Part shown: positions 1 through 64,000 of the stretch, one piece after another | Layout: each line of letters opens with the position of its first letter | Position numbering within the stretch: the stretch's first letter is position 1 | Virus record (IMG/VR): IMGVR_UViG_3300032214_000715 | Coordinates: 175,164-239,163 of that record | Length of the DNA: 64,000 nt | Strand: one strand, 5' to 3' | Program-made: the position numbers and the translations under genes | Notes under the pieces: model-generated | The model's input: only the letters and a program-made list of their open reading frames with translations | Databases searched by the model: none | Told to the model about the DNA's origin: nothing

Positions 1-678
1 GTCAGTGATTGATACGCCTGTACCACCACTGAAGTGAGCACGAACTTCACTAGCGCTTGGGCCAGTGTAGGTGAATACGCCAGTAGCAGAGTCGTATGAG
101 AATGAACCATCACCGCCAGCATCTGTAGCGCTGAATAGACTTCTTACAGAAGATGTATCAGTTGTAGCAGCGATTGTTAATGTACCAGCTACATCATCGT
201 ATGTCTTGGTGATGTTTGAACCAGCTACGATTAAATCAGCAACACGGTCGTCTACACGCTCGTTTGTGAAATATAGATTTGTTGTGCCTTCAGAAACACT
301 GTCTGTACCGAAACTAATATTTGAAGTTCCGTCAAAGCTTTCGCCGTTGATTGTACGAGCGGTTTCTAGAGCGGTTGCTGTACTAGCATTGCCGGTCAAA
401 GCACCGACAAAACTTGAAGCTGATACTGTGCCTAAACCAGATATTCCATTGCTGGAATCCAGAATAACTGCCTTACTAGCAGTAGCTGTGCCTGCTGTAA
501 CTTTTAGTAGGTCAGCGTAATATGCTCCGCCGACTTCAGAAATGGTAACAGCAGTTCCGTCCGTGCTACTACCGAAATATAATTTACCAGAGCCAGATGA
601 ATATGCTAACTCACCGAACGCTAGATTGGTTGGGACGGCACTCCCAGTAGAACGTTTGATTTTAATTGTTGATGCCAC
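1..678 (-). CDS. Tail-fibre-like virion protein, partial (runs off window start); paralog of 807..2633
   Basis: GTG at 678 with AGGAGA RBS at 685-690; reads MASTIKIKRSTGSAVPTNLAFGELAYSSGSGKLYFGSS..., nearly identical to the N-terminus of 807..2633; frame open to position 1. Confidence 0.85.
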   Translation of the reverse strand, partial: MASTIKIKRSTGSAVPTNLAFGELAYSSGSGKLYFGSSTDGTAVTISEVGGAYYADLLKVTAGTATASKAVILDSSNGISGLGTVSASSFVGALTGNASTATALETARTINGESFDGTSNISFGTDSVSEGTTNLYFTNERVDDRVADLIVAGSNITKTYDDVAGTLTIAATTDTSSVRSLFSATDAGGDGSFSYDSATGVFTYTGPSASEVRAHFSGGTGVSITD

Positions 679-756
679 GAATAATCTCCTTAATTTAGTC
701 TAGCAAAGTTGCTAGATAGTCTATAGTCCTAGATATATTTATCCAATCAAGAAAAA

Positions 757-784
757 AGAGAGAATTAATTTCTTAATTCTCTCT
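757..784 (-). terminator. Rho-independent terminator after 807..2633
   Basis: 12-bp inverted repeat agagagaattaa/ttaattctctct with a 4-nt loop, followed by a T-run on the minus strand. Confidence 0.75.
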
Positions 785-806
785 CGTTCTATTCACTCAC
801 GAGTGA

Positions 807-2633
807 TTAGTATGTACCGCCATCTAGTAGATCAGGATCGATAGATACTACGCCGTCAACTACGTCAAAGTGATTTGCGTTGTAGCTGGCAACACCCTTT
901 GTACCTGTGTCGGTTGCTACGGCAACACTTACGGTTACTTCGTTAGCAGTAACGGCAGTGCTGATAGCGCCTGTTCCGGAAATCGCTAGAGACTCGCCTA
1001 GAGCAACAGCGTCAGAACCAGAACCACCAGTTAGAGTGATTGAACTGTTAGCTAGCTTAGCGTTGGTAACAGCACCGTCAGCGATCTTGGCAGTTGTAAC
1101 TGCGTCAGCAGCGATCTTGGCTTCTGTTACAGCGGCAGCAGCTAGTTCAGCAGTGTCAACTCCAGCAGCCTTGATGGCTACGGCGCCAGCGGTTACAGCG
1201 AAATTGCCAGAAGCGAAGCTAGCAACACCCTGAACGGTGTCAGAAGCTACATCAACACTTACGGTTACTGTGTTAGCAGTAACGGCAGCACTGATAGCGC
1301 CAGAACCAGCGAATGTTAGAGTTTCAGTAGCTAAGTCTACTGTGTCTGTGCCACTGTCACCAGCGATATCTAGTGAGGTGGTGATAGAAGCGGTTGTAAC
1401 TGATGTTACACGACCCTTAGCGTCAACTGTTACTACTGGAATTTCTGAAGAAGAACCGTAGGCACCAGCTGTTACGCCAGAGTTTGCTAGTGTTAGAACT
1501 AGGTCAACGTTACCTGTGCCATCAAATGATACGGCAGAAGCAGTAGCATCGCCGCTAGCACTGAAGTCACGAGCTGTTTCTAGAGCAGTTGCTGTGTCAG
1601 CGTTACCAGTTAGATCACCAGTTACGTTAGCTTCTACTTGCTTGTTGAATACCCACTTGTCGCCAGCTGAAGCGTATGTCAATGTGGCTGAAGCACCAGC
1701 TACTGTTAGACCAGCGCCGTTAGCTTGAGCAGCAGTGGTAGCGTCTTTAGCTAGAGTGAGGTTGATGTCACTGATAGCAACAGCAGTTGAGTTAACTGTT
1801 GTGGTTGTACCCTGTACAGTTAGGTCGCCTGTGATTACAGCGTTACCAGTTACGGTTACGTTGGTAGCGGTGATGTCGTCAGAACTTAGTGTTCCGTCAA
1901 CTGTTACGTTGTTGAATGTAACGTTGTCGGTTGTACCAACAGCCTGACCGATGGAAACTTGACCGTCGGTGATTGATACGCCTGTACCAGCACTGAAGTG
2001 AGCGCGAACTTCACTAGCGCTTGGGCCGGTGTAAGTTAGAACGCCAGTTACGTTGTCGTAAGATAGTGAGCCGTCACCGCCAGCGTCTGTTACGCTGATT
2101 GAATCACGAGCGCGAGTTTCTGTGAAGTATAGATTGGTAGAGCCTTCAGCGATGTCGTCTGTGGTTAGATCAGCAGCGATGTCGCCTGTGTCTAAAGAGA
2201 AAACGCCAGTAGCGCTGTCGTATGTTAGAGCACCTGATGGATCGCTAGCACTTACTGAACCACGAGCACGAGCTTGTGTGAAGTATTGATTGGTTGCGCC
2301 TTCTGCTAGAGCATCGGTGTCATGATTGCTGATGTCACTAACTTGACCAGTTAGATCGCCAACGAACTCGGTAGCAGTAACAGTGGCTAGATTGCCAATA
2401 TTACGACTAGCGTCAACGACAAGAGACTTGCTGGCAGCAGCAGTACCTGGGGTAGCTGTTAGTAGATCAGCATAGTAAGCGCCACCGACTTCGGTGATGT
2501 TTACGGTAGTACCGTTTGTGCTACTACCAAAATATAGCTTGCCTGAGCCAGATGAATATGCTAACTCACCAAAAGCTAGATTGGTTGGGGCTGCTGAGCC
2601 CGTTGAACGTTTGATTTTGATTGTATTTGCCAC
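807..2633 (-). CDS. Tail-fibre/virion structural protein (Ala/Thr/Gly-rich)
   Basis: N-terminal IKIKRS..P..L..GELAY fibre-attachment-type motif; EGxTNxYFT repeats; AVTxAKIA repeats; C-terminal DGGTY. Confidence 0.8.
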   Translation of the reverse strand: MANTIKIKRSTGSAAPTNLAFGELAYSSGSGKLYFGSSTNGTTVNITEVGGAYYADLLTATPGTAAASKSLVVDASRNIGNLATVTATEFVGDLTGQVSDISNHDTDALAEGATNQYFTQARARGSVSASDPSGALTYDSATGVFSLDTGDIAADLTTDDIAEGSTNLYFTETRARDSISVTDAGGDGSLSYDNVTGVLTYTGPSASEVRAHFSAGTGVSITDGQVSIGQAVGTTDNVTFNNVTVDGTLSSDDITATNVTVTGNAVITGDLTVQGTTTTVNSTAVAISDINLTLAKDATTAAQANGAGLTVAGASATLTYASAGDKWVFNKQVEANVTGDLTGNADTATALETARDFSASGDATASAVSFDGTGNVDLVLTLANSGVTAGAYGSSSEIPVVTVDAKGRVTSVTTASITTSLDIAGDSGTDTVDLATETLTFAGSGAISAAVTANTVTVSVDVASDTVQGVASFASGNFAVTAGAVAIKAAGVDTAELAAAAVTEAKIAADAVTTAKIADGAVTNAKLANSSITLTGGSGSDAVALGESLAISGTGAISTAVTANEVTVSVAVATDTGTKGVASYNANHFDVVDGVVSIDPDLLDGGTY

Positions 2634-2747
2634 TTTGTTTTTCTCCTAGGTTAAAGTGTATTATGTATCTTAGTATGGGTACTACGAAAGTACTCATACA
2701 TATATTTATACAAGACGTTTATTTTTTGAATAAAAACTTGTATTTCC

Positions 2748-3209
2748 TTAAAATGCGCCGCCGTCTAACTCAGAAGACGCATCCCATTTTCCAGTAACAC
2801 TATTGTACTTCAATAGTGCGTCCTGAGCAATTGGGTCGGCGGCATTTACATCTCCTATGTCTGATAATTTATCAATCTTTGCGCTGACGGTAAATTTAGT
2901 CCAATTTTCTTCCGCATTTGGCATTTCACCCGTGATGGAATCACGACTTTGCCCTGAAAGAAGAGAGTATTTATAGTATGAATCACCAGTTCTGGTGAAC
3001 CCGCCCGCAGTGTATTCAGTTTTTACATAGACCAACATACCCTCAGTTAATCGTTGACCTGTGATATTGGTTAATCTATTTCCAAATGATCCAGTGACGC
3101 TTTGTAACGAGCCACGAATTTCCGTATCCAGTACGATTGGATGATTGCCAGTAGGGCTCCAAGTACCAGTCCAAGTGTTTCTTGTTAAACCATCGTAATT
3201 TGTGCTCAT
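2748..3209 (-). CDS. Small virion/fibre-associated protein
   Basis: 153 aa; LSDIGDV...LLKYNSVTGKW fibre motif; C-terminal DGGAF. Confidence 0.65.
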   Translation of the reverse strand: MSTNYDGLTRNTWTGTWSPTGNHPIVLDTEIRGSLQSVTGSFGNRLTNITGQRLTEGMLVYVKTEYTAGGFTRTGDSYYKYSLLSGQSRDSITGEMPNAEENWTKFTVSAKIDKLSDIGDVNAADPIAQDALLKYNSVTGKWDASSELDGGAF

Positions 3210-6200
3210 GATATACTCACATATGTTGTTCCAGGCTGTAAGGTTATTCCATACAGCGTGTATCCTTCAGCAACATATCCTGCTGGCGGCGTAGTTGGTT
3301 GTAAACTAACAGTGTTTCCAGTTGTCACGCTTACATCAGATAACAACGACGATGTTGGACCAGTTTTGAATGATGTTGGCTGACTAGCACTAGTGCGAAC
3401 GGCGAACCAAAATGCTCTTGGAGTGCTTTCAGTATTGTTTACATTCCCGGCAAATACTTTAACTTGACTTCCAAGCGCGGTGACTCCCGCGGCAAAAGCA
3501 GTTTCGTTTACTATGTTAGAAGCTGTTGGTGGAACACTTGTAGCTGTAGTAAATAGCCAGAAACTAGGGTATGTAAATGTAGCACTGGCGCTAGCGGTAG
3601 TAGCACTTAGATTTGCCGTGTACGAAGTTCCAGTGACGCTTGCTGGTCGTGTAAATGTGGTAGAAACACTTACAGTTCTTGTTGTCGCCGTGTTATTTTT
3701 GTGTATAGGATCAGTAAATGTAAATGTTCCACTTGCTGTAGCACTACTTGTAGTACCACCCACTGCTGTAACACTATTAGCATAATTTGAAGTACTTGAC
3801 ATTCCAGTTACAGTAACTGTATATGCCACTGAATTGTAACTCTGTAAGAATGTGTTGCCAGTTAAACTGGAAAGTGCTACTCCAAGAGTAGGTGTCGCCC
3901 AGTTTACTGATATACTAGCCGTAGAGGTCATGTACTCAGCGGTACTAGTTCCATTATAGAAATTGAATGCTATTGTCCCAGCGGCATTTCCACCTGCTAT
4001 TGTAGTACTTGTTGGTCTGATAAATGAATCGGCGTCTGTAGTAAACGTCTGAGTCCAATCTACAGTTCCTGCTGGAGTGGCAGATTGTACTCCAGCACTA
4101 AATGTATTCAATGCGCTTATTGAACCGCTTGTAGCAGTTATACTTCTAACGGCGGAAATATATTGATCAGTAATGTCATCTGGATTTACAACACTTACAG
4201 CAAATGATGTAATTGGTTGATCCCAGCTTGGAGATGCGGGAGATATAGTAGCACTGATTGTTGGTGTAAATGTGGCCAGTGTTAAACGAAGCTTGTTTCC
4301 AAAGAATTCAGCCACGCGAACTGGTGATGTGGACCCATTCTCTTGGTATCCAGTAAGAGTTCTATAAGAGCCACTAGTAGTAAATACCAGCGGGCCAGAT
4401 TGCTCAGATATACTAGTCCAACTAACATTTCCAGCACCGTCTGTACTCAATACTTGTCCACTGGTTCCTCCACCAATGCTTATATTGTCTGTGCTTTCAA
4501 ATGCTACTTTATCGGCAGTGGCAGTTACACCAGAAACGCCGGCAAAAGACCCATTGTTGTTATATTGTAGCTGCCCGTCAGTTCCACCAGGAATTCCAGC
4601 CGCGTCATCAACTGGAATCCACTTATCCATTACTGAGTTATAACCCAGTAACTGTCCATCGGTTGGTGGAACTGTAGTCAAGTCAACATTAACTAAATCA
4701 TCAAGACTTCCAGTTGTAGCTACTGTGGCAAAATCTGGCTTGTCGGTGATGTTATTCCACGTTAGTGAAGTTGTTGTAATGTATCCAGCGGCGTTCCCAA
4801 AGATACCAACATCTGGAACGGTGCCGTTAAGATTTTCCCAAGTGAAGTTTGATTGAGTTACATACTGCGCGTCGTTCGTGAATTCACTTACGTTTGTTGG
4901 GCGATTAATTACGTTTTCCCACGTTATATCAGTTTTTAACGCATAATTTATATCGTTTTGAAAGTAACTAAGACCAGTTGGAGTACCGCTAATAGAACTC
5001 CATGCTAATTCTGAAAATTTTACAAATCCAACATCATTTGTAAAGTCACTTACTTTAGTTGGAGCATTAGTCAAGTCTGTGTAGTTTCCACCGAATGGAG
5101 CTGCTACACTTATAGTTCCATCCTCGGCGACTGTAACGTTATCACCTATCTTAACTCCACCCAAAATAGTGCTAGTTGCTACCGCTATTGGGGTAGTATT
5201 TGACCAAGATACGTCACTACCGTCAGTAATTAAAACTTTGTTTGCGTTTCCGTTCTGACTTGGTAATAGCGCTGCTCGTGCTGCCGCTGGGGTTTCTGCT
5301 CCTGTGCCGCCGCTCTCTACTGGTAGTACGCCGCTAAATCCAACTGTTATGTTTCCAGTTGATCCAGTAATTGATATGTTTTGTCCAGCAGTAGCAGATA
5401 AAACTCCGGTATTGCTGATAGTATTTTCTACTATACTGATTCCGTTGCCAGCAATGTAGTTACCTACGGATCCAAACTGAGACCACTCTATAGCACTTGT
5501 TCCCAGAGATATAGTTCCGGGAGTAATCATAATCCATTGAGTGCCAGCTAATGTAGTTCCATTCTGTATAAATGTGAAATCACCAGCAGACACTTCACCA
5601 GCAAAGCTGTTATCAAAATCAGTGGCTCGCATCAGTACCCAATTTGGGTTATTAGCTGATAGCACATATATGCCGTTTTGTTTCTTGTCGGTTTGATTCT
5701 TAAGTAAGATTCTATCGCCAACTATTAATGTGTGACCATCTAGTTGTGTAAGTTGTCCTACGCCAGTTAGGGTTGCTCCTATACCGTTTGATCCATTGTT
5801 ATAAGTTCCGTTTAGATTAGCGGTAGAAGCAACCGCACAAGCAAGGTGTACGTTAAGACCACTAGCTAAATTATCTACGTATTGTTTTGTGGCAGCATCT
5901 AACGCACTTACTGGGTCCGCGTGTAGCGTTAGTGTGCCCTGCATAGTGTCGCCGGCTCGATTTACAGGAGTATATCCAAGACCACTGATTACATCAGACC
6001 CGCTGAACGCTTTCCAAACTATATTAGTTCCATCAGTTGATAGTACTCGACCAGAAAATGATGCCTGCGACGGCAATAAATTATTAATAGCATCAGTTGG
6101 ATTACTTGCCCCAGTACCGCCGTTAAATACTCCTAAAGTTCCGCCTACTGTAAATGTGCCAGAAGTCGTTATTGGGTTTCCGTCTCCAGTAGTAAAGGTT

Positions 6201-6406
6201 AGTCCGGTACCACCCGGATCAATATTTACAGACTTTACCGAACCAAAATCAGGGTTAGCGTTAAAATATTTAATAGTAGAGGTGCCGTCTTTATAAAACA
6301 GACGACCGTCAGCATAGTTAATCGCAATTTCACCAAACGATAAGTCAGATATTAATGGACTTGTTCCAGTCGTACCCGAATTTTTAATAATAATCGTTGT
6401 TGCCAT
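3206..6406 (-). CDS. Long tail-fibre protein
   Basis: 1066 aa; N-terminal GEIAINYADGRLFYKD; GGTGA repeats; AATKQYVD module; LDDLVNV..LLGYN..KW motif. Confidence 0.8.
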   Translation of the reverse strand: MATTIIIKNSGTTGTSPLISDLSFGEIAINYADGRLFYKDGTSTIKYFNANPDFGSVKSVNIDPGGTGLTFTTGDGNPITTSGTFTVGGTLGVFNGGTGASNPTDAINNLLPSQASFSGRVLSTDGTNIVWKAFSGSDVISGLGYTPVNRAGDTMQGTLTLHADPVSALDAATKQYVDNLASGLNVHLACAVASTANLNGTYNNGSNGIGATLTGVGQLTQLDGHTLIVGDRILLKNQTDKKQNGIYVLSANNPNWVLMRATDFDNSFAGEVSAGDFTFIQNGTTLAGTQWIMITPGTISLGTSAIEWSQFGSVGNYIAGNGISIVENTISNTGVLSATAGQNISITGSTGNITVGFSGVLPVESGGTGAETPAAARAALLPSQNGNANKVLITDGSDVSWSNTTPIAVATSTILGGVKIGDNVTVAEDGTISVAAPFGGNYTDLTNAPTKVSDFTNDVGFVKFSELAWSSISGTPTGLSYFQNDINYALKTDITWENVINRPTNVSEFTNDAQYVTQSNFTWENLNGTVPDVGIFGNAAGYITTTSLTWNNITDKPDFATVATTGSLDDLVNVDLTTVPPTDGQLLGYNSVMDKWIPVDDAAGIPGGTDGQLQYNNNGSFAGVSGVTATADKVAFESTDNISIGGGTSGQVLSTDGAGNVSWTSISEQSGPLVFTTSGSYRTLTGYQENGSTSPVRVAEFFGNKLRLTLATFTPTISATISPASPSWDQPITSFAVSVVNPDDITDQYISAVRSITATSGSISALNTFSAGVQSATPAGTVDWTQTFTTDADSFIRPTSTTIAGGNAAGTIAFNFYNGTSTAEYMTSTASISVNWATPTLGVALSSLTGNTFLQSYNSVAYTVTVTGMSSTSNYANSVTAVGGTTSSATASGTFTFTDPIHKNNTATTRTVSVSTTFTRPASVTGTSYTANLSATTASASATFTYPSFWLFTTATSVPPTASNIVNETAFAAGVTALGSQVKVFAGNVNNTESTPRAFWFAVRTSASQPTSFKTGPTSSLLSDVSVTTGNTVSLQPTTPPAGYVAEGYTLYGITLQPGTTYVSIS

Positions 6407-6420
6407 TTATTTTTCCTTGT

Positions 6421-7389
6421 TTAACCGAAACTTCCGCCGTTTATTATGCCTACTAAATTGTCAACGTAATACTTGTTAACTAGATCGTTATCAGCTAGAC
6501 CTTGTGAGTACAGTTGAGCAGTGGGGCCTTGTACTGTAACTTTATTAGCATTATTGTTGGGTAGTATCATTGTAGTGTCTCCTGACTGAGACTCCAAAAA
6601 TAAATTAGATGTTCTGGCGCGCAGTGTTAGAGTTTCACCTGAATTAGTCTGTATTACTGAATTTCCAGTTCCAGTTACAACTACACTTCCACTTCCATTT
6701 GGTAACAACACTAGATCAGAATTAGTTGCCGTGGCAGAAATACTTGAGTTGGCACCGTTTATTACAACTGGATAAGCTGATCCAACGCTCAGTGTGCTTT
6801 GTGTGTTATCAAAACTAAGTTTATCCGATTGAGCTACTGCGTCTGTGCCGTTTCCGTACAGTATTTGATTTGGCATTAACTCAGTGAGTCCAGTACCGCC
6901 GCTACTTACTGGTACTGTATCAAGTGATATAGTAAGCGTGTCGCCGTTTAACTCAACCGTAATCGGGCTATCGCCAGTAGTAGTTACTGTTTTTCCAACA
7001 ACCTTCCAGGCAGCTCCGTCATAGTATTCCGCTACAGGGCTGGATCCGCTAGTGTTAATTCTCAACATTCCAACTGTCGGGGACTCTGGTCGTTCTTCAG
7101 TAGTACCAACTGGTATACTTACGGCTGAGGTTCCATCAAATTTAACGACACCCTGTTGTTGTAAACTAACTGTAGTTCCAGCAAAGCTTAATTTCCCAGT
7201 GTCGGAAGATATATTTACGTCGGTGTCTAATGCGGTAATAGACGAAGCCACCATTGGAATATGGGTGGATTCGTTTGTTGCTCTTACGCTAAAGGAATTA
7301 GTAATTACATCGTAATAAACTACGCCGCCATTTTTCCCGTACTGTACCGAGTTTGATGTTCCTGCTAATCCGTAATTTTTTGTAACCAT
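6421..7389 (-). CDS. Virion structural/fibre-associated protein
   Basis: 322 aa; IPVGTTEERP..GMLRIN motif; GGTG; NKYYVD; C-terminal NGGSF. Confidence 0.7.
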   Translation of the reverse strand: MVTKNYGLAGTSNSVQYGKNGGVVYYDVITNSFSVRATNESTHIPMVASSITALDTDVNISSDTGKLSFAGTTVSLQQQGVVKFDGTSAVSIPVGTTEERPESPTVGMLRINTSGSSPVAEYYDGAAWKVVGKTVTTTGDSPITVELNGDTLTISLDTVPVSSGGTGLTELMPNQILYGNGTDAVAQSDKLSFDNTQSTLSVGSAYPVVINGANSSISATATNSDLVLLPNGSGSVVVTGTGNSVIQTNSGETLTLRARTSNLFLESQSGDTTMILPNNNANKVTVQGPTAQLYSQGLADNDLVNKYYVDNLVGIINGGSFG

Positions 7390-7428
7390 ATTTAATTCCT
7401 AACTTAAATATTTATATCACGATCATCA

Positions 7429-9471
7429 TCAAACATATGTGATGATTATAGTGGCCGCACCTTGAGTTGATCCACCATCATTAAAAGTACCAGTTACTGT
7501 TACATCTCCATCAACATTAACTCCTGGTGTGCCACCAACTCCAAATTTAAGCCCAGTATCAGCGGTGTATATACCAACGGCATTTAAGTTGTTTAGATTT
7601 ATCGCCATTAGTCCATTGATGGAAGTCACTGGAGTTTCTGAATTATTGATTAAGTAACCAAGCGCAAGTGTGGCCAATCCGTTAAATGGAACAGACACAT
7701 TTACTGCTACCGATGCTATTCTGCGACCAGTTGTTAGTGTTCCAATATTAAATTCAAGCGGAGAATTATTGGTTAATGTGTAGGATAGTGTCTTGCTGTC
7801 TACACTTGCTGAACTTTGTCTAGCAATTAAGACCCAATCAGATCCGTCCCACAACCAATTACTCCATTGATTTACATAATTATTATTTCCATCATTGCTG
7901 TCAATTACATAGGCTTGATCTCCTATTAATGGAGTAAGTGAGTCTCTGAAGGCCAAGTCAGTTACTACCATTGCGCCTGCTTGACGCACTCCGCCCTGTA
8001 TATAAAGACCAGCGGCCTTTGTTCCATTTTCAACACTTACTAAACCAAAGTCTAGAGTGACACTTCCCTGTACATCTAAGAAATTAATTGCTCTGGCATC
8101 AATGGCAGTAAATTTGACAATATTCTGTGTAGATGCTGAAGTACTTAACGAGATACCAGATCCTGAGTTTGGTCCAGCAAAGGGAACACCATTGGTATCA
8201 CTGTTAACATTACTAATAGTAATTATTCCGCCGCTGTCATTAATAATTTTCAATCCTGTTCCAGAGTTTATTACCTCGGCAGATATATTGGGTATGTTCG
8301 CATTGTTAATATCCTTTGCCATTTGCGTTGGTAGTGAGTAATCTTCGTATCCAGGAACAGATGATCTGCTAGAAAACGTCACCAATACTCCATTTATGCT
8401 GGCGCTGACCGGATTAGAGGCGGCGAATAGCGCAGGCTCACCATAGATTGTTGATATATTAGATGATATCGTTTGCGCCGATGATGGACTTAAACTTAGC
8501 TCCGCATTTACTCCAGTGTCTTCAGTCGCCGAGTTAATAGCAGATACTAAATCCTCTGCGGACCCAGTTCCACCAACAGTGATATTTACTGAATTCAGAG
8601 AAATTATACTTCCAGAAGTTGTCGGGCCAGTAGAAGTCCCAGACACCTTAGATACGGTCTGATTTCTTAATTTAATGTAGATAGGAGACCCGGCTGAATC
8701 CAACGATAGTTCCCCTGGAACATCAGTTGAACTGTATATTTGATCGCCTACGTCACCTGGAAGAGAGTCTAGAAAATCAACTATCTTGTTGATGGGATTT
8801 ATAGTAAACCATCCAGGGATAGCATCAGACACAGACGTTACTCGTCCAATTACAATTTTATAAAATTCATCGGCTAATACATATCTATGTGTTTCGTTAT
8901 CTACGGCTATGACATCATTGATAGCAAACGTATTGTCTGCTTGATATAGTGCGTAATCGTACTGTAGATTATTGTACGTAAATCTACTAATTAAATTTTG
9001 AGTGAAGTTAGAAGAAATTCCTGATGGGGGAACTGGGTCTATTTGCGGTATTCCGTCTCCACTTAGATTAAAAATGACATATACACCGAGACTTAGACCA
9101 CCATTTCCAACTTGAGAGGTATCTCTAAAGGTATTGTATCTATAAATATCCTGAACAGTGGCAACTACGCTATTTGCTGATTTGGACTCTATGGATATTA
9201 TTTGCCACGCTTGCCCAGTAGTGGCGTTGGCAATCCACTGCCCTATAGTTACATCATATCCATTATACAATCCGGGATTTCTAGTCAGATAAGAGCTTTG
9301 ATTTTGAGATGCCACTGACATCTCAATTTTCCAGCGATATGCTTTTGCCGACGGCGCTGGAGAGCCCGTAGATGGGAAATTTAAAGGATTGTACCAGGGT
9401 AAAAACTCTGTGCCCAATACGCTAGTAACGTTAGCCTCTAATGTTTTTACGGGTTTATTTAAAAATGACAT
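7429..9471 (-). CDS. Putative virion structural protein
   Basis: 680 aa, beta-rich S/T/N composition, inside the fibre cluster. Confidence 0.6.
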   Translation of the reverse strand: MSFLNKPVKTLEANVTSVLGTEFLPWYNPLNFPSTGSPAPSAKAYRWKIEMSVASQNQSSYLTRNPGLYNGYDVTIGQWIANATTGQAWQIISIESKSANSVVATVQDIYRYNTFRDTSQVGNGGLSLGVYVIFNLSGDGIPQIDPVPPSGISSNFTQNLISRFTYNNLQYDYALYQADNTFAINDVIAVDNETHRYVLADEFYKIVIGRVTSVSDAIPGWFTINPINKIVDFLDSLPGDVGDQIYSSTDVPGELSLDSAGSPIYIKLRNQTVSKVSGTSTGPTTSGSIISLNSVNITVGGTGSAEDLVSAINSATEDTGVNAELSLSPSSAQTISSNISTIYGEPALFAASNPVSASINGVLVTFSSRSSVPGYEDYSLPTQMAKDINNANIPNISAEVINSGTGLKIINDSGGIITISNVNSDTNGVPFAGPNSGSGISLSTSASTQNIVKFTAIDARAINFLDVQGSVTLDFGLVSVENGTKAAGLYIQGGVRQAGAMVVTDLAFRDSLTPLIGDQAYVIDSNDGNNNYVNQWSNWLWDGSDWVLIARQSSASVDSKTLSYTLTNNSPLEFNIGTLTTGRRIASVAVNVSVPFNGLATLALGYLINNSETPVTSINGLMAINLNNLNAVGIYTADTGLKFGVGGTPGVNVDGDVTVTGTFNDGGSTQGAATIIITYV

Positions 9472-9490
9472 TTATCTGCCCTCGGATGCG

Positions 9491-12400
9491 TTAGAATCCA
9501 AATACAACGACCAAATGCGCTCGTTGTCCTAAACCTGCGGATGCTCCAGCATCACTCATTCTAGTTTGTAGAGTTATTGTGCTATTAAATACACTAGAGG
9601 CAATATTAGAGACGAACGCCGGATTTGCTAAGTCAGTTCCTCCGTCCAAGCTGGCTTGACCTAAACTAGTAATATCTCTTACGGCAAATCTCTGTGCGCT
9701 ACCGTTAGCGGCACAAATTTGTCCGTACACAGTTATTGACTTTGGAGGATTAGTTTTTCCTGTAAATGCGTAATTTACGATTGCGTTTGCTCCATCCGAA
9801 ATAGTAGCTGATACTCCAGATGTTTGAGATACCTTTGAATCGGAGCCAGATAAATTTCCACCGCTTCCAGTGGTGTATTTAAATACTACTATTTCTGGAG
9901 AACTAGTTCCGCCACCTCCGCCACCTGAACTAGCAATAGTAATAGTATTAGCGTCAGTTCTAGTAATCGTAACATTAGATCCAGCAGCTAAAGTAACATT
10001 ATCGGTAGAAGAATCGCTACCTGTAAGTCTTAAATTAGCACCGCCTGTTACTGTTTCTGCACTAATACTATAGGTTGTTCCTGCGCCACCGCCACCTGAA
10101 TATTGTGGAATGTTCAATGTGCCATTTGTAAACGTAGCAGCCCCGCTAGTTCCAGTTGTTGTTAGAGTAATTGGTGCTTGATAATCTGTTCCAGCGGAAG
10201 CAGCTACAAACCCACTTCCGTTTCCTTTTAATAGACCGTTTAGTGTAGTAGTTACCGCTAGTGTTCCAGATGCTGTTACTGGACTTCCGGTTACCGTAAA
10301 TCCAGTTGGCATTGTCAGTCCTACACTTGTTACTGTTCCAGAACCACCTCCACTTCCACCAGAAGCAGCAATAGTAATTTCGTTAGCTGCGGATCCCGTA
10401 CCTTTAGTTAAAGTAACATTAGTTCCAGCTACTAGCGTAACAGATGTAGTTCCAGTTCCACTTCCTCCGGCAGTTAATGTAATATTTTTCTTTGTAGCTT
10501 GTCCAGATACATCTGCTGCGCTTATGCTGTATGTAGTATCTGTGTTTGCTACTACATCAGTAAGCTTTGCTATGGCATTCCAAGCTCCGCCCTGAGCAAA
10601 GTAGGGTCTTGTATCAGCATTACTAACTGCTAGAGCGCCTTGATAAGTAGTGGCATTAGGAAAAGCAGCTTGATTTGTAAAATAGAAAGGAATAACACTG
10701 CCCACCGCCGGAGCTGTAATTAGTCCAGTGTCGGAAATTGTTACTAAGCTGTTTTGAATTAGCTTGCCTGTGTTGGAGTCAAATCTAGCAATAGCGTTGT
10801 CAGTAGCGGACGCTGGTCCAACTACATCTCCGCTTCCTCCTCCGCTAGAAACAGTTGCCCATTCTAGACCGCTAGCTGCGGAATTCACACGCAATACTTG
10901 AAGAGCAGTTCCTATACTTGTTAAACCTGTGCCGCCGGCGGTTGTTGGAACAGTAGACTGTGTAAATCCAAGTGTTACAGCACCATTAGTTGTGGAAGCA
11001 GTAACTCCACCGCCACCAGTTACACTTAGTACTCCAGTATTAGCAATAGCATTGTTAGTTATTGATATACCAGTGCCGGCGGTCAATGAATTGGGTCCAC
11101 CAAACTGCGTGAATACAATGTTTGTAGTCCCGAGAGTTATTGTGCCCGAGGTAGTCATTACCCACTGAGTGGTGGCAAGTGTTCCTTCACCAACGAAAAA
11201 TGCGTCTCCGGAATTAATATTTGATGAACTATTAAAATCACTTACTCTAGTCAACACAAACGGATTTAACGTAGTAAGCTCATACATACCATTTTGCGTT
11301 TGTGTTGTCTGATTTTTAACTAATATACGATCACCTAGCGATAAAGTTACTCCATTTATTGACCCTAATGATCCAGATCCAGTTAACGTAGCTCCAGTTC
11401 CTGCTGTACCATTGTTGTATGTAGCAGTGATATTAGATGCAGTAGCGGTACGAGCTGACTCTTTTACTACTAATCCAGACGCTAAATTGTCCACGTATTG
11501 TTTAGTTGCGGCGTGAAGAGCAGTTGTGGGATTGCCACTAAGAGACAGCGCTCCAGTCATAGTACCGCCAGCAAGAGGAACAAATCCGACAGCACTGATA
11601 ACGTCATTGTCAATAGTAATAGTTGTGCCGTCTACTTTTACTCCACCGCGGACCGTAGTAGACGCTGCTGGTAAAGTGTAACTACTACCCCCAGTAGAAT
11701 CGGTGCCGTTTACCCAATTAGTACCATTATACTTTAGCACTTCTCCAGTGGTTGGAGTGGTAATAACTACGTCCGTTAGATCATCTAAATTAGTGGCGCC
11801 ACCACCGCCACCACCACTCACAGCGCTTATTATTCCGTCTTCTATGGTAATTGTTGTTCCGTCTATCTTTACTAAACCCAAGACATTTACTGAAGCAGTG
11901 GGTATAGCTGCGTATTCTAGTGCGGTTCCAAGAGAGTTTACTTTTAGATAGCTGTTTGCTTCACCCTTAGAACTTAAACCAGTTCCGCCGTTATCGATGT
12001 CTAATGTTCCCGCTAGAGTAAATGTACCAGAGCTGGTTATAGGATTTTCAGAGGAAGAACTAACGGTTAGTCCAGTATTGCCAGTAGAAAAACCAATACT
12101 AGTTACAGTTCCAGTACCAGATGTGTTACCCCAGCTTAACTTGCCAGACCCGTCTGTAATCAACACTTGTCCAGTAGATCCGCCGCCTATGCTAAGTTTG
12201 TTTACATCGGTAAATGTGGCGCCCTGAGCTACTTCTATGGAATCAACTGATAGTATCTTGGTATTGGGATTGAAGGAAAATGAGCTTACTCCGTCCAAAT
12301 CACCGCCGTTGTTAAACTGAACTTGATAGTTAGAACCACCGGGCTCATCGACATACACAAATTGCTGTACAGTGCTTTGATCTATTCCGGTAACGTATAT

Positions 12401-12667
12401 ATCTTTGTCCGTGTTTATAACACTAACGGCATCTGCGCCGGCAAACAATAGCGTATTGTTGGTGGCGTTGTTAAATGTTATTCTGCCATCAGTTAAAGAA
12501 GGTTGACGAGAAACTGATGTAATAGAACTTGAAGTAGTATTTCCAATAGCATCTACTTGTGTTATATTTGTTGCTATCGGTGGACCACTTAGGGCTGTTG
12601 ATACAGTCTGCGCTACTACAGGATCGTCTCCTGAAATTATCGTTGCTGAGGGTGTTTTGATTGCCAT
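9491..12667 (-). CDS. Long tail-fibre protein
   Basis: 1058 aa; GTVTSV, poly-Gly linkers, LDDLTDV..LKYNGTNW, AATKQYVD modules shared with 3206..6406. Confidence 0.8.
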   Translation of the reverse strand: MAIKTPSATIISGDDPVVAQTVSTALSGPPIATNITQVDAIGNTTSSSITSVSRQPSLTDGRITFNNATNNTLLFAGADAVSVINTDKDIYVTGIDQSTVQQFVYVDEPGGSNYQVQFNNGGDLDGVSSFSFNPNTKILSVDSIEVAQGATFTDVNKLSIGGGSTGQVLITDGSGKLSWGNTSGTGTVTSIGFSTGNTGLTVSSSSENPITSSGTFTLAGTLDIDNGGTGLSSKGEANSYLKVNSLGTALEYAAIPTASVNVLGLVKIDGTTITIEDGIISAVSGGGGGGATNLDDLTDVVITTPTTGEVLKYNGTNWVNGTDSTGGSSYTLPAASTTVRGGVKVDGTTITIDNDVISAVGFVPLAGGTMTGALSLSGNPTTALHAATKQYVDNLASGLVVKESARTATASNITATYNNGTAGTGATLTGSGSLGSINGVTLSLGDRILVKNQTTQTQNGMYELTTLNPFVLTRVSDFNSSSNINSGDAFFVGEGTLATTQWVMTTSGTITLGTTNIVFTQFGGPNSLTAGTGISITNNAIANTGVLSVTGGGGVTASTTNGAVTLGFTQSTVPTTAGGTGLTSIGTALQVLRVNSAASGLEWATVSSGGGSGDVVGPASATDNAIARFDSNTGKLIQNSLVTISDTGLITAPAVGSVIPFYFTNQAAFPNATTYQGALAVSNADTRPYFAQGGAWNAIAKLTDVVANTDTTYSISAADVSGQATKKNITLTAGGSGTGTTSVTLVAGTNVTLTKGTGSAANEITIAASGGSGGGSGTVTSVGLTMPTGFTVTGSPVTASGTLAVTTTLNGLLKGNGSGFVAASAGTDYQAPITLTTTGTSGAATFTNGTLNIPQYSGGGGAGTTYSISAETVTGGANLRLTGSDSSTDNVTLAAGSNVTITRTDANTITIASSGGGGGGTSSPEIVVFKYTTGSGGNLSGSDSKVSQTSGVSATISDGANAIVNYAFTGKTNPPKSITVYGQICAANGSAQRFAVRDITSLGQASLDGGTDLANPAFVSNIASSVFNSTITLQTRMSDAGASAGLGQRAHLVVVFGF

Positions 12668-12763
12668 TATAATTTCCTTTTAACCGCCTTTGTGCGAATT
12701 AATCTTTATAATGTATTTAGCACACCGTGTGTTTTTAATTCTATGAATATTGTAAAAGAAATA

Positions 12764-12789
12764 AAAAAGACCGCACGTGCGGTCTTTTT
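12764..12789. terminator. Palindromic intrinsic terminator
   Basis: aaaaagaccgcacgtgcggtcttttt, a perfect palindrome with A/T tails. Confidence 0.8.
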
Positions 12790-12809
12790 AGAGCGAGTCT
12801 ATAGCTCAA

Positions 12810-13703
12810 TCAAGCACTGGCGGTCTCAATCAATTGAATTTTTCCAGCGTTTTTCATAGCTTCCAGATAACTTTGTCCAAGAGAACTAATTAAAGCGTCT
12901 TGTAGTTGAGCAGAGTATGCGAAGTTGCCACGATGTGAGAGCATTACGCGCTTATCAACATAAACCTTGCCTCCCAATGAACGCCAATTATCGCAGAAAG
13001 TCCAATCATCATTGTTGAGTGAATTACCAACTACGCTTGAGTTAAAGTAAGTGCGTAGATACTTATCGTACTCAGTAGATGTTCCAGCATCAACAGAATA
13101 TGGTGTAACGGCAGAGTGTTCATTCATCTTGGTGAATACTTCACGCTTGATGAGCATAAACCCAGTACCAGTACGTGCCACTTCGTGTAGTCCGTCATCG
13201 CCCTCTTCGGCATTTTCTAAGGTATTTATTACCCAGCGAATTGGAATAGTCTTAGTTGGGTACAGACCGCTGATAACATCAACTTTGCGATTTAGTAGCA
13301 CTAGTAGATGCCAGGGTTCCCAGCCAATGTCACTATCAATAAACATTAGATGAGTCTTATCTTCTTGCGACAAGAATTTAGCTGCTAGCATATTTTTTGA
13401 ACGGGCCTGCCAGGAATCGTTGGATGAGGTTTCCAGTGACCATTCAAAGCCAAACTGTCTGGCAGCGTTAGAGAACTTAATAAAGCTAATGAACGAACTT
13501 TCCGAGATAGATCCATTGACGCACGGCATAGCTAGATGTACTCTAGTTGAGCGTAGATAGTCCAAATCAATTTGAACTCCGTCGGTTTGTTCAGTTACTT
13601 CTTCTGTTCCCCCAGCACTGGCTTGCTGCGCTGACTTGTCTGCTAGTTCTTGTACTGCTTCTACGGGAATTTTTTGCTTCTTACTTGACTTTTTTGTTGC
13701 CAT
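12810..13703 (-). CDS. GT-A fold glycosyltransferase-like protein
   Basis: LAMPC N-terminal strand; HLMFIDSDIGW (DxD); GTGFMLIKREVF; DDWTFC..W...GGKVYVD..LSHRG. Confidence 0.75.
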   Translation of the reverse strand: MATKKSSKKQKIPVEAVQELADKSAQQASAGGTEEVTEQTDGVQIDLDYLRSTRVHLAMPCVNGSISESSFISFIKFSNAARQFGFEWSLETSSNDSWQARSKNMLAAKFLSQEDKTHLMFIDSDIGWEPWHLLVLLNRKVDVISGLYPTKTIPIRWVINTLENAEEGDDGLHEVARTGTGFMLIKREVFTKMNEHSAVTPYSVDAGTSTEYDKYLRTYFNSSVVGNSLNNDDWTFCDNWRSLGGKVYVDKRVMLSHRGNFAYSAQLQDALISSLGQSYLEAMKNAGKIQLIETASA

Positions 13704-13771
13704 ATTGTTACCTTTCTTAAGTATTAAAAAAACTATGATAACAATATTTACGACTCAAGTCAATAGATAAA

Positions 13772-13951
13772 TTATTTTTCCTCTAGATAATCAGCAGTTT
13801 CGGACAAATGAACTCTGATCTGTTTTTTATTCTTTGCTGCGTTAATTGATTCTCTAATCAACTTTAATAGTTGAAGCTTCTGTTCAATGGTGGCGCCATT
13901 TAATAGTGGTCTGCTTTCTCGTATTAGTCTAAGTAGATTAGAGTTGTTCAT
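13772..13951 (-). CDS. Small hypothetical protein (59 aa)
   Basis: Translated by hand: MNNSNLLRLIRESRPLL...DYLEEK*; starts 2 nt after the stop of 13953..14300. Confidence 0.6.
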   Translation of the reverse strand: MNNSNLLRLIRESRPLLNGATIEQKLQLLKLIRESINAAKNKKQIRVHLSETADYLEEK

Positions 13952-13952
13952 A

Positions 13953-14300
13953 TTAATAACTCACACTTACAAAGTGAACTGATCCTGCTGTCCAGTCAAC
14001 TAATCTTGCTCTTAGCAGAACAAAGTTTCCAGTAAAATTTAAGAACCCACTTTTCTCTGTAATATCAATTTCATTGATAATGACCCAATCGGACTCCGTT
14101 GGGCTAGTTTCAAGTGTACCCTCTAATAAAACCGTAGCATTAAATTGCTGCTCAAATGACCACGCAAAAGTCTGCAGATTACTGGAGGCCGTATAATAGG
14201 AAGCAGCTTCTACTGATTCACCGATAAATGTTGCCTGTGGCTGAGTCGGTCCTGGATGAGCCATGGCAGTAATCAAATTTAACGTAGTCGTTTGAGCCAT
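13953..14300 (-). CDS. Hypothetical beta-sandwich virion protein
   Basis: 115 aa; LEGTLETSPTESDW...NFTGNFVLLRARL. Confidence 0.6.
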   Translation of the reverse strand: MAQTTTLNLITAMAHPGPTQPQATFIGESVEAASYYTASSNLQTFAWSFEQQFNATVLLEGTLETSPTESDWVIINEIDITEKSGFLNFTGNFVLLRARLVDWTAGSVHFVSVSY

Positions 14301-14464
14301 TATGCTAATTCCGCTTCTACAATTACTGAATTTCCAAGAAGCTCCTGTGCCACTTGTTCTATAGAGCTAATTATTTCTTCTGTTATTAAAGAAGAATTTT
14401 CCGAATCAGCTTTAATCAGCTTACTAATTTTTACTACAATGATTTCTTCTTGTATCTTGGCCAC
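14300..14464 (-). CDS. Small hypothetical protein (54 aa)
   Basis: GTG at 14464 after AGGAG; MAKIQEEIIVVKISKLIK...VEAELA*; TAATG coupling to the next gene. Confidence 0.7.
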   Translation of the reverse strand: MAKIQEEIIVVKISKLIKADSENSSLITEEIISSIEQVAQELLGNSVIVEAELA

Positions 14465-14476
14465 AAAAAACTCCTA

Positions 14477-15205
14477 TTATGTTGTATTTATTCTTTTTTC
14501 AATATTGCTGACTTTGCGAATCAACTCAGGAAACTTTAACATCAAATAAGTAATATGTCGCTCATCATCAAGATCAATAAAAAAAGTAGAATTCATAAAT
14601 CTAGAACGCGACGAATGTTGAAAGAATCTTCTTAGAGCATAACTACAATCTATGTCCAATACATTATCACGTACATAATTCCATAAATCAGTTTTATCTT
14701 GATCGCTAATTCTGAATGAAGAAAAATATGTTCTTATTTTTCTTTTTGGATTCATATGATAAATTACGTCGCGTTGAAACCCTGCGATTTTTTCAACCTT
14801 GAAAAATGTCACTGGCAACATTGTATCATTGTATTCATTTTCAGTGAACGAATCAATCAACTCCTTTATCGCATCATCACTATTGTAATACACACTAAAT
14901 GTATCGCAGCAAAACATAAACTTTATGTCTGACTTGAGTGCTTTATGCTTATTTGTCCACAGTACTATGTTTCTAGCAATATTGTCACTTGATCCTATTA
15001 CTTGTCTTACGGTCATATTTTTACCGTGACCCAAATAATAACTACACTTAGTGTCTAATCTATTAGAAAACTGATACTCGTTTTTTACTGACCTGAAAAA
15101 ATGTATTCCAATAATATCAAATTTAACTTTGTACTGATATCGATCAAAGTAGTTATTAACGTGTGCTTTATCTAAAACAAAATTAGTGTAATGTAATGAT
15201 TCCAT
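14477..15205 (-). CDS. Hypothetical protein
   Basis: Open frame downstream of clpA; likely ATG start at 15205 (MESLHY). Confidence 0.6.
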   Translation of the reverse strand: MESLHYTNFVLDKAHVNNYFDRYQYKVKFDIIGIHFFRSVKNEYQFSNRLDTKCSYYLGHGKNMTVRQVIGSSDNIARNIVLWTNKHKALKSDIKFMFCCDTFSVYYNSDDAIKELIDSFTENEYNDTMLPVTFFKVEKIAGFQRDVIYHMNPKRKIRTYFSSFRISDQDKTDLWNYVRDNVLDIDCSYALRRFFQHSSRSRFMNSTFFIDLDDERHITYLMLKFPELIRKVSNIEKRINTT

Positions 15206-17459
15206 CTGACCCAACCACTCCAGTAACATCAGTCATCTTACTAACTACGTTAAATTCAATTTTTTCGTTTATCAATGTTGCGCACATTGTAGAATTCTTC
15301 AACTTTTCAAAAAGTATTTTCTTGCTAAGAGGAACACGAATCAACTCATCAATTTTACGTGCCAATGGTCTAGCTCCCATCTTATCATCGTATCCAATTT
15401 TTCCTAGATGCTCTATTGCTTCTTCGCTAAAGTTTATAGTAATTCCGTGCTGATTAATCAATTGCTTCTTTAGTTCGTTCAAAAACTTAACCACGATTTT
15501 CTTTATCGCTAGCATATCTAGTTTTTTGAACTTACATATCATGTCAATACGATTGCGCAACTCGGGCTTAAAGAATTCTTTTAGAGCCTTTTCATCACTG
15601 TCTGTTTTTCGTTGATCGCCGAAGCCAATATTATTACGCTCACTGTCGGCAGCGCCCATATTACTGGTCATAATTACAATAGTATTTTTAGCACTGACCT
15701 TTTTACCGTTAGTTCCGGTAATAGTTCCCTCGTCCAACAGTTGTAGGAATAAGTTGTATACGTCTGGGTGTGCCTTTTCAACTTCGTCAAACAGCATTAT
15801 TGAATATGGGTTTTTGCTTAGATCGCTAATTATTTTTCCGCCGCCCAGATTGCTGTCTTCGTAGCCTACATATCCAGGAGGAGCTCCAATCAACCCAGCG
15901 ACACTATGTTTTTCCTGATATTCACTCATATCGTACTTAAGCAAAATCATATCCAAGTTTTCGCTTAATAGACGAGCTAGTTCTGTTTTTCCTGTTCCGG
16001 TTGGGCCTAAAAATAGAAAGCTTGCCATTGGCTTCTTTTCATTTGAAATGCCAGCATAGCTTACATAAATGCGATTTAGTACTTCATCAACCACGTGTTC
16101 TTGTCCGTATAGCTTTTCTTTGATCCCAGCTTCAAGATTAATCACGTGTTCAGTCTTGTTAACATCAAGCTTGCTTTCTGGAATGTTTGCCATTTTACTG
16201 ATTTGTTCGCGCACGTTGGCATCAATAATAACAGCTCCGATATTATTTTCAACTCGTTGTTTAGCGCAGGCAGCATCCAATAAGTCTATGCTCTTATCTG
16301 GGTTTTTCTTATCGTGTATGTATCGTGCGCCATAATCAATGGCACTAGTAATAGCGCTTTCCTGAATAGTGACTTTATGAAATTCATTTAGTCTCTCGGA
16401 CAATCCAGTTAAAATCTTTTTAGTAGTTTCTAAACTAGGTTCATCTACGCTTACACGATAGAATCTACGCATAAGCGCCCGATCCTTTTCAAAGCTTTCG
16501 TAATATTCTTCCCACGTAGTACTGGCAATAATCTTTAGTGTGCCCTTTGTAATAGCAGGTTTAATCATATTGGCGAAATCAACACTACTTGATGTGCTGC
16601 CGCCTGCTCCACGCATAGTATGAGCTTCGTCAATAAACAGAATTACATTCTTTTTGGTGTTTAATGCTTCAATAACATTTTTGACTTTTTCTTCAAAGTC
16701 ACCACGATATTTACTACCAGCAAGTAAGCTTCCAATTTCTAAGGAATACAACTCGTGCTCCTTTAAGAATTCTGGAACATCTTCATTTACGATTTTATAT
16801 GCCATGCCCTCTGCTATGGCAGTTTTTCCAGTACCAGGGTCTCCCACCATTAATACATTACTCTTGTACTTCTTGGCAAGAATATTGACAATATCATAAA
16901 TTTCGGTATCCCTACCGATAACGGGATCAATCTTTCCTTCTCGTGCTAGTTGAGTTAAATTGGTAGTATGCTCATCCAATACTTCACTAGCTTGCTCCGC
17001 AGTCATCTTTGCCGACTTAGTGTTTTTAGCGTTCTTTTGCCAGAAAGCAATAAATTCGTTTCTAGTTACTCCCCACTTTAACAAAAAGTAATGTGCGTGA
17101 CTATTGGTTTCAGTAATGATACTTAGATATAAGTCTACAATCTCAATTTGACGACGACCGGTAAATAGTACCTGAGTCACAGCACGATTAAACACACGCT
17201 CTAAGGCATTTGTGCGCTTTGGATGAAATTCGTCTGTAACATTTTTTTCTATTAGAATTGTTTGATTATCCAAAAACCCAGATAAGTCAACAATCATTGA
17301 ATCAGCGTCAACTCCAAATGCGTCTAACTGACGCTTGAATGAGTCCTGAAGCACCATACTCAATAATGCGTGTTCAAGCGTAACGTATTTGTGATTTCTA
17401 TCTTTAGCCAGCGACACCGCTCTTTCAATAATTTGCTCTACTTCTGGGTTGTTTATCAT
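15183..17459 (-). CDS. clpA: ATP-dependent Clp protease ATPase subunit ClpA
   Basis: Clp-N domain (YVTLEHALL); Walker A GDPGTGKT and GPTGTGKT; LFIDEAH, LFDEVEKAHPDV; IGF ClpP-docking loop; no ClpB middle coiled coil; 758 aa. Confidence 0.93.
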   Translation of the reverse strand: MINNPEVEQIIERAVSLAKDRNHKYVTLEHALLSMVLQDSFKRQLDAFGVDADSMIVDLSGFLDNQTILIEKNVTDEFHPKRTNALERVFNRAVTQVLFTGRRQIEIVDLYLSIITETNSHAHYFLLKWGVTRNEFIAFWQKNAKNTKSAKMTAEQASEVLDEHTTNLTQLAREGKIDPVIGRDTEIYDIVNILAKKYKSNVLMVGDPGTGKTAIAEGMAYKIVNEDVPEFLKEHELYSLEIGSLLAGSKYRGDFEEKVKNVIEALNTKKNVILFIDEAHTMRGAGGSTSSSVDFANMIKPAITKGTLKIIASTTWEEYYESFEKDRALMRRFYRVSVDEPSLETTKKILTGLSERLNEFHKVTIQESAITSAIDYGARYIHDKKNPDKSIDLLDAACAKQRVENNIGAVIIDANVREQISKMANIPESKLDVNKTEHVINLEAGIKEKLYGQEHVVDEVLNRIYVSYAGISNEKKPMASFLFLGPTGTGKTELARLLSENLDMILLKYDMSEYQEKHSVAGLIGAPPGYVGYEDSNLGGGKIISDLSKNPYSIMLFDEVEKAHPDVYNLFLQLLDEGTITGTNGKKVSAKNTIVIMTSNMGAADSERNNIGFGDQRKTDSDEKALKEFFKPELRNRIDMICKFKKLDMLAIKKIVVKFLNELKKQLINQHGITINFSEEAIEHLGKIGYDDKMGARPLARKIDELIRVPLSKKILFEKLKNSTMCATLINEKIEFNVVSKMTDVTGVVGSDGIITLH

Positions 17460-18229
17460 CTTTGAACCTTTCTTGTATTCTGTTCTTGTTGAATTGAGTT
17501 TAATAACTCGTCACTTATTGTATCAGGTATCTTTGCTTTTATCAATATGTATTGGTCACCAACTGCTCCGAATCTATTAGATAGACCCTGTCCTGATAAT
17601 CTTAGTTGATGATCAGCCTTACTAAGTTTTGATAATGTGATTTCCAGTTCTCGCTTGTGTATAGTAGTGAATTTTATTACTGTACCCAGAATCAAATCAA
17701 ATACATCAACGTCCACGGTTGAATATAAATCCAATCCGCGTCTGTTAAATCGCTGATCGTGATTTACAATAAACGTAACTTGAATCACGGCGTTTTCTAT
17801 TAAGTTATCGTAACGATACACTTCACCGTTTTCTATTCCGCGTGGAACATTTATCTCTACGTATTTCGTTCCAGAGTGAGTATTTATTTGTAGTGCCTGT
17901 ACACTGTCTGCTACAATTTGTTCCAGATTTAGATGAATTCCAAAATTATAAACTTGAAGTGCGTTGGCTCTATTATGCGAATTAAACATATTGAAAATAT
18001 CATTAAAATTTCCAAAAGTAAATTCTGGGCTGTGTTGTCGTGGATTATCGTGTTGACTTCTTTTATCAGCATCGCTCAGTATATCGTAGGCACTTTGTAT
18101 TTCCTGAAACTTCTTAGTATCGCCCTGACTTTTATCCGGGTGATGCTGACTTGCCAATTTTCTGTATGCTTTTTTTATATCGTCTAACGTGGAGTTTCTA
18201 TCAACTCCTAGTATTTTATAAGGATCCAT
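17456..18229 (-). CDS. dnaJ: DnaJ/CbpA-type co-chaperone
   Basis: J domain DPYKILGV...IKKAYRKLASQHHPDK; C-terminal LRLSGQGL..GDQYI; no zinc finger. Confidence 0.9.
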   Translation of the reverse strand: MDPYKILGVDRNSTLDDIKKAYRKLASQHHPDKSQGDTKKFQEIQSAYDILSDADKRSQHDNPRQHSPEFTFGNFNDIFNMFNSHNRANALQVYNFGIHLNLEQIVADSVQALQINTHSGTKYVEINVPRGIENGEVYRYDNLIENAVIQVTFIVNHDQRFNRRGLDLYSTVDVDVFDLILGTVIKFTTIHKRELEITLSKLSKADHQLRLSGQGLSNRFGAVGDQYILIKAKIPDTISDELLNSIQQEQNTRKVQR

Positions 18230-18242
18230 CAACTATATATGA

Positions 18243-18710
18243 CTATGACTTACCCTCTATTTTTTCTTTAGTACGACCGTATACTGCTATCCCTAGTACC
18301 GCTCCCATAGCAATATGATAAAGCCCAGCTCCTTGTAGAGTTATGGGTTGCCATTGACTAGTTACTTGTCCGCCCTGTAGAGTTTGTAGTACGCTCCATA
18401 ATACTGGAAAAATAACAAAGTCCGCTGTACAAGTGACAATATAGTGCCATCCCATAAGTGGTCTCCAACGTTTATTGATCCAGTCACTGTTAGTGTTTTC
18501 TACTAGAACATCGGCGCCGCTAGCAGCGTTGCTTGATGCTGAACCGGTTAATATAGTCGTGGATGGCGAAGGTGAGTACTGCTGAGATATTTGCTGAGTA
18601 TTTAAGTTTGTAAATTGAGGTATTTCTGGATCAGCTATCAAAATTTCTTGTGTTTGATCGTCGGTGGCAACTGGATGATTCTGTGTTCTTTTTGCTAATA
18701 ATGTTGGCAT
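18243..18710 (-). CDS. Putative holin (3TM/GTA-type)
   Basis: WRPLMGW plus hydrophobic segments and C-terminal LGIAVYGRTKEKIEG. Confidence 0.7.
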   Translation of the reverse strand: MPTLLAKRTQNHPVATDDQTQEILIADPEIPQFTNLNTQQISQQYSPSPSTTILTGSASSNAASGADVLVENTNSDWINKRWRPLMGWHYIVTCTADFVIFPVLWSVLQTLQGGQVTSQWQPITLQGAGLYHIAMGAVLGIAVYGRTKEKIEGKS

Positions 18711-18711
18711 T

Positions 18712-19251
18712 TTATTTTATTCCTGCTTGACGTTGAATGCTTTTTATATACTCATCATCTTCCTCATAAACTTTAGAAGTTTTTATTCCTGCTATTTCTC
18801 TCCACTCATTTAATTCTGTTTCATTTTTACTCTTATAGTCACTAGAAGTTAATGGAATATGTCGCTGTATGTTTTCGCGTGTAGCCGGGTAACGGTCGTG
18901 TTTTATTTTTATACTCCAGTCCTCGGCCTTCACTCCGGTTAGCGTGTCCAGATCACTTAATAATTCCATAATTTTTCTAGGAGCACTTGGTCTGCGATTC
19001 ATTTCGGCAAACACGTAATATTTGCCGCGCTCTACTTCTCCTGGACTAGTGTCGGCATCAATGATAAATTCATACCCGCGTTCTAACCAACCAGTCAAGT
19101 CTTCTGCCGCTTCTTTTGATTTAATAATAAAACTAAGAGTAATAATGTCGTGATCTTCGCCTATTCTTGACTTGAACTCATCAATTCCAAGCGTAGTTAC
19201 TAGCTGATCTTCAAAATCTAAATGTGATAGACTTTCATTTAATTGTTTCAT
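18712..19251 (-). CDS. Hypothetical phage protein
   Basis: 179 aa; IDADTSPGE motif; two C-terminal xxAGIK motifs. Confidence 0.65.
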   Translation of the reverse strand: MKQLNESLSHLDFEDQLVTTLGIDEFKSRIGEDHDIITLSFIIKSKEAAEDLTGWLERGYEFIIDADTSPGEVERGKYYVFAEMNRRPSAPRKIMELLSDLDTLTGVKAEDWSIKIKHDRYPATRENIQRHIPLTSSDYKSKNETELNEWREIAGIKTSKVYEEDDEYIKSIQRQAGIK

Positions 19252-19880
19252 AATGGTAGTCCTGGTCCACCCATTGGCGGTACTCCTAACGGCGGTCCTC
19301 CCAAGGGAGGCAGACCGCCCATACCGCCCATACCGCCCATGGCGGTCTGCTCTTCTTGATTCTTGATACTTTCAGTATCATAGTCCTTGGCATAAGCGTC
19401 ATCCAAATCTTCCAAGTCAATTGTTTGATTGGCTATGTCTATGCTACCTTCTTGTATATCGGATATTAGATCCTTAGGAATAGTAATTCTAATTAACCAA
19501 ATTTCTCTATCAATTAATTTTGGATAGTGTGTGCCAGAATCATAATCACTGGGAGTTTTTATTTGAATTGGTACTTTTATTTTTGTTTTTCTAAACGCGA
19601 TCTTACATCCAAGCGGCAGCAAACGCTTGGCTCCACGTGGGTCTGGCATCAACATTGCTGGCCACATAAATGTACACGTTACAGCGTACCTAGATACCAC
19701 TGGACCATCGACTAATTCGCCCAGTTTCCAGTTTTTGAATGCGTATATATCGGCCTCATCCAAAACCCGCTCAAAATCCAACAATGTGCTCATTGTCCCA
19801 TCACTGGTATATATACCCTTGATGTTACTGACTATTTCGGCCCACTGTGGGGAATCTATAAAAGTGTACTTTTTTCCCAT
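19248..19880 (-). CDS. Hypothetical phage protein with Gly/Pro/Met-rich tail
   Basis: 210 aa; LLDFERVLD..NW..GELVDGP..MPDPRG. Confidence 0.65.
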   Translation of the reverse strand: MGKKYTFIDSPQWAEIVSNIKGIYTSDGTMSTLLDFERVLDEADIYAFKNWKLGELVDGPVVSRYAVTCTFMWPAMLMPDPRGAKRLLPLGCKIAFRKTKIKVPIQIKTPSDYDSGTHYPKLIDREIWLIRITIPKDLISDIQEGSIDIANQTIDLEDLDDAYAKDYDTESIKNQEEQTAMGGMGGMGGLPPLGGPPLGVPPMGGPGLPL

Positions 19881-19883
19881 AAT

Positions 19884-19914
19884 ATACTATTTATCATCAG
19901 CCGATAAATAGTAT
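19884..19914. promoter_or_regulatory. Back-to-back late promoters (GATAAATA) forming a 12-bp inverted repeat
   Basis: atactatttatc-atcagcc-gataaatagtat between divergent genes; resembles the T4 late promoter TATAAATA. Confidence 0.7.
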
Positions 19915-19935
19915 TAATCAACTGTAGGAACAACA

Positions 19936-20256
19936 ATGACCGTTAATGAACTACTAAAAACTCTAACCGCTATTATGTATCGCGACGATACAGAAATCTC
20001 AACTGACGCCGAGAGCGAATCTTCTCAGGAGAATGCTGACAGTTCAGTTGGTGTTTTTATGCCGCCGCTTCAAGCAGAATTAGAACTATTCAAAAAATCA
20101 ACAGGAGTTGATAATGTGTATGACGAGGAGCAACAAAACTCAGAAGAGCAACATTGCGACTACGAGAATGAAGAAGACGAGCTTGATAGTATAAAAAGAA
20201 TGGCCGGACTTGAGCCAAGAGTAATAGTGGCCGCTCCAACACAAACAGAAATGTAA
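19936..20256 (+). CDS. Acidic hypothetical protein
   Basis: 106 aa; FMPPLQAELELFKKSTGV; ELDSIKRMAGL motif. Confidence 0.65.
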   Translation: MTVNELLKTLTAIMYRDDTEISTDAESESSQENADSSVGVFMPPLQAELELFKKSTGVDNVYDEEQQNSEEQHCDYENEEDELDSIKRMAGLEPRVIVAAPTQTEM

Positions 20257-20257
20257 C

Positions 20258-22105
20258 GTGAGCCGCATACAAAGAATATTCAGTAGCAGAGGACAAGCCG
20301 ACGTTAATTCATATGTTGGTGATCGCGGACGACTTTTTTATGAAGAAAGTGATACTCCGGGTATTGCTCCCGTACTAAGATACAGTGATGGAACTACTCC
20401 AGGTGGATTACCTATAACTGGATCCAGTGATGGCGGAGGAGGTAGCGTCACTAGCGTCAGTGTAGACGGGGGAACAACAGGATTAACTACCAGTGGTGGG
20501 CCAATAGTATCAAGTGGTACAATAACACTAGAGGGAACACTTAATGTATCATCGGGTGGAACTGGAGCAGCAGACTCAGTAACGGCAAGAATAAATTTAG
20601 ATGCCGCTAGAAGAGGAAGTAATAATGATATAACAAGTTTATCTGGACTTACAACTCCGCTTAGTGTAGCTCAGGGAGGAACGGGTGTAACTTCAATATC
20701 TGGATATCTTCGTGGAAACAATAATGACCCGTTTGACAGCGTTAATAATATACCATTTGATGATATAACAGGAATCGTGCCTATTAGTCAAGGAGGAACT
20801 GGTCAAACAGCCTTTTCGACTGGCATTTTAGTCAGTGATGGAACAACTCTTACTACTACTAACCTAATCTCAGGAAATGACATTGACGGTAACATAACCG
20901 GAAACTCTGCTAACGTTACCGGAATAGTTGGAATAAATCACGGTGGGACTGGAGCGATTACTCCAAGTACCGCTAGAGCAGCGTTAGAAGCAGCAAGAAG
21001 CGGAGCAAACGGTGACATTACTAGTCTAAGCGGTCTTACTACACCATTAAGCATAGCTCAGGGCGGAACAGGCGTTACGAATGCGTCCGATGCGCTAACA
21101 GCACTGCTGCCAAGTCAAGTAGCAAATGAAAATAAATTTTTAAAGACTGACGGAACCAACGTTAGTTGGGCATCAGTTACGACATCGCCCGCTAGAGTAT
21201 TGACAGTTGGTATAGACGCGATCACCATTCAAGGATGTATTAATTTAGCGACCGATGCGACTTCAGTTACGCCATACATAGTTCAAATACCACCGGGAAG
21301 ATATACCGAAAATTTAACACTAAAAGGGTCGGTAATGATTCAAGGAATGGGTAATCAGGAAGACACGACCAGTGTTGCTATTACTGGATATCACACTCTG
21401 TCTGGAACAGCAGCAAATGCTCTTAATAACAGAGTTTCTATTGCTAATATATTATTTGTTTCGGATGGGTCATTGAATCCTGTATTCGCTGTTAGCGGAA
21501 CAACTGCGACTCAATTTAACATTCAGGGTTGTTATATTCAAAATACCACTGCTAATACAGCCGCGGTGACATTTCAGATCGGTGTAAACGCTTCACTATA
21601 TCTAGATAACAGTACCGTTCAAATGGCTACCAACGGAGGAACTCAATTTAATATGGGCGGCGGATCCATTTATCTTAGAAACGTTCGCTCTGGAGGCGGT
21701 ACTAAAATTATAAACATGTCTGCCGCAGCATATGCCGAAATCACATATAGCAGACTAAGCTGTACGGGAACATCAGAAGCAATTTCAATATATGGAAACG
21801 GAGCGCTGGGCGCTTTCCCACTCAGTGGTCTAGTGAGCGCTGGATGGACCTCATTTCAAAACACAGCAACAAATGGAAATGGAGTAAATCTAATCGCCAG
21901 CGGGGCCAGTATGTTGGCATACTCCTGTTCTTTTGATGTATTGAGTGGGGTCAGTAACTACGTAATAACGGGAGTCTCTGGAACTAGCTTTGTTCAATTG
22001 AACAATAACTACGCTAACATACCGGGAATTTTATCAAGAAACGTGAAAATTAAAAATACAGTGACTCTACTGACTTACAGTAGCGCATTGACCAGTACTG
22101 CGTAA
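20258..22105 (+). CDS. Tail fibre/spike with putative C-terminal beta-helix
   Basis: Repeated (V/I)xxGGTG and DITSLSGLTTPLS(V/I)AQGGTG; C-half TIQGCIN..IPPGRYTENLTLKGSVMIQG typical of right-handed beta-helix starts. Confidence 0.7.
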   Translation: MSRIQRIFSSRGQADVNSYVGDRGRLFYEESDTPGIAPVLRYSDGTTPGGLPITGSSDGGGGSVTSVSVDGGTTGLTTSGGPIVSSGTITLEGTLNVSSGGTGAADSVTARINLDAARRGSNNDITSLSGLTTPLSVAQGGTGVTSISGYLRGNNNDPFDSVNNIPFDDITGIVPISQGGTGQTAFSTGILVSDGTTLTTTNLISGNDIDGNITGNSANVTGIVGINHGGTGAITPSTARAALEAARSGANGDITSLSGLTTPLSIAQGGTGVTNASDALTALLPSQVANENKFLKTDGTNVSWASVTTSPARVLTVGIDAITIQGCINLATDATSVTPYIVQIPPGRYTENLTLKGSVMIQGMGNQEDTTSVAITGYHTLSGTAANALNNRVSIANILFVSDGSLNPVFAVSGTTATQFNIQGCYIQNTTANTAAVTFQIGVNASLYLDNSTVQMATNGGTQFNMGGGSIYLRNVRSGGGTKIINMSAAAYAEITYSRLSCTGTSEAISIYGNGALGAFPLSGLVSAGWTSFQNTATNGNGVNLIASGASMLAYSCSFDVLSGVSNYVITGVSGTSFVQLNNNYANIPGILSRNVKIKNTVTLLTYSSALTSTA

Positions 22106-22231
22106 TTACGCACAGAATAATATTTATCAACTCAACGCGTGAAATAAGTGCTTAAGTGTTGATTAAGGTATCTTCTTAAATAGTTGTGTTGCTGTAAGAA
22201 AGCAACAAACTTAACCACTAGGAGATATAAC

Positions 22232-23017
22232 TTGGGTAGAAGACGTAACAACGCACTGCGTAAAGAACAGGATCATCAATTCAATATGATTACTAACAAG
22301 CAAGCAAAGATTTTTTATCAAAAGCACGATAGTAGAGTGGAATCAAATACTATTCCGTTTAATCCAGCTAAGATAAAAAAACAGATTGAATTAGTACCAA
22401 AAACAATCAATCAGGAAAATTATATACTAGCACTCACTAATTCAAACGTTGACGTAGTGGTAGTCAGCGGGCCAGCAGGGACTGGAAAAACTTACTTAGC
22501 TATGTTGGCCGCAATTAAGGCTATGAAAAACAAAGAGTGCGAAAGAATAGTATTATGTAGACCGTCTGTTTCTATAGAAGATGAGAAACACGGCTTCTTG
22601 CCCGGAGACTTAAATTCAAAATTAGAGCCCTGGGTAAAACCTATGATTGACGTATTACGAGAATTCTATTCAATGAAAGAAGTAGAAGGTATGTTAGCAG
22701 AGCAAGTAATTGAATTTGCTCCTCTAGGAATGATGCGAGGCAGAACTTTTAAAAATACGTGGATATTCGCCGATGAGATGCAGAACGGCACTCCCACGCA
22801 ATTCAAAATGCTACTAACTCGCATAGGTCAAGGAAGTAAAATTATTATAGGCGGGGACGTGGAGCAGACAGACAGAAAACAGCCCGACAACGGACTGTTA
22901 GACTTCAAGCAAAAAATTAAAAAACATCCAGTAGATGGAATTGAAGTTTGTGAATTTGATAGAAGAGACATTCAACGTCATCGTATAATTGATGACGTAT
23001 TAAATCTTTACAAATAA
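22232..23017 (+). CDS. phoH: PhoH-family ATPase
   Basis: GPAGTGKT; GFLPGDL..K..PW; MRGRTF; DEMQN; LTRIG..SKIII.GD..Q.D; likely TTG start after GGAG. Confidence 0.93.
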   Translation: MGRRRNNALRKEQDHQFNMITNKQAKIFYQKHDSRVESNTIPFNPAKIKKQIELVPKTINQENYILALTNSNVDVVVVSGPAGTGKTYLAMLAAIKAMKNKECERIVLCRPSVSIEDEKHGFLPGDLNSKLEPWVKPMIDVLREFYSMKEVEGMLAEQVIEFAPLGMMRGRTFKNTWIFADEMQNGTPTQFKMLLTRIGQGSKIIIGGDVEQTDRKQPDNGLLDFKQKIKKHPVDGIEVCEFDRRDIQRHRIIDDVLNLYK

Positions 23018-23034
23018 CTCACATTTTATGTTTA

Positions 23035-23060
23035 AAAAAGCCCGACTAGTCGGGCTTTTT
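23035..23060. terminator. Bidirectional terminator between convergent genes
   Basis: aaaaagcccgactagtcgggcttttt, perfect palindrome. Confidence 0.85.
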
Positions 23061-23315
23061 ACTAGATTCTTGATTTATTAGTATCAGTTGCTCTATTAGA
23101 GCTGGGTATATTTGTGAGTAGTACTCGTTCATTTTTTCAAATGATGTTGGCAATACCGACCCCTCTACCACGCACTTTACTACCTTTTTTTCTTTATAAT
23201 CTAGTATGATGTTACACATTGATTGATCGCTAGCTTTTAGTCTTTTGCTAAATCCAACTTGTTCATCAATTTGATTATTTGGCTTTTTGTAAAAACTTAC
23301 AAGTAAATAACGAAT
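23046..23315 (-). CDS. Hypothetical protein (89 aa) with apparent ATT start
   Basis: AAGGAG 6 nt before ATT; (M)RYLLVSFYKKPNNQIDEQV...NIILDYKEKKVVKC...YYSQIYP...KPD*; fills the gap after the clamp loader. Confidence 0.65.
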   Translation of the reverse strand: MRYLLVSFYKKPNNQIDEQVGFSKRLKASDQSMCNIILDYKEKKVVKCVVEGSVLPTSFEKMNEYYSQIYPALIEQLILINQESSKKPD

Positions 23316-23326
23316 GATATTCTCCT

Positions 23327-24259
23327 TTATAAGGTGGTCAATTCAATTACGGTGGCCGCAAGTGAAATCTCGGGAATTCCCACTAAGCTTAAATTTGCCA
23401 GTCCGTTACGAATAACAATAATAGCAGCGTCTTTCTTTTCTTGCGTGTCTCCCCACAAATACAAATTCTGATAAAGAAATTTGTATAAATCTTCTACTCG
23501 TGTAGGATTAAAACTCAAAAACTGTAAGAGTAACTGTCTTCCGTCTAAGACTTTTCCTGCTTTAAACAGTTCAGTTATCTCTACAAGCATAGCATCTTGC
23601 TCACTAGCTCCGTTTTGTACTGCTAATAGCGCTCCAGTGCTGCTATTTACTTGAAGTAGATTCAAGCATTTGCGTAAATCTGGGTAAGTACTGGCAACAT
23701 AATTATCAAGAGTATCTAAATCAAACTCAACGTTTTCATTAACTAGTACAGTGGCCGCTCTAGCAGTAAACTCAGTTCTGTCGGCCTTTGTAATCGTAAA
23801 TACAGGACAACGAGACTTTAGCGCTGGAATAATTCTATGCTCGTAGTTACAAGTCAGTATGAATCTAACACTGCTACTATAAACTTCAATGTCTCCACGT
23901 AGCATTGCTTGTCCATTTGGCGTTAGATAATCAGCTTCGTCTAGTAGAACTACTTTGAATTTTCCAAATGGCAGTGTTTGTACGAAGCCTAACACTTTGT
24001 CGCGTATAACCTCTACTCCGTTCTCACGACTAGCATTTATTTCTAATACATCATAGTCGTTGATGTCCAGTTCTTTGATAAGAACTTTAGCTAAAGTGGT
24101 TTTTCCAGTTCCGGCGTCACCACTTAAAGTCATATTTGGTATACTACCCTGTTGGATCCAATTTTTTACTTGTTCTCGTAGTCTTTCGTCTACAAAAACG
24201 TAATCGTCAATCTTTTGTGGACGATATTTTTCCACCCATAGCTTATCTTTGAAATTCAT
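23327..24259 (-). CDS. Sliding-clamp loader ATPase subunit (T4 gp44/RFC-like)
   Basis: WVEKYRP; GDAGTGKTT; EINAS; LLDEADYL; FILTCNY..IIPALKSRC. Confidence 0.93.
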   Translation of the reverse strand: MNFKDKLWVEKYRPQKIDDYVFVDERLREQVKNWIQQGSIPNMTLSGDAGTGKTTLAKVLIKELDINDYDVLEINASRENGVEVIRDKVLGFVQTLPFGKFKVVLLDEADYLTPNGQAMLRGDIEVYSSSVRFILTCNYEHRIIPALKSRCPVFTITKADRTEFTARAATVLVNENVEFDLDTLDNYVASTYPDLRKCLNLLQVNSSTGALLAVQNGASEQDAMLVEITELFKAGKVLDGRQLLLQFLSFNPTRVEDLYKFLYQNLYLWGDTQEKKDAAIIVIRNGLANLSLVGIPEISLAATVIELTTL

Positions 24260-24561
24260 TAATTCCTCAACATTTCAACTGTAATAATTTGTGCGATTGA
24301 TTCACCTAAGTCTTGATCTTGCGTGACTATATGAAGATTACGATCATGTTCATCACGTTTACGATCATACGTGGAGAACTCCAAAATGTATCCTCCATTA
24401 GCACGATGAATCTGTAAGTTCATAGGATGATCTCCTAGTGATCGTTCTATCGGCTTACTTGATGATAACATAGCTCTCGTTCGTGGCTGATCTGGAGGGC
24501 ATGCTTCTTCATCCCACGATTGTCTAACTTTTTTGCTAAACCATCTATCAAACCACTTCAT
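24259..24561 (-). CDS. Hypothetical protein
   Basis: 100 aa; IHRANGGYILEF; translationally coupled on both sides. Confidence 0.65.
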   Translation of the reverse strand: MKWFDRWFSKKVRQSWDEEACPPDQPRTRAMLSSSKPIERSLGDHPMNLQIHRANGGYILEFSTYDRKRDEHDRNLHIVTQDQDLGESIAQIITVEMLRN

Positions 24562-24920
24562 TATATCACCTTATTACTTAGAGTATCGTCTGTTACGGGC
24601 TCATCGCTTACCATCAAAATGTCTTTTACATCCACTCTGCGTATAGTATGAACACCATCATCGTCTTGAATTTTGATTCCACGAGTCCAACGACCGTGAT
24701 CAATCAATATCCACTGACCGATCTTTACATCTTGTTGAGTTGGGCCAATAGCATATACTTGTCCCCAGCGAGGTCTAATGCCGCTGTTCTTGGCATCGTC
24801 GCTTACCAACACTATTCCAGTGCTAGTTACTCGCTCGTCAAAGTTCATATCTTTTACTATTACGTTATTTCCCAACGGAATTAATCCGCTGATTTTATTA
24901 GGTTCGTAGCTGTATTTCAT
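24561..24920 (-). CDS. groES: GroES-like co-chaperonin
   Basis: LIPLGNNVIV..E..TSTGIVL...GQVYAIGP...VKIGQWIL...DILMV. Confidence 0.85.
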   Translation of the reverse strand: MKYSYEPNKISGLIPLGNNVIVKDMNFDERVTSTGIVLVSDDAKNSGIRPRWGQVYAIGPTQQDVKIGQWILIDHGRWTRGIKIQDDDGVHTIRRVDVKDILMVSDEPVTDDTLSNKVI

Positions 24921-24921
24921 T

Positions 24922-25323
24922 TTACTTTTCCGGGTTGGGTTCGTTAAAAGCGTCTGCTTCCTTTAGCTCAGCCTCAGTATGCTGCGGCTCCGCTTGTTTT
25001 GGCTTACGAGAGCGTACTGTTTTAGATGGCTGACTAATAGTCAGTGACTCTGATACAGAAGCTTGTACTGGCGCTGAAGCTATTTCACTTCCTGGGGCTG
25101 GGGCGGTATTAGTACCAGCGACCGCACCTTTGTTTACAGTTGTACTATTGTAGTATGTGCTTACTCGTTTAGTAGCATCATTGATGACATTACCGTCGCT
25201 ATCAATAGTATCTCCGCGAGCGTTTACATTCATATTACCTACTGCTCTAACTTTTTCATTTTTAAGTGCTAGAGCAGCCATATCAATGCTCTTGCCTAAT
25301 GCTGATGTATATTTTCTACTCAT
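24922..25323 (-). CDS. Hypothetical protein
   Basis: 133 aa; GKSIDM..L..KNE..AVGNMNVNARGD. Confidence 0.65.
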   Translation of the reverse strand: MSRKYTSALGKSIDMAALALKNEKVRAVGNMNVNARGDTIDSDGNVINDATKRVSTYYNSTTVNKGAVAGTNTAPAPGSEIASAPVQASVSESLTISQPSKTVRSRKPKQAEPQHTEAELKEADAFNEPNPEK

Positions 25324-25326
25324 ATT

Positions 25327-25842
25327 TCATTCTCCTTTTAAGAATTCGTTGATGTCTAGTGAATAATAAATTGAATTTATTTTGTGTACTCCAATCAAAT
25401 ACAATACATAACTTGCTACACTGCTACCGCGGCCCACTCCCCAGACGATATTATTTGTTCTCATAGTATCTACTAAGTATTTTAGATACTGTAGTAGTGA
25501 GAAAGCATTGCGATCCAAATACATTAGTAGTTCTTCGCCAACTCGCTGACGCTCAGCATCAGTTTCACACTGTAGTAACACCCATTCGGCTATATCTAAA
25601 TTTTTATATTCGTCTGGCATTTTCCAGTTAGACTGACATTGTTGATCATAATGATCTGTACTTAGTGAATTAGATTCCCACTGAGTTAGTGATATCATAT
25701 CAGTTAAGTCCAACTCGTTGTAGAGTTGGACCACGTTGAAATCAACCACACACTGTTTTGGACGCCATTCAGGGTCAATCATTAACTGATTTACCACATC
25801 ATCTTCGCTTAGTATTACTTGACCGTGAACATCTACTCTCAT
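25327..25842 (-). CDS. dnaE: Split DNA polymerase III alpha-like, N-fragment (GRGS palm segment)
   Basis: RVGEEL...YLVDTMR.NNIVWGVGRGSSVASYVLYLIGVHKINSIYYSLDINEFLK matches DnaE RL..EL...GPGRGS.AGSLVAY.LGIT..DPL.Y.LLFERFL. Confidence 0.85.
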   Translation of the reverse strand: MRVDVHGQVILSEDDVVNQLMIDPEWRPKQCVVDFNVVQLYNELDLTDMISLTQWESNSLSTDHYDQQCQSNWKMPDEYKNLDIAEWVLLQCETDAERQRVGEELLMYLDRNAFSLLQYLKYLVDTMRTNNIVWGVGRGSSVASYVLYLIGVHKINSIYYSLDINEFLKGE

Positions 25843-25849
25843 AGAGAGT

Positions 25850-25878
25850 ATGATACTAGTATCTACAGAACATATCAA
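25850..25878 (-). promoter_or_regulatory. Sigma70-like promoter for the dnaE N-fragment
   Basis: TTGATA-17 nt-TATCAT, 7 nt before the ATG at 25842. Confidence 0.6.
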
Positions 25879-25887
25879 GATATTTGG

Positions 25888-26121
25888 TTATTTTATGTCT
25901 ATTTTTTCGCCCAGTTGTTTAGATTTTTTATCTAGCATTTCCACTTGTCTTCTTCCATATTCTGCTTTGTAACTATTGAGTACCATAATCAACTGATTCA
26001 TCATCGGCTGATTATGCGTTCTACTAGCAAATAAAATTTTGCTTGATAAATTGCTAATAGTCTCTTGTAGCTCTTCAAGTGATTTTTCAGATAAATCACC
26101 TACTAATGGATGTGTAATCAT
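25888..26121 (-). CDS. Small helical hypothetical protein
   Basis: 77 aa; HPLVGDLSEKSLEEL. Confidence 0.6.
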   Translation of the reverse strand: MITHPLVGDLSEKSLEELQETISNLSSKILFASRTHNQPMMNQLIMVLNSYKAEYGRRQVEMLDKKSKQLGEKIDIK

Positions 26122-26124
26122 AAT

Positions 26125-27297
26125 TTAAGAAGTGGGTGGGACATTGCCTATAATAATGTCGTTTGATCTTGCCACGCCAGTTCCAAACATATTCATTGAC
26201 GCTTCCGATGTGTACAATCTTGTATAGAATCTTTCTCCTGTTTCTGGAGTCAAGCTGTCGGTGGCCAAAGTAATACTAAACGAAGCAGTATTATTATTGA
26301 CTATAACACTTCCCCATGGAGGACTTGGAGACTGAGCATCTTGAGGGGATGCGCCATTTACGCCGAATGTAGTCCACCATAGTACAGTTCCATTACTAAC
26401 ATTAGTGGTAGTAATACTAAATGTAATGGTTTGTCCTTCATCTACTTGAGTCCCGTCAGCAGGAGCAGTAAATTGATATGTCGGATTTAATGGAACTGGC
26501 GGAGGAGTAGGAGCTGGAGGTGCTGGAGTTGTAGTGAACGATGCCAACTGTACTTTTTTCCAGATCGCTGTAGTCCCATCATAGTTACCCACGCACATAT
26601 AAAGATAGTTTCCGTCAATTGCCATAGTTCCTATCTTATCTCCAAATCTACCCACACTTGATGTTGGAGCTAAAGCAGACACTTGAAATGTTTTGCGTGG
26701 GCGATTTACTGGAACTATGGTTAGCGTTTCACCGCAATTTTTAGTGTAGATTATATAGTGTAGTTCAGTAACAGTATCGGGAACAGTGACGCTAAAACCA
26801 CCAGCAGTCTCGGTGTAATTTTCAATACTTAGTTTACTATCATCAAACTGAGCCGGAAAATTAATGACGCTTGAATTATTGGCAATCGGAACAGTTAATA
26901 TCAAATGAGTGCTACATAATGGATATTCACCCGATATTGAACTCCACTTCATAAAGTTCAACGTTACATTTCCAGTAACAGTTCCGTAATGTACGTCTGC
27001 CTTTGATACGTCTACAGTTACTGTGCCACTCAGATTTGAACCTAAATTTTTTGCGGTTCTACTAAATCCTTGTGTTTGAGCATTACTTATCAATCCGTGA
27101 TTCATATCATTATCAAGCACAGTGCCGGACAATGAACTCTTTAGTATTGCCTTTGATTGTAGATCGCTCAATTCACTTGCGGTGATATCCAAATTGGTTT
27201 TTATTCCACTGAAATTATCTCTAAATCCCTGAGTGTTATTGTTAACACCGGGGACAGGATAATTTATATCAATAGACCCTGTATTTATTGTACTCAT
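26125..27297 (-). CDS. Virion structural protein with Pro-rich linker and C-terminal Ig/Calx-beta-like domain
   Basis: YPVPGVNNNTQGFRDNF..IK; PAPPAPTPPP linker; VDEGQTITFSITTTNV...TASFSITLATD..T..GE. Confidence 0.65.
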   Translation of the reverse strand: MSTINTGSIDINYPVPGVNNNTQGFRDNFSGIKTNLDITASELSDLQSKAILKSSLSGTVLDNDMNHGLISNAQTQGFSRTAKNLGSNLSGTVTVDVSKADVHYGTVTGNVTLNFMKWSSISGEYPLCSTHLILTVPIANNSSVINFPAQFDDSKLSIENYTETAGGFSVTVPDTVTELHYIIYTKNCGETLTIVPVNRPRKTFQVSALAPTSSVGRFGDKIGTMAIDGNYLYMCVGNYDGTTAIWKKVQLASFTTTPAPPAPTPPPVPLNPTYQFTAPADGTQVDEGQTITFSITTTNVSNGTVLWWTTFGVNGASPQDAQSPSPPWGSVIVNNNTASFSITLATDSLTPETGERFYTRLYTSEASMNMFGTGVARSNDIIIGNVPPTS

Positions 27298-27321
27298 AAT
27301 TATTTCCCGTAACTATTTACT

Positions 27322-30300
27322 TCACAGTATTACTGCTTCTATTTTTTTAACTTCATCCAACTCGCTTGACTCAATGGCTATAGCAAAAACATTACTGTAA
27401 TCAATTACGTCAATGATTTCATTTACAGCATTAATTGAGATAGCGTAGCCATTATTGTGTGCTATCAATCTATCTCCTTTATTGACTTTGCCAATTACCT
27501 TTACTGGGACTCTACCCTTTAGTGCTACGTATATTCCATTTATTAAAGCAGAATTCATCATATAAGCTGGATTTTTACTTATTACTCCAATAGCTTTATC
27601 TCTAAATGATGAAGCTGTTATTTCTGCTGCTCCGCCAATAGACACTACCGTTCCGTAATCATAGTTTTCATCGGACAAGTATTTCTCAGCTAAGTCGGCA
27701 TACTGAGCGCTAGTAGCAACCCCGTTAAATTTTACAGCATTAAGCTCGCCGTTTGAATTTCTACAAGCAATACTATTTGCTGTTCCCACGCCGGCCGTAT
27801 CTACTCTAGCTTCTCTCCAAGAATCAGTTGATATATCAACTACTTTAAGTTTTGTGACCGTGACGATTTGATTTGAATCTATCGTTAATCCATTTCCGAT
27901 CTTGATTCCACCTAGAACACTATCCGTGGCAACTGGTAATTCATAAACAGATGAAGCAGCAACTGATATAACTCCGTTGGCATCTATAGTTACATTGCTT
28001 CCCTGCTTGACACCACCAAGTGTAGATGAAGTAGCTATCGGTAATTCATAAACAGATGAAGCAGCAACTGATATGACTCCATTGGCATCTATGGTCACAT
28101 TACTTCCCTGCTTGACACCGCCCAGCACTGAGCTAGTAGCTATCGGTAATGAATAAGGAGCAGCAACTGATATAACTCCGTTGGCATCTATAGTTACATT
28201 GCTTCCTTGCTTGACTCCACCTAATATGGATGAAGTAGCTATCGGTAATTCGTAAACAGATGGAGCAGCAACTGATATAACTCCGTTGGCATCTATAGTT
28301 ACATTACTTCCCTGTTTTACACCACCCAGTACTGAGCTAGTAGCTATCGGTAATTCGTAAACAGATGGAGCAGCAACTGATATAACTCCGTTGGCATCTA
28401 TAGTTACATTACTTCCCTGAATAACTCCACCCAGTGTAGATGAAGTAGCTATCGGTAATGGGGGTGCTGACACCGCAGCAGAAACCCATTCTGTTCCATT
28501 CCATTTTAAATAATCATTAGTTTGTTTATTTCCGGTAGATACATTTAACAACTCATCTAGTGAATCGCGTTGACGTATTAAATAATTTGTCTGACTAATT
28601 ATTGATCTAGCGTCAGTTTCCATCTTTGCTATTAATACTCTAGTAAAAGAACTAGGCAATTCTATATCGGACTTAAAAACGGTTACAGATGTTGTATCGT
28701 CATCATTTTTTAATACATAGATATAATTAATTGAATTAGCAGAAAGACTAATGCTCTGTGTTGGAATAGTAGTGTAGTACCCACCTATAAATAGTGGGCA
28801 CGTTGTAACATACGCAATTAATCCAGTAGCACTTTCAGTAGACACATAAATCTGGTTTCTAGGTTTACTACCTGTTAGCCACTCTAGTTCTGTTAGTTCT
28901 GTTTTAACCCCAGTTACATCTTTGGACGACAGAAATACCATAGAGTCATAATTACCGCTTGAAGCGGCTCTATAGTATCCTAGAGCAGTACTATATCCAA
29001 AGGATCCGCCAGGATAACCATTGGTTGATGTGTATCCTCCTGAGCCAGTAGATGTTTCAGCAAAGCTAGACACGTGAGAAGTACTAACGATGTCCGAGCT
29101 AATTTCTATAGATGCCCAATAAAATGCTCTTCCGCCAACTACATTTATACCAAAATTTACTAATAACTTCCCGCTATTAGTTAATAACGTCGGGCCACTA
29201 AATTCAATTTGATTGATATTGTCACCGCGATTTGTTTTACCGTAATCAATTTCTGTTTGAAAGACGGAATTTGTGTTTAGCGTCCAAGTACCATTGGTAC
29301 ACTTGGCCAAATAGCACATGCCGACTGAATCTTTAACTATGGCATAGTATTTGGGAGTGATAGTATTTGCGTCCCAGCAAATATGAATCACAGTTATTCC
29401 AGATTTTCCATTAAGTGTGGTTGGTATTGATGGTACGATAATGTTTGTGTTTGTATAAGTTCTAGTGGCGCCCGTGCTGTTAATAGTGTAAATTGGTTCA
29501 TTTCCTACTATCCAACAGTAGCTTGGTGTAGTTCCAACCACCGTAGTTGAGAAATTGGTAATAGACCCATTATTTTTTATTACAGCAGGAGCATTAGCTA
29601 AAGGATCTAAATTTATATCAGAATTACTTAATATCAACGTATCATTAGTTTGTCCCTGAGCCTTTGAGGCAAACTCAGTCTTGCTGAATGTAGTTTGTAT
29701 AATTTTTGTTCCGTAAGTTACTGATCCTGCTGAAAAATACATATTATTGTCTATTACATAGACCGAATCGCTGTAAACATACTTGGACCAGGGAGACGCA
29801 TCAATTATTCTTTCGGTAAAACTGGTATATCTAGCGGAATTGTTTATGCTTAATGTTTTGTAAGTGAACCCACTAGTGTGTGGCAAAACATATACATCTC
29901 CTATATCAGTTGAAGTCCACGTACTTCTAAATAATTGAAATATTGTTCCGCTATACTCATCTGTTACAAGAGAAGTGGAGTAGCCGGCGCCACCCAATCC
30001 CTGACTCATACCTCCGTTATCCGTATCCCACGTGGAGTCGCTTAACTGATTATATCTAAAAGTTCCAGATTTAATTGGAATTAAATTAACAGTAGTTCCG
30101 CTACCACTTTCTATCCAGGATTTTGGTATAGACCATGATATGTCAAGTGCTACACCCTGACCAACTGATGCTCCTGTGCTAGTGGTATATACATACCAGA
30201 TATGAAATCTTTGATGAAAAGTTTCCGAAAATGAATTCCAGGTAAACCCATAAGAATTATTGGGCGCATATCCTAGTAAAGGCAAAACGTTTGGAGCAAT

Positions 30301-31956
30301 TCTTCCTTGACCAGTGGTGTCGGAAGTGTTAACCATAGTGACTTTATCATACAACAGTTGAGAGCGTAGTAAAGAAAGATTAGCATCATACACTTTTAGA
30401 GTTACTGTATTAGTATCCGAACTTACGTCCGATACTAATATTCTATCGCCACTAGTAGTTGATACTAAAGAGAAATTGGTTCTGCTAGATAATGATGTTA
30501 CGTCATAAGCAAGCGTCCAATCTCTCCACTTAGACGAACCGTATGTCTTTGCTATTACTATTCTAGTAATCGTTTCTGGTTTTTGAATTGTGGTTAGTTT
30601 TAAAACTATAAAATTAGTACCTAGATTTAAAACATCCTGAACCTTCTCATTAACATTTAAAAACGTGGCGCTTATGAGTTCATTATCAAAAATTAAACTA
30701 TCAGTACTTTTTATTCTATAAGCTTTAGCTACATTTCGTGATCCTACTGGAGTTGACGTAGAAAAGTAAAATACTTGATTTCCAGTTTTATCAACAAACA
30801 TAAAATTGGTGGCGTTAAATGAGCCCTGAGAAAAATTAAAACTTCCATATACCGGGATATAATTCTCTTTTAGATACCCAGCAAACGGAGAAAAATTCAA
30901 AAAGTCCTTTATATCAGCGCTAGATACGGAAATGGTTCCGGTCGTTTCGTCAGTTGTAATTCTTTCTCCAATTCTTACTCCGCCCAATGTAGAACTAGTA
31001 GCTTTCGGTAATTCGTAAACTGGCGGAGCAGCAACTGATATAACTCCGTTGGCATCTATAGTTACATTACTGCCCTGTTTTACACCACCCAGTACTGAGC
31101 TAGTAGCTATAGGTAATGAATAAGGAGCAGCAACTGATATAACTCCGTTGGCATCTATAGTTACATTACTGCCCTGTTTTACACCACCCAGTGTAGATGA
31201 AGTAGCTATCGGTAATGAATAAGGAGCAGCAACTGATATAACTCCGTTGGCATCTATAGTTACATTACTGCCCTGTTTTACACCACCCAGTGTAGATGAA
31301 GTAGCTATAGGTAATGAATATGAATAGCTAGGAATGTTTAAAATATTTCCAGTAAGAGTGGATACTCCGCTACTTCCATTTGTAGTTAGAATAATTGGGC
31401 CTTGATAATCAGTACCCTCAACAGCAAAATCTATACTAGTTCCGTTACCTTTTAATAATCCGTTTACAGTGGTTGATATAGTTATTTCAGCAGTAGTTGA
31501 ATTTTTACTCACAGTGCCAAAAAAACCGTTTTCATTTTTTATAGCTACAGTGTTAATATACCCAGCTGGATTAGATACAGAATAGCCGCCCAAGTTTGAT
31601 AGTGCCGTTGATGGCGAAGTTGCTCCGGTGCCGCCGTTTTCTACAGATATAGGATAATCAACTGGTGAGGTGACAGATAATAATCCAAAGTCATCTACCG
31701 TTAATCCTTCACCAACTTTTATTGCCCCTAATGTGGTGGGACTCGCTATGCCAACAACACCGGTAGCACCACTGTGCTCAGTCAAAATTTCAGTAACATT
31801 AGGCCCATCTGAGGTTTCAGAATGAAGCGCGGGGTCATTTCCTATGTACAATCTTCTGGCATCGGTAGCATATCCAATCTCACCAACGTCCAGTTGAGGC
31901 AAATTTTCATTTGCGCCTGTTCTTAATAAAATTTTGCTTATCTGTTTTATAGGCAT
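27322..31956 (-). CDS. Large tail fibre with tandem repeats and C-terminal intramolecular-chaperone-like domain
   Basis: N-terminal ISKILLRTG..LPQLDVGEIGYATDARRLYIGN; 33-35 aa repeats; C-terminal YADLAEKY..GTVV..IGVIS.NPAY.MN..VALKGRVPVKV. Confidence 0.82.
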   Translation of the reverse strand: MPIKQISKILLRTGANENLPQLDVGEIGYATDARRLYIGNDPALHSETSDGPNVTEILTEHSGATGVVGIASPTTLGAIKVGEGLTVDDFGLLSVTSPVDYPISVENGGTGATSPSTALSNLGGYSVSNPAGYINTVAIKNENGFFGTVSKNSTTAEITISTTVNGLLKGNGTSIDFAVEGTDYQGPIILTTNGSSGVSTLTGNILNIPSYSYSLPIATSSTLGGVKQGSNVTIDANGVISVAAPYSLPIATSSTLGGVKQGSNVTIDANGVISVAAPYSLPIATSSVLGGVKQGSNVTIDANGVISVAAPPVYELPKATSSTLGGVRIGERITTDETTGTISVSSADIKDFLNFSPFAGYLKENYIPVYGSFNFSQGSFNATNFMFVDKTGNQVFYFSTSTPVGSRNVAKAYRIKSTDSLIFDNELISATFLNVNEKVQDVLNLGTNFIVLKLTTIQKPETITRIVIAKTYGSSKWRDWTLAYDVTSLSSRTNFSLVSTTSGDRILVSDVSSDTNTVTLKVYDANLSLLRSQLLYDKVTMVNTSDTTGQGRIAPNVLPLLGYAPNNSYGFTWNSFSETFHQRFHIWYVYTTSTGASVGQGVALDISWSIPKSWIESGSGTTVNLIPIKSGTFRYNQLSDSTWDTDNGGMSQGLGGAGYSTSLVTDEYSGTIFQLFRSTWTSTDIGDVYVLPHTSGFTYKTLSINNSARYTSFTERIIDASPWSKYVYSDSVYVIDNNMYFSAGSVTYGTKIIQTTFSKTEFASKAQGQTNDTLILSNSDINLDPLANAPAVIKNNGSITNFSTTVVGTTPSYCWIVGNEPIYTINSTGATRTYTNTNIIVPSIPTTLNGKSGITVIHICWDANTITPKYYAIVKDSVGMCYLAKCTNGTWTLNTNSVFQTEIDYGKTNRGDNINQIEFSGPTLLTNSGKLLVNFGINVVGGRAFYWASIEISSDIVSTSHVSSFAETSTGSGGYTSTNGYPGGSFGYSTALGYYRAASSGNYDSMVFLSSKDVTGVKTELTELEWLTGSKPRNQIYVSTESATGLIAYVTTCPLFIGGYYTTIPTQSISLSANSINYIYVLKNDDDTTSVTVFKSDIELPSSFTRVLIAKMETDARSIISQTNYLIRQRDSLDELLNVSTGNKQTNDYLKWNGTEWVSAAVSAPPLPIATSSTLGGVIQGSNVTIDANGVISVAAPSVYELPIATSSVLGGVKQGSNVTIDANGVISVAAPSVYELPIATSSILGGVKQGSNVTIDANGVISVAAPYSLPIATSSVLGGVKQGSNVTIDANGVISVAASSVYELPIATSSTLGGVKQGSNVTIDANGVISVAASSVYELPVATDSVLGGIKIGNGLTIDSNQIVTVTKLKVVDISTDSWREARVDTAGVGTANSIACRNSNGELNAVKFNGVATSAQYADLAEKYLSDENYDYGTVVSIGGAAEITASSFRDKAIGVISKNPAYMMNSALINGIYVALKGRVPVKVIGKVNKGDRLIAHNNGYAISINAVNEIIDVIDYSNVFAIAIESSELDEVKKIEAVIL
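27900..28460 (-). repeat. Tandem 99/105-bp coding repeats (5 near-identical plus 1 degenerate)
   Basis: gcagcaactgatat recurs at 27956, 28061, 28160, 28265, 28370; encodes LPIATSSxLGGVKQGSNVTIDANGVISVAA. Confidence 0.9.
31021..31320 (-). repeat. Tandem 99-bp coding repeats (3 copies), same unit as 27900-28460
   Basis: ggagcagcaactgatataactccgttggcatc at 31025, 31124, 31223. Confidence 0.9.
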
Positions 31957-31986
31957 AGTATACTCATTGAATATACTTATTTATCA

Positions 31987-32700
31987 CTACGTTAATGTGT
32001 AATACTGCTCTACTCTTTTCCACCATAATGAACGATATTTTTCAAATTCATCGCCCTCAAGTATAAATTCCTGATACACGGGTTCAGTTAATAGCTTTTG
32101 TTGTTGATCAACTTCGGGCTTAACACACATTAAAACAACGCCGCGTTTTATATTTGTTCCGTGTATTTCATTATGAGCCTCGGAATAAGCCGCTAGTTGT
32201 AGAAAGTAATCGTCAATCCACTCACGCTTTTTTGGCTTGTTTGTTTGTTTAAAATCCAATATCGATTCTTTATTTTCGTGTATACCAACACAATCGGTAG
32301 TACCAGCATATACTTCAGGAAAAAATAACGGAACCTCAATACCCCAATATTCAGTTACATTTAAAAGTCCCTGATTTATAACTACATTTGCCATAGCGTG
32401 ACTAGCCCAAGAAAAGGGATTCTGGTCTCGCTCTTTTATTTCTCCAGTTTTAACATAGTGCTCTAGATAGGCATGCATGCGAGTGCCGCGACTAGCAGCC
32501 TCGGTAGTAATTTGCTGAGCACGATCATTACCAACACGATTGCGCCACTGTTGTAGTATTTTCTTTTTTTCCTCTGGCTTAGTTGCTTCTAAAATAGTAG
32601 TAACGCTTGCTAACTTGTTTCCGTCAGGAGTGGAATAACGTCTTTGCCCATTAATGGTCTGACGATCTAATGGTTGATAATTAAATTTTGGATTGTACAT
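31987..32700 (-). CDS. PD-(D/E)XK exonuclease (Cas4/MGME1-like)
   Basis: SVTTIL; RGTRMH..LE; EVPL; YAGTTDCVG; ILDFKQT; DYFLQLAAY. Confidence 0.88.
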   Translation of the reverse strand: MYNPKFNYQPLDRQTINGQRRYSTPDGNKLASVTTILEATKPEEKKKILQQWRNRVGNDRAQQITTEAASRGTRMHAYLEHYVKTGEIKERDQNPFSWASHAMANVVINQGLLNVTEYWGIEVPLFFPEVYAGTTDCVGIHENKESILDFKQTNKPKKREWIDDYFLQLAAYSEAHNEIHGTNIKRGVVLMCVKPEVDQQQKLLTEPVYQEFILEGDEFEKYRSLWWKRVEQYYTLT

Positions 32701-32705
32701 AGTAA

Positions 32706-32738
32706 AACAGCATAACATTTCTGCTATGCTGTTGTCAA
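32706..32738 (-). promoter_or_regulatory. Sigma70-like promoter with internal inverted repeat
   Basis: TTGACA-18 nt-TATGCT; aacagcata/tatgctgtt 9-bp inverted repeat. Confidence 0.55.
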
Positions 32739-32748
32739 GTAATTAATT

Positions 32749-33105
32749 TTATATTTCTCGCTTTTTGGTAGCCCGTTTGGCCATTTTTTCCAGAGTATCG
32801 GCTTGTTTTTCTTCCTCGTCTTGTTCCGAAGAAATATCGGTTGCTTGTTTTCCGTCCATGCCTTTGAAAACAATATCCCCGTCTTGTACACTATCAATAA
32901 TATTGGACAATGGGGGTTTTTCAATCATCTTGACAAACATTTCTTCGTCAATGTCCAAGCCACGATCCTGTAATTGACCCAATACAGTTTGTAGACTGTA
33001 TGTGTTTTTATACCCGGTATCCTTAATACGATTTAACACCAGTCCGACAACGCCAGACAGTATAGTTTCGTCGCTGGTACCAAAGTCAAACTCATACAGT
33101 TTCAT
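32749..33105 (-). CDS. Hypothetical protein
   Basis: 118 aa; MKLYEF start; C-terminal LEKMAKRA. Confidence 0.6.
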   Translation of the reverse strand: MKLYEFDFGTSDETILSGVVGLVLNRIKDTGYKNTYSLQTVLGQLQDRGLDIDEEMFVKMIEKPPLSNIIDSVQDGDIVFKGMDGKQATDISSEQDEEEKQADTLEKMAKRATKKREI

Positions 33106-33106
33106 A

Positions 33107-33811
33107 TTATCTGCGCTCGCGACCTAAACTAGTTGGTCTTTCTGGCTCTTCTTCTGGTTCTTCGGGCAGTTCAGGTAGTTCAGGTAGTTCTTCACCCATA
33201 TCTGGTTCTTCTCCTGGCATTCCTGGCATTTCGGGAGATTCTTCTCCTGGAGCAGCTGGCATCGCACCACCATCTCCGGTCAGACCGCCTAATGCTCCAC
33301 TTACGGCTTCCTTCGCTGTCTTTACGGCTTCCTGTAAAGTAGTTAGAGCTTGACCAACGGCCGTATTGAACTGATCGGCGTCACTTGATTGAAAGTCTGG
33401 AGAGTTTTTTATGCCCTCTACTACAGCATTCAATTCTTCAACATTCATCTTACTAACTTGTTCCATCATTTTTTGAATGTCGTCAATCATACTTTGAGCC
33501 GCAAGCAATACTTGAGATTTTTGAATCTCTTCATTTTCTATTACTATGCGAGTTTGTGATCTCAAGTCGCGCAAGTGACCACTTAGCGCTTGTTCCATCA
33601 TTAATAGTTTTAAATAAGCAGGATCGCGATGACTAGAATGTATTCTTGAACTTGCTTTAGACTCATTTATAAGAGAACGTACTTTAGTAAGCATTGAATG
33701 AGTTTTTCTAATATCAAGCTGTTCTAAGTTCATATCGTATTTGAAATTTTCACGCAGCACTTTAGTTGCTAATTTGCTCTTTTTGTTTTCGCGCAGGTCG
33801 GTTAAGTTCAT
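33107..33811 (-). CDS. Putative head scaffold/core-like protein
   Basis: 234 aa; helical; Glu/Pro-rich tail ending LGRERR; LxE motifs. Confidence 0.5.
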   Translation of the reverse strand: MNLTDLRENKKSKLATKVLRENFKYDMNLEQLDIRKTHSMLTKVRSLINESKASSRIHSSHRDPAYLKLLMMEQALSGHLRDLRSQTRIVIENEEIQKSQVLLAAQSMIDDIQKMMEQVSKMNVEELNAVVEGIKNSPDFQSSDADQFNTAVGQALTTLQEAVKTAKEAVSGALGGLTGDGGAMPAAPGEESPEMPGMPGEEPDMGEELPELPELPEEPEEEPERPTSLGRERR

Positions 33812-34250
33812 TTTGAAATCCTCGTTCTTGGCACATTTTTGCCATTATTATGTATTTATCTATTTCTCTTTGAAATTTGTTTTGTCTTTCAATGTCCTGT
33901 TCGTACTTTACACTATAAAGTAAAAAGTCAAAATTCTTATTTTTTTTGAGCTTTGAATGTATCAACTTATCTACCGCAACGCTCTCTAGCTTTAGATCCA
34001 GTTCTAATATTCTAGCAGTCTCATAAAACTTATTGCTTCTGTCTAAAATTGTCCAAGCAATCGCGTGCTTCATTTTATGAAACACAAATGTTTTTTCATC
34101 GCGATATCTATAAACAGTAATCTTGTGTTTGTCTTGACGAATTTCATACTGCTCAAAAATTGTATGGGTCCCGTCGTCGTTTTTAAAGAACATACAGTTT
34201 AGTAACGACGGGCTGATTAAATTTTGTATATGATGTAAAGTATTATTCAT
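33762..34250 (-). CDS. Hypothetical protein
   Basis: 162 aa ORF in operon. Confidence 0.55.
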   Translation of the reverse strand: MNNTLHHIQNLISPSLLNCMFFKNDDGTHTIFEQYEIRQDKHKITVYRYRDEKTFVFHKMKHAIAWTILDRSNKFYETARILELDLKLESVAVDKLIHSKLKKNKNFDFLLYSVKYEQDIERQNKFQREIDKYIIMAKMCQERGFQNELNRPARKQKEQISN

Positions 34251-34689
34251 CTTCTACTATCTCAAACTCAACATTTTTTAAATTTGATGAAGTATTTAGC
34301 TGACTTACGTTTGTTACTGACTCGTCCAAATTTAAAAGCATAGGAACTCCATCGCAATCGGTTAGAAGTTTTCCTAAATTAGAGTTTTCATCAGCAAATA
34401 CTCCACTGTGACTAATAGTAAAAGAAAATGACCACATTATTACATCGTCTGTCTTAAACTGTATTTTGTCTCCCCATCGCAAATCTTTCTTAGAAACACT
34501 GAGTTGTTTTGGGGTAGTTATATTTTCTGGTTGACTACGCATACTTATTACTTGTAGCATAGTTTCAAAATTGGCTTGTTGATTTCTTTGCTTTACGTAT
34601 TCAGCTTGATTCGTAACAACAGAATGATTTTGTCGGTGACTGATATTAGTATTGGTAATATCAAATAGAGTGTAGCATCTAATCTTCAT
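34243..34689 (-). CDS. Hypothetical phage protein
   Basis: MKIRCYTLFDITNT...RNQQANFETMLQVISMRSQP. Confidence 0.65.
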   Translation of the reverse strand: MKIRCYTLFDITNTNISHRQNHSVVTNQAEYVKQRNQQANFETMLQVISMRSQPENITTPKQLSVSKKDLRWGDKIQFKTDDVIMWSFSFTISHSGVFADENSNLGKLLTDCDGVPMLLNLDESVTNVSQLNTSSNLKNVEFEIVEDE

Positions 34690-34712
34690 AGTATTAGTAT
34701 TTACCGACCAAT

Positions 34713-34742
34713 AAAAAACCCAGGAATATTCCTGGGTTTTTT
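34713..34742. terminator. Palindromic intrinsic terminator
   Basis: aaaaaacccaggaatattcctgggtttttt. Confidence 0.85.
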
Positions 34743-34759
34743 GAGTGCTTACTGTACTA

Positions 34760-35149
34760 TTAAGCTAGTCCGCCAGCAGTAACTACTGCGCCAGCCAAGT
34801 TATAGCCATTTACTGTTCCTAGTGCTTGTATCGCAGACTGTAGAGAGGCAGCAGCGTCTCCGCCTGTTGGGTACATAGCAACGCGGAATACTCCATTATT
34901 GTTGAATTGATACATGTGAATGGTACTCATTTGAGCCATTACACGTAGAACTGCTTCAACGGCGCCGCCTGTGCCAAACTGTCCGCTAACACCATCAGCG
35001 CCCAAGTCGCCGGTGTAAAAGTCTAGCTTTGGACCCTGAGGTTGAATTGGGATGCCAGCAGAACCACTTGTGGCCCCGTTTACATAAGTACCTACGTCAT
35101 ATACGGCTACGCCACTTGCGTCACCATTTGTTCTTGTAAAACTTGCCAT
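34760..35149 (-). CDS. Small, probably abundant virion protein (possible head decoration)
   Basis: 129 aa Ala/Gly-rich; own late promoter (35193-35200), AAGGAG RBS and terminator. Confidence 0.55.
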   Translation of the reverse strand: MASFTRTNGDASGVAVYDVGTYVNGATSGSAGIPIQPQGPKLDFYTGDLGADGVSGQFGTGGAVEAVLRVMAQMSTIHMYQFNNNGVFRVAMYPTGGDAAASLQSAIQALGTVNGYNLAGAVVTAGGLA

Positions 35150-35219
35150 TTTTAAATCTCCTTGTTGTTATGAGGTTAAAATCCTCTATACTTATTTATC
35201 ATTTTGATAAAAAAAATAG

Positions 35220-36026
35220 TCATAGACGATAATAAGCGTGAAACAGCTTATTTAGCTTGTCTATCGTTGCGGTCGTAGTAACTTTCATATCACCAACAAC
35301 TGGAGTCAGTGAGCGACCGGTGACATCTATCCAAACGCTGTTTACGAAATCGTATCTAAAATCTCTGTTCTCAGTAATAACTCGTGGCTCTGGAGTTATG
35401 TCGCTACCAGGAGGATTAAAAGAGTCAAATTTAGATTTAGACATAGGATTACTAACTGGTAATTTTCCACCCGCTCCTATTCTGTTGTAGAAAATTGTCC
35501 ATACCGTTTTATCAGGAGGTTGATCATTTCCTAGCGGTGTTGCTCCTGCGGGCGCAGATTGTTCCTGTGATGAATATACTATATTCCACACGGCATTAGA
35601 TAAAATCTCTGCTATTTTAGGGTTTAGTCTGCTTCCGGCAGCGGTGTAAGCAGTAACAAATTCATTAATAGCATTATCTATAGACGTCAATTGTTGCTGA
35701 GTTGGACGCAATTTATTATTAACAGTGATCTCGTACATTAAAAACTCTTTAACTACCTGATCAACAGATCCAACGGCTTCATTGGCAATAATAGACTCAA
35801 CCAAATGATTAAAAGACGAGTATGACTGATTCTGTCTAGTTTCGGCCAACCCGTTAGATTTAAATTTCTGTTGAAGTCTACTGTAGAAACCGGTAAACCA
35901 CTTTTTATTGGCAATTTCCATATCTCTTTTATCGTAGGCTACCGCTTGTCTTGTTTGACCTAACCAGCCGCGCCTTGCCGCCCAGTCCGTTACGGCATTC
36001 TCATCAACAAATTCACTACTTTTCAT
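35220..36026 (-). CDS. Hypothetical protein, putative head-internal
   Basis: MKSSEFVDE N-terminus. Confidence 0.55.
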   Translation of the reverse strand: MKSSEFVDENAVTDWAARRGWLGQTRQAVAYDKRDMEIANKKWFTGFYSRLQQKFKSNGLAETRQNQSYSSFNHLVESIIANEAVGSVDQVVKEFLMYEITVNNKLRPTQQQLTSIDNAINEFVTAYTAAGSRLNPKIAEILSNAVWNIVYSSQEQSAPAGATPLGNDQPPDKTVWTIFYNRIGAGGKLPVSNPMSKSKFDSFNPPGSDITPEPRVITENRDFRYDFVNSVWIDVTGRSLTPVVGDMKVTTTATIDKLNKLFHAYYRL

Positions 36027-36270
36027 TTGAATCCTCTGATCGCTTTAAGCTACGAACAAACTTTCCTTGATCGCGATTTTTGATAGCAATCAATAATTTT
36101 TTTTCTAAAACGGCAGCTTGCTCAGCAGTATAGTTACGCTGTATTACTTCAAGTAAATGTATAGCACTGGAAATAACATTCACCGCACGATTTTCAATTA
36201 TGTGCTTAGTGTCATGGCTTCTGCTGATGCTTTCAAGCTCTTCTAACAATGTTTTAGTTTGTCGTTTCAT
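36016..36270 (-). CDS. Hypothetical protein
   Basis: 84 aa; TKTLLEELESI...IIENRA.NVISSAIHL. Confidence 0.6.
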   Translation of the reverse strand: MKRQTKTLLEELESISRSHDTKHIIENRAVNVISSAIHLLEVIQRNYTAEQAAVLEKKLLIAIKNRDQGKFVRSLKRSEDSNEK

Positions 36271-36298
36271 ATTAAATATTTATCTTGTATTACGATAA

Positions 36299-37729
36299 TT
36301 AATTAGTCTTCTTTAAATTACTAAGCATTGATTTAAGCTTGGCACTTTGTACGTCTGCCTGTACTGCTTTCACAGGAGTGGACAATATCTCTCCAGTTTC
36401 AGTATCAATCTTGGGTGCCACTACTGTTCCAACAGTACTACTGGTTTTAATCTTATTCAATAGTGTGCTAGCACTATTACTGCTGGCAACATAACCAGTA
36501 CTATCTCCGTCATCAAAGATTCTTAGCGTATCAACATTGAATGACAGATCAATCTTTTGCCCTACGCCGCTGCTGCTACGAGTTTTCATCAATTGAATTT
36601 GATACTGACCCTTTTCACGCATATGACGACTAGTAAAAATACCAAACACATTATCAGCGGTATTGATTTTAGAAATGCCACCGCTAATATGACTGTGATC
36701 AAATTCAATTTCTTCTACCGCACTACGATTAAGCTGACTGGCAGTTACTAACAACACATTTAATTCTTTGGCAAGATTACGTATCTCTTCACTAACGTAC
36801 TTGTCTTTAATAAACAAATCACTAGGGCTAACTTTAGCACTTACTGGCATCAACAAGTCCAAATAGTCAATACACACAAAATCTATTCTGATTCCGGTTT
36901 CAATACTAAGAGTCTTAATGTAAGCACGTATATCATTAATGTTACTTTGTGCTGGCATATACTTGATGTAAAACTTTCCAGCTTTCTTGGCTGTCATTTT
37001 AACTTTAAGTTCAACATCATCTAGATTCTTAAACACATCCTTTGTTGATGTGTCTGTCATCATACTATCAATACGCCAAGCACACAGTTCTTCGCTAAGT
37101 TCTAGCGTTACATAGACTCCGTTCAATCCAGCTAATGCCCAATTCACACTTAAGTTCTGCATGAACAGTGACTTGCCGCTGCCACTACCCCCAGCAAATA
37201 TCTGTAACTCACCACGATTAAACCCACCGTACAATTTATTATCAAGACAGGGCCAGCCAGTGCTAATTTGCCCGTTGTTGTTTTTAATCTTATTCAATCT
37301 AGCACGTGGATCGGCAAAGTAATCAGTGCCCATATCTTTAGTCAGTGATATTTGTACAGCGTCCTTAATTAGCTTTTCTACTGGATCATAATTGCCTTTT
37401 TCAAGTAAGTCAGCACTCTTTAGAATTGCTCGTTCTAGTTCTTGTCTGCGAGTGAATACTTCAAAAGAATCTAGAAACCAATCTATGTCGCTTTTTCTTA
37501 GGTCGTCAATAACCGTTAAGCTAACTTTAGTAACCGCATGAATTTGATCACTGTCCGGGACACTGGTATATTTCTCAGCAAATTCTTTAATGAATTTGAC
37601 CGCTGGACGCAGCGATTTATCAAAGTTTTCTGTATTCAGAATGTTACTGATTCTAGTGTATAACTGCGGATCACTAATCATCATTCTTAGAAACAGTTCT
37701 TGAATTTCTATTCCGTATTCTGTGCTCAT
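36299..37729 (-). CDS. Replicative DnaB-family helicase (T4 gp41-like)
   Basis: STGW..LD..L.GG..RGEL.IFAGGSGSGKS; TLELSE; IDYLDL; TASQLNR; KTR. Confidence 0.93.
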   Translation of the reverse strand: MSTEYGIEIQELFLRMMISDPQLYTRISNILNTENFDKSLRPAVKFIKEFAEKYTSVPDSDQIHAVTKVSLTVIDDLRKSDIDWFLDSFEVFTRRQELERAILKSADLLEKGNYDPVEKLIKDAVQISLTKDMGTDYFADPRARLNKIKNNNGQISTGWPCLDNKLYGGFNRGELQIFAGGSGSGKSLFMQNLSVNWALAGLNGVYVTLELSEELCAWRIDSMMTDTSTKDVFKNLDDVELKVKMTAKKAGKFYIKYMPAQSNINDIRAYIKTLSIETGIRIDFVCIDYLDLLMPVSAKVSPSDLFIKDKYVSEEIRNLAKELNVLLVTASQLNRSAVEEIEFDHSHISGGISKINTADNVFGIFTSRHMREKGQYQIQLMKTRSSSGVGQKIDLSFNVDTLRIFDDGDSTGYVASSNSASTLLNKIKTSSTVGTVVAPKIDTETGEILSTPVKAVQADVQSAKLKSMLSNLKKTN

Positions 37730-38691
37730 TTAATTCTCTTTTTTGCCATTTCTACTTTAATTTTACTTGTAGTAGCTGATTGAAATATGCTTAATAGTGT
37801 TGGAATTTTTCCATATCTACGAACAGCGTCATTAACATCCTTTACGTCACTGTGCCACTCAGGAATACTTATCTTATATCCTAACTCTAAAGCACGATCA
37901 CAAATTTGTAATCCACTTTTATCCTGATCAGGCACAACTATTATTGTTCTGTTCAATCTGTTGATTAATTGTGCTTGCTCATCACTGATATTGCTACCCA
38001 TATAAGCACATCCACCAATGCTAATAGCATCAAATTGGCCCTCAACCATAATACACGATGACCAATTATCGTTTTTGAACTGAGCATCTATATTGAACAC
38101 GTATCCAGACGGCTGATCAGATAGATACTTAGGTTTTCTGCCATCTAAAAATCTACAGGTATTTCCCACAATGTCGCCATTGTAAAAATATGGGATTATG
38201 ATTCCTGGTCTAGTAGCATCACTATCTACATAATATGAATAGGAATGTTCAGACAGTCCACGACTACGCAGATACTCAATATATAGTTGATGTTCAGAAT
38301 AGCTAGCATTCAATCTAACGCACGTATCACTTAATTGTTTTACTGGAAAGTTTATAACTACTGCTTTTGACTTTTTAGTTCTTAAATCCAATACATCACG
38401 CTGGCTGAAGCTTTCAAAGCTTATCTTATTGATAACGTATTCGTCCAATCCGCACCAACTTAACAACAATCTAGTGTTTTTAGTTAATTGTTTTCCAAGT
38501 CTAAATCCAGCTTTGTAGTGACAATTGAAACAGTGATAGGTCCAATTTTGATTATCATCAAATATTATTCCGCCACGCATTCTGCGATCAGCACTATGAC
38601 CACGATTAACGCAGCAAGGAGCGTTGAAACTGTACCATCCACTTTGAGTACGTTTCTTTTTACCCGGAACAACAGACAATATATCTAACAT
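37726..38691 (-). CDS. DNA primase (T4 gp61-like)
   Basis: N-terminal Zn finger (PCC...HCFNC); TOPRIM VEGQFDA, PDQD..G, KDVND. Confidence 0.88.
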   Translation of the reverse strand: MLDILSVVPGKKKRTQSGWYSFNAPCCVNRGHSADRRMRGGIIFDDNQNWTYHCFNCHYKAGFRLGKQLTKNTRLLLSWCGLDEYVINKISFESFSQRDVLDLRTKKSKAVVINFPVKQLSDTCVRLNASYSEHQLYIEYLRSRGLSEHSYSYYVDSDATRPGIIIPYFYNGDIVGNTCRFLDGRKPKYLSDQPSGYVFNIDAQFKNDNWSSCIMVEGQFDAISIGGCAYMGSNISDEQAQLINRLNRTIIVVPDQDKSGLQICDRALELGYKISIPEWHSDVKDVNDAVRRYGKIPTLLSIFQSATTSKIKVEMAKKRIK

Positions 38692-38699
38692 ATACTACT

Positions 38700-38728
38700 A
38701 GTATACGCTACTGCGGCGAAGTATTCAA
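38700..38728 (-). promoter_or_regulatory. Sigma70-like promoter of the primase-helicase operon
   Basis: TTGAAT-17 nt-TATACT, 8 nt before the ATG. Confidence 0.6.
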
Positions 38729-38738
38729 GTTTATAGAC

Positions 38739-39500
38739 TTATCTGACCAGTATTTTGGTCACACTGCCGATGGCGTCATCAGTCTCAAACTTTACTCGTA
38801 TGAATGGATGAAATCCCTCTATATTATAGAATCTATTTTCCGTTACGTTTGTAAAAGAAATTGAATCAGTAATGTCGTAAGCATGAGCAAAGTTGGACAG
38901 TGTACTTCCTTGAAAAATTATTCTGCCAGTATAGTTTTTAAAATACAACTGAAACGTGTAAAAATTTTGTTGTTTGGTGTAAAAGCTACTACTATAGTGA
39001 ATGGTCGGAGCGGTTAACACTGTGTAGTCGGGTATAGTTAATTCATAAGATGGCACATAAGAACTTAACACGCTATCCATTATTCTTACCACACCACGAG
39101 CCCCGCCTTGAGCGTCTACGAATACTGGATAATCAAATTCATCCACTGGTATTTCAATACTGTAATAGCATAGTTGACGATCTAGTTTATCCAATTCTTC
39201 GGAGCTAACTCTTAGACCAGCTATTCCGGTCACTGGGAAAATATACACTAATGTTTTTTGTAGTAATATTTTTTTGCCGTCTGGATTAATAATTCTAGCT
39301 GTTATTTCTTTATTGGAAATATCAACTGGCTTTTGCTCCTGATTTACAAAAGCAAACTCAATCAAATTGTCCACTCCGCGATGTAGTATTAGTTCTTTTG
39401 CGTACACTTTGTTATACCTTATCTTTCCAGATGAGGCTGCCTCTAATAAAACCACTTGCGTTCTTTGATTGTATAAATAAACTTGAGTCTGGGCTGCCAC
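38739..39500 (-). CDS. Putative virion structural (beta-sandwich) protein
   Basis: LHRGVDNLIEF.F.NQEQKPVD; IIFQGST; FIRVKF. Confidence 0.55.
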   Translation of the reverse strand: MAAQTQVYLYNQRTQVVLLEAASSGKIRYNKVYAKELILHRGVDNLIEFAFVNQEQKPVDISNKEITARIINPDGKKILLQKTLVYIFPVTGIAGLRVSSEELDKLDRQLCYYSIEIPVDEFDYPVFVDAQGGARGVVRIMDSVLSSYVPSYELTIPDYTVLTAPTIHYSSSFYTKQQNFYTFQLYFKNYTGRIIFQGSTLSNFAHAYDITDSISFTNVTENRFYNIEGFHPFIRVKFETDDAIGSVTKILVR

Positions 39501-39522
39501 TTTTCTGTCCTCTTAACTATTT

Positions 39523-39900
39523 ATGACCAATGATTTTTTTCAAAAACTGAGCGATTCTCACCCGTTCATAACCGTTTGTAGCTATGCCGGACAAGAATAC
39601 GTGGGTGTAATTCAAAATCGTGATGATTTTATAACTACATTCTATGATTACGGTTCTATAGTAGATCAGAAATTAAAACAGCTATATTTGTCGTTGGGAG
39701 ATCAATGGTGGTGGGAGAGCAACAGATTAATTCCCATCAACATCTTTCTACGCGATGATTGGGCTATTTTTAAGCCATATCTTAGAACGTTTAACAATAA
39801 AGGTCTGAATATTCTTCACGGGCCTGCCACGTGTATGAGCGATCTTGCTAAAAAACGAGTTAAGCGTCGTAGCATTACTCTTGTGAAGAAAATGCTATAG
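39523..39900 (+). CDS. Hypothetical phage protein
   Basis: PFIT..YAGQEYVGVIQN...WWWESNRLIPINIFL. Confidence 0.65.
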   Translation: MTNDFFQKLSDSHPFITVCSYAGQEYVGVIQNRDDFITTFYDYGSIVDQKLKQLYLSLGDQWWWESNRLIPINIFLRDDWAIFKPYLRTFNNKGLNILHGPATCMSDLAKKRVKRRSITLVKKML

Positions 39901-40471
39901 CATTTTCTGTCAAAAGATTCATATTTACAACTATCAAATTACTGTATGCAACGGCGTGGGCTTTTTTGAACATATAACCGTCATCCTTATTTTTGTCCCA
40001 TACTGTTTTTGCCACCTCCGCCCAAGATTTACCAATTAGATTCCGCTTTCCAGGTCTTATAACAGCCAGAAACATTGCCATTCTAGTAATACTATTGATT
40101 GATTCTGGCATTTTCAGCATACTATCGTAGTGATTTCCAATGTGAATCAATTTACTAAAGTAATCGCGATTCTGTAATAGTGACCAATCTGGTTCTTTCA
40201 TTAACTCAACCAAATGCTGTTCATCTTTTACATATTTGTAAATCCATACGTTCAATAAATCTAATTTAATATACCCACGTTGCTCAGCCATCTCATAATC
40301 TAGGGCGGCCGTTTTATGAATCGGATCATAGGGTATGTCGGTCGGATAAACTCCAGTGTTGTGCTTTTTTACTACATTATCTTTGCGTATAGAAGCCGAA
40401 GTAACATCTACGATTTTTAATATCGCATCCCGATCAGCAAAATCTATATCAATATCACTATTTAATTTCAT
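39875..40471 (-). CDS. dnaE: Split DNA polymerase III alpha-like, catalytic C-fragment
   Basis: SDIDIDF (two catalytic Asp); KHNTGVY; GYIKLDLL (third Asp); LAVIRPG; GYMFKKAHAVAY correspond to DnaE PDIDIDF, HAAGVV, GL.KFDFL, ALYRPG, GYGFNKSH..AY. Confidence 0.88.
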   Translation of the reverse strand: MKLNSDIDIDFADRDAILKIVDVTSASIRKDNVVKKHNTGVYPTDIPYDPIHKTAALDYEMAEQRGYIKLDLLNVWIYKYVKDEQHLVELMKEPDWSLLQNRDYFSKLIHIGNHYDSMLKMPESINSITRMAMFLAVIRPGKRNLIGKSWAEVAKTVWDKNKDDGYMFKKAHAVAYSNLIVVNMNLLTENAIAFSSQE

Positions 40472-41178
40472 TTGAACGCCATATCAATTACGGTTTTAAT
40501 CTCATTCATTAACACCAAATCTCTTTTGAATTTTATGTTCCAACGCTCAGTATCAATATATTCCCATATCACGGCACGTTGATCCATATTCAACTCAGAC
40601 AAAAATGTGTTACCACTGTCACTCAGATAAAGCACCCAGGGGCTAATATGACCAGTACTAATCAAATGACACAACTTATTTTTGTTATAGTAGTTTAACA
40701 CATCTTGAAGACGAATATTTTCTGCGTCGGCTATCTCTAGCATAGTTTTTATGCTACGTTTCACGGCATCGTAAGCGTCTTCTGTTCTAAGATACTGTGT
40801 TAAATACTTAGTATATACTGAGTCACTACTCCAATTATCAATTGACACGTTATTACTTAGCAAGTGATTTAAGTACTCAGCTACATTTACAACTTTAACA
40901 TTCACGCAATATGTCCCGAATCTTAGAAAGGCCGAGTAGTAAGCACTTTCAGCAAACGCTTTATAGTCTTTTTTCTTTTTCCCAGGTTGTATTCTGGAAT
41001 AAAACGTGAGCCAGGAATCATAAGCAATGCGATTTTGAGGCCTGTCTCTTTCTTGCCAGCGAAGTTTCTGCTCACATAAATGCTTAATCAATGTAGACTC
41101 ACGAACAAAACTTCTATTACAATGTTGACAAGTGTTTGATTCCTGTACGTCAATTGCCTGAGAGATTTTCATATTCAT
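40468..41178 (-). CDS. Protein with N-terminal C2H-C zinc finger, in the replication operon
   Basis: CQHCNRSFVRESTLIKHLCE; ATGA-coupled to the dnaE C-fragment. Confidence 0.65.
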   Translation of the reverse strand: MNMKISQAIDVQESNTCQHCNRSFVRESTLIKHLCEQKLRWQERDRPQNRIAYDSWLTFYSRIQPGKKKKDYKAFAESAYYSAFLRFGTYCVNVKVVNVAEYLNHLLSNNVSIDNWSSDSVYTKYLTQYLRTEDAYDAVKRSIKTMLEIADAENIRLQDVLNYYNKNKLCHLISTGHISPWVLYLSDSGNTFLSELNMDQRAVIWEYIDTERWNIKFKRDLVLMNEIKTVIDMAFK

Positions 41179-41743
41179 TCAATTCTTGCTCAGTGACTAA
41201 AGAAGATAAAACTTCTATGTCTTCTAATTTTAGAGTTTGGTACTGTGTTGCTATTTTGTATTTGTGATTTAATGACCGTTCTAGCGCGACAGATATTTGC
41301 TTTATATCATCAGCGCTGCTGTTCTTGTATATTTTGCTAAAGTAATCCGATAATTCTTTGCGTTTTACTGGCTCTTTTAACTGACTTATCTTGGAGCTGA
41401 GATGAGGAATCCATTGATGAAACTGCTTTCCAAGCCCAGGACTGGTCGCACACAGCATCATCCATTGAAGTTCTGGATGATTTTGAACGTGCTCATTAAA
41501 CAGATGCTTGTTAGCACAAATATCAGTGCTCATTACGTAGTAATTACTAATTTCAGTCTTGCCCTTTACAGTGCTGATCCAGTGTAGCATCATATAGGGA
41601 ACAAATTTTTTCCTCTGCTCTTCACTTAAAGAACTATAGTAATCGTAATTCTTGCGATCTATTTGCTCAATCGCCGAGAATAGATCAAAGTCCTGACGTT
41701 CAAACTTTTCGTCTGAGCCAGTTTTATTCTTTGCTGCTGTCAT
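41150..41743 (-). CDS. Putative clamp-loader small subunit (T4 gp62-like)
   Basis: DLFSAIEQID.KNYDYY..F.PYMMLHWIS..N...HPELQW; size and context. Confidence 0.55.
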   Translation of the reverse strand: MTAAKNKTGSDEKFERQDFDLFSAIEQIDRKNYDYYSSLSEEQRKKFVPYMMLHWISTVKGKTEISNYYVMSTDICANKHLFNEHVQNHPELQWMMLCATSPGLGKQFHQWIPHLSSKISQLKEPVKRKELSDYFSKIYKNSSADDIKQISVALERSLNHKYKIATQYQTLKLEDIEVLSSLVTEQELNEYENLSGN

Positions 41744-41900
41744 TGTACTCTACCAATTTTACCGTTGCTTCCGGCAACACATCAAATAAAGCATCACGAA
41801 TTAATTGCGTTACCTCATCGCACCCAGATTTTCCATAAAGTTGTTCCCAGAACTCATCATATCCTTCTGTTACTGTTAACACAAATTTATAAGTCTTCAT
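41724..41900 (-). CDS. Small hypothetical protein (58 aa)
   Basis: Translated by hand: MKTYKFVLTVTEGYDEFWEQL...NDSSKE*. Confidence 0.6.
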   Translation of the reverse strand: MKTYKFVLTVTEGYDEFWEQLYGKSGCDEVTQLIRDALFDVLPEATVKLVEYNDSSKE

Positions 41901-41902
41901 AT

Positions 41903-42403
41903 TTAAAAAGCCTGACTGTAATCCACAATCTCACAATTCTTACTTACTTCTTTTACAAAGTAAATACATCGCGGTTTTGTATCGGTGTCAATCGGTACAC
42001 ACAAAAATTGTCCATTTCGCAATCTAGGGGCGTACCAAGTAACGTCATGATACACATCAACAATCTCTATGTCAAGAAATGATGGCCGAAAAGCGCTCAA
42101 TGGATTAAATTGAAATGCCTTAAACCCGCGATCATTAATGCTTGTCAACGGAACAATCTCTAAATCACCGAAATCTGGCTCTCCAATAAGTATCTGCCAG
42201 TCTAGAGGCATCTTAATTATTTTATCACCAACGCGTAGAACTAGAGCAGGGCTATTAAAGCTCTCTAGAAAAATAAGAGGTATGTAGTGATAATCTACAG
42301 CGTGTGGGTTGCTATTGTCCATAATAGCAAACCTTAAATCATCCACTTCTTCTGGTAGATTTTCAAGGTTATACGAAGTGTCTTCTAGTGTTAGTATTTT
42401 CAT
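41903..42403 (-). CDS. All-beta protein, possibly an inactive Hint-like fold
   Basis: 166 aa between uvsW and the clamp-loader/dnaE genes; pattern described in findings. Confidence 0.55.
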   Translation of the reverse strand: MKILTLEDTSYNLENLPEEVDDLRFAIMDNSNPHAVDYHYIPLIFLESFNSPALVLRVGDKIIKMPLDWQILIGEPDFGDLEIVPLTSINDRGFKAFQFNPLSAFRPSFLDIEIVDVYHDVTWYAPRLRNGQFLCVPIDTDTKPRCIYFVKEVSKNCEIVDYSQAF

Positions 42404-42415
42404 TTTTTTATGATA

Positions 42416-43873
42416 TCATTTATATTCTAGTTTCTCAAGCGTATAGGGATAATTTGCTTCCCTATAGAACTCTTTTCGTTTAGTTAGATGACGTTTTGCA
42501 AATTTACAACTACTGGTTATGTCCCAGATTTGAACGAAGTCTTTGTCCTCTGCTTTTCTAATGCCTCGCCCAATGCTTTGTATAACTCTGACAAAGCTTT
42601 TTCCGGGTTCCACAAGAACCAGATTAAAAATACGAGGAATATTAATACCCACAGCGGCCACACCATAAGTCGCCACAATAATCTTGTCATCACTAGTCGC
42701 AACTTCATCATATTCTTCTTTGCGTTCTTTTAGTTTTGTTTTGCCACGAATAAACACACTATTTGGTAATCTAGCAATCAACTCTTCTCCGGCAGCAACA
42801 CGATCAACCAATATTAATGTGTTGCCACTTTCTACAATTTTTTCAACCAAACTGCTGATAGTGTCTAGTCGTTTTCCATCAGTAAGTAAGTGAGTCAACT
42901 CACTTTGATAATCACGAAACTCAACGTGATCCTGCATCTGAACGATATTCACATGACACTGTGACAACACACCGGCATTTTGTAATTCGTTGGCACTTAG
43001 TTTACCAATTACTGAGCCTATACAAGTGAATAGCGCTTGACTGGCAAACTTATCTTTTGGTATGGTGCCAGTTAGCCCCCAACGAATCGGAATTTTAGAC
43101 ATCGTTCCGCTTAGCAATTGCTTTAGTGCGTCTGCTTTTACCGAATGGCATTCATCAATCATCAAGCATACTACACCCTCAATAAACTCATCAATAGTTA
43201 TGTCTGCTTCGCCATTCTTGGTGTTCTTTAGTAGATTGTTTAGACTTTGCCAAGTACAAATTGTATGCGTGTGACCTACTTCTTTGCGATCACCAAAATA
43301 GACTCCAACGTCTAACCCAAGATTTCTGTAGTCTGCTTCAGTCTGTGTTACAAGCGATTTGTTTGGCACAATCACTAAAGTTCTTCCGGAATTTTCGCAA
43401 CAATACGATAGTGCGGCCGTAATCAGTGTCTTTCCCGCGCCCGTAGCGACCTCTTGTATTGATTGTGGATTACTTAAGAAATTGTTTACAATGTCAACCT
43501 GATAGTCGCGCAACACTACAGGCTGCCCAACAAGTGGATGCCCCACAGGCCAAGTCTTGTTGGAAAAAGTGGCTTCTGTTATTTGATTAAAACTAAAATT
43601 GGTCTGATAGTCTCTTGTATCGTCTAGTTCAATATCATAATTGTGTTCTTCTAGATAAGGAAGAATTTCTTCTAACAGATTTATATAAGTGCTACCGCCT
43701 AATTGAAAGTAAGATGTTTTACCATTCCAACGTCCAAGTCTGACACTAGGTAGATATTTGGCACCTGGAATTTCATATTCAAATTTCTTTACCAAAGCAC
43801 GACGAGTATCTAAATCCAAGCCCTCTAGCTTGACGTTGACCTCATCGCGTATGATTATTTTACATTTCTTCAT
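42416..43873 (-). CDS. uvsW: UvsW-like SF2 DNA helicase
   Basis: LRDYQ; ATGAGKT; IDECH; GLTGT; VGINIP; QSIGRGIR; start MKKCK at 43873. Confidence 0.92.
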   Translation of the reverse strand: MKKCKIIIRDEVNVKLEGLDLDTRRALVKKFEYEIPGAKYLPSVRLGRWNGKTSYFQLGGSTYINLLEEILPYLEEHNYDIELDDTRDYQTNFSFNQITEATFSNKTWPVGHPLVGQPVVLRDYQVDIVNNFLSNPQSIQEVATGAGKTLITAALSYCCENSGRTLVIVPNKSLVTQTEADYRNLGLDVGVYFGDRKEVGHTHTICTWQSLNNLLKNTKNGEADITIDEFIEGVVCLMIDECHSVKADALKQLLSGTMSKIPIRWGLTGTIPKDKFASQALFTCIGSVIGKLSANELQNAGVLSQCHVNIVQMQDHVEFRDYQSELTHLLTDGKRLDTISSLVEKIVESGNTLILVDRVAAGEELIARLPNSVFIRGKTKLKERKEEYDEVATSDDKIIVATYGVAAVGINIPRIFNLVLVEPGKSFVRVIQSIGRGIRKAEDKDFVQIWDITSSCKFAKRHLTKRKEFYREANYPYTLEKLEYK

Positions 43874-43879
43874 TAAAGT

Positions 43880-43909
43880 AGTATACACAATTCACGTGTG
43901 AATTGTCAA
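43880..43909 (-). promoter_or_regulatory. Sigma70 promoter of the uvsW operon with palindromic spacer
   Basis: TTGACA-18 nt-TATACT; acaattcac-gt-gtgaattgt at 43887-43906. Confidence 0.7.
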
Positions 43910-43925
43910 ACACATAGTAGCCAAT

Positions 43926-44144
43926 TTATTTGTGTTTTGCTTTTTGTACTACGATCCAATCGTTACGAGAAGTTATTTCTGTGTCGTTATCCAGCACTAT
44001 AGTAGTGCCTTCAACCGCGGTTACTGTTCTTTGTTCGCCGGTTTCTTTGTGTTTGATAACATCACCACGCATAATGCCGCGACCATATGGGTACTTGTAT
44101 TCACTTCCGCCATAACTTTCGGTCAGCAATTCGACTATCTTCAT
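43926..44144 (-). CDS. Small SH3-like hypothetical protein
   Basis: 72 aa; MKIVELLTE start; late promoter at 44150-44157. Confidence 0.55.
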   Translation of the reverse strand: MKIVELLTESYGGSEYKYPYGRGIMRGDVIKHKETGEQRTVTAVEGTTIVLDNDTEITSRNDWIVVQKAKHK

Positions 44145-44190
44145 AGTATTATTTATACAGAAAGCAAAAAGCCCGCGCTAGATAAATAAA

Positions 44191-44251
44191 AGTGTAGTTC
44201 GCGAGCCTCGGAAACTCCAACTACTCTAACGCTTATAAGGAGCAATCAGCA
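44191..44251 (+). ncRNA. Candidate structured 5' leader RNA of the HNH gene
   Basis: GTAGTT(44194-99)/AACTAC(44219-24) stem with inner GAG/CTC; GCTT/GAGC hairpin over the SD; preceded by GATAAATA at 44181. Confidence 0.45.
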
Positions 44252-44902
44252 ATGTTATTTAGTAAAAATAAACGAGATATTTCATATATAAAAATTTGGG
44301 TTGAACATCATGGTCCAATTCCATTAGATAAAAATGGAAGAAGAATGGAAATTCATCACATAGACGGTGATAAAACCAACAATAACATAAACAATCTTCA
44401 ACTACTGACAATTGAAGAACATTTTGATATTCATTACAAACAACAGGACTATGGATCTTGCTATCTAATTGCTATTAGAATGAAAAAATCACCAGAAGAA
44501 ATTTCTGATCTTGCTCGTCAAGCACAATTAAAAAGAGTGACAGACGGAACTCATCATTTTTTAGGCCCTGCTATGAATGCTAAAAGAGTGACAGCCGGAA
44601 CTCATCACTGGCTTGATGGAACAAAGTCCAGAGAGACTCAAAACAATCTTGTGAAAAGCGGAGTACACAGATTTGTCAATTCTGATTGGCAGAAAAATAA
44701 TCAACTCAGTCTAGTTGAGTCAGGAAAGCATAACTTTCTCGGCGGACATTTACAAAAATCATTGGTAAAATCAGGAAAGCATCATTTCGTGACATCCAAT
44801 CCAGGAAAGATTCAGTGGGTGTGCGAGAAATGCGGGAAAGAGGGAAAGGGAAAAACCAATTACGCTCGTTGGCATGGAGAAAATTGCGTAGTAAAAAAAT
44901 AG
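44252..44902 (+). mobile_element. Free-standing HNH homing endonuclease
   Basis: HHGPIP..EIHHIDGDKTNNNINNLQLL..EEH..IH; five GxH(H/N/R)(F/W) repeats; C-terminal CEKC..H..NC; opposite strand to neighbours. Confidence 0.88.
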
Positions 44903-44920
44903 GGAGCAATTGCTCCCTAT
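44893..44920 (-). terminator. Terminator between the ATPase and HNH genes
   Basis: atagggagcaattgctccctat palindrome followed by a T-run on the minus strand. Confidence 0.8.
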
Positions 44921-44935
44921 AACGTGTGATGAATT

Positions 44936-45982
44936 TCAGTTCTTAACGCAGCATGTCTCCAGCGCAAGCATCTTCCAGTCAGTGGGATCAATTCTATACA
45001 GATCAGCAATCTTGAGAGCCATACGCAAACTCAACTCGCGAAGAATTTCTTTATTAGCCCACATGAACTCCAGAATTTCTTCGGATTGATTGTCCAGAAA
45101 TTCGTAATCAGCAAACAGACCGCCAACCACATCTTGACTGGCATCGGTGTGTACCTGACGAATTCTCAACATTTTGTCACGCGAGGTATTGATCGTGAGA
45201 TCCAGATAGTGACACCGAGATTGCAGAGCGGACAAGTGAGCAGCAATCTTCTTAGAGCGACGGTCGCTAAGATCCAGATTCGTCACAAAGATGCACGCCC
45301 CGTTGAACTCAAAATCGGTGGGAATGCCTTCCTTACGAAGAAAAGACGAATCACTATTCCACCAAATACGACGGCGCTTACCCGAATCAAGTGCGGCCTT
45401 CAGAATGTTCAGCGCATCTGGGTCATCAAAAACGTCTACGTCATCAAAGACCAAAACATTCTTACTGTCGCTATACTTGTACAGCAGTGCGTACAAACCG
45501 ATGGCAGTAATAGCGCCCTTGACAATCTCAAAGCGAACACGCTTGCCTGCCAGCTTGTCAAACAGACTTGCCTTTTCCAGTTGAGTCTCAATACCAAACG
45601 ACTTGCCAACGCCAGGAGGGCCAGTAACGATCATAGCACGACAGTCGCCGTTGATCGTAGCCTTGGTCATGGTGTCAAGAATACGAAACCGGCGACGGAT
45701 GCGATCCATGGCCTGCTCGTCAGTTTCATTGGATTCGGTCATAACTTCTGGCGAGAATGCTACAATTTGAGTGGGACGCGAGTTACCGTTGACGAATTCA
45801 ACATCAGCAGAATCGGTGATTTCAATATAAACCTGCTTGGAATCTCCAGGCAGTTGACCGTCATTCTTAACTTGAACACGACCAGGAGTAGAATCCAGAG
45901 GACGAGCCAGCGTGAACATCATGTTCTCAACAGCAAAGTTCATCTTGCGATACACGCCGCGCTTGACAAGAATTTGAGCCAT
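44936..45982 (-). CDS. AAA+/P-loop ATPase (early gene)
   Basis: IVTGPPGVGKS; VLVFDDVD; IFVTN; ALQSRC arginine finger. Confidence 0.85.
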   Translation of the reverse strand: MAQILVKRGVYRKMNFAVENMMFTLARPLDSTPGRVQVKNDGQLPGDSKQVYIEITDSADVEFVNGNSRPTQIVAFSPEVMTESNETDEQAMDRIRRRFRILDTMTKATINGDCRAMIVTGPPGVGKSFGIETQLEKASLFDKLAGKRVRFEIVKGAITAIGLYALLYKYSDSKNVLVFDDVDVFDDPDALNILKAALDSGKRRRIWWNSDSSFLRKEGIPTDFEFNGACIFVTNLDLSDRRSKKIAAHLSALQSRCHYLDLTINTSRDKMLRIRQVHTDASQDVVGGLFADYEFLDNQSEEILEFMWANKEILRELSLRMALKIADLYRIDPTDWKMLALETCCVKN

Positions 45983-46155
45983 TTCGTTGATTCCTTATCT
46001 AACTGTCTAGAGAATGATTATAGTTGATTTTTGATTTATTGTCAAAAAATTTCGGAAGAAATTTATTGAAAAAATCAGCGAGTCAGTGTTGTTCGGAACT
46101 GTCTCTATCAACTCAACAACAATAGTATATCACTGCGTTGATTTATTGTCAAATT

Positions 46156-46908
46156 TCAGACAAAAATCTTGACGCGGTTAAATTGAGTCTTACCGTCGGT
46201 ATGATGAGCCTTGACAGTACCCTGAGCGGCAATCTTGCTTCCAACTTCAGGGTTAGACTTGTTGGAGAAGAAAACAACCTGATCATTGTCAGTAATCATA
46301 GTGACGAAATAGCAAGCCCATTGCTGACTATACACTGTACGAACGACTTCGCCCTTGAACGAAACCTTATCACCAACTTGTCCGACATGTCCACCTCGGG
46401 CATCGGCAATACGATCCTCTACCGATTGGCGAACTGTAGCACGTTCGTAACCTTGGGGCAGATACGCAACCGTACCCAGATCACGTTCGCTCACAGTTTC
46501 ACTGTTGGCAAGAGCAAGAGCCTTGGCATCAAATTCATTCAACACCTTGCCACCAAGAATCTTGAACATCAGACCCTTGTAATGTGTGCGGATCTTCTCG
46601 CCCATTTCACGGTCAAAGTCCGTAAGGGTAGATTGATCGGCAAGCATACGAACCATCAGTTCACGATTACTTTGCTTGGGAACAGCAACGCCATCAGCAT
46701 CAAGAGTGTAGGCACCAGCCTTGATATACTCATTTCCGACCGCACGATAGGCAGCGTAAGCAGCAGCAAACACCGTGCTGGTATCGTACATCATGGGTTG
46801 AGAACGCACGTAACGTTGGCTGCGTGTCGGCTTATAGCCTTCATCTGCTTGACACAGGGCCTTGACTTGAGAATTGGTCATACCAGAAACATCAACAAAA
46901 CCAGCCAT
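46156..46908 (-). CDS. Early protein with C-terminal OB-fold-like domain
   Basis: HVGQVGDKV...GTVKAH...TQFNRVK. Confidence 0.65.
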   Translation of the reverse strand: MAGFVDVSGMTNSQVKALCQADEGYKPTRSQRYVRSQPMMYDTSTVFAAAYAAYRAVGNEYIKAGAYTLDADGVAVPKQSNRELMVRMLADQSTLTDFDREMGEKIRTHYKGLMFKILGGKVLNEFDAKALALANSETVSERDLGTVAYLPQGYERATVRQSVEDRIADARGGHVGQVGDKVSFKGEVVRTVYSQQWACYFVTMITDNDQVVFFSNKSNPEVGSKIAAQGTVKAHHTDGKTQFNRVKIFV

Positions 46909-46964
46909 TTCGTACTCCGTTGTCTAACTCAGTGAATACAGTATATCAAAATCCGTATTATTTG

Positions 46965-47246
46965 TCAAATATTGCCGCAGGCTACATCAACCCGCAGATC
47001 GTGAATGCTGCCAAAGTATTCATTGACCAGCGTCTTCTTGCTCTCAGTGACCTTGTAGCGACCATAACGGTTCTTCTTGGCATTGATCACTCGTCCCTTG
47101 AACAAGAGCGTAGTGCTGGCATCATTACGAACCATTTCGACTTGTCGCATCGTTTCCAACCGCAGAGCACCCTGCTCTGCTCGGGCTAGGGCAAGGTCCT
47201 TTTCCAAAGAATCAATACGCTGTTGGATCTGTTCGAACTTGCTCAT
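46965..47246 (-). CDS. Small early hypothetical protein
   Basis: 93 aa; own promoter and RBS. Confidence 0.7.
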   Translation of the reverse strand: MSKFEQIQQRIDSLEKDLALARAEQGALRLETMRQVEMVRNDASTTLLFKGRVINAKKNRYGRYKVTESKKTLVNEYFGSIHDLRVDVACGNI

Positions 47247-47304
47247 TTCGTTTACTCCGTTATCTAACTCAACAAATACAGTATATCACCAAACCGATTT
47301 ACTG

Positions 47305-47757
47305 TCAAATTTTGAAACAAAGCCTAGATTTGATTTCTATGAAAAACTGATGGTACTTTGCCATACGGGCAATGTCCTTTTCACTGACCCCCTTCAGTCG
47401 GCGAATGTCGGTGTTGTGTCGAAGGTCTGCCATCTTGACACGCATAGCATCCTCACTAGCAAAGACACCTTCCTTGTATTCTTCGTAGGTCTGACCAGGG
47501 ACTTTTGTCAGTGCGCGGATACCACTGATTACTCTCTCACTGATGCCCGCGTCACGAAGGTCCTTGTATGTGACACTAGTGTCCTCGATAACATCGTGAC
47601 CTAGTGCGATACACATCAGTTCCTCATCATCGGTCTTGAGATAATGCATGACCTTAAGAGGGTGAAGAATGTAGGGATTGCCACCTTTGTCAAATTGATC
47701 GGCATGAGCATTAGTCGCAATGACTAGCATCTTGCCTAACATTTCACCTTTTCTCAT
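47305..47757 (-). CDS. HD-domain small alarmone ((p)ppGpp) hydrolase, SpoT/Mesh1-like
   Basis: AHADQFDKGGNPYILHPLKV; ALGHDVIEDT; VKMADLRHN. Confidence 0.85.
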   Translation of the reverse strand: MRKGEMLGKMLVIATNAHADQFDKGGNPYILHPLKVMHYLKTDDEELMCIALGHDVIEDTSVTYKDLRDAGISERVISGIRALTKVPGQTYEEYKEGVFASEDAMRVKMADLRHNTDIRRLKGVSEKDIARMAKYHQFFIEIKSRLCFKI

Positions 47758-47811
47758 TTTTCGGTCCTTTCTTTTACTGTAGTTACAGTATACTACCGAA
47801 CCGATTATTTG

Positions 47812-48087
47812 TCAAGCAGTCTCTAGCATGTTGGCAGGAACACGCCAACGAGTCATTCCTGTATCAACAACTACATTCTTGGTCATGATCTTGGATACCT
47901 TACCAACTTCAGTCTGTCCCGTACGGCTATTGACGAACTTCACCATAGAACCAATCGTTACGGAACGACGAGTCTGCTTTGCCAAATTACCACGTGCGAA
48001 CTTCACCGCAGAAATAATAGAATTCAACTGTTCATTGGTCAAGGACCCGAACATGATGCTAGAATTGATTTCTTGAATAGTAGCCAT
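47812..48087 (-). CDS. Small early protein, SH3/KOW-like
   Basis: IGSMVKF...GKVSKI..KNVVV..WRVPANMLE. Confidence 0.7.
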   Translation of the reverse strand: MATIQEINSSIMFGSLTNEQLNSIISAVKFARGNLAKQTRRSVTIGSMVKFVNSRTGQTEVGKVSKIMTKNVVVDTGMTRWRVPANMLETA

Positions 48088-48146
48088 TTCGTTTACTCCT
48101 GTTTTCTAACTCAGTGAATACAGTATATCAAAAATCGGATTTATTG

Positions 48147-48500
48147 TCAAACCCCGAGAACTTCGCGTTCCTCTTCGGACAACTTATTCAGTGCTGCCCT
48201 GCGAAGCATAGCCCTACGCTCGGCTTCGGCAGCCTGTGCTTCCTCACGGTCCAGAACGAATTCCAGATCGTAGAGTACTTCATCGGTTACTCCGTCGTAT
48301 TCCAACGCAAGGATGAAACCCTCATTATTCAGAGTTGCATCGAACATTCCGCGTCGAACGAAAACATCACCGCCCAACTTGTTCAAGCGTTCCAGAGCAG
48401 CCATCAATCGTGCAGGGTACGTCGCCCGGGCTTCTGCGATCTGCGCGTTCCGCAGTGCGTCACGTTCTGCCATCAGTTCTGCTTTAGTCTTACGTGCCAT
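48147..48500 (-). CDS. Small early hypothetical protein
   Basis: Start ATG at 48500 after GGAG (MARKTKAEL); ends ALNKLSEEEREVLGV. Confidence 0.75.
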   Translation of the reverse strand: MARKTKAELMAERDALRNAQIAEARATYPARLMAALERLNKLGGDVFVRRGMFDATLNNEGFILALEYDGVTDEVLYDLEFVLDREEAQAAEAERRAMLRRAALNKLSEEEREVLGV

Positions 48501-48559
48501 TTTGTGCTCCTGTTTTCTAACTTGAATACAGTATATCAAAAAACGGATTTATTGTCAAA

Positions 48560-48730
48560 TTACTGAGACTCAACGCTACATTCGCATTCATAATCAGTCG
48601 ACTTACGATTAGGATTTTTCTCCCACTCGGCCCAGGCAGCTTCCTCAATTTCATCTTCGCTTGCTTCATTCAAAACATCAAAGACAACACGATAGGTTAC
48701 AGTCTCGGTAAAAATAGCAACGCGGCGCAT
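48560..48730 (-). CDS. Small acidic early protein (56 aa)
   Basis: AAGGA RBS; MRRVAIFTETVTYRVVFDV...SVESQ*. Confidence 0.65.
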   Translation of the reverse strand: MRRVAIFTETVTYRVVFDVLNEASEDEIEEAAWAEWEKNPNRKSTDYECECSVESQ

Positions 48731-48741
48731 TTGTTTGTCCT

Positions 48742-49002
48742 TTACAGAGTATTCAGTGTCGCTTGTAGTTCAGTAAAAGTCTTATAGACTTGAGAGCCAT
48801 CACGACTAGTACGCAAGATCATAAAGTTACGATTGTAGATTTCTACAGTGGCATCTAATGTGCGAGCGCGACCAAAAGTGATGGCAAGATACTTGCGTCC
48901 ATTCTTACTGGTCTGCTCACTGGTAAGAATGCCGTATGGCGCATTGAAATTTCTAGACTTGACAAACGTTTCAATCGCCGAAAGTATTGCTTGACTGTTC
49001 AT
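48742..49002 (-). CDS. Small early hypothetical protein
   Basis: 86 aa; ITFGRARTLDATVEIY. Confidence 0.65.
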   Translation of the reverse strand: MNSQAILSAIETFVKSRNFNAPYGILTSEQTSKNGRKYLAITFGRARTLDATVEIYNRNFMILRTSRDGSQVYKTFTELQATLNTL

Positions 49003-49005
49003 TCT

Positions 49006-49119
49006 TCAACCAAATTCATTGTAAATTTGAATATCTTGCTCGTATTGTTCAACAAAAGCGAGAAAAGCAGCATCTTCATCGTGCTGTTGATCCGTCAACT
49101 CTGGCTGTGTAGTGTTCAT
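49006..49119 (-). CDS. Very small acidic early peptide (37 aa)
   Basis: GGAG RBS; MNTTQPELTDQQHDEDAAFLAFVEQYEQDIQIYNEFG*; first ORF after the promoter at 49148-49176. Confidence 0.55.
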   Translation of the reverse strand: MNTTQPELTDQQHDEDAAFLAFVEQYEQDIQIYNEFG

Positions 49120-49237
49120 CAACATCTCCAACTGATTCAATACTGGTAGTATAGCAGGACCATGATTTATTGTCAAATTGTGAAACTAAAAGTAAATCAT
49201 CTCCAGGAAACAATTATGTTCGAGGAAGACTTTCGCG

Positions 49238-49693
49238 TCACAACTCATAGCCATCAAGGCCAGCTGCCTTCAACTTGATCAAGTGGCCAAGCATGAAGTT
49301 CTTAGACTCTAACGCTTTGAGAACTCCCAAGTAGCGATTTCTAATGAGTGCCACCTCATTTATTAGTATCTCAAAATCAATCACTTCATTTTCACCGTCC
49401 ACGTATTTCTCAGCATCTCGACTTGTCAACGCACGATTGTACCCTTCTAAGTACTTCTGAAAGTACTTGCGTCGGAGAGCCCGCAACTTGATGTTGAGAT
49501 AGTTTAGTACTGCCTCAATATCCTGTAGACTGGCAAAATAGGACTCTGTTAGTCCTGGCATCATAAAGACATTCTTCTCTACTCTGCCAGAAATCTTGAC
49601 ATCCTGTTTTGCCGTCTCCAACTGTTGCTCATAATAAGCAACAAAGTCAGGCAGAACACCTAGGTCAGCAGTAATTCTACTGTACCAATTCAT
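49238..49693 (-). CDS. uvsY: UvsY-like recombination mediator
   Basis: YLEGYNRALTSRDAEKYVDGE...RNRYLGVLKALESK; near recA. Confidence 0.7.
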   Translation of the reverse strand: MNWYSRITADLGVLPDFVAYYEQQLETAKQDVKISGRVEKNVFMMPGLTESYFASLQDIEAVLNYLNIKLRALRRKYFQKYLEGYNRALTSRDAEKYVDGENEVIDFEILINEVALIRNRYLGVLKALESKNFMLGHLIKLKAAGLDGYEL

Positions 49694-49697
49694 TTAA

Positions 49698-49973
49698 TTA
49701 CTCATCGTAATCTTCTTCGTCACCAAAGCCTAATTCTTCATAGTTATCATCGTAGTCATCCAAATTTTCCGACGTATCTTCGCTATAGAACTTTACAGCG
49801 TCAAGTACGTCCCGATCACCGTCAAATTCATGACGAATGTCCTCTAAATCAAAATCATACTCCATAAGTAGCGTCACCATACTATCTGCTAGTTGCGTCT
49901 TATCATCTGGTGTTACATACTCGCTCATCATATTCCAAATATCAGCAATTGCGGCTAGGGCTGATTTACTCAT
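49698..49973 (-). CDS. Small acidic hypothetical protein
   Basis: 91 aa, Asp/Glu-rich tail. Confidence 0.6.
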   Translation of the reverse strand: MSKSALAAIADIWNMMSEYVTPDDKTQLADSMVTLLMEYDFDLEDIRHEFDGDRDVLDAVKFYSEDTSENLDDYDDNYEELGFGDEEDYDE

Positions 49974-51030
49974 CTTCTACTTCCTCCGTTACTTGAATGT
50001 TGATTTCTTGATCGCGTAAAGAAAATTCTTTCATTACTAGATCCATGATTCCATTTTCATTTTTATTCCACTCTTTGCGAAAGTATTTATGTACTTCTCC
50101 ATTCAAATCTGTATATGAATAACGATTTCCCTCTTTCTTAATAAGTTGTCGCTTTTCAATCAAATCAAAAAATCCACTGTAAGGATTCATACCCGTGCTA
50201 TATGGAATTTGAATTTGAATGTCTTCAAATGGCTTAGCGTATCGGGTCTTCATAATTTTACAACCAGCACGAATTCCAAGTACATCGCTTACTTTGTTGC
50301 CATCCTCGTCTTCTTTTAGTTTCAACTTCTTCATTGCTACCAGAATAGAACTGGCATACACGAATCCCTGACCACCGCTAACTACTGGGTCTGGATTATA
50401 TGGGTCCTGACTAGCATAGCTATGATTGGTAGCTACTAATCCAACATTATGATTACCAAACATATTTACGCAATTGGTAACTAATGCCTTAAGAGCCTTT
50501 GCTTTTCGCCCCATATCTCCCTTCATGTCACCCGCTTCAAACTGATTGAGTTCAGTAGGCGACATCAGCATTCCAAGGCTATCAATTACAAATAAAACTT
50601 TGAGACGAGCTTCTGCTGGCATTTCCTTGTAGTCGCTCATGAACTTTGAAATTGTCTTAGCAACATCGTCAATCATTGCCATAGATAACTTGAGTAATTT
50701 TTCTTCGCTAGTATCAACGCCCAATGCTTTTAGCCAACTTTCGTCAAGAGCATTTTCGGTATCAATTAATACTACAAAAATGCCCTGTTCTTGAGCATGT
50801 CGCACTAGATTGCCACTACAAATGTAGCTTTTTCCGCTACCGCTTTCTCCAGCAAATACAGTTACTTTTCCTAGAGGAACGCCCTTGTTAAAGTCCCCGC
50901 TAATCAGATAATTCAGTGCGTAATTGCCTGTGTTGACCCAATCAGTGGGATCATTAAATCCGATACTAAGACCATCAATACTCTTGGTCAGTTCTCGTCT
51001 AAATTTTGAAATGTCGAACGGTTTTGTCAT
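49966..51030 (-). CDS. uvsX: RecA/UvsX recombinase
   Basis: TGNYALN..ISG..GVPLGKVTVFAGESGSGKS; IDTENALD; VIDSLG; ATNH; KTR. Confidence 0.93.
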   Translation of the reverse strand: MTKPFDISKFRRELTKSIDGLSIGFNDPTDWVNTGNYALNYLISGDFNKGVPLGKVTVFAGESGSGKSYICSGNLVRHAQEQGIFVVLIDTENALDESWLKALGVDTSEEKLLKLSMAMIDDVAKTISKFMSDYKEMPAEARLKVLFVIDSLGMLMSPTELNQFEAGDMKGDMGRKAKALKALVTNCVNMFGNHNVGLVATNHSYASQDPYNPDPVVSGGQGFVYASSILVAMKKLKLKEDEDGNKVSDVLGIRAGCKIMKTRYAKPFEDIQIQIPYSTGMNPYSGFFDLIEKRQLIKKEGNRYSYTDLNGEVHKYFRKEWNKNENGIMDLVMKEFSLRDQEINIQVTEEVEDE

Positions 51031-51032
51031 AT

Positions 51033-51272
51033 TTACTTTCCATTAACTACTTGTTTATTACTATACACGCTAAACGGCTGCGTGTCTAATAATTCCGGGC
51101 ACTTTTCTGCCAATCTTTCAAATTCATAGTCATTTGGGTAGTGACGCAAAATAGCACGAACTCGCTGACGCACAATGCTTGGAACACGTGGTGTTTTTCC
51201 TGGGTCAGTTAGTTCTTGTAGTAATTTTTTACCCTGAACCAAAGACCGATATCTTTCATCCGGCAGTGTCAT
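51033..51272 (-). CDS. Small protein (BPSL0761-like)
   Basis: MTLPDERYRS...PRVPSIVRQR..ILRHYP. Confidence 0.6.
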   Translation of the reverse strand: MTLPDERYRSLVQGKKLLQELTDPGKTPRVPSIVRQRVRAILRHYPNDYEFERLAEKCPELLDTQPFSVYSNKQVVNGK

Positions 51273-51293
51273 ATTAAACCTCCATTGTATAGA

Positions 51294-51321
51294 ATAGTAC
51301 CCAGAATATTCTGGGTACTAT
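51294..51321. terminator. Perfect palindrome downstream of the SSB gene (terminator or processing site)
   Basis: atagtacccagaatattctgggtactat; weak U-tract. Confidence 0.55.
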
Positions 51322-51336
51322 AAACACTATAAGCTT

Positions 51337-52383
51337 TTAAGCTACTTTGTTTTGCCTTGAGCGAATCATCGCCAAAATGTCTTGAGTTTTTTCGCTAGTT
51401 TGCTTCGGTGGAACCTTTACCTCAACTGCTGGCGCTGGTTCTTCCCAAGGAGCTGATTCCTCAACTGTCGCCTTTACTGCTGGCTTAGAAACAAAAGTAG
51501 CGGTACGCGTTGACTTGCTTGATTCGTCAAATTCGGGAACATCAGCATCTTCAGATGAAGATCCAGAGGTCTGAAGGCCCCAAGGCTTGTAGTAAGACGC
51601 CCACTTATCCGGATCGTACATACGTCCATCAACGCTAGCCTCAAACATATCCTTGATGATGCGAACTTCACTTTCGCTGGGCTTCTTAGGCAAGAATTCC
51701 TTTAGATTGTACAACCCATAAGCATCAATCGCCGCACGTTCTGCTTCAGTAAGAGCGGTAGGACCCTTCATAAATGACCAGTCGCTAGTACTCCAGTCCG
51801 CGTATCCACCTGGATTCTTGGAGCGAATAACCTTGAAGTCTAGACCTTGATTGAAGTCGCTAGGCATAACATCAAACTCTGGATCAAGCAAACTCTTCTT
51901 AATGTTCTTAAAGATTTGAGGGGTAATGATAAAGCGACGAATCGGATTCTCTGGTTGTTCATCGTCTGGTAAGCCATTTGTACGAACAAAGCCCTGTAGT
52001 AAATAACTACGCTTCTTCCAGTACTTGTTGGCGGTTTCCTTTAGACTTTCATCCTTGTACCAAGTGCGAACTTCTGCCAGAACTGGGCACTTTTCGCTTT
52101 CGCCGTACATTTCAATACACGGCACTTGAACCACGACTTCCTTGTTTTCATTTTGACCCTTAATGCCAGCAAATGGCAGTTTGATCATTTGACGCTCAAT
52201 CCAAAAATATACGTTATCGGTATCGCCGTCCGGTAGAAAACGAAGCGAAGAGCTTGCTCCTTCAGGCAAATTCCAGTGAGCGTAGATGGACTTATCTCCA
52301 CCGATCTTCTGTGATTGTTGTTGATTTTGTTGTGAACGATTTTCTTGTGCCTGTAGTTTGGCACGCAATGCTGCTAGTGACAT
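51337..52383 (-). CDS. Single-stranded DNA-binding protein (T4 gp32-like)
   Basis: LRFLPD; C..MY...CPV; YWKKRSY; DFKVI...YADWSTS; acidic/low-complexity tail. Confidence 0.88.
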   Translation of the reverse strand: MSLAALRAKLQAQENRSQQNQQQSQKIGGDKSIYAHWNLPEGASSSLRFLPDGDTDNVYFWIERQMIKLPFAGIKGQNENKEVVVQVPCIEMYGESEKCPVLAEVRTWYKDESLKETANKYWKKRSYLLQGFVRTNGLPDDEQPENPIRRFIITPQIFKNIKKSLLDPEFDVMPSDFNQGLDFKVIRSKNPGGYADWSTSDWSFMKGPTALTEAERAAIDAYGLYNLKEFLPKKPSESEVRIIKDMFEASVDGRMYDPDKWASYYKPWGLQTSGSSSEDADVPEFDESSKSTRTATFVSKPAVKATVEESAPWEEPAPAVEVKVPPKQTSEKTQDILAMIRSRQNKVA

Positions 52384-52543
52384 TTTTATCTCCTTCTAAA
52401 TTGTAAAAAGTGTACTATAAACCAAGATATAAAGTGTTGTTGTCGGAGACAACGTGACTTATGAATCAAGTATAAACTACTTTCTTCATTCGTCAAGTAT
52501 ATTTATCACCGTTTCGGTAAAATTGATAAAATATGTGAGAAAT

Positions 52544-54547
52544 TTAAGCGCCGCGTCTCATCCATTTTTTTAATTTTGACATCTCGCGGTTGTAGTGAAC
52601 GTCGGATTTTGATGTGCGTGATTGATTGACTCCAGAAAATGGACTTAAGCTACTGCCACCAAAATAATCCGGATTATCGGATTCTGTTATGCCGCCAAGC
52701 ACACTATCCAAAATGTGTTTGATTTTCTTTGGAGCTTTGCCCAGCGGGTATAAGTCGTGTATTATGTCTTTTCGTTCTTCATCATCGGCTGATGTATACA
52801 TATTTCGGATTTTGCTAGCACTATCAATAACTTGTCCGTTTATTTCAAAGTCAATTTTTGGAACGATGTAGATGTAACCGTGCTTGCTCATTGGTTGATC
52901 AGCCGCATCTGAATATGGTTGAAAGTACGCTGGGCTTCCATCTTTCTTTGGTGCGAAACTAAATCTATCACTGTCTTTTTCACTGACAGCAAACACTAGC
53001 ACTGTGTTTTCTGGATCATAATTTGTGGTAATTTCATTTGCTTTGTAGGGACTTTTAACTTGTACGAATCTGTCTTTTGGAACACCGCTTTGATTTGCTA
53101 GAAATTTTTTATCATCAAACCCAAATGGACGTTCTGTTTTGGAATCGGTTGCTGCTACAAATACCTCACCGTCTGGAAATTTGTGAGCCAGATGATCAAA
53201 CACACTTGCGTGTCCAAGATGAAATGGATGAAATCCGCCTGGGTAAATAACTAATTCTTGCTTACCGTTAATATTTTCTTTAAGAGTCGGTTGCGCTGAT
53301 TGTGGTCGTTGTTTGGCTAATCTTGCTTGTGCGTTTTGTCTGCTAAATCCAAGACGATCTACTATTTTTATTCCTCCACTTACGAATCCTTCTTGACTGG
53401 CAGTCATTTCACCACCAGGCGTAGTAGATCGTAAATAGCCCTGTAATGGACTTTGTTGTGCCGCTTTTTCTAGCGATGGAATCAAACTCATTTTGTATCT
53501 ATAAACTTTTATCCAATTATCCCATATTTTGCTAATAATGCTGCGATTTTGTTCGTAGTATTCAATTAAGGCTTCATATTTTCTACGTGATATTGGAAGT
53601 TTTGGTTTTGCCAATTCCGAATCCAATCTCAATTTGTAAGCAGCATCAAATCCAGAATCTAGTGTTTTTAGATCAAGTTTCCCAACATTGATTAATCCAT
53701 TTACGTAAGTAGTAAATCTGTTGGCAAAATTAGTAGCAGATTCGGGAGCACCTGTAATAAACTTTTTAATCGCTGAGTCATCCGATATAGTTGATTCTGC
53801 GACAGATTTTATTTGTTCATTTACGTTTATAGTTGGAGTCACTGGCATACGAACAGGCAACAGTGCTACGTTTCCACGACGACGTAATTTTCCTAATCCT
53901 GATAGCCAAGTGATATTACTTTCTGTGGTTGCCGCATTTGGTGGCAAGTATCTGTGTATAGCTATTCCGGCAATTTTATCACGTAAATATTCTCCAAGAT
54001 CGCTATCAACCGGAACACGATACATTAGTCCTTCTGGGTTAGCTTGAAACTGATAAACCTGATTTGAATTTATATTTTGTACGGTCAGTGGCTTGCTAGG
54101 ATAAAATATTAAGTCTCCCATATACCAACCAGTATTACCACTATAAGAGGCCTCCAATGATTTCCAAAGTGATGCGACGGTTCTGGACAAATCTGTTCTT
54201 GCCTTTTCTCCACGAGCCGCTTCTCGTTGTGCGAATTCTTCTGGGCTATAAACGGCACGATTTTCGCGATTGGAGCTATTAAACATATGCTTGTCTAGTA
54301 TAGCAAATCTTCCGTCTGGCCCACTACCGAATACTAGTGCTGGCCATCCATCTATTTTTATAGTTACCGCTTGTGGACGCTCTATAGTCGCATTTAGTCC
54401 AGCTATTGCTTGAGGTAGCGGAGTATATACTTGTCCTTTTCCAGCTTCTAGTCCGCCCCAGATCACCATGTCTTCTGGGTGATCCATATGTCCAGCGGCC
54501 TCTAATAGAAGCGTTTTATTTTCTAATATAAGTTCTCTGGACAACAT
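52544..54547 (-). CDS. Fusion: ligase-like nucleotidyltransferase domain plus HxGH cytidylyltransferase-like domain
   Basis: HMDHPED; TIKIDGWPA (KxDG); QEGFV; IKIVDRLGFS; then YPGGFHPFHLGH and SASKIR. Confidence 0.7.
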   Translation of the reverse strand: MLSRELILENKTLLLEAAGHMDHPEDMVIWGGLEAGKGQVYTPLPQAIAGLNATIERPQAVTIKIDGWPALVFGSGPDGRFAILDKHMFNSSNRENRAVYSPEEFAQREAARGEKARTDLSRTVASLWKSLEASYSGNTGWYMGDLIFYPSKPLTVQNINSNQVYQFQANPEGLMYRVPVDSDLGEYLRDKIAGIAIHRYLPPNAATTESNITWLSGLGKLRRRGNVALLPVRMPVTPTINVNEQIKSVAESTISDDSAIKKFITGAPESATNFANRFTTYVNGLINVGKLDLKTLDSGFDAAYKLRLDSELAKPKLPISRRKYEALIEYYEQNRSIISKIWDNWIKVYRYKMSLIPSLEKAAQQSPLQGYLRSTTPGGEMTASQEGFVSGGIKIVDRLGFSRQNAQARLAKQRPQSAQPTLKENINGKQELVIYPGGFHPFHLGHASVFDHLAHKFPDGEVFVAATDSKTERPFGFDDKKFLANQSGVPKDRFVQVKSPYKANEITTNYDPENTVLVFAVSEKDSDRFSFAPKKDGSPAYFQPYSDAADQPMSKHGYIYIVPKIDFEINGQVIDSASKIRNMYTSADDEERKDIIHDLYPLGKAPKKIKHILDSVLGGITESDNPDYFGGSSLSPFSGVNQSRTSKSDVHYNREMSKLKKWMRRGA

Positions 54548-54548
54548 A

Positions 54549-56279
54549 TCATTTAATCCACTTTGCTACCTGTTCTCCAACAATCGTGTCTACCATTTTA
54601 TCAATTGATTCTCTAAAAAGCTCAGCAGGTGGTAGCGTTGACGGCTCATCTGGCTCATCATGTAACTTTTGAAAGTCGCGTGTCGGCGCTCCACGAGTGT
54701 TTAATGGGCTCGGTTTCTTATCAGATGTTGACTTTTCTAAAAACTCTAATACATTAACAAGCTTGTCTAATTGTACTATAGAGTGTTTTAAAATAACTTT
54801 AGCAAATCCCAAATCTGTAGCCCATCTGTTTAGATCATCATCGTCGCGTTCAGCTCCTACCGCGATTAATACGTGTAGTATTACTGGTTCAATCACCTCA
54901 GTTAATGCTGCGTATTTCTTATTACTTTTTAGTGCTAAAATATCATTTTTTAAGAAATGTAAAACTTCAGTGAACAAATATAAAAGCGTATCGGCGTGAA
55001 CGTTATCACTTTCGCTATCGGAATCCAGTAGTTTATTTAAAGTGTATACACTTTTAATATATTTTTCTACCGATGATCTAGGAAGTCCAGTGGTGCTCCA
55101 AATTTCATATGGATCGGCCATCTCATTTAATTGATAGGTTGTGTTTTCTTTGAGTTCAGTATCACTCATTTCAGGCTCTCTTGTTTTTTTTGTTTGTCCA
55201 ACTCCAAATCTTCCTAGCATTGAAGATGTCTGTTTTCCCGCTACTTGTGCTTGTGGACTAGTAAAATCTTCATCATCAGTGTCAATCGTTGAAGCAGTTG
55301 ATTGAGCGAGTTTAATTGATTTAAGTTTATTGTTTATTGCCGCAAGTTCATTATTAACAAGATCAATAGATCGCGTGGTTGCGTCAGCAAACTCGGGAAA
55401 TTTTTCATCAGTTACTTTGTAAATGTCTGGCAAATCTCTATTTAAAAAATTCTTAATAAGAGTACTTGCTTGTTTGCTTCTCTTACTAACCGCCTTGCGA
55501 TATTTTTGCGTTCTATCGGAAGAAGTTGCTTGTTTTACTTTATCTTCTATTTCTTTTCCAATTTGTTTTTCTCGTTGCTCTAATTCTTGTTGTCTTTTTT
55601 CCAATTGAGAAAGCTTACTCATCACATCTGTTTTCTGAGCAGCTACATCCTGTTGCTGAGTGGTTAATTTTGCCGCTAAATTACCTAATTGTGCTAGTCT
55701 CTCTTTTTCTATAGTTTGTTCGCCACTGAGTGTTTTAATTTTGTCAGTAAGATCACTAAACTGTTCTGGATTAATTTTACTTATGTTTTGTTTTGCTGTT
55801 TCTAAATCCTGCTTTAACTCAGTATATTTCTTTTCATCCATACCTGGTTTATTTTTTAGTTCTTCTACTTGAGCTAGCATACGTGCGACATCAGCAGAAC
55901 TAACTTGACGCTGTTGAACGTCTGTAGATAATTTTCCACTTAAAGACTTTAATCGTTGAATTTCAGCATCGGAATCTTTTCCAGAATCTTCTACTGACTG
56001 TAGCGTTCGTTGTAATTGATTTAAATTTGCGGTTAATTTAGCATTTTCTTTACGCTGAGCATTTATAACGGCATTTTGATCCATATCGCGACGATCAAAA
56101 TCTTTTAATTTATCGTCTAGATATAGACCAAGAGCCTGTTCCTTGTTTAAGTCAGGATAATCACGCGATGCCTGATATACTATATCTCTTTCACGTGATA
56201 TTTGTTTTTCTGTTGGCTTCTCAATAGCAGCTTCATATATGCCATTTGCCCAAGACTCAAATTCCTTTAAGTGCTTCAT
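54549..56279 (-). CDS. Coiled-coil protein, putative head-internal
   Basis: 576 aa; long Q/E/K heptads; LKE/LNE motifs. Confidence 0.55.
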   Translation of the reverse strand: MKHLKEFESWANGIYEAAIEKPTEKQISRERDIVYQASRDYPDLNKEQALGLYLDDKLKDFDRRDMDQNAVINAQRKENAKLTANLNQLQRTLQSVEDSGKDSDAEIQRLKSLSGKLSTDVQQRQVSSADVARMLAQVEELKNKPGMDEKKYTELKQDLETAKQNISKINPEQFSDLTDKIKTLSGEQTIEKERLAQLGNLAAKLTTQQQDVAAQKTDVMSKLSQLEKRQQELEQREKQIGKEIEDKVKQATSSDRTQKYRKAVSKRSKQASTLIKNFLNRDLPDIYKVTDEKFPEFADATTRSIDLVNNELAAINNKLKSIKLAQSTASTIDTDDEDFTSPQAQVAGKQTSSMLGRFGVGQTKKTREPEMSDTELKENTTYQLNEMADPYEIWSTTGLPRSSVEKYIKSVYTLNKLLDSDSESDNVHADTLLYLFTEVLHFLKNDILALKSNKKYAALTEVIEPVILHVLIAVGAERDDDDLNRWATDLGFAKVILKHSIVQLDKLVNVLEFLEKSTSDKKPSPLNTRGAPTRDFQKLHDEPDEPSTLPPAELFRESIDKMVDTIVGEQVAKWIK

Positions 56280-56280
56280 C

Positions 56281-57831
56281 TTAATACCTCTTTAATAATC
56301 CACTTAATTTGCGAATTCGAGCTAACTCGTTTTCGGCAAGTGGTGGTGCTGATGGCATAGAGTCCAAATCACGCGGTGGTTGCTGAGGGAGTTCTTTTGA
56401 CTGCGCCGGTGATTTATTATTGCTTGATGGTTTAAGTTTTTCTGTATTTGGTTTTGCTGTAGGCTCTGGTTTAGCTGGTGTGTCTAAACCTTCTTTGTCT
56501 AGATCGTCCAACTTATTCAGTACTTTACTAAAGTGCTCGTTGTCTGGCTGTTCTCTCATCCAAGCAATAATTATTGTTTTTGCGTCTGCGTTTGGATCGC
56601 CGGCGGCATTCTCAAGTCTATTGAATAAGGTGTCATCATCAATATAATCTTTAATTTGCCCTATTGCGTTGGTTGCGTCTGGACCCAAAAATAATTCTTC
56701 ACTATCAGTCGATAGTAATTCAACTAATGCATCTATGTCGCCAGTCTGCGTTGGCTCTAAATCTTCTTCAACGCTAGCAGGATTCATATCAGCGACTATG
56801 CTTGAATTATTAGAGCTTGTGGAACTTGAATTACTGCCGCCTGTAAGCCCACTAACTGCTCCGCTAACTGCTCCTCTTGCCACTCCACTGGCTACTGCGC
56901 CAGCTACTCGACCAACTGCTCCTATCGCTAGCCCAAGATTTTCCAATACCGGTATAGCAGCCTCTATTCTTGGGTCTAGATGTTGGTGAGTAAACATTTC
57001 AGCCACCATACCCTCTGAGGGTTGAACTTCTCTTAGAGTTGGAGTCCAGTTTTCAAAGTACTGTCTAAATCCTCTGCTGCTACGTAGTTTTTTCATTGTC
57101 TCGCGCAGATTTAAATAGTGTTCAGCTGCCTCTGTTATAAGAACGTTTACGCTTTCATTGAACTGTTTTTTATGTGTGGCTCTTATAAATCCACCTAACT
57201 TTTTGATATCGTCGCACAACTGAGCTATATGTTTGCCGCGCTCATCATATGGATTTCCGCCTTCTGCTATCAATCTAGCAAACACATAACCCTCAGAGGG
57301 TTTCTTTGTGGGTAGAACAAATCTTTCGCCGAATTGATTTTCAACAAATATTTTGTCCACGTGTCTAAATCGTTGATCGTTTTCTTCTAATGCCTTATTG
57401 TGACGTATAAACATTTTAACTTGCGCCGGCGTGGAATCGCTAGTACTGGTATATTTGGTGCCGTGATAACCCTCGCTTATAGAGTGCTTTTTTTGTCTCT
57501 TCATCCAATCGTTAAAGCTTCCTGGGTCTGTATCGTATCGCAGTCCATGTCTTGTTGCCCAATTACTCATATCTTTTAAAAAGTCAGTCCAATCAGCGGT
57601 TGCGTTTTTTACAGCATTTTTATTAAAAAAGATTATTAACTCATTAAGATTGTTTATCGCTATAATAAAAGTTCCGACTTTTTTGTTTTTTCTTTTAAAA
57701 GTAAAATTAAAAGCAGTGGCATTTTCTGCGTCAAGCGCCGGTTTACCATCGTTAATAGCTACGGGATCAAAATTCAGTGTATCCAACTTATCATAAAGTT
57801 TAACGTTTAATGGTTCTTTTGTTTTAGGCAT
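56281..57831 (-). CDS. Large phage protein, putative head-associated
   Basis: IFVENQFGERF..ARLIAEGGNPYD..G.HI; C-terminal ELARIRKLSGL. Confidence 0.6.
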   Translation of the reverse strand: MPKTKEPLNVKLYDKLDTLNFDPVAINDGKPALDAENATAFNFTFKRKNKKVGTFIIAINNLNELIIFFNKNAVKNATADWTDFLKDMSNWATRHGLRYDTDPGSFNDWMKRQKKHSISEGYHGTKYTSTSDSTPAQVKMFIRHNKALEENDQRFRHVDKIFVENQFGERFVLPTKKPSEGYVFARLIAEGGNPYDERGKHIAQLCDDIKKLGGFIRATHKKQFNESVNVLITEAAEHYLNLRETMKKLRSSRGFRQYFENWTPTLREVQPSEGMVAEMFTHQHLDPRIEAAIPVLENLGLAIGAVGRVAGAVASGVARGAVSGAVSGLTGGSNSSSTSSNNSSIVADMNPASVEEDLEPTQTGDIDALVELLSTDSEELFLGPDATNAIGQIKDYIDDDTLFNRLENAAGDPNADAKTIIIAWMREQPDNEHFSKVLNKLDDLDKEGLDTPAKPEPTAKPNTEKLKPSSNNKSPAQSKELPQQPPRDLDSMPSAPPLAENELARIRKLSGLLKRY

Positions 57832-57871
57832 ATTTAAAGTCCGATTATCTAGTATTTATCACTGACTCACT

Positions 57872-58648
57872 CTATTGAATCGTATCGGATCTGCTATCAA
57901 ATTTTTTTCTTACATCACCGACGGTAAAGTATCCACGTTTTGCTACTTCAGGAAGCTCGCGAAATGCTGGGTTTTGATCCCACACACTACCGCGATTTAA
58001 TTTGTTAGCTGAAATACTTTTAAAAATTGGAACGTTATATTGCTTTCTAGCACCCAACACAAAGTCATCTGGCTTGTTGTGTGTTACCACCGCTGGCATA
58101 AACGTTGATAGATAGATATCACTAGCCTTTGATCCGGGCGGTAATTTTTTAATCTTGTAGTATCTTAATACCCAATCAAGTTGCTCTACTGCCGACATTC
58201 CTCTTAACTTGTCGGTAGTTGTTCCAATATACTCAGCAGTTTTTGGCATAAACTGAATAAGTCCAGTTGCTCCAATTCTGTTTGTTATACTTGGATCAAT
58301 AGTTTGTTTTGTTTCAAAAGACATCACCTTTAATAAATCTAGCGGATTTACCTGTAATGAGTTAGATATCTGCCTTAATTTTTGAGTGAATGGACCAATT
58401 TCATTTCTGGGCATTTTTGTCTTATTAGTAAGAATTTTCTCAATGTTATCTTGTTCAGGATATCTCTGTTGTAATTTAGTGACTTCTTGACCTGTCATTG
58501 CACTATGATCTTGTGCTGGTTCGCGATCTTGATAATACTTATATCCGCCGCCGAGAGCAAACCCAGTCGCTAACGCAGCAGCTCCGAGTTTATCTCGCCA
58601 TCCCTCTTCTAGTTCAGTATTTTCTAGTATGATTTCATTAACGCGCAT
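57872..58648 (-). CDS. Lytic transglycosylase/lysozyme-like virion protein
   Basis: VMSFET (catalytic Glu); GATGLIQFMPKTA; QLDWVLRYY; N-terminal LEEGW plus hydrophobic stretch. Confidence 0.8.
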   Translation of the reverse strand: MRVNEIILENTELEEGWRDKLGAAALATGFALGGGYKYYQDREPAQDHSAMTGQEVTKLQQRYPEQDNIEKILTNKTKMPRNEIGPFTQKLRQISNSLQVNPLDLLKVMSFETKQTIDPSITNRIGATGLIQFMPKTAEYIGTTTDKLRGMSAVEQLDWVLRYYKIKKLPPGSKASDIYLSTFMPAVVTHNKPDDFVLGARKQYNVPIFKSISANKLNRGSVWDQNPAFRELPEVAKRGYFTVGDVRKKFDSRSDTIQ

Positions 58649-58655
58649 CTAGTAT

Positions 58656-60215
58656 TTATGACATGACCATTATAAACGGCATCGGTTGAATTTCTTCGCT
58701 ATGATCGCGTATGTGTGAGTCAAGATCAACGTGATAGTTTTGTAGATGCTGTAGCATTCTTACTATCAACACTAAAGCCATTACCAAGTCATCAGTTTCG
58801 CCCAACTTAGCGGCATAACTACCACCACTACTGACAAAAGTTTTTAGTTCGCTTATCAATGATTGACTCTTAATCTTTAACTTTTTACTCTCTATTAGAT
58901 TTTTTAACTTACTACAAGCGTTTAGTTTTGATTTATTAGTAGTATTGAATCCTCGTCTGTATCTTCGTGATGCTCCGACGGATTTTGGTTCACTAATCAT
59001 AGTGCCTGGTATATTTTCTTCACCGTATTCTGCTAGAGATATGAGTGCCGCTTCTCCAATAGTATTGTTCTCTAAACTGTAGTACAAATTGTTTGGCTGT
59101 TTTGTGTGTTCAACTATTTCTTTATTAATAGTAGCTATCAACTTAATTTGTTCTGGTATAGTGGTGCGATTGTGAGTCCATTCTGCTACTTGCTCGGTAG
59201 TATCAGCTTCAAATACTTGTATAGCAGCAGGGTCTCCTCCAGTTCCTAAGCTAGGGTCCAGTGATACTACGTATATATGATCTCTACTAGGTTTTTTGAA
59301 CCAACGAACTTGTCCAGTCTTATACAGTGGAGCGGACGCCTCTAATCCAGCAAGAACTATACTGTCTATTAATGTCTCCTCGTCAATGATGAATTCGCAA
59401 TTGTGTTCGCGGCGGAATCTTTCATCACCTATTTTACTGCGTTCTTCTTCAGCCCATATTTGATCACGATCTGGGTGTTCATCCCACAATGCCATAAATG
59501 GACTGAACCCATTTTTACCCAACTTAGTTGGGTTACCATATGCGTCAACTTTTTTGTTGGCATCTTTCCATATTTGCGCAAATTGATCTTCATCGCTATT
59601 TGGAGTACTTGTGATAATACACTTACCGCCTGTTGCTAGAGTCGGCGATATAGATGTCCAGAATTCTTTAGCAATTGTTGGTCTTACGAATGCGAACTCG
59701 TCAAGATATAGCAGTGACAATGCCATGCCTCGTCCGGTTTTTTCGGTAGTTGCTCGTGCTACTATGCGACTTTTGTTCTCCAGGTCTATATTTCCCTGAT
59801 TGTATGATTCTACGCCCGGTTTTAACCACATTGGGCACATTTCATACGCATAGCGTATACGCTGCATGATTTCTTGAGCTCCGCTGTACTGATGCGCTGC
59901 TATCAATATAGTTTTATCATAGTTGAACATAGCAAACCATAACAAGTAACCAGCAGCACTAGTGGTTTTACCCAACTGTCTACCAAGCAAAGAAACTGAA
60001 AACCGATTCTCGTGATAATTTTTAATTAAATCAACTTGATAGGCGTATGGATCATATAGCACTTGGCCCTTAGTAGGATGCTGGATATAAAAGTAGTTTC
60101 TCATCCAGTACTCGTAACCAGTATCAGGGTCAGCGCATTTTAGAACCTCAAGTATTTGTTCATCAGTAAGACTTATTACTGCGCCTTTAGAACGAATAAA
60201 TTGATTATCGCTCAT
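58656..60215 (-). CDS. Terminase large subunit (T4 gp17-like)
   Basis: YAYQ; GRQLGKTT; LYLDEFAF; ITSTPN; RREHNCEF; SLDPSLG.G.D; TDDLVMAL; start MSDNQ at 60215. Confidence 0.93.
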   Translation of the reverse strand: MSDNQFIRSKGAVISLTDEQILEVLKCADPDTGYEYWMRNYFYIQHPTKGQVLYDPYAYQVDLIKNYHENRFSVSLLGRQLGKTTSAAGYLLWFAMFNYDKTILIAAHQYSGAQEIMQRIRYAYEMCPMWLKPGVESYNQGNIDLENKSRIVARATTEKTGRGMALSLLYLDEFAFVRPTIAKEFWTSISPTLATGGKCIITSTPNSDEDQFAQIWKDANKKVDAYGNPTKLGKNGFSPFMALWDEHPDRDQIWAEEERSKIGDERFRREHNCEFIIDEETLIDSIVLAGLEASAPLYKTGQVRWFKKPSRDHIYVVSLDPSLGTGGDPAAIQVFEADTTEQVAEWTHNRTTIPEQIKLIATINKEIVEHTKQPNNLYYSLENNTIGEAALISLAEYGEENIPGTMISEPKSVGASRRYRRGFNTTNKSKLNACSKLKNLIESKKLKIKSQSLISELKTFVSSGGSYAAKLGETDDLVMALVLIVRMLQHLQNYHVDLDSHIRDHSEEIQPMPFIMVMS

Positions 60216-60409
60216 ACTGGTCGCTCCCCAGTAAGATATGGTTTTGAGAACCAAAGTTTAAACCACTCATCAGTGCCAGGTCTGATATTGTTCTCACGCA
60301 TTAATCGTGCCTTTTCGGCAGCAGTAATGCTTATATTACTACCTGCGGTTGATTCTCCCGATTGTGGTTTAATGCCGGCGATTGCTCGCCATCTATCCAA
60401 TTCGTCCAT
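60212..60409 (-). CDS. Small protein upstream of the terminase
   Basis: 65 aa; MRENNIRPGTDEWFKLWF; ATGA overlap with the terminase. Confidence 0.65.
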   Translation of the reverse strand: MDELDRWRAIAGIKPQSGESTAGSNISITAAEKARLMRENNIRPGTDEWFKLWFSKPYLTGERPV

Positions 60410-60435
60410 ATACTATTTATGAGCAAAATAATAGA

Positions 60436-60819
60436 TTACTTATAACCCTTAAATGGCGTTATTGGGCTGCTCTTATCAATATGCGAGGGCTCAACACTTT
60501 TCTTGCTGCTAGTTTTTATTTTTTTACTAAGCCCCATAGTACTCATAGCAGCATCTATATATCCATCCAATTCTACGCCGTATCCAATTACTATTTCGTT
60601 CTCACCCCATTCGGATTCCGCAGACAATGAAGACACCCCGTCTTTCTTTCTTTGTTCTTTACCACGATGACCTGCTACTAGTACCCCAAATCTATATTGA
60701 CGATAGGCATCTTGATTTTTTAATTCAGGAAGAGCATATGAGTGCGGAAGAGTATCATAAATGTCAGGATGTGGCTCCCGTTCGTGCTTAGACTCGTTTA
60801 TAAATTCACGTGCTCTCAT
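60436..60819 (-). CDS. Hypothetical protein, putative head-internal
   Basis: MRAREFINE start; DAYRQYRFGV. Confidence 0.6.
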   Translation of the reverse strand: MRAREFINESKHEREPHPDIYDTLPHSYALPELKNQDAYRQYRFGVLVAGHRGKEQRKKDGVSSLSAESEWGENEIVIGYGVELDGYIDAAMSTMGLSKKIKTSSKKSVEPSHIDKSSPITPFKGYK

Positions 60820-60825
60820 AATAGT

Positions 60826-61080
60826 TTAGTTCAAGTCTTGCCACGCAGCAGCAACACCATTGAATCCACGAAATTTTCCAGTAGTAGTGTTGTAATAGAA
60901 TTGACCTGGTATTGGATTTGTTGGATCCATATCAGCCAGAGGAGCAATAAAAACGCCAGTAGCTCCACTCTGTGTATATAATTCAGTAAAGTTACTGTTG
61001 ATTTTTTGAAACGCAGTACGTAACGGATCGCCCTGTCTATCATTTGCTTGAGTTCCAACGTTAATTGATTGCTGAGCCAT
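60826..61080 (-). CDS. Small baseplate-wedge-like protein
   Basis: INVGTQANDRQGDPLRTAFQKINSNFTELY, resembles the N-terminal motif of T4 gp9/gp10. Confidence 0.65.
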   Translation of the reverse strand: MAQQSINVGTQANDRQGDPLRTAFQKINSNFTELYTQSGATGVFIAPLADMDPTNPIPGQFYYNTTTGKFRGFNGVAAAWQDLN

Positions 61081-61113
61081 ATGCTATTCCAATTGTGTAT
61101 AAGTATTTATCAC

Positions 61114-62454
61114 TTATGCTATATAAAGAAATCTCAAAGCACACATATGATTTTGATAATTTATAGGTGTGGGCGAGCCCTGCCAGGTGGAGCTGGGAGA
61201 AATAGTATTATAGCCATATAGAACAATCGTGCTATTGTCAATTTTTTCAGCAAACGAAAATTTATTAACGCACCCGAGTGATATACCACCTGAAGAAAAA
61301 CTAATTGTCGGCGGCGTGAAAGTTGGAGACGTACATTGAAGATTTTTATAATTAATAATTCTAACGCGAATCGTATGACTATTTACCCAGTTCCAGCCAT
61401 CGCCGGATGCGTTGCTCGGGAACGGTCCAAAAATAATAGCGTTATCATTTGATAGCGAAAATGCGTTACTACAAACTACGCTCGACGTACTAGCTCCAGT
61501 AAAAGGTATTACTGTCGGGTTGGTGACGGCCCCGTACTGATAGAAATTCAATCTGCCGCCGTCAAGATTAGCAATATATGTTGACTCTCCGTTTATGTTA
61601 TTTAATATTGCCGATGATCCCGCGGTACACGCCGTTGGAACTGTACTATTCCCGGGAACAGTTGTAAGTGTGTCAATATTGGCAATATTTGTAGTGGTTA
61701 GCACGCTGTATGCCTTCAAGGCAACAGAGTTAAGGCCACTGACAGAACTATAGTGAAGCATCGCTATTCCGCTTCCATCTTCGGCATCCAAAAATCTAGT
61801 AAATCCTAAGTCACCGCGTTGGCCGCCAGTTAGATAAGCACCAAAATTAGTACTGGTTATTACTTTTGTTGTATTATTCCAATTTATTTTTAAAATGTTC
61901 AGTGTAGCGGCATTATTATAATTAGGTATAGAAATTAAAACATTAGATTGATTAACTCTTTTATAAGTCACTATGGGTAAATATGTAGCTGATCCAAGTA
62001 ATGGTCCCCAAGCTGCTTGAGAAGTAAAGTTACCAGTATTCGAACCCATATTAATTGTAACACTGTTAGAATTTACTCTTGTGATTACATTTGTAGATGA
62101 ATTTATTTCTAATACGCTTACATCTAATATATAATTTGGACTAACAAACGAGCCTCTTAATACCATAACCTGAGTATCACTTAATTTTACTAAACGATAA
62201 ACAGCATTATTTACGGTAGATGGTGATTGTAAATCTAATAAAACTTGATTACGCAATATAGTGGTAGTAGGACTAGCAGTTTTAATGTTACTGACTGTAA
62301 AAATACAAGCGTAAGTTCTATTTGGACTGTTTTGTTCGTATATACATATAAATCTATTAGAGCTTAGCCATATAACATCTCTGGACCACACGTGTGTGAA
62401 GCTAGCGGAAGAACCACTAGCCGTAATTGGTATATTTACTGTTGTATCTGGCAT
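61114..62454 (-). CDS. Putative beta-propeller virion/adhesion protein
   Basis: 446 aa N/S/T-rich; repeated LSxxxxI strand starts; own late promoter. Confidence 0.55.
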   Translation of the reverse strand: MPDTTVNIPITASGSSASFTHVWSRDVIWLSSNRFICIYEQNSPNRTYACIFTVSNIKTASPTTTILRNQVLLDLQSPSTVNNAVYRLVKLSDTQVMVLRGSFVSPNYILDVSVLEINSSTNVITRVNSNSVTINMGSNTGNFTSQAAWGPLLGSATYLPIVTYKRVNQSNVLISIPNYNNAATLNILKINWNNTTKVITSTNFGAYLTGGQRGDLGFTRFLDAEDGSGIAMLHYSSVSGLNSVALKAYSVLTTTNIANIDTLTTVPGNSTVPTACTAGSSAILNNINGESTYIANLDGGRLNFYQYGAVTNPTVIPFTGASTSSVVCSNAFSLSNDNAIIFGPFPSNASGDGWNWVNSHTIRVRIINYKNLQCTSPTFTPPTISFSSGGISLGCVNKFSFAEKIDNSTIVLYGYNTISPSSTWQGSPTPINYQNHMCALRFLYIA

Positions 62455-62530
62455 ATTTTTCCTTTATGTTATTTATAGAACTAACTTATTAGAACAATAA
62501 TCACTAATATTTGATATATCACACATCATA

Positions 62531-64000
62531 TTATAAGAATGGGTTAAGCGTCGATGTAAACGCGTTGCCGACGTTAGTGATAGTAACATTATTAATACTT
62601 TTGTCAACAATTGATTCGCTTTGACATGTCAACAATGCTGTGTTTGTTATAGCAGTTAATGGTGATGTGGGCACACTAACACCACTAGGATAAACTCCGG
62701 ATCCTCTTACTATTCTAAAATTACTTATAAAAGATTTACTGAGATATTGACTACCATATCCTCCCCCAATAGCAAAGTTTCCACCATAACTTATATAGTC
62801 GCCCCCCACTGATACATTATCCTCACCATTTATTGTTAATTTAGTTGATCCGTTAATTCTACTGATTACTAAGTGATACCAGGTATTTGTCGTCACTATA
62901 GCCATTGTCCCTCCGCCACCTTCGCCAACACCTCCAGCGACCATAAACAATGAATTGTTTTGTACTCTAAGCAGTAATCCATTGGGGTTGGCGGGGTATT
63001 TCAATCCTCCAGTTGTAGTGCTGATCTGCCATACCACTCTATTTTCTGTAGCATCAGTAAAAAGTACCCAACACTCTACAGTGAAATCCCCCGTACCTAG
63101 CGCAGGTATTACGCCATTCAAATAACTACTTCCGTCAAAGTTGACACTGTTATAACCAGAACCATCAGAACCACCACCGGTACCTCCGCCTCCGCCTCCG
63201 CCGCCTCCTCCAGATGCTAGAGAAATTTCAACTCCACACCATCCAGTAGTCCAGTTTGTGGTTGTTACTCCATTGGCTGTGGTGCCTGAATAATTTTGTA
63301 AGTACCCAACAAAATTTTTAGTTATCGTAGCAGTAGCTCCAGGGGCAACTAACCCGGCGTGAACGGCAGCTACGGCAAAATCCGAATCCTGTGTGTAAGG
63401 ATTTGAGCCCCACACTGTGGTGCCAGTTAATGACCCAGTTACTGTTTGAGTTGCTGATGTTGCTTCGTTACAAATCGTAACGCTGTCGGCGTTTATTTCT
63501 ATAGCTGTCGATGGCATATTAATATTTATAGAACTTACTTGATCGACAGACCAATAATCCCAACTATTAGATATATATCCATCACTTTCTATAGTCGCTG
63601 TCGTCGGCATACTTCTATTAGTTGATCCAATAAAATTATTATCCCAAAAATTCCAACTATTAGGTATATATCCATTGCTTTCTAATACGGCAGTAGTCGG
63701 CATATTCAAGTTAGTAGAACTAACCATACCGCTTGTCCATGTACTCCAATCAACATTTAACTCAATTCTATATACATAAGCACTGCCAGCATCAGTAAAT
63801 CCGCTATGATCGTCAAGATATGCGCCAACTACAATAAGATCACCACTTATACTTATTGAAACTCCAAAACTGTCAATTCCAGCAGCATCACTAGCTGTTA
63901 ATTTTTGTTCTTGTACCCAACTAGTTCCGTTATATCTATATACATACGCACTACCAGCATCAGTAAATTCACTATGATCGTCTTGTCTTGATCCAACTAC
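62531..64000 (-). CDS. Multidomain adhesin-like protein, partial: FG-GAP repeats, LCCL, Gly linker, LamG/ConA
   Basis: Frame open past the window end: DAGSAYVY x2, FGVSISISGDLIVVGA; VWGSNPYTQDSDFAVAAVHAG..Y.GTTANGVTT; FDGSSYL..GTGDFTVECWV. Confidence 0.78.
   Translation of the reverse strand, partial: VVGSRQDDHSEFTDAGSAYVYRYNGTSWVQEQKLTASDAAGIDSFGVSISISGDLIVVGAYLDDHSGFTDAGSAYVYRIELNVDWSTWTSGMVSSTNLNMPTTAVLESNGYIPNSWNFWDNNFIGSTNRSMPTTATIESDGYISNSWDYWSVDQVSSININMPSTAIEINADSVTICNEATSATQTVTGSLTGTTVWGSNPYTQDSDFAVAAVHAGLVAPGATATITKNFVGYLQNYSGTTANGVTTTNWTTGWCGVEISLASGGGGGGGGGGTGGGSDGSGYNSVNFDGSSYLNGVIPALGTGDFTVECWVLFTDATENRVVWQISTTTGGLKYPANPNGLLLRVQNNSLFMVAGGVGEGGGGTMAIVTTNTWYHLVISRINGSTKLTINGEDNVSVGGDYISYGGNFAIGGGYGSQYLSKSFISNFRIVRGSGVYPSGVSVPTSPLTAITNTALLTCQSESIVDKSINNVTITNVGNAFTSTLNPFL

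What the first reader, a model, noticed from the sequence alone, without database searches (positions are those of the whole stretch)
45983..49176. Promoter-cassette array: early genes each bracketed by a conserved stop/-35...RBS/ATG repeat
Seen: eight near-consensus promoters, all TTGACA-exactly 17 nt-TATA(C/A)T, in 3.2 kb. Most have A(T/A)(A/T)AAT after the -35 box and TGATATACTGTATT at the -10 box. Five share an AGTTAGA..GGA..AAATG leader. The intergenic DNA is essentially only this ~60-bp unit, giving a structure of [repeat-ORF]n. The island looks GC-richer than its flanks. Established: T4-type phages have repeated early-promoter elements (PeSLs) that shuffle small genes by recombination. 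Inference: an integrase-free gene-cassette system, in which recombination between repeats adds, drops or reorders host-takeover or anti-defence genes, each arriving with its own expression signals.
Basis: partly seen in the sequence, partly recalled or inferred. Interest (0 to 1): 0.8.

Follow-up and report, generated by a model that had tools for sequence, protein, structure and literature searches.

The report
Early-promoter gene cassettes in T4-like phage
A 3-kb stretch of an uncultivated freshwater T4-like phage has eight copies of a ~60-bp strong-promoter-plus-ribosome-site unit, one before almost every small gene, and related phages show genes lost, gained and reordered at these units; it is a terminator-less version of the 'PeSL' shuffling cassettes already known in T4-type phages.

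Summary
Eight exact TTGACA-N17-TATA(C/A)T sites lie on the minus strand between 46017 and 49176 (0.08 expected), and there are none elsewhere in the 64 kb. Each is the core of a ~60-bp unit: -35, ATAAAT, extended -10, a conserved leader, GGAG and ATG. This unit is essentially the whole intergenic DNA. In four units the upstream gene's TGA stop lies inside the -35 box.

The window is the end of a 239-kb IMG/VR contig of a divergent T4-type phage. The array fills a variable region between SSB-UvsX-UvsY genes and an NrdC.10-like ATPase gene. Relatives keep these flanks, but cassette content and order differ in every lineage.

Junctions with a unit almost never keep the same neighbour (10/134 against 168/359 comparisons). 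Ends of nucleotide homology fall in units (21/26 against 5.5% expected). Elsewhere in the same genome, one 290-bp cassette is missing exactly between two units of a relative, leaving a chimeric unit.

This is the known PeSL modular-shuffling idea (Arbiol 2010; Comeau 2014). The difference is that the stem-loop/terminator is absent here. Promoter activity, early timing and the recombination itself are inferred, not observed. Only one cassette has a recognisable function, a small alarmone hydrolase-like HD protein.

The parts
49117..49176 (-). Unit P8: -35 TTGACA (49176-49171), -10 TATACT, leader, GGAG, ATG of a 37-39 aa ORF. First unit of the array, 62 nt after the uvsY-like stop.
   Evidence: PWM score 33
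48498..48558 (-). Unit P7, through the ATG of the 117-aa ORF. Type I leader (GTATTCAAGTTAGAAAACAGGAGC).
   Evidence: (PWM 55)
48085..48150 (-). Unit P6, through the ATG of the 91-aa ORF. The TGA stop of the 117-aa ORF lies inside the -35 box.
   Evidence: PWM 53
47755..47815 (-). Unit P5, through the ATG of the HD gene. Its leader is HD-specific and carries the inverted repeat TACTGTA-N2-TACAGTA. The stop of the 91-aa ORF lies inside the -35.
47244..47308 (-). Unit P4, through the ATG of the 93-aa ORF. The stop of the HD gene lies inside the -35.
46906..46968 (-). Unit P3, through the ATG of the 250-aa ORF. The stop of the 93-aa ORF lies inside the -35.
46046..46152 (-). Orphan unit P2 (-35 at 46152, -10 ending at 46124) plus a 78-nt spacer. 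It has no credible ORF, forms a tandem promoter with P1, and may be an emptied cassette site.
   Evidence: the spacer has no homologue in any fetched locus and no significant fold
45980..46045 (-). Unit P1 (perfect TTGACA-N17-TATAAT, type III leader), through the ATG of the NrdC.10-like gene.
49006..49119 (-). Cassette 1, gene 1: 37-aa ORF (39 aa if started at 49125). Function unknown.
   Evidence: JGI gene call; homologue in relative C
48742..49002 (-). Cassette 1, gene 2: 86-aa ORF. Function unknown. 71% identical in relative C.
48560..48730 (-). Cassette 1, gene 3: 56-aa ORF with no unit in front. Found only in this phage among the loci fetched.
48147..48500 (-). Cassette 2: 117-aa ORF. Function unknown. 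The family recurs in other contexts (L078, L092).
47812..48087 (-). Cassette 3: 91-aa ORF from a widespread phage-only family. Its neighbours differ between relatives.
47305..47757 (-). Cassette 4: 150-aa HD-domain protein, small alarmone hydrolase-like. Best solved relative is a (p)ppApp hydrolase.
   Evidence: 7smg, E 7e-24; phrog_990; HD_4, below cut-off
46965..47246 (-). Cassette 5: 93-aa ORF. Function unknown. Absent from relatives; L051 has HD-unit-OB250 directly.
46156..46908 (-). Cassette 6: 250-aa protein with a weak C-terminal OB-fold signal, from a phage-only family.
44936..45982 (-). Conserved downstream flank: NrdC.10-like AAA ATPase (348 aa), transcribed from P1 plus read-through.
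   Evidence: phrog_1250; 37% identity to Acj9 nrdC.10
44899..44920 (-). The only strong intrinsic terminator in the region (9-bp stem, T-run). It probably ends all array transcripts.
   Evidence: weak Rfam look-alike
49238..49693 (-). Conserved upstream flank: UvsY-like recombination mediator. It is preceded by a UvsX-like recombinase (49966-51030) and a gp32-like SSB (51337-52383).

Best explanation
The eight repeats are copies of a ~60-bp expression unit. Each unit has a near-consensus sigma-70 promoter (TTGACA, 17 nt, TATACT, mostly with an extended -10 TG) fused to a conserved 5' leader with a GGAG Shine-Dalgarno and the ATG.

One unit sits in front of each small-gene cassette in a hyperplastic region. 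This region lies between the SSB-UvsX-UvsY genes and an NrdC.10-like gene of an uncultivated freshwater T4-type phage.

Inferred function 1: host RNA polymerase starts at every unit immediately after infection. There are no terminators between cassettes, so transcripts read through to the terminator at 44920-44899.

Inferred function 2: the units are the only sequence shared between otherwise unrelated cassettes, so they act as portable patches of homology. Crossovers inside them occur within one genome or between co-infecting relatives, most simply through the phage's own UvsX/UvsY-type recombination. These crossovers delete, insert, duplicate or reorder whole cassettes, and each cassette keeps a complete promoter and ribosome site.

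This is how PeSL elements of T4-type phages are proposed to work. Here the unit has no stem-loop, and the -35 box often contains the stop codon of the preceding gene.

Shown: the repeat family, its placement, the variable content and order in relatives, homology ends in units, and one chimeric unit at an exact cassette deletion. Inferred: promoter activity, early timing, and the recombination pathway.
For: The repeat family is real and confined to this array within the window.

The unit family is widespread in the clade. 114 non-identical units were found in 26 viral loci. The PWM gives 183 sense hits against 1 antisense hit, and the unit's -35 start lies 57-62 nt from the ATG in most cases.

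The phage is T4-type and the array lies between conserved genes.

Relatives keep the flanks but shuffle the content:
- A: uvsY|37 86 56|117|91|HD|93|OB250||nrdC.10
- B: uvsY|106|106' OB250|HD|79|nrdC.10
- C: uvsY|37 86|84|HD|91 54|68|four genes|OB250|nrdC.10
- Four more arrangements occur in L004, L020, L065 and L083.

Adjacency across unit-bearing junctions is conserved in 10/134 pairwise comparisons, against 168/359 for unit-less junctions (p=3e-18). For genes of 200 aa or less the figures are 0/93 against 57/185.

Homology switches inside the unit. Pairs with the same upstream gene lose identity after the -10. Pairs with the same downstream gene gain it from the -10/leader onward.

Of the ends of inter-genome homology blocks, 21 of 26 lie in units against 5.5% expected. 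Left ends fall at the -35 and right ends at the next ATG.

The HD cassette is 75-100% identical in 78 loci, yet it has about 40 different upstream and about 36 different downstream neighbour families.

Exact event: genome A (L006, the same arrangement as L010 from a second sample) lacks a 290-bp cassette that L005 has, between flanks that are 97-100% identical. A's unit carries the spacer of L005 unit 1 and the SD region of L005 unit 2. The crossover therefore lies within their shared 30 nt, from the -10 to the SD. The same cassette (95% identical) sits elsewhere in A between other neighbours, with homology bounded by units.

Arrangements recur in independent samples.
Against: - The shared exact stretches are short, 13-36 nt.
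- Units within a genome are only slightly more alike than units between genomes (0.512 against 0.481), so homogenisation by frequent exchange is weak.
- The intergenic DNA consists of the unit alone. 'Breakpoint in a unit' therefore largely equals 'breakpoint between genes', which selection alone would favour.
- Unit-less junctions between small genes are also often broken (128/185). Part of this is noise from crude ORF calling.
- Some differences lie at junctions with no unit in the window phage, for example 86|56.
- A scan for indels between near-identical loci found 25 events. None had all four boundaries in recognised units. Most were in clades whose promoters the PWM does not recognise. 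One 749-bp indel carries a late-promoter cassette.
- No read-level evidence for circles or deletions could be obtained. All runs were Logan contigs that break at the repeats.
- No relative close enough to show an event inside the focal array at nucleotide resolution was found.
Confidence: 0.7

Rival explanations
1. The units are only expression signals, kept alike by selection for host polymerase and ribosome recognition. Gene turnover happens by illegitimate or other recombination anywhere, and only products with junctions between genes survive. The association with units would then be a by-product of the units being the whole intergenic space.
For: - Promoter and SD positions carry most of the conservation, and the spacer is variable.
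- Within-genome homogenisation is weak.
- Many unit-less junctions are also broken.
- Unit-independent intergenic indels exist in related clades.
- At larger distances, HD homology ends simply at the coding sequence plus the promoter hexamers.
Against: - Illegitimate joins within a 60-nt window should often damage or duplicate promoter parts. Yet nearly all junctions hold exactly one intact unit with exact 17-nt spacing.
- The chimeric unit at an exact 290-bp cassette difference is the signature of a crossover within shared sequence.
- The leader is conserved far beyond a minimal SD, and is identical across different genes and phages.
Confidence: 0.2
2. A dedicated site-specific system moves the cassettes. 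A phage-encoded recombinase or nuclease would recognise part of the unit, for example the ATAC-T-GTAT palindrome at the -10/+1. This would work like an integron, but with the promoter as the attachment site.
For: The unit is conserved well beyond promoter needs and contains a short palindrome. Arbiol et al. raised the possibility of a helper protein for PeSLs.
Against: - No integrase or recombinase family was found in the ten genes of the array and its immediate flanks.
- The nearby HNH gene is an insertion absent from relative C.
- Inferred crossover positions differ between events: in the -35/spacer for A against B and C, and between the -10 and SD.
- No attC-like inverted repeats were found.
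Confidence: 0.04
3. The apparent shuffling is an assembly artefact. Short-read metagenome assemblers would mis-join related phage strains at the repeated units.
For: Logan k=31 contigs do break exactly at the units, and depth rises 3-5 fold there. All relatives are metagenomic contigs.
Against: - The same arrangements were assembled independently from different samples: A in 3300032214 and 3300034198, B in 3300009152 and 3300009160, and several others.
- Identical stretches between units are at most about 36 nt, far below read length.
- Cassette proteins have diverged together with their flanks (55-90% identity), which chimeras of co-occurring strains would not produce.
Confidence: 0.03
4. Homing-endonuclease activity drives the local mosaicism. 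The HNH gene next to nrdC.10 would cause double-strand-break repair and co-conversion of flanking DNA.
For: An HNH endonuclease gene (44252-44902, + strand) lies immediately after the array's last gene. It is an insertion relative to C. Comeau et al. list homing endonucleases as a second source of plasticity.
Against: It explains neither the genome-wide and clade-wide link between units and breakpoints, nor the exact event in another region, nor the shuffling in relatives that lack this HNH gene.
Confidence: 0.03

Closest known systems
PeSL (promoter-early stem-loop) cassettes of coliphages RB49 and phi1 (Arbiol, Comeau, Kutateladze, Adamia, Krisch 2010, PMC2839356)
   Same: - Near-perfect sigma-70 promoters (TTGACA-N17-TATAAT) repeated in hyperplastic regions of T4-type genomes.
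- The unit ends with an SD and the ATG of a small ORFan.
- Insertions, deletions and replacements between relatives lie at the elements.
- Crossovers mapped between the -10 and the SD/ATG, as in the event.
- No dedicated recombinase is known.
   Different: - PeSLs have a stem-loop (GGGG..CCCC) just upstream of the promoter that works as a terminator and insulates each cassette. Here there is none. The upstream gene's stop lies at most 15 nt before the -35, or inside the unit, in 86 of 99 units.
- The leader is much more conserved here.
- Mini-circles were shown for RB49/phi1 and could not be tested here.
- The phages are only distantly related (NrdC.10 at most 38% identical to cultured T4-type phages).
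PeSL/PmSL elements of T4/PST and KVP40/nt-1 (Comeau, Arbiol, Krisch 2014, PMC4122927)
   Same: - Uninterrupted series of small ORFs with an element in every intergenic space (six in nt-1 at 51-56 kb) and many rearrangements there.
- Clade-specific versions of the element.
- Degraded or half elements and tandem remnants occur, comparable to the orphan P2.
   Different: - Those promoters deviate from the consensus (TTTACW.., TTGYVH..) and keep a stem-loop.
- The present units are closer to the consensus, lack the stem-loop, and overlap the preceding stop codon.
- More distant relatives of the present phage do have GGGGC-T-run terminators directly before the -35. The terminator-less form is therefore a local variant.
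Morons of lambdoid and other phages (Hendrix and colleagues; cited from my own knowledge, not checked here)
   Same: Small accessory genes that bring their own promoter and sit between conserved genes. They are gained and lost as units.
   Different: Morons are typically promoter-gene-terminator units, often expressed from the prophage. They do not share a common repeated flank that could serve as a recombination site. Here there are no terminators, the phage is lytic T4-type, and all cassettes share one unit.
Integron gene cassettes
   Same: An array of single promoter-proximal small genes whose content and order vary between relatives. Each cassette is bounded by a repeated element.
   Different: Integrons need an IntI tyrosine recombinase, attI/attC sites with imperfect inverted repeats, and one common promoter Pc, with promoter-less cassettes. 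Here no integrase was found near the array, there are no inverted repeats, and every cassette has its own promoter.
Host-takeover module of Bacillus phage SPO1, and early regions of T5 and T4, with many strong early promoters before small genes (from my own knowledge, not checked here)
   Same: Dense clusters of very strong host-type promoters and strong ribosome sites before small early genes of mostly unknown function.
   Different: For those clusters, the emphasis is on expression. Shuffling at the promoters between relatives has not, to my knowledge, been the defining feature.

Membership tests
PeSL (promoter-early stem-loop) elements of T4-type phages | Sigma-70-type early promoter with -35 and -10 boxes 17 nt apart | tested here: met
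   There are 8 of 8 exact TTGACA-N17-TATA(C/A)T sites, and 6 of 8 have an extended -10 TG. Activity itself was not tested.
PeSL (promoter-early stem-loop) elements of T4-type phages | Stem-loop (terminator) immediately upstream of the promoter | tested here: not met
   No terminator-like site lies between cassettes. The 60 nt upstream of each -35 fold no better than shuffles (z from -0.08 to -1.37). In the clade, 86 of 99 units have the upstream stop codon at most 15 nt before the -35 or inside the unit. More distant relatives do have GGGGC-T-run hairpins there.
PeSL (promoter-early stem-loop) elements of T4-type phages | [quoted passage not shown] | tested here: inconclusive
   Only a weak AAAT preference is seen in the 4 nt before the -35 (0.1-0.4 bits). 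Further upstream is coding sequence of the preceding gene.
PeSL (promoter-early stem-loop) elements of T4-type phages | Shine-Dalgarno and start codon of the downstream ORF at the 3' end of the element | tested here: met
   GGAG or GGA lies 6-10 nt before the ATG in 7 of 8 units. The orphan P2 lacks an ORF.
PeSL (promoter-early stem-loop) elements of T4-type phages | Located preferentially in hyperplastic regions between conserved core genes | tested here: met
   The array lies between SSB-UvsX-UvsY and NrdC.10/helicase genes. No unit occurs in the other 60 kb of the window, which holds structural and replication genes.
PeSL (promoter-early stem-loop) elements of T4-type phages | Insertions, deletions and replacements between related phages lie at the elements | tested here: met
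   Not every difference lies at a unit.
PeSL (promoter-early stem-loop) elements of T4-type phages | Crossover inside the element (between the -10 and SD/ATG in the published circles) | tested here: met
   One exact case is in another variable region of the same genome: a chimeric unit with the crossover in the 30 nt from the -10 to the SD. In the focal array only coarse placement inside units is possible.
PeSL (promoter-early stem-loop) elements of T4-type phages | Formation of mini-circles by recombination between neighbouring elements | not testable with these tools
   Only assembled Logan contigs were available. They break at the repeats and drop rare variants.
Integron | IntI-type integrase next to the array, and attC sites (imperfect inverted repeats) bounding promoter-less cassettes | tested here: not met
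   The ten genes of the array and its immediate flanks have no integrase or recombinase domain. No inverted repeats of 30 nt or more were found. Every cassette has its own promoter.
Moron | Autonomous promoter-gene-terminator unit | tested here: not met
   The promoter is present. There is no terminator after any cassette, and the only one is at 44920-44899 after the last gene.

The most novel reading that the evidence does not exclude
The unit is more than a passive patch of homology. Its strongly conserved leader and the short palindrome at the -10/+1 would be recognised by a phage or host factor that makes it a preferred breakage and rejoining site. A whole community of freshwater T4-like phages would then share one adaptor and a common pool of ready-to-express cassettes, in effect an integron-like exchange system without an integrase. 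The alarmone-hydrolase cassette, seen in about 40 contexts, would be its most successful passenger.
Probability: 0.08. Interest if true: 0.8.

Novelty: new variant of a known kind. Interest (0 to 1): 0.45.

Why it matters
PeSL-mediated shuffling rests on a handful of cultured phage pairs and has had little follow-up. Here the same logic appears in an uncultivated freshwater clade of large T4-like phages, with over a hundred units and many natural rearrangements to compare.

The terminator half of the element seems dispensable. Cassettes are exchanged even though they are not transcriptionally insulated, and even though the promoter overlaps the preceding stop codon.

The clade offers a natural data set for measuring how short regulatory repeats shape phage accessory-gene turnover. 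The ~60-bp unit could also be tested as a compact expression and recombination adaptor. It does not establish a new principle.

Tried and rejected
- Megablast of the array, and blastn of one unit, against 50,697 GenBank phage records gave no match. No cultured close relative exists. The best cultured hits for the HD protein are at most 61% identical.
- Reads: 4 runs were laid on 44500-50400. All are Logan contigs. They end at the units (46922-46942, 48531), and depth rises to 120-200 against 39 there. The listed 'joints' are short-sided cross-matches between repeat copies. This gives no usable evidence for or against circles or deletions.
- Exact-protein look-ups for the 93-aa and 91-aa cassette proteins returned only the source arrangement.
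- Rfam found nothing meaningful.
- A terminator scan and folding of the 60 nt upstream of each promoter found no stem-loops. Filing the units as true PeSLs was therefore rejected.
- The P2-P1 spacer was tested as the scar of a known cassette. It has no homologue in any locus.
- A scan for indels between near-identical loci found 25 events, mostly in clades whose promoters my PWM does not recognise. None had all four ends in recognised units. It is kept as evidence against, not for.
- The family-level 'clean indel' list is noisy because of small repeated ORF families. Only individual cases were used, such as HD|93|OB250 against HD|OB250 in L051. That junction is too diverged for nucleotide-level inference.
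- Concerted evolution of units within a genome was tested. The effect is real but small.
- The T4 late-promoter motif is not enriched overall.
- The adjacency statistics use crude ATG-only ORF calls, single-linkage families and merged genome labels. They should be read as rough.

Full report
**Observation**

The pattern TTGACA-N17-TATAMT occurs exactly eight times in the 64-kb window. All eight are on the minus strand, with -35 starts at 49176, 48558, 48150, 47815, 47308, 46968, 46152 and 46045. Dinucleotide-preserving shuffles give 0.08. Allowing one mismatch adds a single unrelated site. A weight matrix (PWM) built later from 97 related units finds only these eight in the whole window.

Read on the minus strand, each site is the core of a unit of about 60 nt:
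- TTGACA
- ATAAAT or AATAAT (7 of 8)
- a variable spacer
- TG-n-TATACT (extended -10 in 6 of 8)
- GTATTCA..GAGTTAGA.AAC.GGAG
- 6-10 nt, then ATG

The unit is the entire intergenic DNA. For P6, P5, P4 and P3 the TGA stop of the preceding gene lies inside the -35 hexamer. The repeat finder recovers the family independently. GC is 0.45-0.47 in the island against 0.39-0.40 beside it.

**Genes and genome**

All genes here are on the minus strand, and JGI's own gene calls agree. In the order of transcription they are:
- gp32-like SSB, a 79-aa ORF, UvsX-like recombinase, a 91-aa ORF, UvsY-like mediator
- P8 | 37, 86, 56 aa
- P7 | 117 aa
- P6 | 91 aa
- P5 | 150-aa HD protein
- P4 | 93 aa
- P3 | 250 aa with a weak OB-fold signal
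- P2 (no ORF) and P1 | NrdC.10-like AAA ATPase of 348 aa
- the only strong terminator of the region, at 44920-44899

The HD protein is closest to a solved (p)ppApp hydrolase and to the hydrolase domains of RelA/SpoT enzymes. The other cassette proteins belong to phage-only families of unknown function.

The window is the last 64 kb of the 239,163-bp contig IMGVR_UViG_3300032214_000715. It comes from an aquatic or freshwater setting. It has no near relative among GenBank phages. Its NrdC.10, UvsX, UvsY, gp41-like helicase, primase and large terminase place it among divergent T4-type phages.

**The unit family**

An exact search for the unit's core in IMG/VR found 26 loci from about 17 related contigs. 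These hold 114 non-identical units. All point the same way as the genes, and a few leader subtypes recur across different genes and phages. The matrix gives 183 sense hits and 1 antisense hit. At least 26 distinct units lie in the available pieces of this genome.

In 99 units with a nearby upstream ORF:
- 40 have that gene's TGA inside the -35.
- 47 have the stop somewhere inside the unit.
- 39 have it within 15 nt before the unit.

The ATG lies mostly 57-62 nt after the -35 start.

There is thus no room for the stem-loop of a PeSL. No terminator-like site lies between cassettes, and the 60 nt before each promoter fold no better than shuffles.

**Comparison of the same region in relatives**

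The NrdC.10-like protein retrieved the region from relatives. Flanks are conserved and collinear, and the interior is not:
- Phage B (L029 and L037, two samples): uvsY | 106 | 106' OB250 | HD | 79 | nrdC.10
- Phage C (L030): uvsY | 37 86 | 84 | HD | 91 54 | 68 | four genes | OB250 | nrdC.10
- L004, L020, L065/L067 and L083 have further arrangements.

HD and OB250 are in opposite order in A and B. The 91-aa gene and HD are in opposite order in A and C. L051 has HD | OB250 directly, where the window has the 93-aa cassette between two units.

Nucleotide homology between A and B begins exactly at the -35 of P5 and ends at the ATG after P4. The OB250 block ends in the -35 region of the following unit. 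Inspection of the junction units places each switch between the -35 and the -10/leader.

**Statistics over the clade**

These used crude ORF calls and family clustering over 31 loci and 12 genome labels.
- A junction that carries a unit keeps the same downstream neighbour in 10 of 134 pairwise comparisons. Unit-less junctions keep it in 168 of 359 (p=3e-18).
- Restricted to genes of at most 200 aa, the figures are 0 of 93 against 57 of 185.
- Identity profiles show that sequence before the -35 travels with the upstream gene. Sequence from the -10/leader onward travels with the downstream gene.
- Of 26 internal ends of inter-genome homology blocks (at least 120 nt and 85% identity), 21 lie in unit windows that make up 5.5% of the DNA.
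- The HD cassette was found in 141 viral contigs at 75-100% protein identity. In 78 loci it has about 40 different upstream and about 36 different downstream neighbour families, and a unit stands directly upstream in 50.
- In more distant members, a GGGGC-T-run terminator directly precedes the -35. These are true PeSLs.

**An exact event**

In another variable region of the same genome (L006 and L010, two samples), a conserved gene X is followed by one unit and then a gene starting MTAEF. In contig 3300042914_002420 (L005), the same X (97% identical) is followed by a unit, a 76-aa gene (MKVGD...), a second unit, and the same MTAEF gene (70 of 70 nt identical).

The single unit in A has the spacer of L005's first unit and the SD region of its second. 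The crossover therefore lies in the 30 nt that the two units share, from the -10 to the SD, and the difference is exactly 290 bp. The MKVGD cassette (95% identical) is present in A elsewhere, between other neighbours, and its homology is bounded by the flanking units.

This is the pattern expected from recombination between two units, and it matches the crossover positions published for PeSL mini-circles.

**What is known**

Arbiol et al. 2010 and Comeau et al. 2014 define PeSLs as follows: an AT-rich stretch, a sigma-70-like early promoter, an SD and ATG, plus a stem-loop terminator just upstream. PeSLs are concentrated in hyperplastic regions, associated with indels and replacements, and able to form mini-circles.

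The present units meet the promoter, SD/ATG, location and rearrangement criteria, and show the crossover position in one case. They fail the stem-loop criterion. Circles could not be tested. I therefore describe them as working like PeSLs and as a terminator-less variant, not as PeSLs in the strict sense. They are neither integron cassettes nor morons (membership table).

**Limits**

- Promoter activity and early timing are inferred from the consensus only.
- The intergenic DNA is the unit itself. Selection for intact genes would place surviving breakpoints there whatever the mechanism.
- The exact shared stretches are short. Within-genome similarity of units is only slightly raised.
- Unit-independent differences exist.
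- Read data were uninformative.
- Assembly artefacts are unlikely, because arrangements recur in independent samples and cassette proteins have diverged along with their flanks.

**Verdict**

The element is a new, terminator-less variant of a known kind of phage regulatory cassette, found in an uncultivated clade. It is of moderate interest.

Noticed in passing
window 44252-44902 (+ strand): An HNH homing-type endonuclease gene (216 aa; phrog_12324, PF13392) lies on the opposite strand, directly after the terminator of the NrdC.10-like gene. Relative C (L030) lacks it, so it is an insertion between nrdC.10 and the conserved 72-aa ORF.
   Followed up: partly
window 46046-46152 (- strand): Unit P2 has an intact promoter but no ORF. 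Only a 78-nt spacer separates it from P1. The start of its leader resembles other leaders, and the spacer matches nothing else fetched. Tandem 'empty' units also occur in L055 (19 | | 17). These may be emptied cassette sites or drive a small RNA.
   Followed up: partly
window 47815, 47308, 46968, 48150 and clade-wide (L001-L030): The TGA stop codon of the preceding gene lies inside the -35 hexamer TTGACA in 40 of 99 units. TGACAATAA gives two in-frame stops. One hexamer thus serves as both a stop codon and a promoter box.
   Followed up: yes
window 47305-47757 (-); L045-L124: The HD protein resembles small alarmone hydrolases ((p)ppApp hydrolase 7smg, E 7e-24). It is unusually conserved (75-100%) across 141 viral contigs of up to 364 kb, while its neighbours differ almost everywhere. 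Cultured phage homologues are at most 61% identical (Ralstonia RSP15, Pectobacterium POP15).
   Followed up: partly
window 47775-47795 (-); upstream of HD in L045-L124: A 6-7 bp inverted repeat, (T)ACTGTA-N2-TACAGT(A), overlaps the -10 and the start site of the HD promoter. It occurs in 14 of 63 non-identical HD upstream regions, at a fixed distance (31-34 nt before the ATG), and accounts for most of its 24 occurrences in 1.06 Mb. It may be an operator for a regulator.
   Followed up: partly
window units P7, P6, P4, P3 (e.g. 48536-48522): The common unit contains the short palindrome ATAC-T-GTAT, which spans the end of the -10 hexamer and the first transcribed bases. Its significance is unknown.
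   Followed up: no
L047, L064, L089, L090, L094 and others, just upstream of the HD promoter: More distant relatives have GGGGC(T)n hairpin terminators directly before the -35. These are canonical PeSL architecture, and L043/L044 have GGGGG-TTGACA..CCCC. The terminator-less form is specific to the window's clade.
   Followed up: partly
L040 903-1653 versus L039 8833-8853: In marine relatives, a 749-bp indel carries a gene preceded by a T4 late-promoter motif (TATAAATA) and abuts an early promoter. In the window, TATAAATA lies just upstream of minus-strand genes at 2703, 7409, 44150 and 62470, although the motif is not enriched overall.
   Followed up: partly
run X1, loose end at window 48561: A contig from the source sample continues from a unit into sequence that looks like the end of a tRNA gene (..GGTTCGAATCC.. 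on the other strand). Units may also flank tRNA genes elsewhere in this genome.
   Followed up: no
L020 (IMGVR_UViG_3300008448_000233), array between uvsY and nrdC.10: The same small-gene family occurs twice in one array, each copy behind its own unit (| 61 167 | 33 | 61 84 |). Unequal crossing-over between units would produce this.
   Followed up: no

What the first reader, a model, noticed from the sequence alone, without database searches (positions are those of the whole stretch)
46963..48150. Stop codons are built into the -35 box (T-TGA-CA) of the next cassette
Seen: four consecutive ORFs end with a TGA that is the TGA of TTGACA (stops at 46965, 47305, 47812 and 48147). Two more stop 1-3 nt before the box (46156, 48560). 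Most other genes in the window end in TAA. Inference: the repeat supplies the stop codon to whatever ORF is inserted upstream. This suggests the cassette junction lies at or just before the -35 hexamer, and that ribosomes terminate on the sequence of the next promoter.
Basis: seen in the sequence. Interest (0 to 1): 0.68.

Follow-up and report, generated by a model that had tools for sequence, protein, structure and literature searches.

The report
Stop codons embedded in promoter -35 boxes
In this freshwater jumbo phage and its relatives, about a third of the small genes that are followed by their neighbour's promoter end on the TGA inside that promoter's TTGACA box. This is real and far above chance, but it is best read as extreme gene packing around shuffled promoter-plus-gene units, not as a special insertion mechanism.

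Summary
On the minus strand, four consecutive ORFs end on the TGA of T-TGA-CA (stops at 46965, 47305, 47812, 48147). Two more end 3 nt and 1 nt before a box.

The box is the left edge of a roughly 60-nt promoter-leader repeat: TTGACA, 17 nt, TG-extended TATACT, a conserved leader, GGAG, then ATG. The 239-kb phage record holds 41 copies, all co-oriented with the genes. In 12 copies the upstream ORF ends on the box TGA (uniform-offset null p=4e-8; frame null p=2e-5).

In related environmental contigs the same overlap occurs in 80 of 234 distinct promoter contexts, covering 61 different gene pairs.

Homologues not followed by a promoter end at the same residue, within 0-3 aa, mostly with TAA. So the box lies over the natural ORF end; it neither truncates nor extends the protein.

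Gene order is heavily shuffled. The HD gene keeps its own -10/leader whatever lies upstream, and at least 10 different gene families abut its -35 in frame. However, synteny breaks are not enriched at promoter junctions. The genome also has 27 ATGA stop/start overlaps.

Best reading: a packing solution at the edge of modular promoter-gene units. The closest known system is the PeSL cassettes of T4-type phages, but without their stem-loop.

The parts
48501..48558 (-). Promoter-leader module: -35 TTGACA at 48558-48553, TG-extended -10 TATACT at 48535-48530, leader with GGAG, next ATG at 48500. The upstream ORF 48560-48730 ends with TAA 1 nt before the box.
48147..48500 (-). ORF of 117 aa (P0004, unknown function). 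Its stop TGA at 48149-48147 lies inside the -35 hexamer 48150-48145.
   Evidence: Homologues end at the same position, LLNL/LLGL, with TAA, with an ATGA-type TGA, or in a -35 box.
48088..48150 (-). Promoter-leader module: -35 at 48150-48145, -10 at 48127-48122, next ATG at 48087.
   Evidence: Related contigs diverge at 48151.
47812..48087 (-). ORF of 91 aa (P0003, unknown function). Its stop TGA at 47814-47812 lies inside the -35 hexamer 47815-47810.
   Evidence: Homologues have the same C-terminus LETA with TGA or TAA and no promoter behind.
47758..47815 (-). Promoter of the HD gene: -35 at 47815-47810, -10 at 47792-47787. It has a gene-specific palindromic -10/leader (ACTGTA-NN-TACAGT) that travels with the HD gene in relatives.
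   Evidence: fold z = -3.3
47305..47757 (-). ORF of 150 aa, an HD-domain metal-dependent phosphohydrolase (P0002). Its stop TGA at 47307-47305 lies inside the -35 hexamer 47308-47303. Its last 3 residues (FKI) are extra relative to most homologues and are encoded by the A-rich flank of the next promoter.
47247..47308 (-). Promoter-leader module: -35 at 47308-47303, -10 at 47285-47280, next ATG at 47246.
46965..47246 (-). ORF of 93 aa (P0001, unknown function, rare). Its stop TGA at 46967-46965 lies inside the -35 hexamer 46968-46963.
   Evidence: The homologue in L084 also ends in the box. The homologue in L083 has the same length with its own TAA 10 nt before a different promoter.
46909..46968 (-). 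Promoter-leader module: -35 at 46968-46963, -10 at 46945-46940, next ATG at 46908. From the -35 box through the leader it differs from L084 at only one base, although the flanking proteins are about 76% identical.
46156..46908 (-). ORF of 250 aa with a C-terminal OB-fold-like domain (P0005). Its stop TGA at 46158-46156 lies 3 nt before the next -35 box.
46046..46152 (-). Promoter module with no ORF behind it: -35 at 46152-46147, -10 at 46129-46124, then about 78 nt non-coding. The relative L002 has a single promoter here. It may be the remnant of a lost gene unit or a tandem promoter.
   Evidence: fold not significant
45983..46045 (-). Promoter module with a perfect TTGACA-17-TATAAT (46045-46017), next ATG at 45982.
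44936..45982 (-). ORF of 348 aa, an AAA-type ATPase and the last gene of the array.
44899..44920 (-). The only convincing intrinsic terminator of the array: a 9-bp stem with 5 G-C pairs followed by 7 T.
   Evidence: A weak hairpin-type Rfam hit lies at the same place.
49126..49176 (-). First promoter of the array: -35 at 49176-49171, -10 at 49153-49148. It lies 64 nt after the stop of the UvsY-like gene 49238-49693.

Best explanation
The window is the recombination/replication region of an uncultured freshwater jumbo phage. It encodes gp32-like, UvsX-like, UvsY-like and UvsW-like proteins.

Many of its small genes carry their own promoter-leader module of about 60 nt. The module is a consensus sigma-70-type -35 box, a 17-nt spacer, a TG-extended -10 box, a conserved leader and a GGAG ribosome site. 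Between 49176 and 44936, eight such modules sit in one direction with a single terminator at the end, so transcripts from upstream promoters run through the downstream modules.

No spare DNA is left between a gene and the next module. The upstream ORF either stops 1-15 nt before the box, or its natural stop is superimposed on the TGA of T-TGA-CA. That is the closest packing possible without making protein sequence and promoter sequence constrain each other over more than 4 nt. It is the promoter-junction counterpart of the ATGA stop/start overlap that the same genome uses at least 27 times.

The units (promoter from the -10 onward, leader and gene) are reshuffled freely among related phages. 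Each new junction is again driven to this packed state, probably by deletion bias and selection for compactness. The overlap has therefore arisen many times, in 61 different gene pairs.

What is shown: the anatomy, the statistics, the unchanged C-termini, the recurrence across relatives and the shuffling.

What is inferred: that the modules are active promoters, and that compaction rather than a junction-specific recombination reaction creates the overlap.
For: - Anatomy and counts.
- Non-randomness: (p=4e-8 for offset, 2e-5 and 3e-3 for frame, 1e-4 for TGA context).
- Relatives: 257 strict promoter matches on the gene strand against 1 on the other. Upstream stops fall at +1 in 80 of 234 contexts and at +8 (TAA of TTGACAAATAAT) in 10, against 2-11 at each offset from -12 to -3. 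There are 86 such junctions in 61 distinct gene-family pairs and 47 upstream families.
- C-termini unchanged: median tail difference 0 aa both for box-terminated members (39 of 64 at 0) and for members without a promoter behind (67 of 131 at 0). The latter use TAA 82, TGA 42, TAG 7, which is the background usage.
- Single cases: HD ends RLG with five different downstream promoter units, with its own TGA (L055) or with TAA (L035). Family 12 ends K-TAA, KG-TGA (in the box) or DK-TAA (box read in another frame). The P0001 homologue in L083 has the same length with TAA plus a 10-nt spacer.
- General packing: ATGA overlaps at 27 of 183 promoter-less junctions, and a gap of 0 or less at 50 of 183. 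More than a third of TGA stops sit in ATGA contexts.
- ORFs rarely read deeper into the module (1 of 13 in this record; a few at +8, +11 or +20 in relatives).
- Synteny breaks are equally common at junctions with and without promoters: 82% against 81%, rho 0.14, p 0.23.
Against: - There are no transcription data. No RNA run holds the sequence, so promoter activity and read-through are inferred from consensus only.
- The share of maximally packed junctions is higher at promoters (about 45% here, 34% in relatives) than the single-offset ATGA share (15%). Compaction alone may therefore not be the whole story.
- The indel against L084 is bounded by the two boxes. Contigs of very close relatives join different genes within the modules. 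Both fit recombination between the repeats.
- Gene calls and family clustering were crude home-made ones, and the related contigs are not phylogenetically independent.
- The record is about 68% complete.
Confidence: 0.6

Rival explanations
1. Recombination model, close to the reader's idea and to PeSL cassettes. The promoter-leader repeats are the crossover sites at which gene units are exchanged by the phage's own UvsX/UvsY/gp32/UvsW machinery or by short-homology recombination. Because the ORF end lies inside the repeat, any crossover within the repeat leaves both ORFs intact. The in-box stop would then be a product of this cassette exchange, or be selected for it.
For: - The repeat is bounded by the -35 box and the ATG.
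- The HD unit is present in the window and absent in L084, and the difference is bounded by two TTGACA boxes.
- Contigs of close relatives (95-99% identical pieces) join 46905 to 47244 and 48093 to 46913, that is, at the leader/ATG edge of modules, giving other gene orders.
- The HD-specific -10/leader travels with HD behind at least 10 upstream families.
- UvsX-, UvsY-, gp32- and UvsW-like genes flank the array.
- In PeSL cassettes, crossovers were mapped between the -10 and the ATG (PMC2839356).
Against: - Synteny breaks are not enriched at promoter junctions.
- The joints rest on sides of only 29-42 nt in short metagenome contigs.
- C-termini equal those of homologues without any promoter behind, so the box did not 'supply' an end to a foreign ORF.
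- Homologues without a promoter show no excess of TGA that would indicate a TTGA microhomology route.
- No mini-circle or duplication evidence could be sought.
Confidence: 0.25
2. Regulatory model. Ending translation exactly at the -35 box has a function of its own. It could keep ribosomes off the leader of the next gene on read-through transcripts, or shorten the untranslated gap and so limit Rho-type polarity.
For: ORFs that enter the module stop at its first possible codon in 12 of 13 cases and almost never reach the leader. The array has no internal terminators.
Against: About half of the junctions have a separate stop 1-15 nt upstream with the same kind of promoter. The other-frame overlaps at +8 and +20 exist in relatives. 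A tested idea of pairing between the promoter spacer and the ribosome site showed no signal. There is no experimental handle here.
Confidence: 0.07
3. Stop-seeded promoters. The -35 boxes arose in place from pre-existing T-TGA stops, which already give 4 of the 6 bases, rather than being brought in with a repeat.
For: Some homologues without a promoter end with T-TGA at the same codon: family 7 in L011 and HD in L055.
Against: The modules are long repeats of about 60 nt with a conserved leader, in 41 copies. The HD gene's module is conserved with the gene across many genomes. Homologues without a promoter show no excess of TGA.
Confidence: 0.05
4. Chance or composition. TTGACA simply happens to follow T-ending codons.
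For: TGA is a common stop here, 37%.
Against: p=4e-8, 2e-5 and 1e-4 in three different nulls. There is strict strand bias, 41 against 0. The overlap recurs in 61 gene pairs in relatives.
Confidence: 0.01

Closest known systems
PeSL (promoter-early stem-loop) regulatory cassettes of T4-type phages (Arbiol et al. 2010, PMC2839356; Comeau et al. 2014, PMC4122927)
   Same: Both are repeated, near-consensus sigma-70-type promoters, co-oriented and placed between small variable genes in hyperplastic regions of large T4-related myoviruses. Neighbouring genes are gained, lost and reshuffled between relatives. The repeat spans from the end of the upstream gene to the next ATG. The phage has its own UvsX-type recombination system.
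   Different: PeSLs carry a stem-loop that acts as a terminator. The window's modules show none (z about 0), although a relative (L083) has a 7-bp stem between -35 and -10. In PeSLs the upstream stop lies in an AT-rich stretch before the -35 (legend of Fig. 2). In RB49 itself only 3 of 27 TTGACA-type promoter matches have the stop inside the box and there is no spike, against 12 of 41 here and 80 of 234 in relatives. The phage is not a T4-like virus in the strict sense: its nearest cultured relatives by helicase, at 50-54% aa identity, are Phosso, Atu_ph07 and PA5oct.
ATGA / TAATG stop-start overlaps in compact phage and bacterial operons
   Same: One stop codon shares bases with the next functional signal. 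There is a sharp spike at a single offset. It uses TGA and leaves the protein end unchanged. The same genome has 27 ATGA overlaps.
   Different: The shared signal here is a transcription signal on DNA (the -35 hexamer), not the next start codon. There is no translational coupling, because the next ATG is about 60 nt away.
Integron gene cassettes (attC sites, IntI integrase)
   Same: An array of short, co-oriented, promoter-dependent ORFs separated by a repeated element.
   Different: There is no tyrosine recombinase in the 239-kb record. The repeat is a promoter, not a folded attC. Every unit has its own promoter instead of one common Pc.
Internal promoters overlapping the 3' end of the upstream gene (general feature of phages such as T7 and T4, and of bacterial operons; from general knowledge)
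   Same: Promoter elements overlap coding sequence, and transcripts are nested.
   Different: Here the overlap is stereotyped to one register (T-TGA-CA) and recurs in a third of the promoters of a whole clade.

Membership tests
Sigma-70-type (housekeeping) bacterial promoter used by a phage | -35 TTGACA and -10 TATAAT-like hexamers 16-18 nt apart | tested here: met
   9 matches in the window against 0.39 expected, at 11-12 of 12 positions. 41 copies in the record.
Sigma-70-type (housekeeping) bacterial promoter used by a phage | Placed upstream of genes and co-oriented with them, at a fixed distance from the ribosome site and start codon | tested here: met
   All 41 copies are on the gene strand. 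GGAG and ATG follow 25-35 nt after the -10 in most copies.
Sigma-70-type (housekeeping) bacterial promoter used by a phage | Transcription starts 6-8 nt after the -10 | not testable with these tools
   No RNA run holds the sequence. The host is unknown.
PeSL regulatory cassette | Strong sigma-70-like early promoter repeated in the genome | tested here: met
PeSL regulatory cassette | Stem-loop within or next to the promoter that acts as a terminator | tested here: not met
   Five of the seven modules folded gave z-scores from -1.2 to +0.8. The exceptions are the HD promoter palindrome (z = -3.3) and the UvsW-gene promoter with its spacer inverted repeat (z = -1.5). No terminator-like sites lie between the genes of the array. 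A relative, L083, does have a 7-bp stem between -35 and -10.
PeSL regulatory cassette | Located in hyperplastic regions, flanking variable or ORFan genes | tested here: met
   The neighbours of the HD gene differ in nearly every related contig, with 38 different downstream partners in 77 junctions. P0001 was found in only two other contigs.
PeSL regulatory cassette | Recombination between copies creates indels, replacements or mini-circles | tested here: inconclusive
   The indel against L084 is bounded by two boxes. Joints lie at module edges in short contigs. However, breaks are not enriched at promoter junctions. Mini-circles are not testable.
PeSL regulatory cassette | Host genome is a T4-like myovirus (Straboviridae) | tested here: not met
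   T4-type UvsW, UvsX, UvsY and gp32 homologues are present. The nearest cultured phages, at about 50% aa identity, are the jumbo phages Phosso, Atu_ph07 and PA5oct (Arenbergviridae). There is no near DNA match.
Integron cassette array | Tyrosine-recombinase integrase | tested here: not met
   No PF00589 match in the 239-kb record, while the controls were positive. The record is about 68% complete.
Integron cassette array | attC-type imperfect inverted repeat at the cassette boundary | tested here: not met
   The boundary element is the promoter module, with no consistent fold. There were no Rfam matches.

The most novel reading that the evidence does not exclude
The promoter-leader module may be the exchange site of a gene-cassette system in a large clade of freshwater jumbo phages. 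Recombination within the conserved 13-nt -35 element or the leader, carried out by the phage's own UvsX/UvsY/gp32 machinery, would move units that are 'ORF-safe' because the preceding gene's stop codon is part of the repeat. Back-up stops exist in the other frames: TAA at +8, TGA of the extended -10 at +20, and TAG in the leader. The in-box stop would then be a selected design feature of modular exchange, not just packing.
Probability: 0.2. Interest if true: 0.65.

Novelty: new variant of a known kind. Interest (0 to 1): 0.42.

Why it matters
It shows how far signal overlap can go in a large phage genome. One hexamer serves both as RNA-polymerase contact and as translation stop at a third of the promoters of a whole, widespread, uncultured clade.

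It also gives annotators of such phages practical rules:
- Gene ends at T-TGA-CA mark promoters.
- Start codons lie about 60 nt further on.
- TTG 'starts' inside the module are artefacts.

The data extend the PeSL picture of promoter-bounded, shuffled gene units beyond T4-like phages to distant jumbo phages, in a form without the stem-loop. If the recombination reading were right, the modules would be natural, ORF-safe junctions for modular gene exchange.

Tried and rejected
- Near-identity search in cultured phages found nothing. A distant search found only HD-gene matches.
- The PA5oct helicase neighbourhood has no comparable promoter array and was not informative.
- RNA evidence: no RNA run holds the region. 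Read laying could use DNA contigs only.
- Stem-loop or terminator inside the modules: not found.
- Rfam gave only a weak hairpin hit at the array's terminator.
- Idea that the promoter spacer pairs with the ribosome site, so that only the gene's own transcript is translated: native duplex energy -4.81 against -4.72 for permuted partners, so rejected.
- Idea that an ancestral T-TGA stop offers microhomology to TTGACA: homologues without a promoter show no excess of TGA, so it is not supported, though not excluded.
- Enrichment of synteny breaks at promoter junctions: none.
- Integron-like system: no integrase.
- Stop-codon reassignment: no suppressor tRNA, and homologues end with TAA at the same codon. 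Table 11 was used throughout.
- 'Closed in all three frames' as a conserved design: the TGA of the extended -10 is typical of this genome only. Relatives have other bases there.
- One pattern scan returned nothing because I miscounted the spacer. It was corrected. An exact-match search for the 46968 promoter found only the same genome.
- The big protein searches, structure prediction and complex prediction were not needed and not used.
Full report
**What is there.**
The window is the last 64 kb of a single-contig 239,163-bp virus record with 39.8% G+C, estimated about 68% complete. In the region of the finding all genes are on the minus strand. Read on that strand, a repeat of about 60 nt precedes most small genes. 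It consists of:
- TTGACA, usually continued as ATAAATC;
- a variable stretch of about 8 nt;
- TG-A-TATACT;
- a conserved leader (GTATTCA, with or without CTG, then AGTTAGAAAACAGGAG);
- ATG 5-8 nt further on.

This is a consensus sigma-70-type promoter with 17-nt spacing and an extended -10, followed by a leader and a ribosome site. The window has 9 such sites between 49176 and 43880, against 0.39 expected. A weight matrix finds 41 in the whole record. All are on the gene strand, and none on the other strand or in a shuffle scores above 15.

**Checking the observation.**
The four consecutive ORFs are 48147-48500, 47812-48087, 47305-47757 and 46965-47246. Each ends with the TGA that forms bases 2-4 of the next TTGACA. 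ORF 46156-46908 ends with TGA 3 nt before a box. ORF 48560-48730 ends with TAA 1 nt before a box. So the coordinates and the description are right.

The remark on TAA is only partly right. A crude gene call gives TAA 39, TGA 20, TAG 5 in the window, and 131, 87, 17 on the minus strand of the record. Most TGA stops lie either in ATGA overlaps with the next start or in TTGACA. TGA is a real stop: no suppressor tRNA is among the 27 tRNA genes, and homologues stop at the same codon with TAA.

**Is it more than chance?**
In the whole record the upstream ORF ends at offset +1 of the box in 12 of 41 copies. It ends 3-15 nt before the box in about 12-13 copies (the statistics count 25 ORF ends in this range), at +20 (the TGA of TG-A-TATACT) in one, and never in the leader. 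The remaining copies follow non-coding or tRNA regions. Offsets -2 to 0 cannot hold a stop.
- Twelve of 25 ends at one of 14 possible offsets gives p=4e-8.
- Twelve of 13 ORFs that enter the box use the TGA frame, p=2e-5.
- Sixteen of 26 nearby ORF ends are in that frame, p=3e-3.
- Among called TGA stops, 9 of 87 have the TTGACA context against 1.9 expected from non-stop TGAs, p=1e-4.

**Relatives.**
No cultured phage is close. The UvsW-like helicase is 50-54% identical to those of the jumbo phages Phosso, Atu_ph07 and PA5oct. IMG/VR, however, holds many related contigs. Eighty loci were fetched around homologues of the HD-domain gene at 75-95% aa identity, with a few more from other queries.

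In these loci, strict promoter matches number 257 on the gene strand and 1 on the other. Among 234 distinct contexts with an upstream ORF, 80 have the stop at +1 and 10 at +8 (the TAA of TTGACAAATAAT). Every offset from -12 to -3 holds only 2-11. The +1 junctions involve 61 different pairs of gene families and 47 different upstream families. The overlap has therefore been formed or kept many times. Another contig of the same sample shows two ORFs ending at +20 and none at +1 among seven promoters, so the rule is strong but not absolute.

The four genes give these comparisons:
- The HD protein ends after a conserved ...EIKxRL with a free tail of 1-6 residues. The tail is V, G, A or T before an in-box TGA, and EVK, EEK or QKE before its own TAA or TAG when no promoter follows. 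The identical end RLG occurs with five different downstream promoter units, with its own TGA (L055) and with TAA (L035). The window's copy is 3 residues longer (CFKI). These residues are encoded by the A-rich flank (CAAAAT) that precedes many boxes in this genome.
- P0003 ends LETA, exactly like homologues that have TGA or TAA and no promoter behind.
- P0004 ends where its homologues end.
- P0001 has the same length as its homologue in L083, which uses TAA and a 10-nt spacer.

Over 30 families, the tail length relative to the last well-occupied alignment column has median 0, both for in-box ends (39 of 64 at 0) and for ends without a promoter (67 of 131). The latter use TAA, TGA and TAG at background rates. 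So the box is laid over the natural end of the ORF. It does not cut or lengthen proteins, apart from 1-3 residues in a minority.

**Where are the unit borders?**
Five results bear on this:
- Information content of the repeat is near zero up to -6 and maximal from the first T of the box.
- When contigs of four aquatic and freshwater metagenome runs were laid on 44900-49300, their matches to the modules broke off at 48151, 48558/48561 and 46974 (just 5' of a box). They also broke off at 48498 and 48096 (the ATG or the end of the leader). The flanks differed on both sides.
- The HD gene's module has a gene-specific -10/leader, with the palindrome ACTGTA-NN-TACAGT. It stays with the HD gene in dozens of genomes. 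The gene upstream varies, and at least 10 different families end in frame on its box. In other genomes a hairpin terminator precedes it.
- Contig L084 has the order family 7, P0001 homologue, P0005 homologue, without the HD unit. The 507-nt difference from the window runs from one TTGACA to the next.
- In short contigs of very close relatives, the leader of one module is joined to the coding start of another gene (46905 to 47244; 48093 to 46913). This suggests other gene orders, but the joined sides are only 29-42 nt.

They are compatible with recombination between the repeats.

**Why I still rank packing first.**
Gene order around the HD gene is scrambled everywhere, not only at promoters. 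Junction states with an alternative downstream neighbour elsewhere make up 81% without a promoter, 82% with an in-box stop and 74% with a spaced promoter. A family's share of promoter junctions does not predict its neighbour diversity (rho 0.14, p 0.23).

The genome is tightly packed in general. Of 183 promoter-less junctions, 27 are ATGA overlaps, 8 are one-base overlaps, and 50 have no gap at all. T-TGA-CA is the same trick applied to a promoter. It is the first register in which a stop can share bases with the box. It costs the protein nothing beyond a last codon ending in T, and going deeper would force promoter-encoded residues onto the protein. That happens only rarely (+8, +11, +20). 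Repeated small deletions in a size-limited genome would drive spaced junctions into this end state. That step is inferred, not shown.

**Comparison with the known.**
The closest described system is the PeSL cassette of T4-type phages. PeSLs are repeated sigma-70-like early promoters with a stem-loop, lying between variable genes of hyperplastic regions. They recombine to give indels and mini-circles, with crossovers mapped between the -10 and the ATG (PMC2839356, PMC4122927).

The present modules share the promoter, the location, the shuffling and the T4-type recombination genes next door: gp32-, UvsX-, UvsY- and UvsW-like. They lack the defining stem-loop, and the phage is only distantly related to T4-like viruses.

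In PeSLs the upstream stop lies in an AT-rich stretch before the -35. In RB49 itself I found the in-box stop at only 3 of 27 TTGACA-type promoter matches, with no spike. A text search found no paper describing a systematic stop/-35 overlap. That shows only that none is in the library under those words. An integron-like system is excluded as far as tested: no integrase and no attC-like fold.

**Verdict.**
But the protein ends are the natural ones, and the best explanation is packing at the edge of modular promoter-gene units, with recombination between the repeats as a live rival. It is a new variant of a known kind. Interest is moderate.

**Limits.**
- There is no expression evidence, and the host is unknown.
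- Gene calling and clustering were home-made.
- The related contigs are not independent samples.
- The record is incomplete.

Noticed in passing
window 43874-43909 (minus strand): In the promoter of the UvsW-like helicase gene (42416-43873) the ATG lies only 6 nt after the -10, so the mRNA would be leaderless or nearly so. A 7-bp inverted repeat (AATTCAC-AC-GTGAATT) fills the -35/-10 spacer, like an operator. Relatives show many TATAAT-N6-7-ATG starts as well.
   Followed up: partly
window 47758-47815 (minus strand) and homologous sites in L004-L060: The HD gene's promoter carries a palindrome ACTGTA-NN-TACAGT overlapping the -10 and the start site. It is conserved with the gene in dozens of related contigs whatever lies upstream. 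The fold z-score is -3.3. It may be an operator for an unknown regulator.
   Followed up: partly
window 46046-46152 (minus strand): A full promoter module has no ORF behind it, about 78 nt before the next promoter. The relative L002 has one promoter here. It could be the scar of a lost gene unit, a tandem promoter or a short RNA. The fold is not significant.
   Followed up: partly
window 44252-44902 (plus strand): The only opposite-strand gene of the region encodes an HNH endonuclease (PF13392, E=7e-13) with a weak NADAR-like C-terminal part. It sits between the array's terminator and the UvsW promoter and contains a 26-nt direct repeat at 44531 and 44582. It is probably a homing endonuclease.
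   Followed up: no
window 49238-52383 (minus strand): A T4-type recombination set lies just upstream of the array: a gp32-like gene (51337-52383), a UvsX/RecA-like gene (49966-51030) and a UvsY-like gene (49238-49693).
   Followed up: partly
L083 (metagenome contig), promoters at 760, 1136, 1777, 2125: A related phage uses a different promoter family with a 7-bp stem (ACAGGGA ... [quoted passage not shown] This is the classic PeSL layout. One of its upstream ORFs also ends on the box TGA.
   Followed up: partly
whole record G000, about 60.8-87.6 kb (outside the window): A cluster of 27 tRNA genes includes two with odd anticodon loops. The same promoter modules precede tRNA or non-coding stretches there.
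   Followed up: no
window 63551-64000: Direct repeats of 66-80 nt at 75-83% identity, spaced 93 and 168 nt apart, lie at the very end of the contig. They suggest a repetitive protein domain such as a fibre or adhesin.
   Followed up: no
G000 copies at genome 67696, 84126, 47686, 85101, 125702: In a subset of modules the box is preceded by (A)CCAAAAT, with the upstream stop (TAA or TGA) directly before it. The repeat may therefore extend about 8 nt further 5' in some copies.
   Followed up: no
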